Shown here: piece by piece, positions 1-39,026 of the stretch | Numbering within the stretch: the stretch's first letter is position 1 | Layout of the letters: every line of letters starts with the position of its first letter | NCBI GenBank assembly: GCA_001783595.1 | Contig: MFMW01000005.1 | Location: 18,377-57,402 of the forward strand | Origin: Candidatus Kuenenbacteria bacterium RIFCSPHIGHO2_02_FULL_39_13 | GTDB lineage: Bacteria; Patescibacteriota; Patescibacteriia; UBA2196; GWA2-42-15 | Direction: 5' to 3' | DNA length: 39,026 nt | Notes under the pieces: generated by a model | The model's database searches: none | What the model was told of the DNA's origin: nothing | Seen by the model: only the letters and a program-made list of their open reading frames with translations | Position numbers and translations under genes: made by a program

Positions 1-28
1 GCAATAAGCAATAAACAAAGAATAAAAG
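1..28. repeat. Heptamer (NCAATAA-type) tandem array, truncated by the window edge
   Basis: GCAATAA GCAATAA ACAAAGA ATAAAAG; same units as the arms at 5661-5697 and 6053-6089. Confidence 0.75.
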
Positions 29-49
29 ACAAGGAATTTTTAAAACATC

Positions 50-322
50 TTAAATAACTTTCACAAACTTGACCAACTTCAGCTTGCCATCGTATTTTTT
101 TATCTTTTTAGACAAAAATTCAACCACCCCTCCTTTAATTGCGTAAAGCGTGTCATCACCGCCTTTTTTTACATTAAATCCAGGGCGAATTCTAGTTCCC
201 CGCTGGCGCATTAAAATAGCCCCGGCTTTAACTTTTTGCCCGGCAGTGACTTTAGTGCCCAGCCTTTTTGACATTGAATCGCGGCCCAGCTTGGTGGACC
301 CGCCTGCTTTACGATGTGCCAT
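50..322 (-). CDS. rpmA: 50S ribosomal protein L27
   Basis: [32 protein letters not shown] signature. Confidence 0.97.
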
Positions 323-339
323 TGAAGTTAATTTAATTT

Positions 340-582
340 TTAAGCCGTTGCTCTTTGTACTGGAGCTTTTTGCAAATCATAATTCCAATTTTGTATTAAG
401 AGTTCCCCCAGCTTTTCTTTGCCCAATTTTTCTGCCGCTCCAATTATTTCCAGATAAAGTGGAACGCCATTTTTATCCACATCTAAATTAACCTCTGGTG
501 CAATTTCCCGAGTTTCTTCAACCTCGCCTTCCTTAAAGGTGATGGATAAGCTGTCGGCTATATGGTCGTAAAATAATTTCAT
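340..582 (-). CDS. DUF2283-like small acidic protein (putative antitoxin)
   Basis: MKLFYD..ADSLSI.F...LDVDKNG.P..LEI pattern; directly downstream of a DUF4258-like gene. Confidence 0.75.
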
Positions 583-587
583 CTTGT

Positions 588-815
588 TTAAGGTTTAAAT
601 TTTTTATCCCAATGAGCAGTGATAACGATTTTTTGATTATTGCTTTCTATAAATACCACTTTTAAATACTGCTTTTGAAAATATTTATAAGCTGCTTGGC
701 GATTGCCAAAGGTTGATATTACGTGATCAGGATTCTCCATCGTAATTTCTACAAGTTTCCGAGGAACTCTTCTTTGAGCCAATTTTATTAAAGCGTGCTT
801 AGTAAATATAGCCAT
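588..815 (-). CDS. DUF4258-like protein (putative RelE-like toxin)
   Basis: FTKHA..K..QR...LKVVF...IVITAH pattern, 75 aa, basic. Confidence 0.75.
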   Translation of the reverse strand: MAIFTKHALIKLAQRRVPRKLVEITMENPDHVISTFGNRQAAYKYFQKQYLKVVFIESNNQKIVITAHWDKKFKP

Positions 816-831
816 ATTAACTGTTAGTAAG

Positions 832-859
832 ATTATACCAGACTGTTAAATTATGTCAA
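832..859 (-). promoter_or_regulatory. sigma70 promoter for DUF4258-DUF2283(-rpmA)
   Basis: Minus strand TTGACA-N16-TATAAT with TG extension. Confidence 0.6.
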
Positions 860-865
860 TTTTTT

Positions 866-1042
866 TTAATGCCCCCGAATTTCATTTTTAGTTTTACTAA
901 TTAATCTCTCCAGTTCAGGACTAATTTTCACCGGATATTGATAAGTCGTCTCAATTGCTAAATATTTTTTGGGCAGATATTTTAATTGCTTTTTTACATA
1001 ATCCCTAATTGCCAACACGTTGGGCAAATCATAAATTAACAT
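866..1042 (-). pseudogene. 58-aa ORF resembling the C-terminal domain of nicotinate phosphoribosyltransferase (PncB remnant)
   Basis: Manual translation MLIYDLPNVLAIRDYVKKQLKYLPKKYLAIETTYQYPVKISPELERLISKTKNEIRGH resembles the recalled NAPRTase tail pattern; too short for the ORF track. Confidence 0.55.
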
Positions 1043-2112
1043 AGTTTTCTCACTATCCCTTTATCTGCGTCCACTTCCACCATATCCCCGTCTTTAAGGA
1101 CTTTGGTGGCGATTTTTGTGCTCATCACACTGGGAATTTTAAATTCTCTTGCAACAACTGCGATATGTGAAAGCACCCCTCCTTCATTGGTTATTATGGC
1201 TGCGAATTTCCTTAGCAGTGGTGTATCATTTGGCTTTGTTATATTTGTTACTAACACATATCCCGGCTTAGAAATTTTTATTCCGTGGAAAGCCTTATAT
1301 ACTTTACCTGTTATCTTGCCGGGATAGGCGGTGACTCCTTTTAAAATATTAATATTTTTTTTAACATCAATAAATTCCTTACGCACGCCGTTGACAGTCG
1401 CTTTATGTGAGGTAACATATTCTTTGTTTTCGTAAATCAAATACAGATAGCCTCTTCTTCGTTTAAACAGCTTAACAATATTATTTTTATAAATTTTTTT
1501 TTGCCTGATAATGCTTTTTAATTCTTGCAAAGTTGCATATCTTAATAAATCGCCCTCAAAACAAAAAGTTTTTCCGATTTTATTCACACATTTTTTTATA
1601 AGCGGTTCTATTTCTGGATAAATTAAATTAGCGACATTATCCCTTTCCTTCGCAATCAAAGAGATTAAATTACTCAACTTTTTTGCCCGGTTGAGATCGT
1701 CTTTTACGTAGCGCATGATGGAATTGTAAAAACCAATTTGGGAAAGAACGTGAGGATATACACGTAATACAACTGTTAATGTTTTAAAAGGATCTTTTTC
1801 GTTTTTTGTGCGCATTATGAGTTGTTTGTTTTTGTCAAAGATTTGTCTCATTTTTTTAATTATCAAATTCAAGTTTTTTCGTTTTAGCAATTTACCAAAG
1901 GAATCTCCAATCCGGTCTTCATTTATCAAAAAATTGGCCTGATTTTTTTTGCCAATACTACCTAAAGTGTTATAAAAAAAACCAACTACTTTTTTAAGAA
2001 TTTTGGTATAGCCCAAAAATATACAACTTACTGATATCAAGGGAAGCTGCCTTGAGCTGGCGTGAATCAATCCATTGTTTCTAATGATTTTGAAATAATT
2101 ATCCGCTTTCAT
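1036..2112 (-). CDS. PEP-utilising enzyme mobile (phospho-His swivel) domain protein with uncharacterised N-terminus
   Basis: C-terminal ITNEGGVLSHIAVVAREF.IP...ATKVLKDGDMVEVDADKG; no ATP-grasp domain recognised. Confidence 0.85.
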   Translation of the reverse strand: MKADNYFKIIRNNGLIHASSRQLPLISVSCIFLGYTKILKKVVGFFYNTLGSIGKKNQANFLINEDRIGDSFGKLLKRKNLNLIIKKMRQIFDKNKQLIMRTKNEKDPFKTLTVVLRVYPHVLSQIGFYNSIMRYVKDDLNRAKKLSNLISLIAKERDNVANLIYPEIEPLIKKCVNKIGKTFCFEGDLLRYATLQELKSIIRQKKIYKNNIVKLFKRRRGYLYLIYENKEYVTSHKATVNGVRKEFIDVKKNINILKGVTAYPGKITGKVYKAFHGIKISKPGYVLVTNITKPNDTPLLRKFAAIITNEGGVLSHIAVVAREFKIPSVMSTKIATKVLKDGDMVEVDADKGIVRKLC

Positions 2113-2170
2113 TTTTTTTATTTAGTTTCCTAACTAAACCTTTATCCGCATCAACTTCCACCATATCATT
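2099..2170 (-). pseudogene. Orphan C-terminal tip of another PEP-utiliser paralog
   Basis: Translates NDMVEVDADKGLVRKLNKKNESG*; 2123-2167 matches 1042-1086 at 38/45 nt. Confidence 0.8.
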
Positions 2171-2179
2171 GCTTCAGCT

Positions 2180-3052
2180 TTATTTTTGTTCAATTTTTTT
2201 CTCCAATCCCTTCCTATCTTCAATTACTTCTTCTAACAATTTACGATCAATACTTATTTTTTCAGTTTTGTCGCCTATGTCGTAAGTTATCTCTATTGTT
2301 TGACTTTTGCCATTGTTTATTATTTCAGTATGAAAACCTTGCGTTTCTTTATAGCCATTTCCTCCCACTGTATTGACATATTTATCCCTTGCCTCTGGCC
2401 CTTTGGTTTTTTCAAGTAGTTTAGCAATAAAACTTTCAGCTGCTCCGTTGTGTGTGGCCAAGTATCTCTCAAGCTGGTTGCCAAATTTTTCATATTTATC
2501 GGTTTGGCTGGCGAGTTTATTGAAATTATCACCCATTAATGAATATTTGTTATAAAGTTCAGCTAAATTGCCAGCATATCTTAAATAACTTGATTCTTTA
2601 GAATCCTTGTTCCTTAATACTGATTTATCGCTTTCCTCTATTAAAAATTTCAACAATCGTCCTTCATTATAAGCTGCTAGCGACTCTGCTGTTGAGTGAA
2701 AATCTAACCTTTCATCAGTATGTATTTTTGTGCCCATTTTTAATTCTTCAGCTATTTTAGTTTCCATCTGTTCTAAACTATCATCGGCCGAAATTTTTTC
2801 CTCATTAGCCAACATCATATGTCCAGCAGTTTCCAGCGTTCTTTTTTGTAAGCTGCCGGTAGCAATAGCCACTTCCGATTGGGGATTAAATTCTTTCCCC
2901 TTATTCGTTGCTTGCTGTCTGCCAAATGGAGTTAACAATCTGTCGCGATTATCCTTTTCTGGGTCATTTTCTTTTTGCCCGTGGCGCCGGCACTCAATAA
3001 TAACTTTGGTAACTTTTGTTTCAAGCTCTTTTGGTGACATTTTTTCTGGCAT
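2180..3052 (-). CDS. Histidine phosphatase superfamily protein
   Basis: N-terminal RHG motif, LTPFGRQQA, S..KRT.ETA, distal ATHNG. Confidence 0.7.
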   Translation of the reverse strand: MPEKMSPKELETKVTKVIIECRRHGQKENDPEKDNRDRLLTPFGRQQATNKGKEFNPQSEVAIATGSLQKRTLETAGHMMLANEEKISADDSLEQMETKIAEELKMGTKIHTDERLDFHSTAESLAAYNEGRLLKFLIEESDKSVLRNKDSKESSYLRYAGNLAELYNKYSLMGDNFNKLASQTDKYEKFGNQLERYLATHNGAAESFIAKLLEKTKGPEARDKYVNTVGGNGYKETQGFHTEIINNGKSQTIEITYDIGDKTEKISIDRKLLEEVIEDRKGLEKKIEQK

Positions 3053-3120
3053 AGTTTTTGCTATTAATTAATAATTCCTCTATATACTTTTATCTTATCC
3101 CTTTTATCTAAAAAAATCAA

Positions 3121-3144
3121 AAAAATACCTCCCAAGGTATTTTT
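3121..3144 (-). terminator. Probable intrinsic terminator after the pil cluster
   Basis: AAAAATACCT-ccca-AGGTATTTTT hairpin with a T-run on the minus strand. Confidence 0.5.
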
Positions 3145-3165
3145 AGCCTATCAATCCTAATCATT

Positions 3166-3465
3166 TTACTCAAACGGATTTCTGGTGAATTTTTCGGCTG
3201 CTGCCGGCGGCTGTTTTTTTAATTCAACCTTTTTTTTAATCTCCTGCCATATTTTCATATCCACCGTTTCCGTGGCCACCTGCTCCTGCAAGCTGACAAC
3301 CAAGCGCGTGTCATTAATTGATTTCAATAAAATATTGCTTAAAAATATGAAGCAAATTATTAAGATTAAAATCCCCGTTATTAAAAAAACTCTACTGCCG
3401 CATTTAGAGCATTTAGCCAGAATTATTTTAAGCTGTTGTTTTAGCTCTGCCATACTTATTTCCAA
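3166..3465 (-). CDS. Hypothetical single-TM protein at the PilP position of the pil operon
   Basis: One hydrophobic helix, C-terminal RNPF; overlaps pilO. Confidence 0.6.
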   Translation of the reverse strand: MEISMAELKQQLKIILAKCSKCGSRVFLITGILILIICFIFLSNILLKSINDTRLVVSLQEQVATETVDMKIWQEIKKKVELKKQPPAAAEKFTRNPFE

Positions 3466-4037
3466 TAAGTTAATCCGTTCAAGCGCATTGCAAGCACACT
3501 TGGAGCTTGCTTATTTTCTTCCTCACTTTGCGCCTGCCCGGGAAATTTTTTGTTTATCTCCTCGCCTTGTTTAGTCAGTTCAATGTTTTGAAAATTAATA
3601 TAATAATCAAATGCCTCAATTTGAGCCAGATACGTTAGAATATTTTCCAGACTGCCAGAGAGCTGCAGTTCCAAAGGAATAATTTTGTTTCCTTTTTTTT
3701 CATTTGCTTGGGTATTGTCAAAAGTTATCGTCTGCTGCAAATTGTTTTTTTCTGCCGCGCTTTCCAAATCAGTAATAAATTCAAGTTCCTCCCCGCTGTT
3801 AAGCCATATCTCTTGCAGTATGTTAATTTCGCTTTTAACCGCTTGCACATTCTTTTGGTTTTCCCTGACACTCTGGCCTTGGCTCAATAATTTGTCTAAT
3901 TTTTCCCGCTGCTCATGTATTTGACTGGTATTTTGTCCGATAGCACTCGCTGCTGGCAGAATTACCCACCATAAAAGCCCCAGTGACATAAGCGCCAGCA
4001 GACTAAATATTATTAATAATTTTTTATTGTCTGGCAT
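3456..4037 (-). CDS. pilO: Type IV pilus assembly protein PilO-like
   Basis: N-terminal TM helix, coiled coil, ferredoxin-like C-terminus (L.LSGS...I..YL..IE); follows pilM and pilN. Confidence 0.75.
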   Translation of the reverse strand: MPDNKKLLIIFSLLALMSLGLLWWVILPAASAIGQNTSQIHEQREKLDKLLSQGQSVRENQKNVQAVKSEINILQEIWLNSGEELEFITDLESAAEKNNLQQTITFDNTQANEKKGNKIIPLELQLSGSLENILTYLAQIEAFDYYINFQNIELTKQGEEINKKFPGQAQSEEENKQAPSVLAMRLNGLTYWK

Positions 4038-4038
4038 A

Positions 4039-4548
4039 CTATAAATTTAATTTAGCTCGCATGGTAAAGTCAACGTCAGCCCGATGCAGCAGATTGGAAA
4101 TGGGCGATTCAATCTCCGAGAGCATTTGAGAATTTTCCAGATTTGCTTTAAGCTGTAAAAAATCGTCTCTTGTTTTCGCCCAGCCGTTCATGGTCATTGT
4201 CCCTTGTGCTCTATCCAAATTTATGCTTTGAATCGTATTGCCCGCTGGCAGTAAAGCCAGAAAATTATTCAATATACCTGACCACTTAACAAAATCTTTT
4301 TGCACTGCGCTAGCTTCACTCATCAGATTGTTAATCTCTCCAATCCCGCCAGGCTGCGTCATTTGTCCATTATTTTCACTGATCATCTTTAGTTCGTGAG
4401 CTATATATTTTTGACTGGCCAGCATCAAGGCAGAAGCAATTAAAAAAATTGCCGTTAATATCAGGGCATTATTAACCATAGCCACATAGCGCGTCTTTTT
4501 TATGATTTGTTTTTTTATTGCTCGCGGCAAAAGATTGAGTTCAATCAT
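4039..4548 (-). CDS. pilN: Type IV pilus assembly protein PilN
   Basis: N-terminal LNLLP motif, TM helix, synteny. Confidence 0.8.
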   Translation of the reverse strand: MIELNLLPRAIKKQIIKKTRYVAMVNNALILTAIFLIASALMLASQKYIAHELKMISENNGQMTQPGGIGEINNLMSEASAVQKDFVKWSGILNNFLALLPAGNTIQSINLDRAQGTMTMNGWAKTRDDFLQLKANLENSQMLSEIESPISNLLHRADVDFTMRAKLNL

Positions 4549-5660
4549 ATCATATTTTTTAAAGCCAGGCCTAGCGCCGTGGTATAAGCATAGAGGTTGC
4601 CAATTTTTCTTGGCAGCTCGCCCGAAATATTTGTGAGCGGGTCAGCAATCAAAATTCTTCTTTTTAATTTTTTTTCCAATATTTCGTCCAGACGATTTAT
4701 ATTTGAGCCGCCGCCGCATAAAATTATTTCTAAATCTTTTGTCTGCCCTGAAAAATGGTCCTGGTAAAAATTTATGGTATTAATGATTTCTTTAACCAAT
4801 TCATCTATGACTTCCATCATTATGTCCCGGATCACTCCTTTACATTTTTTAGCGTCACTGCCGCAAATCAACTTTGCTTTTTCCGCCTTAATGTAAGATA
4901 AATTTTTTCTCTCCATAATGGCCTTGGTAATTTTTTCTCCAGAAATATTGGCAATGCTATTGGCAAACTGTATTATTCCTTTGTCAAGCAGGATAATGCT
5001 TGTTCTGGTCGCGCCCAAGTCTAAAATGATTTTAGCCCCCTCATTTTTGTTATTGTTCGCCAGTTCTTTTGCTTTATGCCATGGTAATTTATTCAGCCAT
5101 CCTTGCTGGCTATTTTCAGTTGCGATAGGCAAAATTGCTCTGGTAATTGCCTGTGCCTCAACTTCAAGCGCCACTACCTCAAGTTGGGCCATATCACACA
5201 GCTTGATATATTCCTCGGCGACAATACGCGGCACGGCCGCCACTAGAAATTTCCTGTATTTATGGTCATTGCCAATTTCCTGCCAGTCAATTTGCACCTC
5301 GCTCATCTCAAGCGGCATATGCCTTGGCAGTTCCTTGCTAATCAAATCTCTGACTTTATCCGTTTGCGTGTCAGCGTGCGCTATGTCAATTACTTTAATA
5401 AAAGTTTTAGTTTCCGGCAAAGAAATCGCCGCATAGCGCGTGGTGAACTTATTAGCTGATTTTTGAATTACTTGCCGAATAAATCCAGCTACTTTTGGTG
5501 CATCTTTAATCACACCCTCCTCAATAATTCCGGGTGGCAGATTGATTGAATTTAATGCTTGAATATAATTTTTCCCCCTTTTTCTTTTAATTTGCGCGGC
5601 TTTTAAGGACAAATCAGAGATATCCAAGCCTAATATTTTATTGGGTGAAGTTAAAGACAT
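4545..5660 (-). CDS. pilM: Type IV pilus assembly protein PilM (actin-like)
   Basis: GLDISD, ILDLGAT.T, ILCGGGS, TALGLAL motifs; ATG at 5660 preferred because the longer start lies in a repeat arm. Confidence 0.92.
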   Translation of the reverse strand: MSLTSPNKILGLDISDLSLKAAQIKRKRGKNYIQALNSINLPPGIIEEGVIKDAPKVAGFIRQVIQKSANKFTTRYAAISLPETKTFIKVIDIAHADTQTDKVRDLISKELPRHMPLEMSEVQIDWQEIGNDHKYRKFLVAAVPRIVAEEYIKLCDMAQLEVVALEVEAQAITRAILPIATENSQQGWLNKLPWHKAKELANNNKNEGAKIILDLGATRTSIILLDKGIIQFANSIANISGEKITKAIMERKNLSYIKAEKAKLICGSDAKKCKGVIRDIMMEVIDELVKEIINTINFYQDHFSGQTKDLEIILCGGGSNINRLDEILEKKLKRRILIADPLTNISGELPRKIGNLYAYTTALGLALKNMI

Positions 5661-6089
5661 GAAACAATAAGCAATAATCAATAAGCAATAAGCAAAGTTA
5701 TAACTTTCTATTTTTTATTTTTGTCATGGACACCCAAAGCATTGCTGAAATCTCATCAATAAGATTAGTTAATCTAAGATATTCATCTTCTGAAAAATAT
5801 TTTAATTCTTTTGCCAGATAAATAATATATTTACATTCTCTCGCAGAACCATAAGATATTTCCCAAAAATTTAATTTTACATTTTCTTTTATTCTCGCAT
5901 AGCCTTCAAGAAAATTTAGCATTACTGACACCGCCGCTCTTCTTAGTTGGGATGTTAAAGCATATAGCTCGTTTTTCGGAAATTGGTTACTATATTGATA
6001 AGTTAATTTTATAAATTCATGAATTTTTACTTTAAGAATATTATTTTCCATTCTTTGTTTATTGCTTATTATTCTTTGTTTATTGTTTC
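5661..6089 (-). mobile_element. IVS-like cassette: four-helix-bundle gene enclosed by 37-nt inverted heptamer arms
   Basis: 5661-5697 versus the reverse complement of 6053-6089 match at 31/37 nt; the arms abut the ORF stop and start. Mobility is inferred. Confidence 0.6.
5698..6051 (-). CDS. Four-helix bundle protein (23S rRNA intervening-sequence protein / S23 family)
   Basis: FPKNELYALTSQLRRAAVSV.LN..EG.AR...F..ISYGS..E motif. Confidence 0.9.
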   Translation of the reverse strand: MENNILKVKIHEFIKLTYQYSNQFPKNELYALTSQLRRAAVSVMLNFLEGYARIKENVKLNFWEISYGSARECKYIIYLAKELKYFSEDEYLRLTNLIDEISAMLWVSMTKIKNRKL

Positions 6090-7537
6090 TCCGTGGTTTC
6101 TTGCCACTGTAAAATCTGGTATTCTCCGGTTGTTGGAAAGCCAGGCGGCGGGTTATAGGTCAAATTTGAATCATAAATCGTTTCTGTGTTTCGGTAACCA
6201 GAGACAGTCTGGCCCCAGCCATTAACCCATGACCAAGTCCAAATCGTATTGGTAATAATTACTCCATACAAGCTGATTTTATTTCTCAAAACATAGTTTC
6301 TGGCATCTGCCGGCACTTGATATGAGCCGCTGGTTGTATAATATTTGCGAAAGACATGTCCTTTTTGCGCCATTAACACCGCGTTTATTTCTAGCTCATC
6401 AGGCGCCGAGTAAAGCGGCACATAAATATTGGACTGCGAAATCAGTCCCAAACTGCTCGTGCCATCCTTGGCCGCATAAACTAAATTCCCGTTAATCACA
6501 ATTTTTGGGTTGCTGCCCGAGTCTGGTAGTTTAGCAGCCACGACCGTTGTCTGTCCGTTGACCGTGCCATCAACCCAAAGATCATCTTCTACAAAAATTA
6601 TACCACAATTTCCCGGGATATTATAATTCCCGGTGTAAGATTCCCGGTCAATGTCATCAGATTCGCGCAGCCATTTAGAACTGTCCCAACCCCAGACAGG
6701 ATTTTTAAGCTTTGACACCCGATACATATCAAAAGTGCCGTCACTTTTAAAATTCAGATGATAGCCCAAGCCGCGCTGTTGAAAATAGCAATCTTCAGTT
6801 GTGGAGCACATTGAATTTTGGGCCAATGTTTTAAGCGTGGCCAAATCAGTTGTCACTTCGTCAAAGTCAATGTTAGACAGGGGAAAATCCCATAATGATT
6901 GTTCCTCGCCAGTTCCCCATACTCCCGGTTTTGTCTGGTAAGAACAGCCGTGTTCCGGCCCGCAAATATATGTTTCTTTAGCTGATGTTGTTTTGCCGTC
7001 ATTATAGCCGTCCATTCTAATGCCGCCGTTAGAATGCAGCGGCCCATGCAATGTTTCCGTGTCGCCAAACCAGACATTGGAATTAGTCAAAAAGGCGAAT
7101 TGCGCCATTGATGGCCGGCCGTATTTTACTTTAACGGTTCTATCCACACCCGGGTCATTATTCATCCAGCCTGTTGACTCAATTATGACTGTGTTGGAGC
7201 ATTCTGAAGGGGGAGTAATGGCTAAAGAGAATTTGCCAATCGTGTTGCCTAAATTATCTTGGTAATCGTGCACGTAAGGTCCGGGCAATCCTGTGCCGTC
7301 CTGAAAATCGTCAGGCGCGTGCGCCAAATGCCAGCGGTAATAATTAACTCCGGCCTCTGCCGTTGCTAAAGCCTTTGCCCAATTTATTTTTTTCAAGCCC
7401 AATTTATGCTGGCTAGCAATCATGCCTGACAGTCCTACTGCTATTACGGTGAACAGCATTGTAAAAACCAGCGCCATAATCAGCATCGCGCCCCTTTTAT
7501 TTTCAAGAATATTAATCCTGTTGCTTATTAATCGCAT
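6080..7537 (-). CDS. PilX-like minor pilin / pilus-associated protein
   Basis: Prepilin-like N-terminus (KRG-AMLIMAL hydrophobic helix), A..AEAG motif, C-terminal YD..L.YNPPPGFP. Confidence 0.75.
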   Translation of the reverse strand: MRLISNRINILENKRGAMLIMALVFTMLFTVIAVGLSGMIASQHKLGLKKINWAKALATAEAGVNYYRWHLAHAPDDFQDGTGLPGPYVHDYQDNLGNTIGKFSLAITPPSECSNTVIIESTGWMNNDPGVDRTVKVKYGRPSMAQFAFLTNSNVWFGDTETLHGPLHSNGGIRMDGYNDGKTTSAKETYICGPEHGCSYQTKPGVWGTGEEQSLWDFPLSNIDFDEVTTDLATLKTLAQNSMCSTTEDCYFQQRGLGYHLNFKSDGTFDMYRVSKLKNPVWGWDSSKWLRESDDIDRESYTGNYNIPGNCGIIFVEDDLWVDGTVNGQTTVVAAKLPDSGSNPKIVINGNLVYAAKDGTSSLGLISQSNIYVPLYSAPDELEINAVLMAQKGHVFRKYYTTSGSYQVPADARNYVLRNKISLYGVIITNTIWTWSWVNGWGQTVSGYRNTETIYDSNLTYNPPPGFPTTGEYQILQWQETTEKQ

Positions 7538-7553
7538 TTTGTATTCTGATTTT

Positions 7554-7607
7554 ATTATAGCACATTTTGCATTTTTTTAACTTTTCCACAGTCATATATG
7601 CTATAAT
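7554..7607. promoter_or_regulatory. Back-to-back extended -10 promoters (pil leftward, hydrogenase rightward)
   Basis: TGCTATAAT on minus at 7554-7562 and on plus at 7599-7607; ATG at 7614 falls at the expected +1. Confidence 0.7.
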
Positions 7608-7613
7608 ATATAC

Positions 7614-8603
7614 ATGAATAAACTTATCAAAAAAATTGAAGCCGCCGGTCTTTTGGGTCGCGGTTGCGGCACTTTCCCAACGGCTAAAAAATGGTTGGCC
7701 GTGTTAAATGCGCCCGGCAGGGAAAAATATGTCATCGTCAACTGTTCCGAGTCAGAGCCAGGCATTTTTAAAGACGAATTTATTTTAGATAATTATCCAG
7801 AGCTTGTTTTGGACGGTCTTAAACTCGCCATGCGAACTCTGAACGCCAGTCAAGGTTTTATTTATCTCAATCCCATATTTAATTCTCGTTTTAGAAACAA
7901 GATCCAAATCTTAATTGGTCATGATAATATTGAAATTTTTTCAGAACCATCCAAATCCTACATCGCTGGCGAAGAATCAACCATTGTCAATCTGATGGAA
8001 GGCAAAAGAGAAGAGCCCCGTTTTAAACCGCCCTTTGTTTTGGAAAAGGGTTTTTTAAATAAACCCACCCTAGTCAACAATTGTGAAACATTTTATGACA
8101 TAGCTCTTATTAATCAAGGCAAATACAAGCGAGAAAGATTTTTCTGCATTGCCGGTGATAACACTCCTAAAAATATTTTCAAATTCCCAGAAACCATAAC
8201 CGTTAAGCAAGCTCTGCTTGAATCCGGCCATTATCCTAATTTTAAATTTTTTATTCAGCTTGGCGGCGCCATGGCTGGCATCTGCCTTGCCGCAGACCAA
8301 TTGGATGATTACGCAATCCAGTATTATGGAGGGCTGATAATTCACGAGTTGGCAAAAGACGAGCGGCAGCTAGTCAATAAATGGCTTGAATTTTACAAAA
8401 AAGAAAGCTGTGGGCAATGCGTTCCCTGCCGCGAAGGCACTTATCGGCTTTATGAAATGTATAATGCAAAAGATTTTAACCACCAGCTATTTGCCGATAT
8501 CATCTTTGCCATGCAAAACTCATCTCTTTGCTCCATGGGTAAAATGGCCGCTACTGCCATTACCAGTTATTTTGAAAATATAAAAAAATGCAAAAAAAGA
8601 TAA
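7614..8603 (+). CDS. NuoF/HydB-like flavin-NADH-binding subunit (short form)
   Basis: GLLGRG..FPT..KW, N..ESEPG.FKD, YIAGEEST, KPPF, ESCGQCVPCREG...LC [4Fe-4S] motif. Confidence 0.88.
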   Translation: MNKLIKKIEAAGLLGRGCGTFPTAKKWLAVLNAPGREKYVIVNCSESEPGIFKDEFILDNYPELVLDGLKLAMRTLNASQGFIYLNPIFNSRFRNKIQILIGHDNIEIFSEPSKSYIAGEESTIVNLMEGKREEPRFKPPFVLEKGFLNKPTLVNNCETFYDIALINQGKYKRERFFCIAGDNTPKNIFKFPETITVKQALLESGHYPNFKFFIQLGGAMAGICLAADQLDDYAIQYYGGLIIHELAKDERQLVNKWLEFYKKESCGQCVPCREGTYRLYEMYNAKDFNHQLFADIIFAMQNSSLCSMGKMAATAITSYFENIKKCKKR

Positions 8604-10405
8604 AAATAACCATCAATCATAAGCAATACTTTAGCCAAGAGAGCCAGACTATTTTAGATGTTTGCCAAGCCAATGGTATTGATATCCCAACCCTGTGCAA
8701 ACATCCTGATTTAGTTATTCAAGGCAAATGCCGGATTTGCTTGGTTGAAGTTGAGGGGCAGGGGATTATTACTGCCTGCACTCAAACTGCGGCAGATGGC
8801 ATGGAAATCAAAACCGACACTTTACTTGTCAAGCGCGCTCGGGCGGTTAATCTGGAAATGATTTATGCCGAGCACATTGAAAAATGCTCTAGCTGCATTC
8901 AGGAACATTCTTGCGCTCTTAAAGATTATGCTAACCAGTATGGCCTTAAAATTACTCGCTACCAAGACCGCAAGGCTAAATTACCAGCCTGGCACTTTGG
9001 CGACTTTATCCAGTTTGATTCCAGTAAATGCATTGACTGCGGAATTTGTAGCGAAGTTTGCACTGATAAACAAACCTGTGATTTTTATCAGACCATTAAT
9101 AAAGGTTATCAAACTCAAACCAAACCAACTGATGATCCTAAAAAAGACTGCACCTACTGCGGCCAATGCGTTGTCCATTGTCCAGTTGGCGCGGTTCAGG
9201 GCGTGCCCCATTGGCAATTTGTGGAAGAGTTGCTAAAAAATAAAAAGACAAGCGCTAAAACTCTTGTGGCCCAAATTGCTCCCTCAATCAGAGTGAGTAT
9301 TGGCGAAGAATATAATTTTGCTTATGGCCAAATTACCAGCGGTCAACTGGCTGCCAGTATGCGCGCCTTAGGCTTTGATGTTGCTTTTGATGTTTCAGCC
9401 GGGGCTGATTTTACCAGTTATGAGGAAGCGCTTGAACTAATTCATTGGCTTGAGGCAAAAAAAGACCGTCCGATGTTCACTGCTTGCTGTCCAGCTTGGG
9501 TGAAATTTGTTGAATTTTATTATCCAGAATTTATCTCTCATCTCACCACCACTCGTTCGCCGCATATTCATTCAGCCATCATAACTAAAACTTATTGGGC
9601 AGAGCTTATGGGAAAAAAGCCGCAAGATATTATTGTTGTTTCCATTATGCCGTGTACGGCTAAAAAGCAGGAAATTAGTCTAACCACCCAGCGCTATCAG
9701 CATCTGCCCATCGTTGATTATGTGGTCACCACGCGCGAATATGTTTATCTGCTCCGCAGGGCAAAAATTGATTTTCCAAAATTGGCATCAAAAGAGCTGG
9801 ATAATCCACTGGGTAATTCCTCCGGCGCCGGCGTAATTTATGGCGCTAGCGGCGGTGTGATGGAATCAGCTCTTCGTTCTGCCGACTATATGCTGCGGGT
9901 AAAAAAAGAAACAGGCAGTTTAAAGCCAATTATCAATGGTGAAAATTATCAACTAATCAAAAATAGATATTCCCGGATTAGCCAAAGCAGAATTGAATTC
10001 ACACAAGTCCGCGGCCAACAAGGGATTAAAGAAGCAGCGGTAAATATTGGCGGCAAAAATCTGCGCGTAGCCATTGTGAGCGGTTTGGGCAGTGCCAGAA
10101 AATTGATTGAAAACATCAAAGCTAAAAAATGCCAGTATGATTATGTGGAAGTGATGGCTTGCCCAGGCGGCTGTATTGGCGGAGGCGGGCAACCACTGCC
10201 AGTCAGCGCTGAAATCAGGGCGAAGCGCGCCGCTGCGCTCTACAATATTGACCAAAACCTAGTCATACGGGTCGCTCATGAAAATAAATTTTTGCTGACT
10301 GTCTATCGTGATTATTTTAAGGGCAGACAAGAACTGATTGAACAATTAATGCATTGCCAGTATAATGTAGCTAACCGGGCAGGTTATAAAAAAATAACTA
10401 ACTAA
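8588..10405 (+). CDS. hydA: [FeFe]-hydrogenase catalytic subunit (group A, with [2Fe-2S], His-ligated [4Fe-4S] and 2x[4Fe-4S] domains)
   Basis: H-cluster motifs FTACCPAW, MPCTAKKQE, EVMACPGGCIGGGGQP; N-terminal Fe-S Cys motifs. Confidence 0.95.
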   Translation: MQKKIKITINHKQYFSQESQTILDVCQANGIDIPTLCKHPDLVIQGKCRICLVEVEGQGIITACTQTAADGMEIKTDTLLVKRARAVNLEMIYAEHIEKCSSCIQEHSCALKDYANQYGLKITRYQDRKAKLPAWHFGDFIQFDSSKCIDCGICSEVCTDKQTCDFYQTINKGYQTQTKPTDDPKKDCTYCGQCVVHCPVGAVQGVPHWQFVEELLKNKKTSAKTLVAQIAPSIRVSIGEEYNFAYGQITSGQLAASMRALGFDVAFDVSAGADFTSYEEALELIHWLEAKKDRPMFTACCPAWVKFVEFYYPEFISHLTTTRSPHIHSAIITKTYWAELMGKKPQDIIVVSIMPCTAKKQEISLTTQRYQHLPIVDYVVTTREYVYLLRRAKIDFPKLASKELDNPLGNSSGAGVIYGASGGVMESALRSADYMLRVKKETGSLKPIINGENYQLIKNRYSRISQSRIEFTQVRGQQGIKEAAVNIGGKNLRVAIVSGLGSARKLIENIKAKKCQYDYVEVMACPGGCIGGGGQPLPVSAEIRAKRAAALYNIDQNLVIRVAHENKFLLTVYRDYFKGRQELIEQLMHCQYNVANRAGYKKITN

Positions 10406-10414
10406 CAAGAAAAT

Positions 10415-10924
10415 ATGCTCAAAGCGATTACTTTACAAAGGGTAAATATCAGCTATGCTGCAAGATTTTTAGTCATCTTGACAATGGCCACTGGCGCACC
10501 GCTTATTGGCATCCACTCTCAATGGCTTACCGGCCCAATTGTCAACATGTCCCTAATTCTTGCTGTTTTTTTAATTGGAATTCGCGGAGCACTGCTGGTT
10601 GGAATTCTGCCATCAACTATTGCCCTAGGCACAGGTTTGTTGCCAGCGATTTTGGCGCCCATGATTCCTTTCATTATTATTTCTAATACTATTTTGATAT
10701 TAGTGGTTGACTGGTTTAAGAATTATAATTATTTTCTCGGTTTATTCTTCGCCGCCGGAGCAAAATATCTTTTTTTATTCATTACCTCAAGCATTGTCAT
10801 CAATTTATTATTAAATCAAGCTCTTGCCCCCACAGTGGCTGCGATGATGAGCTGGCCGCAATTTTTTACAGCTGTAATTGGCGGAGTATTGGCTTGGGGA
10901 ATATTAAAATTTATCAATAAATAA
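10415..10924 (+). CDS. ECF transporter S-component-like membrane protein
   Basis: 169 aa, about 5-6 TM helices, Q..TGPIVN..L and PQ..TA..GG motifs; 9 nt after hydA. Confidence 0.65.
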   Translation: MLKAITLQRVNISYAARFLVILTMATGAPLIGIHSQWLTGPIVNMSLILAVFLIGIRGALLVGILPSTIALGTGLLPAILAPMIPFIIISNTILILVVDWFKNYNYFLGLFFAAGAKYLFLFITSSIVINLLLNQALAPTVAAMMSWPQFFTAVIGGVLAWGILKFINK

Positions 10925-10999
10925 TAAAAATACATGAGTAATAATGATAAAAATAAGTTATGAGCATCAAATCAATTAAAAATCCGAAACACAGACTGG

Positions 11000-11040
11000 T
11001 GTTGTAAAAATTACAACAATTGTAGTATAATTAAACTACA
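11000..11040. promoter_or_regulatory. Putative operators and -10 box for the MNT-HEPN pair
   Basis: TGTTGTAA-N3-TTACAACA and TGTAGT-N8-ACTACA palindromes; TATAAT at 11026-11031. Confidence 0.5.
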
Positions 11041-11044
11041 TATA

Positions 11045-11602
11045 ATGTTAAGCAAATCTAAAACCACACGCAAGCTATTAGCTTTCTACTTCACTAACCC
11101 TCAAGCCAAAAAATATGTTAGACAGTTGGCCAGAGTTTTGGGTTTGGATGCCGGGAATCTTTCTAAAGAATTAAAAAAATTTGAAACACAAGGTCTTTTT
11201 TTATCTACTAGAAACGGTGACCAGAAAATTTTTTATCTCAATAAAAATTATCACTTATTTGAAGAATATAAAAATATAATTTTAAAAACTGAAGGTATTG
11301 AAGCTAGCTTAAAAAAATTACTATCTCAATTCAAGAAAATTGAGCAAGCATATATTTTTGGTTCTTTCGCTGATAATAGTCAAAGAACTGATTCAGATAT
11401 TGATTTACTGGTTATTGGCCAAGTTGATTTTGGCAAATTAAATAGGGGAATTAATCAGTTAGAAAAAAAACTCCAGCGCGAAATAAATCAGGTAGTCTAT
11501 AGTTCACAAGAATTTCAAGCACAAAAAAGAAAATCACCGTTTTTAAAAAATATTTTAAGAAATAAAAAGGTAATTTTAATTGGCCAAGATGAAACAAAAT
11601 AA
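11045..11602 (+). CDS. wHTH + minimal nucleotidyltransferase (MNT antitoxin-like)
   Basis: N-terminal HTH; FGS-X10-DID catalytic motif. Confidence 0.85.
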   Translation: MLSKSKTTRKLLAFYFTNPQAKKYVRQLARVLGLDAGNLSKELKKFETQGLFLSTRNGDQKIFYLNKNYHLFEEYKNIILKTEGIEASLKKLLSQFKKIEQAYIFGSFADNSQRTDSDIDLLVIGQVDFGKLNRGINQLEKKLQREINQVVYSSQEFQAQKRKSPFLKNILRNKKVILIGQDETK

Positions 11603-12062
11603 TTTGGACAAAAAAATCAAAGAATTAAAAAGTAAAAATTTAGCTAAAAATTTTCAGGTTAGTTTTTCTGATATCATAAAATATTTAAATAGGGCGAAAA
11701 AAGAGTTAATCATCGCTCATAAAAATATTAAAATTGATAAAAATACATCTTGCGTCTTGATTTATCAGTCAATGCTTAAAGTTGGTCGCTGTCTAATGTT
11801 TTCTTATCATTTGCGGCCGATTGATGGGAGCCAGCATAAAACGACCATTGAATTTTGTGAAGTAATCATCGGAGAAAAATTTAGACAACTAATTGAAAGT
11901 TTTGACGAGCTAAGAAAAAAAAGAAATAAATTTGTTTATGATGTTACCGAAGTTGAAATTTCTGATTCTGAATTGAATTATTATTTTAAAGAAGCTCAAA
12001 AGCTGATTGAATTAGTTGATAAAATTATTAAGCATAAAAATCCTCAAAAAGAACTATTATAA
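11580..12062 (+). CDS. HEPN domain protein (start may be 11589)
   Basis: Helical HEPN-like protein with LRKKRN..VY; overlaps the MNT gene. Confidence 0.75.
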   Translation: MAKMKQNNLDKKIKELKSKNLAKNFQVSFSDIIKYLNRAKKELIIAHKNIKIDKNTSCVLIYQSMLKVGRCLMFSYHLRPIDGSQHKTTIEFCEVIIGEKFRQLIESFDELRKKRNKFVYDVTEVEISDSELNYYFKEAQKLIELVDKIIKHKNPQKELL

Positions 12063-12074
12063 GGCCTTTCAGTT

Positions 12075-13169
12075 ATGAAATTTAAATCCCTTAAATATAT
12101 AAGAAATCTGGCTGGCAAACGTGTTCTCGTGCGCTGTGATTTCGATCTGCCCATGAAAAATTGCAAAATAATTGATGATACCAGATTAAAAGCGTGCGTG
12201 CCGACGATAAAATATTTATTATTTAAAGGCGCCAAGGTGGTTTTGGTGGGGCATTTGGGAAGACCAAAGGGCGTGGATGAAAAACTAAGTTTATTGCCGG
12301 TGAAAAATAAACTAGAAAAAATACTTGAAAAAAAAATAGTTTTTATAGATTGGGATGAGATCCCTAGCCGCCTTGCTCCTCGGAATGACATATCACTAAG
12401 AATGTTAGAGAATCTAAGATTTTACACTGGCGAAGAAAAAAATTCTAAAAAATTTGCCAAAAAATTAGCAAGCTTAGCAGATATTTATGTGAATGAGGCA
12501 TTTGCCGTGAGCCACCGCAGCGTCGCTTCGGTTGATGCCATTCAAAATTATCTGCCGAGCTACGCTGGGCTACGTCTTGAAAAAGAAATTGAGAATTTAT
12601 CAGCCGTTCTGAAAAATCCCAAACACCCAGTGATCCTTATTATCGGCGGAGCCAAAATTGAGACCAAGTTGCCGGTGATTAAAGAGTTTCAAAAAATTGC
12701 CGACCAAATTCTTGTGGCTGGCGCTGTGGCCAATACTTTTTTAAAAGCCGCCGGGGTGGAAGTGGGGAAATCATTAGTTGATGAAAAATATATTGATGAA
12801 GCAAAAAGTATTTTAAATTCAAAAATTTTACTGCCCGTTGACTGGCGCGTAAAGAATGGAAAGATTCTTGATATTGGTCCGCGGACTATTGAATTATTTG
12901 CGCAAAAAATTAAATTAGCCAAGACAATCGTCTGGAACGGACCAATGGGAAAGTTTGAAGAGAAAGAATTTGCCATTGGCACACAGGAAATCGCTAAGGA
13001 AGTTTTAAAATCAAAAGCAAAAGTTGTGATTGGCGGAGGAGACACAGACAAAATTTTACAGGGTAAAAAATTTGGCAGTAACATTTTTGTTTCCACCGGC
13101 GGCGGGGCAATGCTGGAATTTCTGGCAGGGAAAAAATTACCCGGTTTTAAAAGAATCTTTTTACATTAG
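12075..13169 (+). CDS. pgk: Phosphoglycerate kinase
   Basis: KRVLVR.D, HLGRPKG, LENLRF, VWNGPMG.FE, GGGDT, STGGGAMLEFL. Confidence 0.97.
   Translation: MKFKSLKYIRNLAGKRVLVRCDFDLPMKNCKIIDDTRLKACVPTIKYLLFKGAKVVLVGHLGRPKGVDEKLSLLPVKNKLEKILEKKIVFIDWDEIPSRLAPRNDISLRMLENLRFYTGEEKNSKKFAKKLASLADIYVNEAFAVSHRSVASVDAIQNYLPSYAGLRLEKEIENLSAVLKNPKHPVILIIGGAKIETKLPVIKEFQKIADQILVAGAVANTFLKAAGVEVGKSLVDEKYIDEAKSILNSKILLPVDWRVKNGKILDIGPRTIELFAQKIKLAKTIVWNGPMGKFEEKEFAIGTQEIAKEVLKSKAKVVIGGGDTDKILQGKKFGSNIFVSTGGGAMLEFLAGKKLPGFKRIFLH
12357..12390 (-). repeat. GTCA-type REP-like unit inside the pgk coding sequence
   Basis: Reverse complement TGTCATTCCGAGGAGCAAGGCGGCTAGGGATCTC; read in pgk as EIPSRLAPRND. Confidence 0.6.
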
Positions 13170-13499
13170 GACTTTCGCGTTTGTCATTCCCTTGCTTGAC
13201 AAGGGAATCCAGTTTTTAAATAATAGTGCTGTTAGCTTATCCTCTGGATCCTCGGATCAAGTCCGAGGATGACGGAAGAAGAGCCCGAATATTTATTTGT
13301 CATTGCCCGACCCTCGATCGCAGCCGAGGGCAGGCTTGATCGGGCAATCCAGACAAAAAAACAAACAAAAAAGAATTATGGTAGTTAGATTAACAGAATG
13401 GATCCTCGGATCAAGTCCGAGGATGACAGAAGAGAGAGTCCGAGGATGACAGAAGAGAGTCTGTGGATAACAGAAGGAGGGCAAACGCGAAAGTCCTAA
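13166..13499. mobile_element. MITE-like element with 18-bp perfect terminal inverted repeats, filled with GTCA-type REP palindromes
   Basis: TTAGGACTTTCGCGTTTG (13166-13183) and CAAACGCGAAAGTCCTAA (13482-13499); REPs at 13183-13212, 13244-13273, 13299-13352 and 13399-13427 plus partial copies. Confidence 0.75.
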
Positions 13500-13524
13500 A
13501 AACTAAAAAATTAACTTGAAATTT

Positions 13525-14862
13525 ATGACCAGAATCAAAAACATCATTGCTCGTGAAATTTTAGACTCGCGCGGCGACCCAACCATTGAAGTTCAGGTAG
13601 TGTTAGAAGATGGTATTACTAACGCCATTGCTTCCGTGCCCAGCGGCGCTTCCATTGGCAGCCACGAAGCACTAGAACTGCGCGATGGCGATAAAAAACG
13701 TTATGGCGGCAAAGGCGTGCTCAAAGCCGTAGCTAACGTCAATAAAAAAATTGCGCCGATTCTCACAGGCGAAGAAATAACTAACCAGCAGCGCATTGAT
13801 CAGCTAATGATTGAACTTGACGGCACTCCTAACAAAGAAAATCTGGGCGCTAATGCCATTTTGGGCGTTTCTTTGGCTTGTGCTCGCGCCGCTGCTAAAA
13901 TCAAAAAACAGCCTCTTTATCAGCACATCCGCGAGCTGTATAACATTAAATTTCCAGGCTGGCGCATACCCATGCCTCAATTCAATATCATCAACGGCGG
14001 AAAACATGCTGATAGTAATTTAGACTTTCAGGAATTTATGATTATTCCCATCATCAACACCACTTTTTCAGAACGTCTCCGAGTTGGCACAGAAATATTT
14101 CATCAGCTGGGTAAAGTGCTTAAAGCAGATGGTCTTGACACTGATGTTGGCAATGAAGGCGGTTATGGTCCTGATATTGATTCTGCCGTTAAGGCGGTTG
14201 AATATATTTTGAGCTCTATTAAACAAGCAGGATACATTGCCGGTGAACAAGTGGTTCTTGGCATGGACGCCGGTGCCTCAACATTTTATTTGCCACAGGA
14301 AAAATTATACAACTTTAGTCTGGACGAATCATTTCTTGATTCAGACCAGCTTGTTTATCTTTATAAAGAATGGTTTGAAAAATATCCTTTCTTACTGCTT
14401 GAAGATCCTTTAGCAGAAGATGACTGGCAGGCTTGGATTAATATGACCAAAGAATTTTCCGAGCTAAATTTAAAAGTTCACAATTACCGGCTTGATAATA
14501 AAAAATTCATTAAACTTCATGAAAAAAATTTACACCCGATCATTGTCGGTGACGATTTATTTACCACTAATGTCAATCGCTTAAACGAAGGCATTAAACT
14601 CGGCGCGGCCAATGCCGTGGTTGTTAAGCCCAATCAAATCGGTACATTGACAGAAACAGTTAGATTTGCCGAGCTGGCCAAAGAAAATAATTATCAACTT
14701 GTTGTTTCCCACCGTTCTGGTGAAACTTATGATGATTTCATCGCTGACCTGTCCGTTGCTCTTGGCGCGGAATTCATCAAAGCAGGCGCGCCGTCCCGCG
14801 GAGAGCGTGTGGCAAAATACAACAGATTATTGAAGATTGAAGAGGAATTAGTTGACCAATGA
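13525..14862 (+). CDS. eno: Enolase
   Basis: AREILDSRG.PT, VPSGAS, DFQEFM, IVGDDLF, KPNQIGT, SHRSGET, RGERVAKYN. Confidence 0.97.
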   Translation: MTRIKNIIAREILDSRGDPTIEVQVVLEDGITNAIASVPSGASIGSHEALELRDGDKKRYGGKGVLKAVANVNKKIAPILTGEEITNQQRIDQLMIELDGTPNKENLGANAILGVSLACARAAAKIKKQPLYQHIRELYNIKFPGWRIPMPQFNIINGGKHADSNLDFQEFMIIPIINTTFSERLRVGTEIFHQLGKVLKADGLDTDVGNEGGYGPDIDSAVKAVEYILSSIKQAGYIAGEQVVLGMDAGASTFYLPQEKLYNFSLDESFLDSDQLVYLYKEWFEKYPFLLLEDPLAEDDWQAWINMTKEFSELNLKVHNYRLDNKKFIKLHEKNLHPIIVGDDLFTTNVNRLNEGIKLGAANAVVVKPNQIGTLTETVRFAELAKENNYQLVVSHRSGETYDDFIADLSVALGAEFIKAGAPSRGERVAKYNRLLKIEEELVDQ

Positions 14863-16190
14863 CCAAAAAGCAGTTAATACAAAGGGTAAATAACATTCAG
14901 TGGGAATGGGATTGGGGAAGGAAATTTAGTCCCTTGTTTAGTTATGCCGTTGTTTGTGCTTGGACCAAGGCGCGTCAGGAACTATCGGGACAAGTCAATA
15001 ATGTCATATTGTTCAGTAAAAATTATTACACGAATTTTTTTGTCAATATCAAAGATTTAAATCAAGCAGGTAAAAAGGCCTATGAATTGAGTACTCAAAA
15101 AGGATTTATTAATTTTTATGAATGCGAAGCACGAAGAGCCTGTCAAAAATTAATCAAACTATCTAAATTTGATAAGACCGGAGACTTGCTCAGTCAGTAT
15201 AATAACTGGCTTAATGCTTATGTGGCTGTTTTAGAATTTGTTGCTCATATTAGGATATTTAACAGAATCGGTGAGAAAAAAATAAGAGAATTTATAAATT
15301 CAAAAATAAAAAATTCTAAAAAACAAGTGGAAATATTTAGTATTCTTTCCGCGACAACAAGAATAAATGCTTTTGATGATTTTCATAAAAAAATAACGTT
15401 GGCCTATCAGAAAAAAACAAAAAACAATTTAATTTTAGAACAAATTGTTCGGGATTTTAAATGGATGCCTGTCGGCTATGGGGATGAGCCGGAATGGACC
15501 ATAAAAGATATTAAAAAACAATCACAAAGCTTTAGGCCGATCAAACCAAACAAAATAGACAAAAGTTTGATAATTAAAAAATTAGTGCCAAACCGCGAAA
15601 TTTTAAACCTGATTGCGGCCATTGATTTGTTTGTTTATTACAAAGATTATCTGCGCAGGATTTGTAATTATTGTCACTATTATTCGCGGCCTATTTTTAT
15701 AGCATTAGGCAAGCGATACAACTTAAGTTTGCAAGAATTAAAAATGTTGTTGCCGAAAGAAATTGGCAAGGTGAAGCCAAATAAGGGAAATATATTGTTT
15801 TCAGACAAGGGTAAAATTTATAAATTTAATTATGACGAAAAACTGGAGAATGAATTTTTTACTACTAATGATAAGAGCGTGGTTGGCACGGTCGCTAATA
15901 CTGGTAAGGTAAAGGGCGTGGTTGTAGTTGTTAATAACCCTAAAGATTTGAAGAAGGATTATAATAATCGTATTTTAGTTTCAGTAATGACAACACCTGA
16001 CATTACTATTGCCATTAAGAAAGCCAAAGCCATTATCACTGACGAAGGCGGTATTACCTGCCACGCGGCCATAATTTCCCGCGAACTCGGTATCCCCTGT
16101 ATTATCGGCACTAAAATCGCCACACATGTTTTAAAAGACGGAGATTTGGTTGAAGTTGACGCGGATAAGGGAATTGTGAAAAAAATATGA
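14859..16190 (+). CDS. PEP-utilising enzyme mobile domain protein with uncharacterised N-terminus
   Basis: MTTPD...IITDEGGITCHAAIISRELGIPC...VLKDGDLVEVDADKG; ATGA overlap with eno. Confidence 0.85.
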   Translation: MTKKQLIQRVNNIQWEWDWGRKFSPLFSYAVVCAWTKARQELSGQVNNVILFSKNYYTNFFVNIKDLNQAGKKAYELSTQKGFINFYECEARRACQKLIKLSKFDKTGDLLSQYNNWLNAYVAVLEFVAHIRIFNRIGEKKIREFINSKIKNSKKQVEIFSILSATTRINAFDDFHKKITLAYQKKTKNNLILEQIVRDFKWMPVGYGDEPEWTIKDIKKQSQSFRPIKPNKIDKSLIIKKLVPNREILNLIAAIDLFVYYKDYLRRICNYCHYYSRPIFIALGKRYNLSLQELKMLLPKEIGKVKPNKGNILFSDKGKIYKFNYDEKLENEFFTTNDKSVVGTVANTGKVKGVVVVVNNPKDLKKDYNNRILVSVMTTPDITIAIKKAKAIITDEGGITCHAAIISRELGIPCIIGTKIATHVLKDGDLVEVDADKGIVKKI

Positions 16191-16297
16191 CCCTTCCCCA
16201 ACCCTCCCATTGGTAAGGGGAGGGAGCGGATTTAATATTAATCTGTGAAAAACCAGGTTCCCCCTCCTTACAAAGGAGGGGGACAAGGGGGTGGTCA
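16188..16297. repeat. Inverted doublet of CCCCTCC..GGAGGGG palindromes upstream of the DUF559 gene
   Basis: Hairpins 16202-16224 and 16260-16282 (10-bp perfect stem), bounded by TGACC and GGTCA. Confidence 0.75.
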
Positions 16298-16306
16298 TTA
16301 AATTCT

Positions 16307-16663
16307 ATGACCGTAATTTTCAACCAACACAAGTATAAACAAACACGACAGCTTTTAAGAAATAACAGTACTAAGGCTGAAAGAATTTTGTGGAATCATT
16401 TAAATGGCAATCAAATTGGAATAAAATTTCGTCGTCAATATAGCATTGGTGATTATATCGCAGATTTTTGCGCACCAAGAAAAAAGTTGATTATTGAACT
16501 TGACGGTGGAATTCATTTGGTCAAAAATCAAAGATTATATGACAAAGCAAGACAGCTGGATATTGAGCATTTGGGATTTAGGGTGATTAGATTTGCCAAT
16601 AAAGAAATAGCCCACAATCTTGATAAAGTGCTTGATAAAATTAAAAAAGAAATAAAAATATGA
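16307..16663 (+). CDS. DUF559 / Vsr-like endonuclease
   Basis: LR.N.T.AE..LW..L...KFRRQ..IG.YIADF...LIIELDG..H...D..R...GF.VIRF.N. Confidence 0.9.
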   Translation: MTVIFNQHKYKQTRQLLRNNSTKAERILWNHLNGNQIGIKFRRQYSIGDYIADFCAPRKKLIIELDGGIHLVKNQRLYDKARQLDIEHLGFRVIRFANKEIAHNLDKVLDKIKKEIKI

Positions 16664-16713
16664 GTAAGGTGGAAGAGTTTTGTTTAAATTTACCGTAGCA
16701 TAAATTTATTTGT

Positions 16714-18297
16714 ATGCCAACTATTAATTCAAAAAATAGGCCATACCATCCATTTGTTCTAATAATATTAGATGGTTTTGGCATTGCTCCTTCTGGCCCT
16801 GGCAATGCCATTAGGTTGGCAAAATTGTCCAATTTAAACTATTATTTTTCCCATTATCCCTACACTGAATTAAAAGCTCATGGCGAGTATGTCGGTCTTT
16901 TTCCCGGCGAAGAGGGCAATTCTGAAGCCGGTCATATTAATCTTGGCGCTGGCAGGATTGTCAAACAGGATGTGGTGGCAGTTTCTGATATGATTAAAGA
17001 CGGCACTTTTTTTAAAAATGCCGCTTTTCTTGCCGCCTTTGATTATGTTAAAAAAAATAAATCAAATTTGCACTTTATTGGTCTTTTAACCGGTCCTAAT
17101 TCAGCTCATGCCTATCCGGAACATCTTGACGCCTTGATTAAAATGACGCGCCAGAACAAACTTAAGCAAGTTTACCTTCATCTTTTTACTGACGGCCGCG
17201 ATTCCCCGCCCTTTGAAGGTTACAGTTATTTGCAGCGATTATTACAAAAACTTGATCCGGCGCATGAACAAATAGCCACGCTTATGGGCCGTTTCTATGG
17301 TATGGACCGCAAAAAAGAATGGACTAGAACTGAACTTGCTTTTAACGCCCTTGTCTTTGGCAGCCAATACCATGCCGACCATCCCTTAAAAGCAGTTGAA
17401 GACGGTTATGGCCGCGGTGAATCAGATGAATATATTAAGCCAACCACTATTTATAAAAATAATAAAATGCTGCCGCGGATCAAAGACAACGACGCTATTA
17501 TTTTTTTTAACGCCCGGTCTGACCGCGCCAGGCAATTAACCAAAGCTTTTGTTCAGGACAAATTTAATGAGCAAAACCCCGGCTCATTTCGGCGCAAAAG
17601 GAAATTAAACAACCTTGTTTTTGTCGCCCTTACTGATTTTGGGCCGGATCTGCCTAATATCTTGACTGCTTATCCTTCGCCTGATTTAAAAAATACCCTA
17701 GCTATGGAACTTGCCGATCTGCGCCAGCTTTATATTGCTGAAACTGATAAATATGGTCACCTGACATATTTTTTTAATGGCGGTTATGCTGATCCAGTTG
17801 CCGGAGAAGAAAGAATTTTAATCAAATCGCCTGATGCTAGATCATACGATTCAGTACCTAATATGTCTGCCGGCACCATTGCTGACATTGTAGTTAAAAA
17901 TATCCAAAATAAAATTTATGATTTTGCCGCTGTTAATTTTGCCAATCCGGACATGCTCGGCCATACCGGCAACTTAAGCGCAACTATCAAGGGCTTGGAA
18001 TTTATGGATAAATGTGTTAAGAAAATTGTATTGGAAGCAGTTGATAAAAACAGAGGCTATGTTGTAATTACTGCTGATCATGGCAACGCCGAGGAAATGA
18101 TTGATATTAAAACTGGCAAGGTAGATACCCAGCACTCAATTTTTCCAGTTCCATTTTGTATTATTGGTCCGGCAGAGCCAGTTAGAAAAATAAAACTCCG
18201 TTCCAACGGCATCCTGGCTGACGTGGCGCCCACTATTCTTTATTTAATGAAACGGGACAAACCTCAAGAAATGACAGGAAAAAATTTGATTATATAA
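16714..18297 (+). CDS. gpmI: 2,3-bisphosphoglycerate-independent phosphoglycerate mutase
   Basis: LIILDGFG, GNSEAGH, DGRD, GRFYGMDR, N.DMLGHTG, TADHGNAE. Confidence 0.96.
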   Translation: MPTINSKNRPYHPFVLIILDGFGIAPSGPGNAIRLAKLSNLNYYFSHYPYTELKAHGEYVGLFPGEEGNSEAGHINLGAGRIVKQDVVAVSDMIKDGTFFKNAAFLAAFDYVKKNKSNLHFIGLLTGPNSAHAYPEHLDALIKMTRQNKLKQVYLHLFTDGRDSPPFEGYSYLQRLLQKLDPAHEQIATLMGRFYGMDRKKEWTRTELAFNALVFGSQYHADHPLKAVEDGYGRGESDEYIKPTTIYKNNKMLPRIKDNDAIIFFNARSDRARQLTKAFVQDKFNEQNPGSFRRKRKLNNLVFVALTDFGPDLPNILTAYPSPDLKNTLAMELADLRQLYIAETDKYGHLTYFFNGGYADPVAGEERILIKSPDARSYDSVPNMSAGTIADIVVKNIQNKIYDFAAVNFANPDMLGHTGNLSATIKGLEFMDKCVKKIVLEAVDKNRGYVVITADHGNAEEMIDIKTGKVDTQHSIFPVPFCIIGPAEPVRKIKLRSNGILADVAPTILYLMKRDKPQEMTGKNLII

Positions 18298-18306
18298 TGT
18301 GTAGGT

Positions 18307-18388
18307 CTTTGCGGTGCCTTCGGCACAACGCAAAGCCCGTTCTCGGTACTCGGCCTAAAGCAGTTTAGGCCTCGTTTAACCCTCGAAC
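18307..18388. other. Structured intergenic element with two hairpins
   Basis: CTTTGCG-GTGCC-TTC-GGCAC-AA-CGCAAAG and GGCCTAAA-GCAG-TTTAGGCC. Confidence 0.5.
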
Positions 18389-18389
18389 T

Positions 18390-19427
18390 ATGAAGATTAT
18401 AATCTTTGCCGGCGGCGTGGGCACCAGATTTTGGCCAATCTCTCGCCGTAAATTTCCCAAACAATTCCAAAAGATATTTAATGGCCAATCAACTTTAGAG
18501 CTCGCCTGGCAGAGAATAGCTCCTTATTTTGGCGCGGAAAATATTTATTTGCAAACCACTCCTGAATTAAAAAATCTAACCTTAAAAGAACTGACCGGAT
18601 TAAAGAAAGATCATATTATTATTGAACCTGAAAGAAGAAATAATGGCCCGGCTGTTTGCCTAGCTCTCCAAAAACTAATTCAAGAAAATAAATCCGGCCC
18701 AGTAGCCATTCTTTGGGCTGATCACCTGATGGATCAGCCGCAAGAGTTTGTTAAGAATTTAAAAACAGCTGAAAAATTAATTCAAGAAAATCCTAACAGG
18801 TTTATTTTTCTGGCTGAACAGCCTCGCTTTGCCAATAATAATTTGGGCTGGATTCATGTCGGAGAAAAAGTCGGCCGGATAGGGAAGTGCGATTATTTCA
18901 AATTCCTTGGTTGGCAATACAAACCAAAGCAGGCTGAATGCCATAAAATATTTGAATCTGGAGAATATTTCTGGAATCCAGGCTACTTCATCAGCTCAAT
19001 TAAATTTCTCAATGATCAATTTCAAAAACTTGCTCCTGAAATGTGCCAGTCAGTTAAAAATGACTATGCCCATGCTCCTAAAATCAGTTTTGATCAAGCA
19101 ATTATTGAGCGGCTTGATTTATCCCAGGCAGTCATTCTGAAAACAAATATGGGCTGGTCAGACCCGGGTAGTTTATACGCGCTCAAAGAAGCTTTACAAA
19201 AATCACAAGATGAAAATGTTATTCAAGGCAAAGTTTTCAATCTTGATTCCCAGGACTGCCTTGTTTATAATTTTGAAGACAAAAAACTCCTCACTACCGT
19301 CGGTCTTGAGGGCCAAGTGGTCATCAACACCAGAGATGCTCTGATTGTTGTGCCCAAAGACAAAGTCAAACAAATTACCGAGCTGTTGGAAAAATTAGAA
19401 CAAGAGGGGTTGGCAGAATATTTGTAG
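18390..19427 (+). CDS. manC: Mannose-1-phosphate guanylyltransferase
   Basis: AGG.GTRFWP.SR...PKQF, EP..RN..PA, ADH, WN.G.F, ISFD.AI.E, GWSD.GS. Confidence 0.88.
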   Translation: MKIIIFAGGVGTRFWPISRRKFPKQFQKIFNGQSTLELAWQRIAPYFGAENIYLQTTPELKNLTLKELTGLKKDHIIIEPERRNNGPAVCLALQKLIQENKSGPVAILWADHLMDQPQEFVKNLKTAEKLIQENPNRFIFLAEQPRFANNNLGWIHVGEKVGRIGKCDYFKFLGWQYKPKQAECHKIFESGEYFWNPGYFISSIKFLNDQFQKLAPEMCQSVKNDYAHAPKISFDQAIIERLDLSQAVILKTNMGWSDPGSLYALKEALQKSQDENVIQGKVFNLDSQDCLVYNFEDKKLLTTVGLEGQVVINTRDALIVVPKDKVKQITELLEKLEQEGLAEYL

Positions 19428-19448
19428 CAAAGAGAATTTATTGTCTCA

Positions 19449-19478
19449 TTGACTTTTATCCCTTGTTATTTGTATAAT
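19449..19478 (+). promoter_or_regulatory. sigma70 promoter giving a probably leaderless mltG mRNA
   Basis: TTGACT-N18-TATAAT; ATG at 19485 is at the expected +1. Confidence 0.6.
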
Positions 19479-19484
19479 TATTAT

Positions 19485-20549
19485 ATGCCAGTCTATAAAC
19501 TAGAAAAGCAAAAAGCAAAAAAAAGTGGCCGGAAAATTTTCGGCGTTTTTATTAGCCTTGTTATTTTTGTCGGTTTTATAATGAGCATCTGGTTTTTATT
19601 TATTCTTTTAAACCCCATTTCTATTGGACACACCCAGTTCACCATCAGCCATGGACAAAATGTCAATGAAATTAGCCAAAATCTTTTTGCAAATGGCATA
19701 ATTAAAAGCAAATTTGTTTTTGAAATCTACGTTTATCTTAAAGGCATTGAAGGCAAACTTAAAGCAGGAGAATATAACCTGCCAAACGTTATAAATATCA
19801 AACGGCTGACGGAAATTCTCATTGTCGGTGAGCTACCTCAAGAATGGGAATTGACAGTGATTGAAGGTTGGACAATTAAAGACATTGCCTGGCAGCTGGA
19901 AAACATTGGTAAGTTTCAAGCAGTAGAGCTTCTTGAAGCAACCGGCGTCAACCAGCCGAACAATCAATTTAATTTTGACATTTCAAATTATGACTTTTTA
20001 AGCGATAAACCAACAACCGTCAATCTTGAAGGCTATATGTTTCCTGATACTTACCGTTTTTTCGCTTACGCGACCATTGACGATATTGTCCGTAAAATGC
20101 TTAATAATTTTGACAAGAAATTAACCCTGCAGCTGCGCCAAGACATTCAAGCCCAAGGCAAAACTATTTTTGACATTATTACCATGGCTTCAATCATTGA
20201 ACGGGAAGTTATGACGGACAATGATCGCGCTATTGCTGCCGGCATTTTTTGGAAACGGCTTGAGGCTGGCGTGCCGCTTCAGGCAGATTCCACCATTAAC
20301 TACATCACTGGCAAAAAAACCCCGGCAGTTTCCGCTGAAGACTTAAAAATCAATTCATTCTACAACACCTATCTTTATCCCGGTTTGCCGCCCGGCCCAA
20401 TCAGTAATCCCGGCCTAGCTTCAATTAAAGCCGCTGTCTATCCGCAAGCCTCGGATTATTGGTATTTTCTCACTGACAGCGATGGCAACGTCCATTACGC
20501 GCCTGATTTTGAAGAGCATAAGGCGAATAAGGTGAAGTATTTGAATTAA
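19485..20549 (+). CDS. mltG: Endolytic transglycosylase MltG (YceG)
   Basis: N-terminal TM, LEGYMFPDTY, ASIIEREV, LQADST, YNTY...GLPPGPISNPG. Confidence 0.94.
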   Translation: MPVYKLEKQKAKKSGRKIFGVFISLVIFVGFIMSIWFLFILLNPISIGHTQFTISHGQNVNEISQNLFANGIIKSKFVFEIYVYLKGIEGKLKAGEYNLPNVINIKRLTEILIVGELPQEWELTVIEGWTIKDIAWQLENIGKFQAVELLEATGVNQPNNQFNFDISNYDFLSDKPTTVNLEGYMFPDTYRFFAYATIDDIVRKMLNNFDKKLTLQLRQDIQAQGKTIFDIITMASIIEREVMTDNDRAIAAGIFWKRLEAGVPLQADSTINYITGKKTPAVSAEDLKINSFYNTYLYPGLPPGPISNPGLASIKAAVYPQASDYWYFLTDSDGNVHYAPDFEEHKANKVKYLN

Positions 20550-20552
20550 AAT

Positions 20553-20581
20553 TTGACACCTATTTTCGTCTGTTGTATAAT
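20553..20581 (+). promoter_or_regulatory. Consensus sigma70 promoter
   Basis: TTGACA-N17-TATAAT. Confidence 0.8.
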
Positions 20582-20616
20582 GTAAGAGTTATAAATATTC
20601 CTGTTCAATTACTCAT

Positions 20617-21051
20617 ATGCTTGAACAAAAAGACTATAAAAAATTAGAAAAACTTTTTGACCAGCGAGGACGTCAGCTTTTTAAGGAAGAAGGGCGCAAG
20701 TTGTTTGAACAAGAAGGTAAGAAGTTGTTTGAACAAGAAGGTAAGAAGTTAGAAGACAGAATTATTACCCAAGTCGGTGAAATGATTGAACAGAACATCT
20801 CGCCTATTTTATGTGATCACACAAACAGGCTGGATAAGCTTGAAAAAAAGATTAACAATTTACCGGACAAGCTTTACTTAAGTGATAAGTTCGCCGACTT
20901 GCAAGCCAACGTTACATCTCGCCAAAGAAAAGAAGACGAGAAAGTTAATCTTCTGATTAGTTTCCTTAAAAAGAGAAAGGTGTTGGTTGATAGAGAAGTA
21001 GAAATACTTGAGGCAATTGAAGTGTTTCCTAATCCTCAAAAAATAAGTTAG
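20617..21051 (+). CDS. Hypothetical coiled-coil protein with an 8-aa tandem repeat
   Basis: KLFDQRGR-QLFKEEGR-KLFEQEGK-KLFEQEGK; own consensus promoter. Confidence 0.7.
   Translation: MLEQKDYKKLEKLFDQRGRQLFKEEGRKLFEQEGKKLFEQEGKKLEDRIITQVGEMIEQNISPILCDHTNRLDKLEKKINNLPDKLYLSDKFADLQANVTSRQRKEDEKVNLLISFLKKRKVLVDREVEILEAIEVFPNPQKIS
20650..20750 (+). repeat. 24-nt coding tandem repeat
   Basis: AAGTTGTTTGAACAAGAAGGTAAG exact at 20698 and 20722, plus two diverged upstream units. Confidence 0.85.
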
Positions 21052-21072
21052 TAAAATCAATTTAACTTAAAT

Positions 21073-21101
21073 TTGACATCTTGCGTTTTTCTTGCTAGAC
21101 T
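21073..21101 (+). promoter_or_regulatory. Promoter of rplJ-rplL
   Basis: TTGACA-N17-TAGACT with TGn extension. Confidence 0.7.
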
Positions 21102-21120
21102 TACTCTAGCAATTTAAATT

Positions 21121-21240
21121 ACCCGCAGACAGCAGGCAAATCCGCCTCCATTCGGAGTCGAGACAAGTAAGACCTGCCGAGGTCAAAATTTTAGCTAATT
21201 TTAGCTATATTAATCTCTGCGGTAAAACGCGGTTTTTTAA
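21121..21240 (+). promoter_or_regulatory. Ribosomal protein L10 leader RNA
   Basis: CCGCAGACAGCAGG...CCTGCCGAGG...TCTGCGG motif upstream of rplJ; boundaries approximate. Confidence 0.75.
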
Positions 21241-21256
21241 TTTTAATGATGCAATA

Positions 21257-21781
21257 ATGCCAAAAACAAGACAACAAAAAGAAACTGTTTTGAGTGAGCT
21301 AACAGATAATTTAAAAAATGCCAAATCAGCCGTCTTGGCTAATTTTTCAGCCATTACGGTCAAGGACGACCAGCAGTTAAGAAACGTTATACGTTGCCAA
21401 GAGATCAATTATTCAGTTATTAAGAAAACACTTTTGAGGAAAGCTTTTGAAAAATTAGGCTTTAAGACAGATTTGTTTAAGGGTGTTGACGGCAACATTT
21501 CCATGGCCATTTCAGCCGCAGATGAAGTTGCTCCGGCCAAAGCCATTCACGGTTTTATTGCCAAAAATAATAATATGAACATTATTGGCGGCATACTGGA
21601 AAACAATTGGATTGACAGTAATAAAGTCAAAGCGCTGGCTGTTTTGCCGTCAAAACAAGAGTTGCTTGCCAAAGCCATTAGTACAATCAAAGCGCCGCTA
21701 AGCGGATTGGTAAATGTCCTAGCAGGCAATTTGCGAGGTTTGGTTAATGTTTTGAAGGCAATTAAAGATCAAAAGTCGTAG
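21257..21781 (+). CDS. rplJ: 50S ribosomal protein L10
   Basis: MPKTRQQK, V.KKTLL..A, LA.LPSK.ELLA; upstream of rplL. Confidence 0.95.
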   Translation: MPKTRQQKETVLSELTDNLKNAKSAVLANFSAITVKDDQQLRNVIRCQEINYSVIKKTLLRKAFEKLGFKTDLFKGVDGNISMAISAADEVAPAKAIHGFIAKNNNMNIIGGILENNWIDSNKVKALAVLPSKQELLAKAISTIKAPLSGLVNVLAGNLRGLVNVLKAIKDQKS

Positions 21782-21817
21782 AAAATAAATAATATTTTAT
21801 TAATTAATTATAATAAT

Positions 21818-22243
21818 ATGGCAGATGAACAAAAAACCCAAGAAGAAAAAATTGTTGCCGTGCCTGACAAATTCAAATCAATCGTAGCAGAGATTGAAAA
21901 AATGTCAGTCATTGACCTGTCGGCGCTGGTTAAAATTCTTGAGGAAAAATTCGGTGTTTCCGCTGCTGCTCCCATGATGATGGCGGCCATGCCAGTTGCT
22001 GGCAATGGTATGGCAGAAGCTGCCGCGGAAAAATCAGATTTTGATATTGAGCTCACCGCTACCGGTGAAAATAAAATCGCTGTCATTAAAGCCATTCGCG
22101 AGGTCACTGAAAAAGGCTTAAAAGAAGCTAAAGACATGGCAGAAGGCGCTCCAGTAACAATTAAAACCGCTGTCAAAAAAGAAGAATCCGAGGCAATAAA
22201 GAAAAAGCTTGAAGCAGCAGGCGCCCAAGTTACTTTGAAATAA
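21818..22243 (+). CDS. rplL: 50S ribosomal protein L7/L12
   Basis: LEEKFGVSAAA, KIAVIK.IRE.T..GLKEAKD, LEAAGA.V.LK. Confidence 0.97.
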   Translation: MADEQKTQEEKIVAVPDKFKSIVAEIEKMSVIDLSALVKILEEKFGVSAAAPMMMAAMPVAGNGMAEAAAEKSDFDIELTATGENKIAVIKAIREVTEKGLKEAKDMAEGAPVTIKTAVKKEESEAIKKKLEAAGAQVTLK

Positions 22244-22262
22244 AATTTGTTTCAATTAAAAA

Positions 22263-22294
22263 TTCGCTCCGATAAGCATCAGAGCGGGTTTTTT
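22263..22294 (+). terminator. Intrinsic terminator after rplL
   Basis: TTCGCTCCGAT-AAGC-ATCAGAGCGGG followed by TTTTTT. Confidence 0.65.
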
Positions 22295-22307
22295 AATTAC
22301 TCAAAAA

Positions 22308-24386
22308 TTACAATTCTATCTTATAAACTTTATTAACCGTCATAATGTATAGTTCTTGTTCGTTGCTGTTCGGCGCTATGGAAATTATTTTTTCCAGCTC
22401 ATCGCCCAAAAATTGTTTTGACACCCGGCCGGTTTTATCCGCTATAAGAATTCTATTTTTGTCCCGGTCAAGCAGATATAAGTTGTTGATTAGCTCGTTG
22501 GTCAGCAGCAGGGTATGGCTGCTTATTTTTTCATAAGCTCCTTTTAAGCTAAAAACCTCTTTTTTGCCTTTAAAAAATTTGTTTATCTGGCCGTCTTTCG
22601 CCCCTAGCCAGACATTGCCGTCAACCGCAATTGTCTCATTGCCCGCCAGATCCTCCTGGCCGGACAGCCATTTAGTCGGGGTGGCAAAACTAGTCGTCTG
22701 ATAATTATATTTGTATATATTATTATTTCCGTCATCAAGCAAATATATTTTTAATCCGTAAACTGCTAGGTCAACCAGCTGGCTTTTTTCCGGCAGCTCC
22801 AAAGCAATTTCTCTGACGTTATAATTATTGGTATCCATTATCCACAGTTTGCCCGCCGAGGTCAAAATTAGCATTTTATTTTTTTCAAAATTCATCAGCT
22901 TTTTAGCCTGTCCAGCGATACTGGCCACTTTGTCCAGCGCCTTATTGGCGGAGTTCACCTTGTAAATTTCATCTCCGCGCGCCAAATAAATTATATTATT
23001 TGAAGCGAGATATATATTGGATGTTGGCGCAAAGCCTTGCGGCAAATCAGCCGTCACTTCCGGGTTGGTAATAGTTTCTAAATTATAAATTCTATTAATC
23101 TGCTTTGCCAGCTTATTTTTTAATTCCTGATACTGGTATTGTTCTTCAGGATTATTGCTCGTTAGCTTGGCCAAAAGATTATTGGCTTCGCTCAAAAGCC
23201 CTTGCGCTTTGTCCTCGTCTTTGTAAATGAGCGCCGCTTCCACAGAATTTATCTTGCTGTTTATTTCTTCAGCCAATGTCTGGAATTCCTGCTTCTTCGT
23301 TTGCTTTGCATTTTTTTTATTAATCATAAGCAAACTGCCGGCAAATAAAATGGCGGCCAATATAATGAGTAATATTAAGCGATACTCCACAATATTAAAG
23401 CTTTTCCATTTTTTAAAGGCCAAACCCCTTGCTTTTTTCCCAGTGTCCTGGTCAGCTATTTGTTGTTCACTCCCCACTCTTGTTTCAACCAACTGCCCGA
23501 GCTCTTTTTTTGCTTCTTTTTTGCCAGTCATTTTTAATCTGCCTGCTTTTTTAATCAGGGCGTGAATTTTAGCTAAGCCGCTTTTAGCAGAGCCAGCTAG
23601 GGCCATAAATATTTTAGCCATTATCCCTGGTGCGGCTTTGTTTAACATTGCCACGGCATCTATTGTTTGAAGCACATTAACTTCTGTTGTGGCATCAACA
23701 ATTTGTTGCGGCGTTTTTTTAAAAGCCATGAATTTAATAATAATAGTGCTAAAATCAACTGGCACTTTGTAATCAAGCAAAGTATTTTTAAAAAATGCGC
23801 AAGCCTGCGTCGGCGCCAAACTCATCACGGTTTTTTTGATTTTTTCATCTGAAAAATAGTCAAAAATAGTATTATTAGTTAGCAGTAAAATATCCTCGTT
23901 AATCAGCTGTCCGCTAATCAATTGACAAAGTATTTTTTTGCCAGTCGCATTTTTGTTGCCGCCGCCGCCTGTAATATCATGGATTTTATTGTTCCTAAAA
24001 AGCCAGGCGCGCAGGCCGCCAAAATTACTAATAATTAATTTGTTGTCTTGAACCGCCGCGATCAAAATACTCATTTTTTCTCTTATCCACCTTAAATTTT
24101 TGCCAGTAATGTCATCAATGTTTTCATTAAAATACTGCGCCGCCGTTTCCAGCGCTGCTTCCGTGTTTTTAGTAGGCGAGTGATAATAATATTCTGACAG
24201 CTCGTTCACCAACTGATCTAAAATACCGGGGATTTTTTTCTCGCGCGACCTTGACTCAACCACTATAAAAAGTTGTCCCAAACCCGTTGTCCCTTGCCTG
24301 TCGGAAGGCGCCACATACACATGCGATTGATAATAGCCCTTGGCATTGCCAATCGTTAATTTATCCACTTTTGTTTGATATATCAT
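22308..24386 (-). CDS. Hypothetical membrane protein: degenerate PP2C-like N-terminus, one TM helix, helical stalk, beta-propeller-like C-terminus
   Basis: Domain pattern by eye (D.LLL.N..FD; IYLLD...NIYKY and LYLLD...RIL repeats). Confidence 0.6.
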   Translation of the reverse strand: MIYQTKVDKLTIGNAKGYYQSHVYVAPSDRQGTTGLGQLFIVVESRSREKKIPGILDQLVNELSEYYYHSPTKNTEAALETAAQYFNENIDDITGKNLRWIREKMSILIAAVQDNKLIISNFGGLRAWLFRNNKIHDITGGGGNKNATGKKILCQLISGQLINEDILLLTNNTIFDYFSDEKIKKTVMSLAPTQACAFFKNTLLDYKVPVDFSTIIIKFMAFKKTPQQIVDATTEVNVLQTIDAVAMLNKAAPGIMAKIFMALAGSAKSGLAKIHALIKKAGRLKMTGKKEAKKELGQLVETRVGSEQQIADQDTGKKARGLAFKKWKSFNIVEYRLILLIILAAILFAGSLLMINKKNAKQTKKQEFQTLAEEINSKINSVEAALIYKDEDKAQGLLSEANNLLAKLTSNNPEEQYQYQELKNKLAKQINRIYNLETITNPEVTADLPQGFAPTSNIYLASNNIIYLARGDEIYKVNSANKALDKVASIAGQAKKLMNFEKNKMLILTSAGKLWIMDTNNYNVREIALELPEKSQLVDLAVYGLKIYLLDDGNNNIYKYNYQTTSFATPTKWLSGQEDLAGNETIAVDGNVWLGAKDGQINKFFKGKKEVFSLKGAYEKISSHTLLLTNELINNLYLLDRDKNRILIADKTGRVSKQFLGDELEKIISIAPNSNEQELYIMTVNKVYKIEL

Positions 24387-24497
24387 ACATAATTTATTTT
24401 ATCAGATTTTTCATTTTACAACAACAAAATACTATACTATAATAGAAATATCAATAAAATCGCCAAGGTACTATTAAATTAACTTAAGACTACGATT

Positions 24498-25100
24498 ATG
24501 TTAGAGGATTTATTTGGTTCAAAAACTCGCGCCAAACTTTTAACTCTGTTTTTCAATAACATTGACTCTGCCTTTTATGTGCGCGGCATTGCCAGAGACT
24601 TGAAAGAAAACATTAATTCCATTAGAAGAGAAGTTTTAAATCTGGAAAAACTGGGAATTATAAAGAGTGTGCCGCTTGATAAAATTGATGTTCCAAAAGA
24701 AGAGCTGGCGCGAGACAAGCAGGAAAACAGGAAATATTATCAGGTCAACAAAGAATACACCATGTTCAATGAGCTCCATAGCTTGATCATCCGCTCTAAA
24801 CTTCTAGTTGACAAAGCTATGCTTGAAAAACTTAAGGAGATGAACGGCATCAAGTTATTGGTTTTAAGCGGCATTTTTGTTTCCGATGTCAGGGCGCGCA
24901 CAGACATTCTCATTATGGGCAATGTTGATAAAAACAAAATCAGAAGATTAATTTCTGGTATGGAAAAAAATTTCAGCAATCCCATTCGCTATTCCGTGAT
25001 GACTCAAAAAGAATTTGACTATCGCAACCAGATGACCGACAAATTTTTATTTGAGATTATGGAAGGCAAAAAGCATGTGGTGGTGGATAGAAGACAATAA
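24498..25100 (+). CDS. wHTH transcriptional regulator with a degenerate nucleotidyltransferase-like domain
   Basis: LFGSKTRAKLL..FF....FYVR.IAR; same architecture as 11045-11602 but lacks the GS-X10-DxD motif. Confidence 0.7.
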   Translation: MLEDLFGSKTRAKLLTLFFNNIDSAFYVRGIARDLKENINSIRREVLNLEKLGIIKSVPLDKIDVPKEELARDKQENRKYYQVNKEYTMFNELHSLIIRSKLLVDKAMLEKLKEMNGIKLLVLSGIFVSDVRARTDILIMGNVDKNKIRRLISGMEKNFSNPIRYSVMTQKEFDYRNQMTDKFLFEIMEGKKHVVVDRRQ

Positions 25101-25142
25101 ACAATAAACAATAATCAATAATCAATAAGCAATAAGCAATAA
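25094..25142. repeat. Seven-unit NCAATAA heptamer array
   Basis: ACAATAA x3, TCAATAA x2, GCAATAA x2; first unit contains the upstream stop codon. Confidence 0.9.
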
Positions 25143-25176
25143 GCAAGGGCGCTTTTCAGGCGCTTTTGTTCGGAAT

Positions 25177-25845
25177 ATGAAAATATATCTCCAACAATTT
25201 TTATCTACTGCCGGACTAGCTTCCAGAAGGGCAGCGACTGACCTCATAAAACAAGGTCGTGTCAAAGTCAATCATAAACCAGCCGAGCTAGGCATAAAAA
25301 TTGATCCAAAAAAGGACAGGATAGAATACCAAGGTAAGATAATCAAAGCGCCTGAAGAAAAAGTCTATTATTTGGTCAATAAACCAATCGGTTGCACCTC
25401 AACTGTCAAAGACAGGCACGCCTTAAAAAAAGTGGTTGATCTTGTCCCTAAAGTTCCCAAAGTCTGGCCTGTTGGCCGGCTTGATAAAGATTCTCATGGT
25501 TTAATCATTCTTACCAACGACGGCGATTTGACTAACAAATTAACTCATCCTAAATTCAAGCATGAAAAAGAATATATTATTACGATAAATAAAGCCGTCA
25601 CTCAAGACTTATTATCAAAACTTTCAAAAGGCGTTAAATTAGAAGAAGGGTTGGCTCGGGCTGATAAAATTAATAAATTGGATGAAAATAAATTATCAAT
25701 TACTCTCCACCAAGGCTGGAAAAGGCAAATTAGAAGAATGCTGGGAAAGTGTGGATATAGAGTAATAGACTTACAAAGAATAAGAGTGGATAAAATTAAA
25801 TTAGGAAATTTAAGAATTGGTTTATACGCAAAAGTGCAATTATGA
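25177..25845 (+). CDS. rRNA pseudouridine synthase, RsuA/RluB family
   Basis: S4 domain (G.ASRR.A..LI.QGRV.VN), NKP.G, PVGRLDKDS.GL..LTNDG. Confidence 0.93.
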   Translation: MKIYLQQFLSTAGLASRRAATDLIKQGRVKVNHKPAELGIKIDPKKDRIEYQGKIIKAPEEKVYYLVNKPIGCTSTVKDRHALKKVVDLVPKVPKVWPVGRLDKDSHGLIILTNDGDLTNKLTHPKFKHEKEYIITINKAVTQDLLSKLSKGVKLEEGLARADKINKLDENKLSITLHQGWKRQIRRMLGKCGYRVIDLQRIRVDKIKLGNLRIGLYAKVQL

Positions 25846-25868
25846 AAATTAAAATCAAAAAATAGTAT

Positions 25869-26741
25869 ATGCAATCATATTTAAACATAGTTAAAAAAAT
25901 TTTAGCACAAGGCAAGGCAAAGCCTGATCGCACTGGCACCGGCACTATTGCCATAGCCGGTCATATGTTCCAGCATGATATGGCAAGTGGTTTTCCGCTT
26001 CTGACCACAAAAAAAGTGCCTTATCGGCTGGTAGCCAGCGAACTGGAATTTTTTATCAAAGGCATCACTGACAAAAAATGGCTGCAAGACAGAAATAACC
26101 ACATTTGGGACGAATGGTGCACGCCCTTGAAGGTGCCATACGCCCACGATGAGCAGACAAAAAAAAGAATGATTGAAGAAAGAGATCTTGGTACCATTTA
26201 CGGCTGGGAATGGCGGCATTTTGGCGCAGAGTACAGGGATTATAATACCGATTATACTGGTCAGGGAGTTGATCAACTTAAGAAATTAGTTGACAATATA
26301 AAAAGGGAGCCAACCAGCAGGCAGATGCTCGTGCTTGCCTGGAATCCGCTTGATATTAAAAAAGCCGTTCCCCCGTATTGTCATTACGCTTTTCAGGTTA
26401 CGGTTATTGATGGCCGGCTGAATCTTTTTTGGAATCAACGGTCTGTTGACGTGGCTCTGGGCCTGCCGTTTAATATCGCGAGCTATGCCACGTTGCTGCA
26501 TCTCTTGGCTCTTGAAACAGGATATAAAGAAGGCATGCTCACGGGGTTTTTAGCAGATGTTCATATTTATCTAAATCATATTGAAGGCTTGAAAGAACAA
26601 TTAACAAGAGATCCCAATAAATATCCTTTGCCAACGATTAAAACTGAAAACTTTAAGTCAATTTTTGATTGGCAGTACACCGATACTGTTGTAGAAAATT
26701 ATCAAAGCTATCCCAGCATAAAATTCCAGATAGCCGTTTAA
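25869..26741 (+). CDS. thyA: Thymidylate synthase
   Basis: DRTGTGT, FPLLTTKK, catalytic CH, QRSVD..LGLPFNIASY, D.HIY.NH. Confidence 0.96.
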   Translation: MQSYLNIVKKILAQGKAKPDRTGTGTIAIAGHMFQHDMASGFPLLTTKKVPYRLVASELEFFIKGITDKKWLQDRNNHIWDEWCTPLKVPYAHDEQTKKRMIEERDLGTIYGWEWRHFGAEYRDYNTDYTGQGVDQLKKLVDNIKREPTSRQMLVLAWNPLDIKKAVPPYCHYAFQVTVIDGRLNLFWNQRSVDVALGLPFNIASYATLLHLLALETGYKEGMLTGFLADVHIYLNHIEGLKEQLTRDPNKYPLPTIKTENFKSIFDWQYTDTVVENYQSYPSIKFQIAV

Positions 26742-26745
26742 AACT

Positions 26746-27255
26746 ATGAAAAAAATATTAATGATGGCAATAACAGTTGATGGCAAAATAGCCAAATACA
26801 CTGACCAGCCGGCTACCTGGACCAGTCAGGCTGATAAAAAAATGTTCATAGCAGAAACCAAACGGGTCGGCGTGATTGTCATGGGTAAAACAACTTATGA
26901 CACTATTGGCAAACCTCTGCCGGGACGGCTCAATATGGTTATGGATTTTGACGTGAGTAAATATGAGAATATTCCGGGCGCATTGGAATATACTAATAAA
27001 AAACCAGAAGAAATCATAGCCGAACTTGAAAGTCGTGGTTTTAAAGAAATGATTGTTGGCGGCGGTGCAACCATCAATGGCTTGTTTTTATCACAGGGTT
27101 TAATAGATGAAATCTGGCTGACTGTTGAACCCAAAGTTTTCGGCAATGGACTGTCACTTTTCAAAGGCGCGGATGTCAATCTTGATTTGGAACTTATAGA
27201 AGTAAAAAAACTTGACGATAATGTTATTCATGTCAGGTATAAGGTAAGGAAATAA
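26746..27255 (+). CDS. folA: Dihydrofolate reductase (DHFR/RibD-C fold)
   Basis: MA.TVDGKIA, VMGKTTY...PLPGRLN, VGGG; coupled to thyA. Confidence 0.8.
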   Translation: MKKILMMAITVDGKIAKYTDQPATWTSQADKKMFIAETKRVGVIVMGKTTYDTIGKPLPGRLNMVMDFDVSKYENIPGALEYTNKKPEEIIAELESRGFKEMIVGGGATINGLFLSQGLIDEIWLTVEPKVFGNGLSLFKGADVNLDLELIEVKKLDDNVIHVRYKVRK

Positions 27256-27257
27256 CT

Positions 27258-27596
27258 ATGGAAAAAGTATTTATAAAAAATAGAAAGGGACAAAAGATCT
27301 CCGCTTTAATTGATGAAAGTAAAAACCAAAAAGGCCTTGTTTTTATTTTACACGGTTTGGGAGGTTTTAAAGAACAGCCTCATATACAAACATTTATTAA
27401 GATACCAGTTTTGCTCATTGTTGGGCGAAATGATGAAAGCACTCCACTAGAACACCAAAGGATTTTATTTGACGCCCTAAAGACGGATAATAAAGAATTA
27501 CATCTAATTAAAGGAGCTCCTCATGCTTTCAGTGACAAAGTACATTTAGATGAAATTTATGACATCTTTGATAAATGGATTAAAAAATATTTATAA
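27258..27596 (+). pseudogene. Internally deleted alpha/beta hydrolase
   Basis: N-terminal ILHGLGG joined directly to C-terminal IKIPVLLIVG.ND..TP...GAPH; no GxSxG nucleophile segment; only 112 aa. Confidence 0.65.
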
Positions 27597-27643
27597 TTTT
27601 TAAGTGACCTTACATAAATAGCAGAAAATAACATAAATAATAC

Positions 27644-27704
27644 TGTCATCGCGAGCGATCCGCTCACCTTTTGAAAAAAGGTGAGGGAGAGCGTCGCAAT
27701 GACA
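27644..27704. repeat. Collapsed GTCA-type REP doublet holding a CTCACCTTTT/AAAAGGTGAG hairpin
   Basis: TGTCATCGCGA...TCGCAATGACA outer arms; inner 10-bp inverted repeat at 27663-27685. Confidence 0.7.
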
Positions 27705-27749
27705 CAGGGAGAGGAGTGCGTAAGGTTTTTTATTTTTTATTTTGATTTT

Positions 27750-28910
27750 ATGAAGATTGCTCACATCGTCTGCCGTTTTCCGCCGTATTCAGGCGGTATG
27801 GGAGTGGTAACTTATGAACAAGTGAAAAGACTGGCTGAAACTGGTCACCAAATGACTGTTTTTACATTGAATCAAAAAGAGAAGCTAGAGCCAGATAATT
27901 TTAAAATTAAATATATAAAAACTCTACGTTTTGGCAATGCCGGTATTTGCCCCAGTTTTTTATGGCGCTTGAGAAATTTTGATATCATTCAACTGCATTA
28001 CCCGTTTTATGGCGCTCAAGAATTTATCTGGCTGGCAAAAAAATTTAAACTTTTAAAAAGCAGCAAGCTCATTATCTGGTACCATATGGATGCCACTGCC
28101 AGAAATTTATTCCATAAAATTTTACAGTTAAGCTCATGGTCCATCCAAAAACATCTTTTAAAGCTAACTGATAAAATCTGTTCTGCCTCGCTTGATTATG
28201 TTAAAAATTCAAAAATAAAAGAGATATTTAAAAAATATAATGAGAAATTTGTTGAAATTCCCTTTGGCAGCAACCAGCATCCGGAAGAAGTAGAACAGTC
28301 GCAAGTGGATGAGTTGAAAAATAAATTGCATATTAAATCAGAAAAAATCATTCTTTTTGTTGGTGGTCTTGACAGCGCCCACTATTTTAAAGGCGTGCCA
28401 ATCTTAATTGACGCCATGAAGAAAATCCCGAAGCTCCGAGACAAACTCGGAGTTCGGGATCACCCAAATATTAAACTCGTCATTGTTGGCGACGGCAATC
28501 TGCGCAATGATTATGAGCGCCAAGTGGCCGGCTCTAATTTGCAAAATCAAGTTGTCTTTACCGGCCGCATAAAATTTGACGAACTAAAAAATTATTATGC
28601 GCTGTGCGACATAACGGTGCTGCCTGCAACTACCAGCGCCGAAGCTTTTGGGCTTGTCTTGATTGAAGCTAAAACTTACGGCAAGCCAGTTATCGGCTCT
28701 GACCTGCCAGGTGTCAGAGATGTGGTCGGGCAGTCTGGTTTAATAGTCAAACCGGGCGATTCAAATGATTTAGCTGAAAAAATTGAAAAAATACTGACTG
28801 ATAAAAGTCTATATAATAATTTTTCCCAGAGCGCCATCCAAGAAGTCAAAGAAAAATATAACTGGGATAAACACATTAAAAAATTATTAGAAATTTACAA
28901 TACTATTTAA
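27750..28910 (+). CDS. Glycosyltransferase family 4
   Basis: MKIAH..P..GG, ILFVG.L...KG, EAFGLVLIEA...GKPVI. Confidence 0.92.
   Translation: MKIAHIVCRFPPYSGGMGVVTYEQVKRLAETGHQMTVFTLNQKEKLEPDNFKIKYIKTLRFGNAGICPSFLWRLRNFDIIQLHYPFYGAQEFIWLAKKFKLLKSSKLIIWYHMDATARNLFHKILQLSSWSIQKHLLKLTDKICSASLDYVKNSKIKEIFKKYNEKFVEIPFGSNQHPEEVEQSQVDELKNKLHIKSEKIILFVGGLDSAHYFKGVPILIDAMKKIPKLRDKLGVRDHPNIKLVIVGDGNLRNDYERQVAGSNLQNQVVFTGRIKFDELKNYYALCDITVLPATTSAEAFGLVLIEAKTYGKPVIGSDLPGVRDVVGQSGLIVKPGDSNDLAEKIEKILTDKSLYNNFSQSAIQEVKEKYNWDKHIKKLLEIYNTI
28425..28460. repeat. 36-nt in-frame hairpin inside the glycosyltransferase
   Basis: ATCCCGAAGCTCCGAG-ACAAA-CTCGGAGTTCGGGAT, read as IPKLRDKLGVRD. Confidence 0.75.
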
Positions 28911-28913
28911 TTT

Positions 28914-29510
28914 ATGCGAGAATACGAAGTAATGTACACGGACATCAATCCAGTTCAAATTAGAAAAAAACTAAAAGCCATTGGCGCCAAGAAAAAATAT
29001 AAGAGAATTTTTAAATGGACCAATTTTGATTTTCCTGATTGGAGATTGCACAAAGATCATTCATGGATCAGATTGCGCAATGAGGGAGATAAAGTCACTT
29101 TAACTTATAAACAAAGACTCGGACCAGGAAAAGGGGGGAACGGAAATGATAAAGGCATGAAAGAAATTAGTTTCGCTATTGATGATTTTGATATGGCCTG
29201 TCATTTTTTTAAAGCAATTGGCATGACTGTCAAATATGAAGTAGAAAAAGAACGAGAGCATTGGGTTTTAAATGATCTTGAATTTGATATTGATAAATAT
29301 CCTCTTATTCAGCCACTTTTAGAGATAGAATCAACCTCAATGGCCAAAGTAGGTAAAGGCATCAAACTGCTAGGTCTTGATCCCGAGAAAAAGAAAATTC
29401 AAACAGCCTATCAAATATATCTAGATAATGGAATTGATATAGAAAAATTCATTACGATTCATTTTGATAAACAGAAAAAGAGAAGAGTAAATGAAATGCC
29501 GGCTAGCTAG
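28914..29510 (+). CDS. CYTH domain protein (class IV adenylate cyclase-like)
   Basis: N-terminal E.E motif, WIRLR, LTYK, EK.RE.W, LEIE. Confidence 0.82.
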   Translation: MREYEVMYTDINPVQIRKKLKAIGAKKKYKRIFKWTNFDFPDWRLHKDHSWIRLRNEGDKVTLTYKQRLGPGKGGNGNDKGMKEISFAIDDFDMACHFFKAIGMTVKYEVEKEREHWVLNDLEFDIDKYPLIQPLLEIESTSMAKVGKGIKLLGLDPEKKKIQTAYQIYLDNGIDIEKFITIHFDKQKKRRVNEMPAS

Positions 29511-29520
29511 CCGGTTTTTT
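29498..29520 (+). terminator. Probable intrinsic terminator
   Basis: GCCGGCTAGCTAGCCGGT palindrome followed by a T-run. Confidence 0.55.
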
Positions 29521-29547
29521 GACACAACCGCTAAAAAAGGGCATAAT
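29519..29547 (+). promoter_or_regulatory. sigma70 promoter for the GT4 to murF genes
   Basis: TTGACA-N17-CATAAT. Confidence 0.6.
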
Positions 29548-29559
29548 AAAATTAAATAT

Positions 29560-30720
29560 ATGATTGAGCCAAATAAGAACAAAGTCCTAATTTTTTCAGT
29601 TACCTATTTTCCTTTTGTCGGCGGGGCAGAAGTTGCTTTGTATGAAATTACTAAGCGCATAACTAATGTTAAATTTGATTTAATTACTGCTAAGTTTAGC
29701 CGAAATTTACCAGATTTAGAGGTTGTGGATAACATCACAGTTCACCGTGTTGGCCAAGGGAAAAAAATAGACAAGTATCTTTATCCTTTAAAGGCTTTTT
29801 TTCTTGCCCGCAAGCTGAATCGTCAAAACAATTATTATTTAATTTGGGCAATGATGGCTAATTGGGCAGGCATGGCAGCGCTAGTCTTTAAATTATTTCA
29901 CCCAAAAACAAAATACTTTCTCACTTTACAGGAAGGGGATTCCGCAGCTTTTTTAAAAGCCAGAACCTGGTTTTGGCGCCCGCTATATGCCCAAATTTAT
30001 AAAAAAGCTGATCATATCCAGGTTATTAGTCATTGGCTGGCAAAGAGAGCCAGAAGTTATGGCTATAAAAAGGAAATTAGTATTATTCCTAATGGCGTCA
30101 ACGTAGAAAAATTTAAAAACTCACAACTGCCAACTAACAACTCACAGTTAAAAAAACAATTAAATATACCGGAAAAAAATCAAATTATTTTCACTAGTTC
30201 ACGGCTGGTTAAAAAAAATGACATAGCCTCGCTTATCCGCGCTTTTGACATATTAGTTGCAAGTTGTAAGTCGTCAGTTACTTTAGTTATCGCCGGTTCT
30301 GGCAAACTTGAACAAAAATTAAAACAGCTCACTAAAGATTTAAAGTTAGAAAATAATGTCATTTTTCTTGGTCAAATTGACTATGATGAAATTTCAAAAT
30401 ACTACTCCAGCGCAGATATTTTTGTCCGTTCTTCTCTTTCTGAAGGCCAGGGCATTGCTTTTATTGAAGCTATGGCTGCCGGTTTGCCAGTTATTGCCAC
30501 TCCTGTCGGCGGTATTACTGATTTTTTACTTGATAAAAAAACAGGACTTTTTTGCCAGGTAAAAAACCCCGAGGATTTAGCTGAAAAAATAAAACTGCTT
30601 TTAGCAGATAAAAAATTATACCTTGAAATTCAAAAAAACGGTTTAGAGTTAGTCAGGCAAAAATATGACTGGAATTTAATTGCCGCAAAAATGAAAGAAA
30701 TTTTTAATAATTTAATCTAA
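29560..30720 (+). CDS. Glycosyltransferase family 4
   Basis: YFP.VGGAE, IPNGV, SRLV.K, EGQGIAFIEAMAAGLPVIAT.VGG. Confidence 0.92.
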   Translation: MIEPNKNKVLIFSVTYFPFVGGAEVALYEITKRITNVKFDLITAKFSRNLPDLEVVDNITVHRVGQGKKIDKYLYPLKAFFLARKLNRQNNYYLIWAMMANWAGMAALVFKLFHPKTKYFLTLQEGDSAAFLKARTWFWRPLYAQIYKKADHIQVISHWLAKRARSYGYKKEISIIPNGVNVEKFKNSQLPTNNSQLKKQLNIPEKNQIIFTSSRLVKKNDIASLIRAFDILVASCKSSVTLVIAGSGKLEQKLKQLTKDLKLENNVIFLGQIDYDEISKYYSSADIFVRSSLSEGQGIAFIEAMAAGLPVIATPVGGITDFLLDKKTGLFCQVKNPEDLAEKIKLLLADKKLYLEIQKNGLELVRQKYDWNLIAAKMKEIFNNLI

Positions 30721-32327
30721 TGATCAAATTTGCCATTAAGCATATTAAGAAACGCGCACAATTTTTCAAATACTGCGTTGGCGGCGGTACGGCTTTTATT
30801 GTTGATTTCAGTTTGCTCTATATCTTCACTGAATTTCTCGGCCTGTGGTATCTTTGGTCAGCCAGCGCTTCATTTATCATTGCCGTTTATGTTAATTATT
30901 TAATTCAAAAGTTCTGGACGTTTAAATCAAGCGGTCAGCGCGCTCTGCGCCAATTCCTCGTCTTTAGCGCCGTGCAAATTGTCGGGCTTTTTATCAACAA
31001 CACAACGATCTATATTTTAGTAGAAAGTTTTGGCCTGTGGTATATGTTTTCCAAAGCCGCTGCCGCTGCCATTGTTCTCATCTGGAATTTTTGGGCAAGC
31101 AAGATGTTTGTTTTCAATGACAAATTTTTGAACCAGAAAGCGCAAATTATCATTGCCGCTGAAATCTTTCCGCCTGACATTGGCGGCCCGGCCACTTACA
31201 CTTACCGCATCGCCAAATATCTGGCAAATCAAAAGATAAATTTTAAAATTATCTGCTATGCCACGGTTATCCCTAAAAAAAGCCGAGAAGAATTTGGTCG
31301 GCGGGTTACCCGCATTTCCAGTTTCTTGCCTTTAGCCATTAAATATTTTATCTATTTTATCAATCTTTTTGTACTCTCTTTGTCAATCTCTGCCAAGGTT
31401 ATTTATGCCCAAGGCCCAGTTGCTTCAGGATTGCCCGCGGTGCTAGTCGGAAAAATTTTACGTAAACGGGTAGTTATCAAAATAGTCGGTGATTATGGCT
31501 GGGAGCAAGCCAGAATGTTCCATGCCAGCGAACGGAGCATTGATGATTGGCAGCATCAAAGAGTCTTTAAAGCTCAAAATTCGTTGATTAATCTAAAACT
31601 AAAATTTATCTGCCAAGTGCAAAAATTCGTTGCGCGACAAGCTAACGCCATTATCGTTCCTTCGCATTATTTAAAGAATTTAGTTATCGCCTGGGGTGTG
31701 CGCGAACAGAAAATTAAAGTTATTTATAATGCGGTTGATTTCCAATTTTACGAGCTCCATAGCCAAAAAGAGGCTAAGGAAAAAATAAAAATTGACGGCG
31801 ATCTTATTTTAACAGTTGGCCGTTTGATTCCTTGGAAAGGCATGGACACCTTGATTTCAATTATGCCTGAAATAAAAAAGATTAATCCTTGTTTTAAATT
31901 AGTTATTGCCGGTTCGGGGTCGGAAGAAAAAAATTTAAAACTACTGATTAAAGATTTAAAACTGACTAGTTCGGTCATTATGGCCGGCCGGCTGTCTCAA
32001 CAGGAAATGTCAAAATTCTATCAAGCCTCTTCGCTTTTTGTCCTTAATTCGTCTTATGAAGGTCTGTCGCATGTTATTTTAGAGGCCATGTATTACAAAC
32101 TGCCCATCATTGCATCAGCTGTCGGCGGCAATCCAGAGCTTATTCAAGATGATTATAACGGCTGTTTAGTGGAATATAATAATAAACAAGCATGGCTAGC
32201 TGCCATTAAAAGGCTGTGGGAGAGCAATTCGCTCCGCGAACGATTTTGCTCAAGCCCGCTGGTTAAAATGGATGTTTTTAGTTTTGACCATATGGTCCGT
32301 GATACTATAAAAATTTTAAATTTTTAA
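30720..32327 (+). CDS. GtrA-like membrane domain fused to a family 4 glycosyltransferase
   Basis: N-terminal QFFKY..GG....VD...NY...K.WTF...WNF (GtrA); FPPDIGGPATY and EGLSHVILEAM (GT4). Confidence 0.85.
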   Translation: MIKFAIKHIKKRAQFFKYCVGGGTAFIVDFSLLYIFTEFLGLWYLWSASASFIIAVYVNYLIQKFWTFKSSGQRALRQFLVFSAVQIVGLFINNTTIYILVESFGLWYMFSKAAAAAIVLIWNFWASKMFVFNDKFLNQKAQIIIAAEIFPPDIGGPATYTYRIAKYLANQKINFKIICYATVIPKKSREEFGRRVTRISSFLPLAIKYFIYFINLFVLSLSISAKVIYAQGPVASGLPAVLVGKILRKRVVIKIVGDYGWEQARMFHASERSIDDWQHQRVFKAQNSLINLKLKFICQVQKFVARQANAIIVPSHYLKNLVIAWGVREQKIKVIYNAVDFQFYELHSQKEAKEKIKIDGDLILTVGRLIPWKGMDTLISIMPEIKKINPCFKLVIAGSGSEEKNLKLLIKDLKLTSSVIMAGRLSQQEMSKFYQASSLFVLNSSYEGLSHVILEAMYYKLPIIASAVGGNPELIQDDYNGCLVEYNNKQAWLAAIKRLWESNSLRERFCSSPLVKMDVFSFDHMVRDTIKILNF

Positions 32328-32332
32328 AAAAT

Positions 32333-33925
32333 ATGGCTGCTTTTCCCAACGCTATTGCCAACTGGCTGGACAACTATTGCGCAGTCATTGCCAGCCAAAA
32401 AGAAAAAACCCCAGGTGCCACTGTTGAAGTGAGTGATGCCGCTGGCAAGCTGGCTTTTATTTATGAAAAAATCAGAAATACCGTTGACTATAAAGACGAC
32501 CATCTCTTACGGAAGCATGCCATTGCCCGCATGCTCAAGCGCTTAGCCGTCCCGGGCGCCAAAGGCTCAACCATTGCCTTGCCATTGGTTGAAGAATTAA
32601 TTCGGGCAAGATACCTGCCCAACAAAGCCGTCTTTGATATGTCTGTGGAGCAGATTCGTCATGCCATCAATAAATATATTGTGATTTACAATTCAGCAAT
32701 TGATAAAAATTATAACTCCCGAGAATTAAGAAAATTTTATGATTGGCTGATTCATCTGGCCGCCTGTGAAATAGAAGAAATCTTAGTTCCCGCCAGAGAA
32801 ACTTTAATTACCGTTGATGCCATGCATCGGGTCGTCAGACAAAATGTTATTTTAGACGGCAATTCAGGGCTTGATCCAATTGATCAAAATATTCAAATAT
32901 ATATCGCCGTTCTAAAATCCCTGATTAAAGCCGACGAGATGACAATCAACTATTTTCTTTTTAAATACTATTTTCCAGATTGGCAGAAGTTAACGCTGGC
33001 TCAAGTTGAAAAGCTGGTCGGGCAAATTTGGCAGATTAAATATCTAATTCAAGCCCACGCCGTTTATCATTTAAATGAAAAATTAACCCACGAATTTAAA
33101 AAATATGCCGTTGTTTTCTGGATACTGCAAGATATTATCAGCCAAAACCCCGGCCAGTTTCAGAATATTTTTGCTTCAAGAGAACTCCTGACTGAAGAAA
33201 TTAAAAAAGTCTGCCATAAAAAATATAAAAGCATTGGCAAAAAAGTCCGCACAGCCATTGTCCGTTCAGTTATCTATATCTTCCTGACAAAAATGATTTT
33301 TGGTCTTTTACTTGAATTTCCATACGATTATTTCTTTCTAGAAAAAGTCCAATGGCTGCCGCTCTCAATCAATGCTCTTTTCCCGCCAGTGCTTATGGCC
33401 GCCATCGGTATGAGCATCAGGACGCCCAAAGAAGACAACACCCAAGCCATCATCGCTGAAGTTGACAACATTGTTTATTGCAGTCAGGGCAAAGAACATC
33501 GTGTCAAAATCAGACAGCCAAAACATGGTTTTGGTTTCTACTTATCGCAAACCATTTATGCCATTCTCTATCTTATTTCTTTCGGTTTGGTTATTTACGG
33601 TCTTGCCCAGCTGCTTTTCAGTTTTGCGAGTATGATAATTTTTATCTTTTTTCTGACCATGGTCAGCTTCTTTTCCCTGCGCATCAGAAAAACCGCTGCC
33701 GAGCTGATTATTCTGGAACAGCGGGAAAGATTTTTAACTGTTATTTTTACTTTTCTGGCCATTCCTGTTTTGCGCGTCGGCCGCTGGATTTCAGTTCATT
33801 CGTCAAAAATCAACGTCTTTATTTTTATGCTTGATTTTTTTATTGAAACCCCGTTTAAAATTTTTATCCGCATTTTTGAAGACCTAGTGGTCTTTGTTAA
33901 AGAAAAAAGAGATGAGATGCTCTAA
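32333..33925 (+). CDS. Conserved hypothetical membrane protein
   Basis: 530-aa ORF with a soluble helical N-terminus and several C-terminal TM helices; operon context. Confidence 0.7.
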   Translation: MAAFPNAIANWLDNYCAVIASQKEKTPGATVEVSDAAGKLAFIYEKIRNTVDYKDDHLLRKHAIARMLKRLAVPGAKGSTIALPLVEELIRARYLPNKAVFDMSVEQIRHAINKYIVIYNSAIDKNYNSRELRKFYDWLIHLAACEIEEILVPARETLITVDAMHRVVRQNVILDGNSGLDPIDQNIQIYIAVLKSLIKADEMTINYFLFKYYFPDWQKLTLAQVEKLVGQIWQIKYLIQAHAVYHLNEKLTHEFKKYAVVFWILQDIISQNPGQFQNIFASRELLTEEIKKVCHKKYKSIGKKVRTAIVRSVIYIFLTKMIFGLLLEFPYDYFFLEKVQWLPLSINALFPPVLMAAIGMSIRTPKEDNTQAIIAEVDNIVYCSQGKEHRVKIRQPKHGFGFYLSQTIYAILYLISFGLVIYGLAQLLFSFASMIIFIFFLTMVSFFSLRIRKTAAELIILEQRERFLTVIFTFLAIPVLRVGRWISVHSSKINVFIFMLDFFIETPFKIFIRIFEDLVVFVKEKRDEML

Positions 33926-35168
33926 AAAAACAATCCAATACATTTTAAAATCATTGGCCAAGGCAATCTTAAAAAAATATCAGCCTGATGTTATCGGCAT
34001 CACCGGTTCTGTGGGCAAAACCTCAACCAAGATGGCCATTCAAACCGTTTTAAAAAATGATTTTAAAGTCCGCGCTAGCCAAAAAAGCTATAATACCGAA
34101 ACTGGCGTGCCATTGACTGTTATTGGCGCGGATAATCCGGGCCACGATATTTTTGGCTGGCTGGCCGTGTTTTTAAAAGCTATATTTTTGATTTTTGCTC
34201 GCGATAAAAATTATCCGCAAATTTTTATTCTGGAAATGGCCGCTGACCATCCGGGTGATATTGAATATCTGACTGATATTGCCAGGCCAAAGATCGGCCT
34301 CATCACTTCAGTCGGCCCGACCCATCTTGAATTTTTTGGCTCTGTGGCCAACGTAGCCAGAGAAAAAAGCACCATGATTACCAGTCTTCATACTACTGAT
34401 TATGCCGTGATTAATAACGACCAAAAGACATTAGCGGAGCTAGCCAAAAAAACTAAGGCTCAACTTTTAACTTATGGCTTGAAGCAGGCTGATTTAACTG
34501 CCAGTGATATTAAATTTAATCAGGATAGCGCTGGCCTTTATTTTAAGATAAATTATAAATATGATAGCGCTAGCGTAAATTTGCCTAATATGTTGGGCCG
34601 GCCAGTCGTCTATGCGTTTTTGGCCGCCAGCGCGGTTGGCATTATCTATCATCTTGACCTGAAAAAAATTGCCCAGCGGCTGGAACATTTTGAAAATCCA
34701 CCGGGCCGCTTGAATTTATTGCCCGGCATTAAATGCACCCGTATTATAGACGACTCATATAACTCTTCCCCTCTGGCAGCCAAAGCTGCTTTGGAAACAT
34801 TGAGCCAATTAAAATGCGCTGGCAATAAATTCGCAGTTCTGGGCGATATGCTTGAACTTGGCGATTATACAAAAAAAGCCCACCAAGAAATAGGGGAGTT
34901 GGTTGCCAAGCTGGCAATAGATTATCTAATTACCGTGGGCGAACGTTCTCACCATACGGCTGAATCAGCCAAAGAATTCGGCATGAATCCGGATAGAATT
35001 TTTAGTTTTGACAATCCGGAAAACGCCGGCTGTTTCCTCCAAGAGCGCATTGCAGAAGGCGATTTAATCCTGATTAAAGGCTCTGCCGCTATGTCTATGG
35101 AGCGCATCACCAAAGAAATAATGGCCGAGCCAAAAAGAGCAGGTGAACTGTTAGTTAGACAAAAATAA
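33912..35168 (+). CDS. murF: UDP-N-acetylmuramoyl-tripeptide--D-alanyl-D-alanine ligase
   Basis: GITGSVGKTSTK, N.E.GVPLT, IDDSYNSSP, LGDMLELG, LIKGS; exact start uncertain. Confidence 0.93.
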   Translation: MRCSKKTIQYILKSLAKAILKKYQPDVIGITGSVGKTSTKMAIQTVLKNDFKVRASQKSYNTETGVPLTVIGADNPGHDIFGWLAVFLKAIFLIFARDKNYPQIFILEMAADHPGDIEYLTDIARPKIGLITSVGPTHLEFFGSVANVAREKSTMITSLHTTDYAVINNDQKTLAELAKKTKAQLLTYGLKQADLTASDIKFNQDSAGLYFKINYKYDSASVNLPNMLGRPVVYAFLAASAVGIIYHLDLKKIAQRLEHFENPPGRLNLLPGIKCTRIIDDSYNSSPLAAKAALETLSQLKCAGNKFAVLGDMLELGDYTKKAHQEIGELVAKLAIDYLITVGERSHHTAESAKEFGMNPDRIFSFDNPENAGCFLQERIAEGDLILIKGSAAMSMERITKEIMAEPKRAGELLVRQK

Positions 35169-35179
35169 AAGTTTGATTT

Positions 35180-35339
35180 TGGTAGCCCGTAGGGGAATCA
35201 AACCCCTTTTATCAGGATGACCCCTCACCTTTTACCGCCACGGGGAATTGAACCCCGGTTACCAGGATGAGAACCTGGCGTCCTAACCATTAGACGATAG
35301 CGGCAAAAGGTGAGGGGCTAATCATTAGACGAACGGGCC
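35180..35339 (-). pseudogene. Disrupted outer tRNA-Glu-like gene (5' part 35318-35339, 3' part 35180-35220)
   Basis: Acceptor stem GGCCCGT/ACGGGCT+ACCA and T stem intact; 12 nt of the D/anticodon arm replaced by a 97-nt insert; D-loop GG changed to GA, T-loop TTC to TTT. Confidence 0.8.
35233..35304 (-). tRNA. tRNA-Glu(CTC), no encoded CCA
   Basis: GCCGCTA TC GTCTAATGGTTAGGAC G CCAGG TTCTCAT CCTGG TAAC CGGGG TTCAATT CCCCG TGGCGGT A folds as a cloverleaf. Confidence 0.92.
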
Positions 35340-35342
35340 GAA

Positions 35343-36578
35343 TTACTTGAACATTAAAAGCTGTGGGTTAATGAGCATTATCACCCCCAGTATCAAAAGC
35401 AAAATGCCGCCGATTAAATGCGAATATTTTATATATTTATTACTGCTAATTAAAAGCTGCCAGGTAAATCCAGCTATCAAAAGCACCGCAATATCGTCCA
35501 GCATATAGAAAAAATCATAAGTCAGCAAATAGAGATAGTAGCCGATTTTAGATAAATTATTTTGTGACAGCACCTGCGTATAAACCGCGGGAATACCGGC
35601 TGAACAAAGCAATTCAATTAAATTAACGCTAAAGGCCACCAATGCCACGGCAATTATTATGGCCAAAACCGATTTTTTTTGTATGGCGCGTTCCAGTCTG
35701 GCAATTAGTTTATTTTTAGTCGTTGCTGAAGTTACTTCGCAAGTCAATGCCGCCTGCTTTCTTTTTTTATAAAAATCATTCAGAAAATATATGCCCACCC
35801 CGACAGCCAGAATTCCAATCAGAATTTTGACCGCTGCCAGATAACCGACAAATAAAAAAGTATTAAACCAAGCTGTTAAAAACAGGAAATATGATAGGCT
35901 AGAGGCAATGATAAAAGTGCTGCCCACCAGCCACAGCTTTTTCTTTGAGCCAGTATTAATTAAAAGCGTAATTAAAACAGCCAAAGCCCACATAGAGCAT
36001 GGATTAAAGCCGTCTAATGTGCCCAAGATCACTGTTAGCAAAGGCAATGACAAATTTTTCAAATTAATCTCGCCAATCAGCGGATATTTTATTTTTTCCC
36101 CTATTGGAGATGCTGGTATTGGTTCGCTGCCGCCAGTATTATCCATCTTGCTTTTTACAATATATATATCCAAGAGCTGTTTTATCTTGGCGCCGGTCGT
36201 ATCTTCACTGCTAAAACCGAGCACCAGTTCATCGCCAATCACAGTGACTGGCACAGAGCCAGTTGCTTGCCCGCTTTTTTCTTGTGTCACCTGCAGTAGC
36301 AGCTGATAGTTTGCCTTATCATTCCAAGTTTCAAAGTTTAACCAGTCAATTTCCGGATAATCGTCTTTTATTTTTTGCAAAAAAATTGCTTCGTCATGGC
36401 AATGCGGACAGCCATCTCCCCAGAAAAAATAGACCGGCAGTTTTTCACTTTTTTGCGCCAACTGCGCTTGGCTCTCATTGGGCGCGTTAAGAGCGGCTTG
36501 GGCAGTCCCTGTATTAAAAAATACTCCCACTGCCAATAGGATAGTTAAAAACAGGCTAAATATAACAATCTTTTTCAT
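35343..36578 (-). CDS. Thioredoxin/glutaredoxin-like domain fused to a DsbD/CcdA-like membrane domain
   Basis: Signal peptide, CPHC, SVP cis-Pro loop, TM region with DGFNPC and ELLC. Confidence 0.8.
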   Translation of the reverse strand: MKKIVIFSLFLTILLAVGVFFNTGTAQAALNAPNESQAQLAQKSEKLPVYFFWGDGCPHCHDEAIFLQKIKDDYPEIDWLNFETWNDKANYQLLLQVTQEKSGQATGSVPVTVIGDELVLGFSSEDTTGAKIKQLLDIYIVKSKMDNTGGSEPIPASPIGEKIKYPLIGEINLKNLSLPLLTVILGTLDGFNPCSMWALAVLITLLINTGSKKKLWLVGSTFIIASSLSYFLFLTAWFNTFLFVGYLAAVKILIGILAVGVGIYFLNDFYKKRKQAALTCEVTSATTKNKLIARLERAIQKKSVLAIIIAVALVAFSVNLIELLCSAGIPAVYTQVLSQNNLSKIGYYLYLLTYDFFYMLDDIAVLLIAGFTWQLLISSNKYIKYSHLIGGILLLILGVIMLINPQLLMFK

Positions 36579-36585
36579 GTAATTG

Positions 36586-36645
36586 ATTATAAACCAAAAA
36601 TTAATTCAGGTCAATTTTGACTAAAATCAGTTTTTTTTGTAAAAT
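36586..36645. promoter_or_regulatory. Divergent sigma70 promoters
   Basis: Minus TTGACC-N17-TATAAT (36586-36614); plus TTGACT-N17-TAAAAT (36617-36645). Confidence 0.65.
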
Positions 36646-36689
36646 AAGCAGTAACAAAGCTAATAATTTTTTAATTTAAAAAATTTAAC

Positions 36690-37280
36690 ATGAGCGCCTA
36701 TTACAATCTCAAGGCCATAATCTTAAAGCGTCAAGATTTTCGCGAAGATGATTTGCTCGTCACGGCATATTCGCGCGAAAAGGGTAAAGCCATTCTTCAG
36801 GCCAAGGGCGCTAAAAAGATATTAAGCAAGCTCGCCGGCCATTTGGAGCCGGTCTCTTTGTCTTATCTCAATGTGGTTGACGGCCGTTCCATTGACCAGC
36901 TCATTGGCGCGGAAATGCGCCAAAGTTACGGAAAAATAAAAACCAACCTCGCCAAACTTTCCCCGGCCGGCTGGTTTCTGAATTTGCTTGATCAGATGAC
37001 GATGGAAAATCATTCGGATCCGCGCATTTTTCAACTTACCCAAAAATACCTTGACTTTTTAGAGCAAGAGAGCAAAGATTACGAAATAGCTAAATTGGCG
37101 GTCGGGTTTAAGTTGCTGCATCTGTTAGGTTTGAATCCGGCCGCTAAAACTGAAGTTGAGCTTAAAGATGAGATAGGGTTTATTGTTAAAAACAATATTG
37201 AGGAGATTTATAAAAATAAAGAGATACAAATTAATCAGAATAAATTGGAAAAAATTTTGAATCAAGAAATACAAACATAA
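36690..37280 (+). CDS. recO: DNA repair protein RecO (short form)
   Basis: AIILKR.D.RE.D.LVT.YS...GK....AKGA.K..SKL.G.LEP. Confidence 0.88.
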   Translation: MSAYYNLKAIILKRQDFREDDLLVTAYSREKGKAILQAKGAKKILSKLAGHLEPVSLSYLNVVDGRSIDQLIGAEMRQSYGKIKTNLAKLSPAGWFLNLLDQMTMENHSDPRIFQLTQKYLDFLEQESKDYEIAKLAVGFKLLHLLGLNPAAKTEVELKDEIGFIVKNNIEEIYKNKEIQINQNKLEKILNQEIQT

Positions 37281-37282
37281 AT

Positions 37283-38437
37283 ATGTTTCATTCCTCATCC
37301 AGAACCCGAAAATCGTCAATCCGCAACAGGATTATCGCGACTCCGCACGGTAAAATCAGAACGCCGTTTTTTATGCCTGATGCCACGCAAGGCGCAGTCA
37401 AATTGATTGAAAGCGAAAAAATTAAAACCATTGGCGTGCCAGCCATGGTTGTGAATACTTTGCATCTTTATCTCCAGCCCGGCTTGAAAATTATTCAAAA
37501 GGCTGGCGGTATCCACCAATTTATGAATTGGCAAGGGCCTTTACTTTCAGATAGCGGGGGATACCAAGTGTTTTCTTTAATTTATAAAACCAAAGGCCGG
37601 GCGGGAAAAGTTTATGAAGATAAAGTAGTTTTTAGGTCGCCCATAGACGGCTCGCGGCACGAATTGACCCCGGAAAAATCCATTCAAATTCAATTCGCGC
37701 TTGGCACTGATATGATGGTCTGTCTGGACGATGTCCGGCCCAATGACACTGACCGGCGAGAGGCCGAAGCATCTGTTGAGCGGACGATTAAATGGGCGCG
37801 AAGGTGCAAGCGTGAATTTGAGAAACAAGTCAGAAGCCATAAGCCAAAAGTCAAAAGTTATCACCCGCCCCTGCTTTTTGGCGTGGTGCAGGGTGGTATT
37901 TTTCCTGATTTGCGGCGCGAATGCGCTAAAGAATTGGTGAAAATCGGTTTTGACGGCCTGGGCTATGGCGCCCGGCCGATTGATGAGAATGGAAAATTTT
38001 TAGAAGAAGTTTTAACCGCCACGACCGCAGCCATTCCGGAAAATTATTTGCGTTTTGCTCTGGGAGTCGGCACGCCGGAAGACGTTATTCGTTTCGCTCG
38101 GCTGGGCTGGGATATGTTTGACTGCGTCATTCCGACCCGGGAAGGCAGACATGGACGTTTATACCAAAGTCAAAAGTCAAAAATCCCTGCCTCGCCGGCA
38201 GGCAGGAAAAGTCAAAATTTTGGAAAAGATTTTTATAGAATTTTAAATATCACCAATGCGAAGTTTGCCATGGATTTTTCGCCAATCAATGCAGACAGCA
38301 AACTTCCGGAACTGCGCGAGCATTCCAAGGCCTATTTACACCATCTGTTCAAAGTCAGTGAACCACTGGGCCAACGCCTCGCCAGCTTGAATAATTTGGA
38401 GTTTTACAATAATTTGATACTAAAAATCGGCTCATGA
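37283..38437 (+). CDS. tgt: tRNA-guanine transglycosylase (divergent)
   Basis: TPHG.I.TP.FMP.AT, NT.HL, DSGGYQVFSL, FGVVQGG, DMFDCV.PTR, KAYLHHL. Confidence 0.92.
   Translation: MFHSSSRTRKSSIRNRIIATPHGKIRTPFFMPDATQGAVKLIESEKIKTIGVPAMVVNTLHLYLQPGLKIIQKAGGIHQFMNWQGPLLSDSGGYQVFSLIYKTKGRAGKVYEDKVVFRSPIDGSRHELTPEKSIQIQFALGTDMMVCLDDVRPNDTDRREAEASVERTIKWARRCKREFEKQVRSHKPKVKSYHPPLLFGVVQGGIFPDLRRECAKELVKIGFDGLGYGARPIDENGKFLEEVLTATTAAIPENYLRFALGVGTPEDVIRFARLGWDMFDCVIPTREGRHGRLYQSQKSKIPASPAGRKSQNFGKDFYRILNITNAKFAMDFSPINADSKLPELREHSKAYLHHLFKVSEPLGQRLASLNNLEFYNNLILKIGS
38186..38206. repeat. 21-nt in-frame palindrome inside a heptamer array in tgt
   Basis: CCTGCCT-CGCCGGC-AGGCAGG (PASPAGR) between AAAA(G/A)TC units. 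Confidence 0.75.
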
Positions 38438-38543
38438 AGATATGTGAGCCAATTTTTTTATCCACTTTTTCATTTGACCGCCGGGGATGGGTTATGATAT
38501 GTTTAAATTAACAAACGGGTCCCTAAAAAACAGGAGGTGGATT

Positions 38544-38669
38544 ATGTTGGTGCAGCTTATAACTTTAAGTTTGTGCCTATTGTTCCTCATCTCGATAATC
38601 GGAACACTAATTGAAACGATATTACACCCTCCCACCACCAAGAAAAAGGAAAACACAAATGGACAGTAG
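38544..38669 (+). CDS. 41-aa single-TM small protein
   Basis: AGGAGGT 5 nt before ATG; MLVQLITLSLCLLFLISIIGTLIETILHPPTTKKKENTNGQ. Confidence 0.5.
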   Translation: MLVQLITLSLCLLFLISIIGTLIETILHPPTTKKKENTNGQ

Positions 38670-38678
38670 GCCCAAAGA

Positions 38679-38726
38679 AAAAAGGGAACAACATCTAAAT
38701 GGATTTCCGATGTCTGTTCCCTTTTT
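38679..38726. terminator. Bidirectional terminator-like hairpin between the two small ORFs
   Basis: AAAAAGGGAACA-ACATC...GATGT-C-TGTTCCCTTTTT. Confidence 0.6.
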
Positions 38727-38744
38727 ATTTTTTTATTAGCACCC

Positions 38745-38810
38745 TCACATTTTGAGGGCGATAATAAAAAATAATAAAAACAAAAAAATTGAAATAACAA
38801 CCCAAATCAT
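38745..38810 (-). CDS. 21-aa hydrophobic peptide (putative)
   Basis: GAGGAGG 4 nt before ATG; MIWVVISIFLFLLFFIIALKM*. Confidence 0.4.
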   Translation of the reverse strand: MIWVVISIFLFLLFFIIALKM

Positions 38811-38828
38811 ATCTCCTCCTCTAAAAAT

Positions 38829-38857
38829 TTGACATAAAGTACGATTTTCCCTATACT
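38829..38857 (+). promoter_or_regulatory. Promoter of rplU
   Basis: TTGACA-N17-TATACT. Confidence 0.75.
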
Positions 38858-38887
38858 ACTTCTTAATATCCTTAATCTAACCATATT

Positions 38888-39026
38888 ATGCTAAAAATTG
38901 CAATTATCAAGACTGGCGGCAAGCAGTATATTGTCAAAGAAAAAGATATTTTGAAAGTGGAAAAACTCAAGGCCAATGCCGGCGACGAGCTTGATTTGGA
39001 AACCTTGCTTTTGGCCAATGAAGACG
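38888..39026 (+). CDS. rplU: 50S ribosomal protein L21, 5' part (runs off the window)
   Basis: Manual translation MLKIAIIKTGGKQYIVKEKDILKVEKL... Confidence 0.93.
   Translation, partial: MLKIAIIKTGGKQYIVKEKDILKVEKLKANAGDELDLETLLLANED

Follow-up and report, generated by a model that had tools for sequence, protein, structure and literature searches.

The question of how a [FeFe]-hydrogenase obtains its H-cluster without the maturases HydE, HydF, and HydG has come up in protists and, as of 2024, also in archaea; the locus described here extends it to Patescibacteria. The genome searched (717,032 bp in 34 contigs, 88.4% complete) belongs to this phylum. Between positions 7614 and 10924 of the window, i.e., the whole stretch of 39,026 nucleotides that was analyzed, three plus-strand open reading frames (ORFs) match the first-pass annotation exactly: a nuoF-like ORF (7614–8603, 329 aa), hydA (8588–10405, 605 aa), which overlaps the former by 16 nt, and an ORF for a membrane protein with six predicted transmembrane helices (hereafter 6TM; 10415–10924, 169 aa), which starts 9 nt past the hydA stop. 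The identities proposed for the three genes were upheld by Pfam and NCBIfam domains and, for the third gene, by its fold. According to the window annotation, the operon stands first in a cluster of lower-glycolysis genes (PGK, enolase, and iPGM), a synteny found in the window as well as in two relatives (G006 and G022). An extended −10-like element (TGcTATAAT, 7599–7607, plus strand), read by eye, ends 6 nt upstream of the nuoF-like ATG at 7614; the consensus promoter scan listed no plus-strand site at 7599–7607. As there is no room for a Shine-Dalgarno sequence before this ATG, a leaderless transcript of the operon is possible, and the earlier guess of a leaderless promoter is compatible with the sequence.

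By its domain content, the ORF at 8588–10405 is the predicted catalytic subunit (HydA) of a group A, M3-type [FeFe]-hydrogenase. The Pfam domains Fer2_4, NADH-G_4Fe-4S_3, two Fer4, Fe_hyd_lg_C (1.6e-84), and Fe_hyd_SSU were recognized, with an architecture of [2Fe-2S], His-ligated [4Fe-4S], two [4Fe-4S], the H-domain, and a small-subunit-like tail; scores were 283.8 bits for PF02906 (threshold 22.1) and 413.6 bits for TIGR02512 (cut-off 405.95). The H-cluster motifs, with the consensus TSCCP (L1), MPCxxKxxE (L2), and ExMxCxxGCxxGGGQP (L3), are present as FTACCPAW at residue 297, MPCTAKKQE at 354, and EVMACPGGCIGGGGQP at 521. Across 62 long HydAs, the H-cluster ligands are invariant except for the second L1 Cys (60/62), the Lys, Met, and Cys that serve solely the [2Fe] subsite are kept in every sequence (62/62), and the Cys and His residues of the accessory clusters are all either invariant or at least 90% conserved (alignment A2), a pattern that points to purifying selection on the [2Fe]-binding site in maturase-free genomes. 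This bears on the reading in which HydA carries no [2Fe] subcluster in vivo, evolves no H2, and has some other redox role. Such a role would fit a genome that encodes no known maturation route, and some short Patescibacterial HydA-like proteins do deviate at [2Fe]-contacting positions (ASPCP, GPC..KK.E, D.L.C..GC), but the invariant [2Fe]-subsite residues of the long HydAs argue against it, and archaeal HydAs without maturases, when given the cofactor, bind it and evolve H2 (PMC11216029); we regard this reading as improbable.

The ORF at 7614–8603 is a putative NuoF-like (HydB-like) diaphorase subunit with FMN/NADH-binding and N3-type [4Fe-4S] domains (PF01512, 1.7e-30; PF10589, 5.5e-16 in Pfam), and its TIGR01959 score (160 bits, NCBIfam) lies far below the cut-off. 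In the family of 52 sequences, which are 314–416 aa long, the four N3 Cys and the K26-W27 pair are present throughout (52/52 each) and the GEE motif in 51/52. Bifurcating HydBs carry an additional N-terminal [2Fe-2S] domain and two C-terminal [4Fe-4S] domains; these are missing from the 329-aa subunit, which consists of the two NuoF-core domains only. NuoE (PF01257) had no match in the window or in the whole 88%-complete genome. A NuoF without a NuoE is unusual and may not be stable.

Bifurcation by the complex appears unlikely, since HydC/NuoE is absent, HydB is trimmed to the 329-aa core, and HydA scores 601.4 bits with NF040763 (NADH-dependent [FeFe] hydrogenase 'group A6'), below the cut-off of 765. 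Electrons, presumably from NADH, would pass through the NuoF-like flavoprotein, the N3 cluster, and the NuoG-like N-terminal clusters of HydA to the H-cluster, where H2 would be formed; ferredoxin is a possible alternative donor, given the PFOR-like gene present in the genome. Formation of H2 from NADH is thermodynamically feasible at very low H2 only. The first-pass annotation had pictured a reduced, probably host-associated fermenter that disposes of NADH as H2. The metabolic part of this picture is plausible, considering the 717-kb genome, the retained cofactor motifs of NuoF, and the PGK-enolase-iPGM cluster, while the host association was not borne out, the sources of the DNA being groundwater and soil metagenomes. 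Being compact, the minimal NuoF-HydA pair is also a candidate NADH-linked hydrogenase of biotechnological interest.

No hydE, hydF, hydG, or nuoE was detected in the window by profile search, and the whole genome (88.4% complete) had no match to HydE (TIGR03956) or HydG (TIGR03955). From the ORF translations, the matches of the HydF model (TIGR03918) in the genome were recognized as IF-2 and LepA, and the seven radical-SAM ORFs as MiaB, NrdG, a SPASM protein, AmmeMemoRadiSam, RlmN, Elp3, and a B12-rSAM protein, none of them HydE or HydG. Among 61 relatives, HydG, HydE, and HydF were each absent above the cut-off (0/61), the single-contig HydA+ genomes G034 and G054 included, and in a sample of 401 genomes from the phylum HydG was missing from 45 of the 46 HydA+ genomes, among them the single-contig genomes G139, G287, G303, G311, G326, G349, and G381. 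Could the maturases nevertheless be present and have been missed through incompleteness, binning loss, or extreme divergence? The genome is 88% complete in 34 contigs, a few Patescibacteria do carry hydG, hydE, and hydF, and in the G022 relative a 2.3-kb contig of matching GC content carries a genuine piece of hydF, so that binning may at times miss maturase genes. Against this stand the single-contig genomes named above, the assignment of all radical-SAM ORFs to other families, and the score of 545–613 bits that Patescibacterial HydG, where present, reaches with the HydG model, so that divergence is not hiding it; overlooked maturases are thus very improbable. Going by the 401-genome sample, maturase-free HydA is the rule in Patescibacteria; the literature searched contained no report of this for the phylum. 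The absence of HydEFG and NuoE, noted earlier for the window, holds both genome-wide and lineage-wide, and no hydEFG genes turned up elsewhere in the genome.

The membrane protein had no Pfam or NCBIfam match at E ≤ 0.01 in the initial scan, and a sequence-profile search of the PDB with it found none. Its AF2 model (pLDDT 82.5) predicts six transmembrane helices and a short additional helix in the loop between TM5 and TM6, with both termini inside (N-in/C-in). In a VIA search with this model, the best match was TmRibU (5kbw_B; Z 17.2, rmsd 2.9 Å, 154/169 residues), the top 18 matches were all S-components, and unrelated folds reached Z ≤ 8.9; the top 11 Foldseek matches had TM values of about 0.65–0.67. 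At the sequence level, PF12822 scored 14.8 bits with the window protein, below its gathering threshold of 30.7, and matched 21 of 23 members of the 6TM family weakly (E ≤ 1; best 1.3e-6). As modeled, the protein has the RibU-like fold of an ECF S-component, in agreement with the likeness suggested earlier. A common fold alone is no proof of transport. As EcfT (PF02361, CbiQ family) was found neither in this genome nor in any of the 61 relatives of the class (0/61), the protein is not workable as a canonical ECF importer.

The invariant polar and proline residues of the family (Q36, T39, N44, S67, P77, P85, N91, K117, P148, Q149, and T152) are placed by the model in loops L1, L3, and L5 and in the outer-to-middle parts of the helices, while the cytoplasmic TM4-TM5 loop, whose length varies, and both termini are variable. 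With invariant residues on the outer side and variable cytoplasmic parts, this pattern would fit a binding pocket and not a docking face; Cys or any other obvious Fe ligand is absent among the invariant residues. The gene is not new. The nearest clusters in the ESM Atlas are labeled '[Fe] hydrogenase subunit HymD family', NCBI names many of the members 'iron hydrogenase', some sources use 'riboflavin transporter', and the hymD label is in use for Heliobacterium and in a MAG table, so that the gene belongs to a large, already labeled HymD/'iron hydrogenase' family; a similar protein, Hyd6TM, appears in a 2024 paper on archaea (PMC11216029). The window protein shows the hallmark of this group, i.e., a six-helix protein of ~170–190 aa beside hydA, the HymD/Hyd6TM assignment itself being based on automatic and annotator labels and on a by-eye motif match to the sequences of Table S2 in that paper (PMC11216029). 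It is most likely a solitary S-component-type protein of the HymD/Hyd6TM family, with no EcfT partner, as far as the model indicates.

The linkage of this family to hydA is strong. The 6TM gene adjoins hydA in 74 of 80 fetched loci, all 15 of the 61 relatives that have it are HydA+ (15/15), and in the 401-genome phylum sample it was found in 26 of 46 HydA+ vs. none of 355 HydA- genomes, so that all 26 carriers have HydA; the genomes counted are relatives and not independent. A lack of linkage, which would have spoken against the first-pass annotation, was not observed. The family also occurs together with short HydAs of ~290 aa that consist of the H-domain only and lack a neighboring NuoF gene, in lineages where hydA and the 6TM gene are mostly divergently transcribed, and at two further hydA-6TM loci (L058 and L068) a NuoF-like gene is absent from more than 2.2 kb upstream. 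Judged from these arrangements, the partner of the 6TM protein is the catalytic H-domain and not the flavoprotein.

These arrangements also weigh on two other readings of the membrane protein. The first, a RibU-like importer of riboflavin or FMN that feeds the FMN of the NuoF-like subunit, would agree with the FMN requirement of that subunit, the 'riboflavin transporter' name of some members, and the structural ranking, in which TmRibU and SaRibU (Z 16.5–17.2) stand ahead of ThiT, PanT, and BioY (11–14). It is nonetheless a poor candidate: a general importer would be expected outside HydA+ genomes, yet none of the 355 HydA- genomes has the gene, no RibF turned up in this genome, the short HydAs and the loci L058 and L068 have no NuoF gene alongside, and in Table S2 of PMC11216029 Hyd6TM lies beside the flavoprotein-less A1 hydA of Iainarchaeota. 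The earlier idea of flavin capture for the partner subunit is accordingly disfavored. The second reading makes the protein a structural subunit or anchor that holds the soluble hydrogenase at the cytoplasmic membrane and has no ligand or transport role; it draws on the close translational coupling to hydA (9-nt gap), the subunit-like operon position, the historical annotation as hydrogenase 'subunit', and the expression of Heliobacterium hymD, which in PMC2887804 shifts with the nuoEFG-type [FeFe]-hydrogenase genes (40-fold vs. 43–51-fold). We consider it unlikely, though, as the cytoplasm-facing parts are short and least conserved and the invariant polar residues lie in the outer half, the short-HydA lineages mostly show divergent transcription, and the gene is missing from about half of the HydA+ genomes.

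In the wider family, the 6TM gene is in two cases seen together with maturation genes. HydG occurs in two of 50 6TM genomes (two of 55 by a second count), namely G076 and G112, each time with adjacent hydE and hydF, and in one of these two (locus L052) the gene order is hydA-hydG-hydE-hydF-TM1266-6TM. TM1266-like genes (PF21699/TIGR03959) code for a small, ACT-like regulator of the hydrogenase system and stand between hydA and the 6TM gene. Of 80 related loci, 27 have one, whereas this genome gave no match to an HMM made from nine of the locus copies. The gene orders form a series (hydA-hydGEF-TM1266-hymD; hydA-TM1266-hymD; hydA-hymD; hydA alone), from which we assign hymD to the gene set of the hydrogenase system, together with hydA, hydGEF, and the TM1266-like gene.

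On this background, the first-pass annotation had suggested, as a speculation, that the membrane protein scavenges the H-cluster precursor in place of the maturases, i.e., that uptake of a [2Fe]H precursor, or of some other component of the H-cluster, produced outside the cell stands in for HydEFG. Several observations are in line with this: the fold is that of high-affinity micronutrient-capture proteins, the gene follows the catalytic H-domain and not the flavoprotein, the H-cluster site of HydA is under selection, and nearly all 6TM genomes have no maturases (HydG in 0/26 of the phylum sample and in only the two genomes named above, and HydE, HydF, and HydG in none of five 6TM-bearing MAGs labeled Dehalococcoidia). 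Apo-HydA, too, can be activated by supplied synthetic cofactor (PMC11216029). The idea fared poorly on other counts. The 6TM gene is missing from 17 of 32 (relatives) and 20 of 46 (phylum sample) HydA+ maturase-less genomes, with no remnant in G006 and G022, so it must be dispensable or replaced there; G076 and G112 have the gene as well as hydG, hydE, and hydF, and there it lies beside the maturation genes; and the invariant residues offer no Cys or other obvious Fe ligand. The HymD family label stems from Bacillota, which as a rule possess maturases, and we know of no natural extracellular pool of the oxygen-labile [2Fe] precursor. Replacement of HydEFG by import is hence rather improbable. 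The same low expectation applies to its broader form, in which HymD/Hyd6TM would be the membrane entry for an iron-carbonyl-cyanide unit, the [2Fe] precursor, or another committed block from neighbor or host cells, used for salvage in maturase-bearing cells and substituted by a non-homologous protein in HydA+ genomes that have no 6TM gene. If precursor import were true, Patescibacteria, small Dehalococcoidia, and DPANN archaea could keep active [FeFe]-hydrogenases after the loss of hydEFG.

The explanation that we favor, with somewhat better than even confidence, is that the locus codes for a pared-down NADH-linked [FeFe]-hydrogenase module, probably one that does not bifurcate, together with a HymD-type, EcfT-independent, ligand-binding accessory needed for the holo-hydrogenase. 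The 6TM protein would serve the catalytic domain of HydA as a conserved accessory, acting most likely as a solitary S-component type, since the lineage has no EcfT, and would bind, and perhaps slowly import, a small molecule through a pocket open to the outside, this ligand being needed to make or keep the holo-enzyme. The hydrogenase gene set would have been whittled down within Patescibacteria, hydGEF being lost by most lineages including this one and the TM1266-like gene also here; with hydGEF lost, an active enzyme would have to obtain its H-cluster via a route other than HydEFG, as was earlier proposed for archaea. The combination of a micronutrient-capture fold with a conserved, predicted outward-facing polar pocket makes HymD/Hyd6TM a direct target for ligand screening.

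Among the closest known systems is the hymABCD iron-only hydrogenase cluster of Eubacterium/Peptoclostridium acidaminophilum, reportedly described by Graentzdoerffer et al. in 2003 in Arch Microbiol 179:116. Like HymD, the window protein is a small hydrophobic protein of ~170 aa directly after NuoF-like and HydA genes, a likeness drawn from labels and not from alignment; unlike in hymABCD, there is no HymA/NuoE-like gene here and the genome has no maturases. With HydABC (group A3), the locus shares an M3-type HydA with NuoG-like N-terminal clusters and a NuoF-like FMN/[4Fe-4S] subunit alongside, whereas HydC/NuoE is absent, HydB is reduced to the NuoF core of 329 aa, with no extra Fe-S domains, and NF040763 stays below cut-off. 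The predicted structure resembles S-components (RibU, ThiT, PanT, BioY, and FolT) in its six-helix fold, similar length, N-in/C-in topology, and conserved polar residues in an outer pocket formed by L1, L3, and L5, but the protein scores below the PF12822 threshold, EcfT is absent from 61 genomes, and the gene is tied to hydA loci, not to vitamin-related surroundings. Archaeal Hyd6TM (PMC11216029) is a protein of 185–186 aa with six predicted helices that adjoins hydA (A1 and A3) in genomes mostly without HydEFG, and that paper assigns it no fold or family ('NA' in the CDD and HMM columns). By eye only, motif positions of alignment A1 (PF..N, mid-helix K, and Q-F-x-T-A-x-G-G) are common to Hyd6TM and the 6TM family; Hyd6TM is archaeal, the window protein bacterial. 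The maturase-less hosts of [FeFe]-hydrogenases named in PMC11216029 are DPANN and Asgard archaea, Giardia, and Entamoeba, and the present case resembles them in combining an intact H-cluster site with genomes, closed ones included, that have no HydE, HydF, or HydG, and differs from those hosts in being bacterial, i.e., in belonging to the Patescibacteria.

The first-pass annotation had described three tightly packed genes, and these were borne out, all on the forward strand: a NuoF-like ORF (7614-8603, +, 329 aa), hydA (8588-10405, +, 605 aa), which overlaps it by 16 nt, and, 9 nt after the hydA stop, the gene of a 169-aa membrane protein (10415-10924, +), hereafter 6TM, without a Pfam or NCBIfam match at E ≤ 0.01. 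These gene identities are near certain. The NuoF-like protein comprises only the FMN/NADH domain of NuoF together with the N3 [4Fe-4S] domain. HydA belongs to the M3-type group A [FeFe]-hydrogenases and is built of Fer2_4, a His-ligated cluster, a pair of ferredoxin-type clusters, the H-domain and a tail resembling a small subunit; it carries the three H-cluster motifs previously read from the sequence and scored slightly over the cut-off of TIGR02512 and under that of NF040763 ('group A6'). A TGcTATAAT element 5' of the NuoF-like ORF stops 6 nt short of the ATG, with no space for a ribosome-binding site, and a leaderless transcript is possible. The NuoF core and the M3 HydA would together form a reduced NADH-linked hydrogenase, probably not a bifurcating one, since NuoE and the extra HydB clusters are missing, and a PFOR-like gene in the same genome keeps ferredoxin as a possible alternative donor. 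The operon would head a cluster of glycolytic genes in a fermenter with a 0.7-Mb genome, an organism whose DNA comes from groundwater and soil metagenomes.

Downstream of the operon lie a low-GC nucleotidyltransferase pair and then PGK, enolase, a PEP-utiliser protein and iPGM. The pair (11045-12062, +), situated between 6TM and PGK, combines a nucleotidyltransferase whose N-terminus is MarR-like (PF18765/PF01909) with an ORF of 160 aa that overlaps it, has a GC content of 27.7% vs. 39-43% in the adjoining genes, and is possibly toxin-antitoxin-like; as PGK directly follows 6TM at another locus (L034), it looks like an insertion. On the opposite strand, 5' of the operon (4545-7537, -, and 5698-6051, -), the genes include those of a type IV pilus (PilM and a PilX-N-like protein of 485 aa) and a bAvd-like one of the 23S-rRNA-intervening-sequence family. 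At several other loci (L066, 1425-2201; L099, 1688-2518; L103, 1577-2335; L096, 1804-2643) a gene for a weakly YciC/UPF0259-like membrane protein of 250-280 aa stands between the nuoF-like gene and hydA.

A search of the whole genome (717,032 bp, 34 contigs, 88.4% complete, 0.42% contaminated) returned no HydE, HydG, NuoE/HydC or EcfT. The HydF model matched just two ORFs, whose translations are IF-2 and LepA, and all seven radical-SAM ORFs were assigned elsewhere (MiaB, NrdG, a SPASM protein, AmmeMemoRadiSam, RlmN, Elp3, and a B12-binding rSAM), so that the expectation of the first-pass annotation that hydEFG would not turn up outside the window held for this 88%-complete assembly. The same picture was obtained for a relatives set of 61 genomes (this genome and 60 relatives, 23 of them in the same order), where HydA was present in 32 genomes, including 24/24 of the order, and HydG, HydE and HydF exceeded their cut-offs in none (0/61 each); two HydA-bearing genomes without maturases (G034 and G054) are single-contig. 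One relative from the same order (G022, an 86%-complete MAG) holds the C-terminal part of a genuine hydF (215 bits, CxH...HCxxC; L030, G022:C94, 3-1052, +) on a 2,308-bp contig whose GC content matches the rest of the MAG, and neither HydE nor HydG was detected in this MAG. Sub-cut-off 'HydG' matches in G015, G047 and G007 were rejected as hidden maturases, being ThiH-like radical-SAM proteins with better ThiH scores and unrelated contexts. The one in G015 (L033, G015:C15, 3254-5095, -) is a 613-aa ThiH/HydG-like protein (ThiH 206 bits, HydG 152 bits, both sub-cut-off) with an unassigned C-terminal extension of ~250 aa, adjoining GH3-like and PEP-utiliser-like genes. In an evenly drawn sample of 401 genomes from the phylum, HydA was detected in 46 and HydG in 8, with both in a single genome (G144), and seven of the genomes with HydA and without HydG are single-contig. 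Where Patescibacterial HydG was found it scored 545-613 bits, which argues that divergence is not what hides it elsewhere. We consider it very probable that the loss of the maturases is real.

Conservation of the H-cluster site was assessed in 62 full-length HydAs, i.e., the one of the window and 61 of 74 locus HydAs, which were picked by tblastn position only (13 cut at the locus edge were excluded). All 62 keep the Cys at the relay position of motif L1, the Cys and Lys of L2, and the Met and both Cys of L3, the second L1 Cys is present in 60/62, and the accessory-cluster ligands are invariant or nearly so. Despite the absent maturases, the H-cluster site is thus, as far as residue conservation tells, under strict selection. 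Both exceptions (L062 and L082, with L1 reading TSCSPGW, not TSCCP) come from MAGs labelled Dehalococcoidia, their HydAs are ~35% identical to that of the window and precede the same 6TM gene, and HydG was not found in either genome (HydE/HydF were checked in that of L082 only). Five MAGs with this label (1.0-1.7 Mb) share the arrangement of a more distant HydA (~35% identity) and then the same 6TM gene, and neither HydE, HydF nor HydG was found in these five.

The first-pass annotation had staked its proposal on a linkage between the membrane protein family and hydA, and this linkage is present. A scan of species-representative genomes yielded 373 with a relative, and in 74 of the 80 loci examined hydA stands beside the 6TM gene (73 upstream on the same strand, one in the order 6TM-nuoF-hydA), with a NuoF-like gene upstream of hydA in 58/80; at two of the six loci without an adjoining hydA the contig ends within 700 nt. 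In the phylum sample, 6TM was found in 26/46 genomes with HydA vs. 0/355 without it (these genomes are kin rather than independent observations, the 26 carriers covering at least 14 families), and in the relatives set the family profile found it in 15/61 genomes, all 15 with HydA.

The role proposed by the first-pass annotation, that of an S-component-like protein importing the [2Fe] precursor, found no specific support in these comparisons and appears improbable. Nor does the gene replace the maturases: no copy exists in 17/32 (relatives set) and 20/46 (phylum sample) of the maturase-less genomes with HydA, and two such relatives, G006 and G022, have a clean NuoF-HydA-PGK junction in which no 6TM remnant was detected. 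Moreover, 6TM coexists with maturases: HydG was examined in 55 of the 80 locus genomes (a set of 50 and one of 5) and found in two, one of which (G076) has the order hydA, hydG (557 bits), hydE (319), hydF (311), TM1266-like, 6TM, while the other (G112) has a TM1266-like gene followed by 6TM, and hydG-hydE-hydF on a separate contig. In G006 the hydA-PGK gap (L032, G006:C8, 5680-5928, +) is occupied by a hairpin resembling a terminator and by the gene of a DUF5654 membrane protein (82 aa, 75 bits); Table S2 of PMC11216029 places another DUF5654 gene two genes away from the hydA of a DPANN archaeon.

The TM1266-like gene ('iron-only hydrogenase system regulator'), which encodes an ACT/NikR-C-like protein of ~88 aa, lies between hydA and 6TM in 27/80 loci (e.g., L046, 3991-4257; L057, 4034-4300; L052, 4197-4469; L101, 4029-4307), occurs in maturase-less genomes and is absent from the genome of the window; the one copy scanned matched PF21699 with 43 bits (threshold 27). 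Together with the gene order of G076, its distribution makes plausible, on gene order, a reduction series that would end in the nuoF-hydA-6TM form of the window.

HydAs of 280-310 aa that consist of the H-domain only, with no NuoF-like gene beside them, occur in ~22 of the 46 HydA-bearing phylum-sample genomes, mostly from one family (f65). In 11 genomes a diverged 6TM copy (34-69 bits against the profile of the 6TM alignment) sits directly beside such a HydA, mostly divergently transcribed, as in G132 (L126, G132:C1; HydA 1266-2117, -; 6TM 2163-2693, +), whose HydA deviates at the [2Fe]-contacting positions (ASPCP, GPCITKKNE, DILTCEGGCIGGPGM); similar pairs were seen in G160, G184, G250, G303, G377, G390, G404, G430, G468, and G120. 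Judged from sequence, the partner of the 6TM protein is the catalytic domain of HydA. Complex prediction for the HydA and 6TM families gave ipSAE values of 0.00 and 0.00, which we weighed neither for nor against a contact.

The 6TM protein has 271 close homologues, chiefly in Patescibacteria, of which NCBI calls several 'iron hydrogenase', while a few go under 'riboflavin transporter' or 'ECF transporter S component'. Its AlphaFold model (pLDDT 82.5, pTM 0.76) has six transmembrane helices and a short helix (135-145) in the TM5-TM6 loop. S-components accounted for the top 11 Foldseek matches and for the entire top 18 of VIA-align, led by TmRibU (Z 17.2, rmsd 2.9 Å, 154/169 residues) and SaRibU (Z 16.5), with the best unrelated fold at Z 8.9. 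The 'S-component-like' description therefore stands for the fold and fails for Pfam membership, as PF12822 matched 21/23 members of the alignment weakly and the window protein with 14.8 bits, below the threshold of 30.7. A profile search against PDB sequences gave no matches, and EcfT, the canonical S-component partner, was found in 0/61 genomes of the relatives set. An exhaustive profile search collected 1,129 representatives (50% identity), of which 559 have E ≤ 1e−10. The nearest ESM Atlas clusters, one mostly Bacillota, are labelled '[Fe] hydrogenase subunit HymD family', and the hymD label also appears in a MAG gene table, adjoining hymC. HymD was reportedly first described in 2003 with hymABCD of Eubacterium acidaminophilum. 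According to a Heliobacterium study (PMC2887804), hymD expression tracks that of nuoEFG-type [FeFe]-hydrogenase genes.

Of the columns in the alignment (23 sequences), 34 are invariant, with many Pro, Gly and polar residues among them, and no Cys is conserved. With the topology inferred via the positive-inside rule, conservation sits in loops L1, L3 and L5 and in the outer-to-middle helix parts, and variation in the cytoplasmic TM4-TM5 loop (insertions up to ~30 residues) and both termini, a pattern expected of a binding pocket that faces outward and not of a docking surface on the cytoplasmic side. With RibU as the top structural match, flavin could be the ligand, supplied to the NuoF-like partner subunit as the first-pass annotation had also suggested, but the pairing with H-domain-only HydAs that lack an adjoining NuoF-like gene, along with the fact that RibF was not found in the genome of the window, weighs against this. 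Our preferred reading is that a solitary S-component-like protein of the HymD/Hyd6TM type would bind a small external ligand that serves the holo-hydrogenase; for a role in ligand binding or uptake we see nearly even chances.

The reverse situation, HydG without HydA, was met in seven phylum-sample genomes; HydA was absent from the five tested at a lenient threshold and HypD from all seven. The hydG context was annotated in six of them. In G266, G362 and G491, hydE-hydG are found close to, or among, the subunit genes of a group-3b-like [NiFe]-hydrogenase, and hydF does not adjoin them (L119, G266:C1, 5156-13239, where the pair is flanked by the beta/gamma and the delta/alpha subunit genes; L122, G362:C55; L124, G491:C7). 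In G180 (L120, G180:C4) and G402 (L123, G402:C70) the pair adjoins ORFs that have no assignment, and for G422 the scan covered hydG alone. At L119, L120, L122, L123, and L124, HydG scored 560-613 bits and HydE was also present. In such genomes a [NiFe]-type enzyme might receive Fe-CO/CN from HydG and HydE, a link on which the accessible text of a paper on CPR 3b hydrogenases (PMC10811913) is silent.

Operons of this type are widespread in Patescibacteria, the family of the membrane protein already carries labels, and maturase-less HydA is a recognised puzzle. Our literature search, with PDF and bioRxiv supplements outside its reach, returned no report of maturase-less [FeFe]-hydrogenases in Patescibacteria/CPR. 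New relative to the literature found are the RibU-like S-component fold of HymD/Hyd6TM, the finding that HymD is confined to HydA-bearing genomes across the phylum sample and pairs with H-domain-only enzymes, the hydA-hydGEF-TM1266-hymD order series, and the near-universal absence of HydG from Patescibacterial genomes with HydA.

In the accessible parts of PMC11216029, Hyd6TM adjoins A1 and A3 hydA genes of DPANN archaea, has no domain assignment and is named in figure legends and Table S2 only; its two printed sequences match the main motif positions of our alignment, in a comparison by eye only. The H-domain-only HydAs of Patescibacteria are close in size to the 'ultraminimal' enzymes of archaea. 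The same parts of that paper report full maturase sets in 5 of 130 archaeal HydA genomes, call 'an alternative pathway' likely, and describe archaeal HydA as active after artificial maturation, and it is in this same situation that HydA without maturases occurs in Patescibacteria.

What the first reader, a model, noticed from the sequence alone, without database searches (positions are those of the whole stretch)
35180..35339. A tRNA-Glu nested inside another tRNA-Glu, packaged by a perfect 13-bp inverted repeat
Seen: on the minus strand an outer tRNA-Glu 5' half (GGCCCGTTCGTCTAATGATTAG) is followed by CCCCTCACCTTTT, then a complete but different tRNA-Glu(CTC), then AAAAGGTGAGGGG (its first A is the inner tRNA's discriminator base), then the outer 3' half ending in ACCA. 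The 97-nt insert replaces 12 nt of the outer gene. The arms extend the inner acceptor stem by 13 bp. The inner tRNA has no encoded CCA, while the outer shell keeps its acceptor stem, T stem and CCA but has loop mutations. Inference: a tiny palindromic element carried a tRNA cargo into a homologous tRNA gene and replaced its function. Alternatively the transcript is a composite tRNA-on-tRNA precursor needing unusual processing. I do not recognise this architecture from known tRNA introns or att sites.
Basis: partly seen in the sequence, partly recalled or inferred. Interest (0 to 1): 0.9.

Follow-up and report, generated by a model that had tools for sequence, protein, structure and literature searches.

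The report
Spare tRNA nested in dead tRNA
A tiny hairpin-ended mobile element carrying a complete glutamate tRNA gene has landed inside the resident glutamate tRNA gene of a small-genome bacterium, killing it and apparently replacing it, and the same trick recurs for other tRNAs and in other bacteria.

Summary
On the minus strand, 35339-35180 reads: 22 nt of a tRNA-Glu 5' part, a 13-nt arm, a complete tRNA-Glu(CUC), the complementary arm, then 41 nt of tRNA 3' part ending in CCA.

- **The shell is the native gene.** The same-genus genome G001 has it uninterrupted in the same gene context, including the 12 nt missing here.
- **The arms are a repeat family.** There are 27 hits in this 717-kb genome against 0-1 for the control.
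- **The arms enclose varied cargo.** This includes other tRNAs inside remnants of the same tRNA type: Ala and Asn here, and Glu, Thr, Pro, Lys, Trp, Leu and Val elsewhere.
- **They also enclose a nuclease gene.** An 86-aa GIY-YIG gene sits between them inside this genome's 16S rRNA gene.
- **In metagenomes the link holds.** 71 of 81 arm pairs with about 280-nt cargo encode that nuclease, and 27 of 60 sites show direct repeats of 4 nt or more.

Best reading: an ORF-less derivative of a tiny GIY-YIG inverted-repeat element overwrote the resident gene and supplies the working tRNA. Mobility and RNA processing are inferred. No RNA data exist. I found no description in print.

The parts
35318..35339 (-). 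Outer (shell) tRNA-Glu(CUC) 5' part, positions 1-22. It ends in the D loop at ..TAG.
   Evidence: It is 22 of 22 identical to the intact orthologue in G001.
35305..35317 (-). Left arm CCCCTCACCTTTT, one terminal inverted repeat of the element.
   Evidence: It pairs perfectly with 35221-35233.
35233..35304 (-). Inner, complete tRNA-Glu(CUC) with no encoded CCA. It is the only tRNA-Glu(CUC) gene called in the assembly.
   Evidence: ARAGORN. Rfam 62.7 bits. Stems are kept by compensatory changes among relatives.
35221..35233 (-). Right arm AAAAGGTGAGGGG. Its first A (35233) doubles as the inner discriminator base.
35180..35220 (-). Outer (shell) tRNA-Glu 3' part. It runs from anticodon-loop position 35 to the 3' end, including the encoded CCA.
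   Evidence: It is 39 of 41 identical to the G001 gene.
35343..36578 (-). Upstream co-oriented 411-aa ORF with no Pfam match. Its stop lies 3 nt before the shell, so the nest is probably transcribed with it or from a promoter inside it.
   Evidence: Collinear with G001 at 91.3%.
33894..35168 (+). Convergent Mur ligase gene downstream of the nest (context only).
   Evidence: Pfam PF08245 and PF02875. Collinear with G001 at 88.7%.
27660..27688 (.). A second, empty copy of the same arms in the window. Its loop is 3 nt and it lies between ORFs.
   Evidence: G000:C5:46036-46064.

Best explanation
The locus is the resident tRNA-Glu(CUC) gene overwritten by a 97-bp cassette. The cassette consists of two 13-bp inverted-repeat arms enclosing a complete, different tRNA-Glu(CUC) gene.

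The cassette replaced positions 23-34 of the resident gene, from the D-stem 3' strand to the anticodon loop. That gene is now a dead shell.

The arms are the terminal inverted repeats of a widespread family of very small elements. Their full form, about 320 bp, encodes only an approximately 86-aa GIY-YIG nuclease. One such copy, with arms that match but for the outermost pair, sits in this genome's 16S rRNA gene. The nest is an ORF-less derivative whose cargo is a tRNA.

Because the cargo is the same isoacceptor as the gene it destroys, the insertion is tolerated. The result is horizontal replacement of a tRNA gene.

Inferred expression:
1. The nest is transcribed with, or just after, the upstream ORF.
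2. The 20-bp helix (13-bp arms plus the 7-bp acceptor stem) is opened, probably by RNase III.
3. RNase P and a 3' nuclease trim the inner tRNA.
4. The CCA-adding enzyme completes it.

Shown: the anatomy, the empty sites, recurrence, the repeat family, the link of the arms to GIY-YIG genes, and direct repeats at insertion sites. Inferred: that the GIY-YIG protein moves the elements, how the tRNA was captured, and all RNA steps.
For: 1. **Native shell.** G001 (same genus) has the uninterrupted gene between the same two genes. Flanks are 88.7% and 91.3% identical. The shell is 22/22 and 39/41 identical to it, and the missing 12 nt are present there. G017 (another family) also has it intact.
2. 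**Foreign inner gene.** Its acceptor stem and D/T loops are of another type. That type is the ordinary free-standing tRNA-Glu in 8 relatives.
3. **Inner gene under constraint.** 9 of 22 stem pairs show double compensatory changes. The three nest-borne copies keep every stem pair; only the 26-44 contact next to the anticodon stem is unpaired in two of them.
4. **Dead shell.** The joined halves give no tRNA call, while the G001 control does. In G019 the shell has a T-loop insertion and a mismatched acceptor stem. In G002 its 3' part and the right arm are gone.
5. **Recurrence within G000.** Ala(TGC) and Asn(GTT) nests use the same arms. Arg(GCG), Arg(TCG) and Ile(GAT) nests use a second arm family.
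6. **Recurrence elsewhere.** Glu nests in G019 have the same 22/35 junctions. Thr nests occur in G181 and G061. Ala nests occur in G007, G008, G009 and G020. 9 of 46 arm pairs from the public-genome scan hold a tRNA, flanked by remnants of the same tRNA type.
7. **Arm pairing is selected.** The one variable arm position shows T-A, G-C, C-G and A-T pairs.
8. **Link to a nuclease.** In G000 the arms enclose an intact GIY-YIG ORF in 16S rRNA. In metagenomes 71 of 81 arm pairs with 265-295-nt cargo hold a homologous ORF of about 85 aa.
9. **Transposon-like insertion.** Direct repeats of 4 nt or more flank 27 of 60 distinct sites, against 4.6% in shuffled pairings (maximum 15.8% in 1000 shuffles).
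10. **Processing enzymes are encoded.** RNase III, a PolyA_pol/CCA-family enzyme and RNase P RNA are found. RtcB is not found.
Against: - There is no RNA evidence of any kind, so expression and maturation of the inner tRNA are unproven.
- This nest has no target-site duplication. It has a 12-nt deletion instead, which simple transposition does not predict. 24 of 60 metagenomic sites also lack a direct repeat.
- The inner tRNA carries the same 12 nt and near-identical neighbours as the destroyed target. A sequence-specific 'cut the empty allele' model therefore gives no obvious immunity.
- The GIY-YIG protein is linked to the arms only by co-occurrence. At 86 aa it has no DNA-binding or strand-transfer domain.
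- How a tRNA came to lie between the arms is unknown.
- Why the cargo always matches the shell is unknown. It could reflect selection, homology-dependent insertion or in-situ capture.
- A fully paired 13-bp extension of the acceptor stem may hinder RNase P (recalled knowledge).
- tRNA-Glu(UUC) is also encoded and might read GAG, so the inner gene need not be essential.
- No single Logan contig spans the whole nest.
- The genome is 88% complete, so another tRNA-Glu(CUC) could be unassembled.
Confidence: 0.72

Rival explanations
1. In-situ capture rather than carried cargo. An empty hairpin element inserted into the D loop or anticodon region of the resident gene first. A tRNA copy was placed in its loop later, by gene conversion from another arm-flanked tRNA or by template switching. 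In this reading the element never travelled with the tRNA.
For: - Empty hairpins of the same arms are common: 6 of 13 arm pairs in G000 have loops of 2-7 nt.
- Hairpins sit alone at position 22/23 of tRNA-Glu genes in G008.
- Elements nest inside each other's loops.
- In one Lys nest (L117) the shell and the inner tRNA are nearly identical over 52 nt.
Against: - In the window the inner and shell tRNAs are of different sequence types.
- The Glu nests of G000 and G019 share both junctions and the arm type. Closer relatives of each (G001, G017) are empty, which fits spread of a ready-made cassette.
- Arms abut the tRNA ends within 0-12 nt in all nests seen.
Confidence: 0.17
2. Composite precursor with a functional outer RNA. 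The whole 160-nt transcript is processed so that the inner tRNA is released. The two outer pieces, held together by the arm helix and the acceptor stem, then act as a two-piece tRNA or tRNA-like molecule with an encoded CCA.
For: - The outer acceptor and T stems and the CCA are intact and predicted to pair.
- The shell differs from the G001 gene at only 2 of 63 positions.
- In some nests the outer tRNA is complete apart from the insertion: Arg(GCG) in G000 and Ala in G008.
Against: - The shell lacks the D-stem 3' strand, the anticodon-stem 5' strand and anticodon base 34.
- No tRNA is called on the joined halves.
- Shells in G019, G002, G020, G007, G009, G181 and G061 are variously truncated or further interrupted. 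No outer function is conserved.
- RtcB was not found, though the genome is 88% complete.
Confidence: 0.06
3. Assembly chimera of two tRNA-Glu paralogues joined through their shared core.
For: No Logan contig crosses the inner core at 35262-35272, where metagenome depth rises more than 100-fold because many organisms share it.
Against: - Each side independently contains shell plus arm plus inner sequence with 0 differences in runs of two studies.
- The two arms are complementary.
- Both flanks are collinear with G001.
- The same architecture is assembled independently in G019 and G002, and for other tRNAs in many genomes.
Confidence: 0.02

Closest known systems
Intervening sequences in bacterial rRNA genes, and the non-intron, GIY-YIG-encoding insertion sequences reported in rRNA genes of Candidate Phyla Radiation bacteria (PMC11270868; passages read)
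   Same: An insert in a stable-RNA gene, bounded by an inverted repeat that forms a stem, with patchy distribution. The same arm family with a GIY-YIG ORF lies in 16S and 23S rRNA genes. The paper states that all GIY-YIG proteins were in insertions unlike group I or II introns.
   Different: Here the host is a tRNA gene, part of the host gene is deleted, and the cargo is a complete tRNA of the same kind. The paper does not mention tRNA (0 occurrences). In the passages I read it does not describe the inverted-repeat arms or direct repeats ('inverted repeat': 0 occurrences). Its supplements could not be seen.
Miniature inverted-repeat elements and repeated palindromes of bacteria, for example Correia elements, which are cut by RNase III as RNA (recalled, not checked)
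   Same: Short, ORF-less, with terminal inverted repeats and many copies per genome. Some copies are intergenic. A longer partner with the same ends encodes a protein. Short direct repeats flank many copies.
   Different: The only ORF of the partner is an 86-aa GIY-YIG nuclease, not a known transposase family. The cargo can be a working tRNA. Targets include loops of tRNA and rRNA genes.
Free-standing GIY-YIG homing endonucleases in tRNA gene clusters, such as phage T4 SegB (PMC2330249; listing and abstract seen)
   Same: A GIY-YIG nuclease associated with tRNA genes, and preferential inheritance of a tRNA region. In G000, 4 of 6 GIY-YIG ORFs abut a tRNA gene.
   Different: SegB has no inverted-repeat ends, does not interrupt the tRNA gene and works in phage co-infection. 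The nest itself has no ORF.
Integrative elements that insert into tRNA genes and restore them with a carried copy of the displaced part (recalled textbook knowledge)
   Same: The principle that the invader repairs the essential target it disrupts.
   Different: Those use an integrase and duplicate only the 3' part. Here a 97-bp cassette without an enzyme brings a whole tRNA and leaves both halves of the old gene as a shell.
Archaeal tRNA introns and split or permuted tRNA genes (PMC3978253, PMC3218864; abstracts seen)
   Same: tRNA genes interrupted at loops, with a helix formed by flanking complementary sequence.
   Different: This is a bacterium. The exons do not add up to a tRNA (12 nt are missing). 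The helix is continuous, without the bulge-helix-bulge form. The 'intron' is itself the tRNA.

Membership tests
Non-autonomous inverted-repeat element (MITE-like) of a GIY-YIG-encoding element family | Terminal inverted repeats shared with other copies in the genome | tested here: met
   13-bp perfect arms. There are 27 arm hits with up to 1 mismatch against 0-1 for the control, and 13 arm pairs in G000.
Non-autonomous inverted-repeat element (MITE-like) of a GIY-YIG-encoding element family | A longer partner with the same ends that encodes a protein | tested here: met
   G000:C34:9357-9662 has the same arms around an 86-aa GIY-YIG ORF. 71 of 81 metagenomic arm pairs with 265-295-nt cargo hold a homologue.
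Non-autonomous inverted-repeat element (MITE-like) of a GIY-YIG-encoding element family | Target-site duplication at the insertion | tested here: not met
   At this nest 12 nt are deleted and nothing is duplicated. For the family, 27 of 60 sites have direct repeats of 4 nt or more against 4.6% in the control, and 24 of 60 have none.
Non-autonomous inverted-repeat element (MITE-like) of a GIY-YIG-encoding element family | Presence/absence polymorphism at orthologous sites | tested here: met
   The site is empty in G001 and G017. It is filled in G000, G019 and G002.
Non-autonomous inverted-repeat element (MITE-like) of a GIY-YIG-encoding element family | Mobilisation by the encoded protein | not testable with these tools
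   Only co-occurrence is shown.
RNase III-excised intervening sequence of a stable RNA | Insert bounded by a stem of about two helical turns in the transcript | tested here: met
   The predicted continuous helix is 13-bp arms plus the 7-bp acceptor stem. RNase III is encoded. The substrate length rule is recalled knowledge.
RNase III-excised intervening sequence of a stable RNA | Excision from the RNA, with the host RNA working in pieces | tested here: not met
   The host tRNA lacks 12 nt and is not a tRNA when joined. Excision itself is untestable because no RNA run was listed.
Archaeal-type tRNA intron / split tRNA | Exons join to give a complete tRNA | tested here: not met
   The joined shell gives no ARAGORN call. 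Positions 23-34 are absent.
Archaeal-type tRNA intron / split tRNA | RNA ligase for rejoining (RtcB) | tested here: not met
   PF01139 was not found in G000, which is 88% complete. The splicing endonuclease was not searched for.
Homing endonuclease element | Encodes its own site-specific nuclease | tested here: not met
   The 97-bp insert has no ORF. A GIY-YIG gene with near-identical arms lies elsewhere in the genome.
Homing endonuclease element | Same insertion point in distant lineages, with empty alleles in between | tested here: met
   G000 and G019 share the junctions 22 and 35. G001 and G017 are empty.
Homing endonuclease element | Cleavage of the empty allele and immunity of the filled allele | not testable with these tools
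   The inner tRNA retains the same 12 nt as the target, which argues against simple immunity.

The most novel reading that the evidence does not exclude
The arms mark an undescribed class of minimal mobile element: 13-bp inverted repeats around a single 86-aa GIY-YIG nuclease gene, inserting with about 4-bp duplications and favouring loops of stable-RNA genes. ORF-less derivatives that carry a whole tRNA work as natural 'disrupt-and-rescue' cassettes. They can overwrite essential single-copy tRNA genes because they bring the replacement. In this way they drive horizontal turnover of tRNA genes in small-genome bacteria. At least 6 of about 33 tRNA genes in this genome bear such scars.
Probability: 0.45. 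Interest if true: 0.9.

Novelty: new variant of a known kind. Interest (0 to 1): 0.85.

Why it matters
If this reading is right, four things follow.

- **A new survival strategy for mobile DNA.** An element that lands in an essential RNA gene usually survives by splicing or by being tolerated. Here it would survive by bringing a spare copy. This would be a natural counterpart of engineered cleave-and-rescue designs.
- **An explanation for odd tRNA annotation.** It would explain how tRNA genes are exchanged between lineages. It would also explain why tRNA sets of small-genome bacteria are hard to annotate: shells, half genes and hairpin-laden genes.
- **A candidate for the smallest protein-coding transposable element.** An approximately 320-bp unit with an 86-aa GIY-YIG nuclease would be among the smallest known and would use a nuclease family not listed among prokaryotic transposases. 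It may therefore be of use as a compact DNA-insertion tool.
- **A link to a published puzzle.** It ties the previously reported but unexplained GIY-YIG insertions in rRNA genes of these bacteria to a defined element with ends and target duplications.

Tried and rejected
- **RNA evidence.** No RNA holder was listed among 20 runs. All four runs laid were DNA contigs.
- **Promoter and terminator scan of 34900-35700.** Counts were within those of shuffles, so it was uninformative.
- **Known RNA families.** Rfam at gathering thresholds found only tRNAs, and nothing at the arms, in the window, in 7 G000 loci and in 16 arm-bearing loci.
- **Phage vehicles.** The viral-contig scan gave 8 hits, all on one strand only and so not full palindromes. 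That gives no support for phage carriage.
- **In-silico excision.** Removing 71 metagenomic GIY-YIG elements restored a tRNA in 0 of 71. The ORF-bearing form is therefore not simply sitting in intact tRNA genes. Of 19 loci that I picked by eye from their flanks, 13 lie in 16S rRNA genes, 3 lie in 23S rRNA genes and 1 abuts RNase P RNA. This sample is biased.
- **RNA-mediated capture.** G000 has one 349-aa reverse-transcriptase ORF, below every NCBIfam cut-off. This was not pursued.
- **The idea that all tRNAs here are normally flanked by arms** is rejected. Only 5 of 32 ARAGORN-called tRNAs have a leader-trailer stem of 8 bp or more within 10 nt.
- **Literature.** Seven searches listed nothing on a tRNA nested in a tRNA or on a prokaryotic GIY-YIG element with inverted repeats. 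Only PMC11270868 was opened, for passages. For the other papers I saw listings and abstracts. Supplements are closed and may hold insertion-sequence details.
- **Class-level pattern search.** It required TAG before the arm, so the shared TAG left junction of G181 and G061 is not independent evidence.
- **Taxonomy.** The phylum of G000 was not looked up. 'Small-genome, probably Candidate Phyla Radiation' is an inference from genome size and from the named records that share the arms.
Full report
**Observation**

The window is G000:C5:18377-57402, part of a 717-kb assembly in 34 contigs with 38.8% G+C and 88% completeness.

| Coordinates | Feature |
|---|---|
| 35339-35318 | 22 nt of a tRNA-Glu 5' part, ending ..TAG in the D loop |
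| 35317-35305 | arm CCCCTCACCTTTT |
| 35304-35233 | a complete tRNA |
| 35233-35221 | arm AAAAGGTGAGGGG, whose first A is the inner discriminator base |
| 35220-35180 | 41 nt of tRNA 3' part, from anticodon position 35 to ACCA |

- ARAGORN calls only the inner gene, as tRNA-Glu(ctc).
- Rfam gives it 62.7 bits over the whole model.
- The predicted fold joins the arms and the inner acceptor stem into one helix of 20 bp and pairs the outer acceptor and T stems. MFE is -80.7 kcal/mol, z = -6.8, and 0 of 200 shuffles fold as well.

**The shell is the native gene**

- A BLAST of the locus against 40 relatives found the two shell parts 12 nt apart in G001 (same genus) and in G017 (another family of the order).
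- The fetched DNA shows ordinary, uninterrupted tRNA-Glu(CTC) genes with encoded CCA.
- G001 is collinear with the window on both sides, at 88.7% over 1653 nt and 91.3% over 1324 nt.
- The shell matches the G001 gene at 22/22 and 39/41 positions. The 12 nt between them in G001 are GACGCCAGGTTC, the same as positions 23-34 of the inner tRNA.
- The joined shell halves are not called as a tRNA, whereas the G001 gene is.
They are a lineage trait: a covarying A19-U56 in place of G19-C56, by standard tRNA numbering, which I recall rather than computed.

**The inner gene is of another type and is under constraint**

- Its acceptor stem and loops match the free-standing tRNA-Glu genes (CTC or TTC, mostly with CCA) of eight relatives at 88-96% identity.
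- In an alignment of 10 such genes, 9 of 22 stem pairs show compensatory double changes. The nest-borne copies of G000, G019 and G002 keep every stem pair; only the 26-44 contact next to the anticodon stem is unpaired in two of them.
- The inner gene is the only tRNA-Glu(CUC) called in the assembly. A tRNA-Glu(UUC) also exists.

**The arms are a repeat family with varied cargo**

The 13-mer with up to 1 mismatch occurs 27 times in G000, against 1 for the reversed control. Exact 12-mers occur 19 times in G000 and 17 times in G019, but only 0-3 times in each of the 39 other relatives. Thirteen arm pairs in G000 enclose the following:

- loops of 2-7 nt (6 pairs);
- 43-103 nt of unrelated sequence (3 pairs);
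- tRNA-Glu(CTC);
- tRNA-Ala(TGC);
- tRNA-Asn(GTT);
- a 282-nt segment inside the 16S rRNA gene (gene at C34:8912-10689) that encodes an intact 86-aa GIY-YIG protein (PF01541, E = 1.1e-16).

In loaded copies the stem continues a few bp into the cargo with copy-specific pairs. The one variable arm position is seen as T-A, G-C, C-G and A-T. Pairing is therefore under selection.

**Nests recur**

Within G000 (minus strands):

- Ala(TGC) lies inside an Ala shell that ends ..TAG and resumes at anticodon-loop position 33.
- Asn(GTT) has a 3' remnant of a shell.
- A second, G+C-rich arm family encloses Arg(GCG) inside a complete outer Arg gene (insertion at D-loop 21/22), Ile(GAT), and Arg(TCG).
- Five of 32 called tRNAs have a flanking stem of 8 bp or more.

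Elsewhere:

- G019 has a Glu nest with the same junctions (22 and 35) and a compensated arm variant. G002 has a decayed one.
- G181 and G061 have Thr(CGT) nests.
- G007, G008 and G009 have Ala nests with family-2 arms. G020 has a decayed family-1 Ala nest with the same right junction as G000.
Nine hold a tRNA: Trp twice, Pro twice, Val, Leu, Glu, Lys and Thr.
- Flanks of the nests examined align to the inner tRNA of the same type. Junctions fall in the D loop (16-22), the anticodon loop (32-38) or the T loop (52-58).
- Record titles place the arms in many Candidate Phyla Radiation lineages. They also occur in genomes labelled Planctomycetota, Bdellovibrionales, Hydrogenedentota, Gammaproteobacteria and WOR-3.

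**The arms belong to a GIY-YIG element**

My rough estimate of the chance expectation is a handful.
- Of 81 arm pairs in the 80 loci returned, 71 hold an ORF of about 85 aa homologous to the G000 16S-insert protein.
- Among 60 distinct sites, 27 have a direct repeat of 4 nt or more immediately outside the arms. The mode is 4 nt (TTGA 7 times, TCAA 5 times, TTTA 3 times). Shuffled pairings give 4.6%, with a maximum of 15.8% in 1000 shuffles. Twenty-four sites have none.
- Of 19 loci chosen by eye, 13 lie in 16S rRNA genes, 3 in 23S rRNA genes and 1 beside RNase P RNA.
- Several, such as L221, L255, L235 and L240, sit at the same 16S position as the G000 insert. I judged this by comparing flank sequences.
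- G000 has six GIY-YIG ORFs. Four abut a tRNA gene, read into it and stop in its D loop. At least two of these (C25, C16) are preceded by a duplicated 5' part of that tRNA plus hairpins.

**Mechanism**

Shown:

- An inverted-repeat cassette with a tRNA replaced 12 nt of the resident gene.
- The site is empty in close relatives.
- The same ends enclose a nuclease gene, and many insertions carry short duplications.

Inferred:

- The GIY-YIG protein acts in trans on the arms.
- tRNA-carrying derivatives persist in tRNA genes because the cargo complements the damage.
- The transcript is opened at the 20-bp helix by RNase III, then trimmed by RNase P and a 3' nuclease, and completed by the CCA-adding enzyme. 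All of these are encoded in G000. RtcB was not found.

Unexplained:

- The recurrent deletion of positions 23 to about 33-34 in the Glu, Ala and Thr nests.
- The restriction of junctions to tRNA loops.
- How tRNAs were captured so that the arms abut their mature ends.

**Assembly**

- Logan contigs of runs X2 and X4 (one study) and X5 (another) each give one contig over 35000-35262 and one over 35272/35276-35520, with 0 differences. Both junctions are therefore bridged.
- The shared tRNA core between them is a high-depth metagenome repeat, and no contig spans it.
- Recurrence of the architecture in independent assemblies makes a chimera very unlikely.

**Comparison and novelty**

- The closest described things are the rRNA intervening sequences and the non-intron GIY-YIG insertions in rRNA genes of these bacteria. 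In the passages I read, PMC11270868 mentions neither tRNA nor inverted repeats.
- Other near relatives are bacterial miniature inverted-repeat elements, T4 SegB, and tRNA-targeting integrative elements that restore their target.
- None combines a whole tRNA as cargo, the same tRNA as target, and hairpin ends shared with a minimal nuclease gene.
- Seven literature searches listed nothing comparable.
- I file it as a new variant of a known kind: a palindromic insertion element of stable-RNA genes. There is a substantial chance that the element family itself is new.

Noticed in passing
G000:C34:9357-9662 (locus L009), inside the 16S rRNA gene at C34:8912-10689: The genome's 16S rRNA gene carries a 306-bp insertion, bounded by the same 13-bp arms, that encodes an intact 86-aa GIY-YIG protein. 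Metagenomic 16S genes (L221, L255, L235, L240) carry homologous elements at what looks like the same position.
   Followed up: partly
G000:C25:1764-2200, C26:15995-16349, C23:19480-20071, C16:1-330: Small GIY-YIG ORFs sit directly 5' of complete tRNA genes (Ser-TGA, Ser-GGA, Glu-TTC and one unnamed), read into them and stop at TAA or TAG in the D loop. Upstream of the C25 and C16 ORFs lie a perfect duplicate of the tRNA 5' part (37 nt for Ser-TGA) and G+C-rich hairpins. After Glu-TTC lies a dead 3' part with two hairpin inserts and a CCA.
   Followed up: partly
G000:C24:25300-25470, C27:670-870, C27:18500-18690; L071, L072, L074: A second arm family (CCCGCCCGCC.. / ..GGCAGGCGGG) also encloses tRNAs (Arg-GCG, Ile-GAT, Arg-TCG, Ala-TGC) inside shells of the same tRNA. 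In some, the outer gene is complete apart from the insertion.
   Followed up: partly
G000:C27 about 700-730; L069 about 1430-1460; L074 about 640-670: A third palindrome (TTYAAAAGCAACAGTGTTGCTTTTRAAC) sits at the variable-loop/T-stem boundary of dead Ile and Ala shells in three genomes. It looks like an added long extra arm.
   Followed up: no
G000:C11:8779-8902: A tRNA-like gene with an extra segment in the D loop and an insert of about 40 nt in the anticodon loop. ARAGORN calls it only when introns are allowed, and Rfam gives 25.7 bits, below the cut-off.
   Followed up: no
L037:1944-2018 (G001), L038 about 1451-1525 (G017), L039:1544-1618 (G007): The native tRNA-Glu(CUC) type of these lineages has A19 and U56 where tRNAs normally have G19 and C56. 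This is a covarying change of the elbow tertiary pair in intact genes.
   Followed up: partly
window 27660-27688: An empty copy of the arms (3-nt loop) lies between ORFs. It is nested in a longer palindrome and flanked by a GAGCG direct repeat. A near-identical site is at G000:C25:14809-14838.
   Followed up: partly
G000:C16:40420-41466 (L196:1291-2337): A single 349-aa reverse-transcriptase ORF, closest to group II intron RT but below every NCBIfam cut-off, lies next to the IF-2 gene.
   Followed up: partly
L037:2027-2347 (G001): G001 has 321 extra bases with a small ORF of about 70 aa between the tRNA and the Mur ligase gene. G000 lacks them.
   Followed up: no
L219:550-844 and 71-582: One metagenomic GIY-YIG element with the same arms overlaps the 5' end of an RNase P RNA gene. 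L225 and L272 share its flanks.
   Followed up: no
L029-L036 (G019): In G019 most arm pairs enclose a conserved 38-nt interior with its own small hairpin. They are followed by TTGACA, a -35-like box that is often the duplicated target.
   Followed up: no
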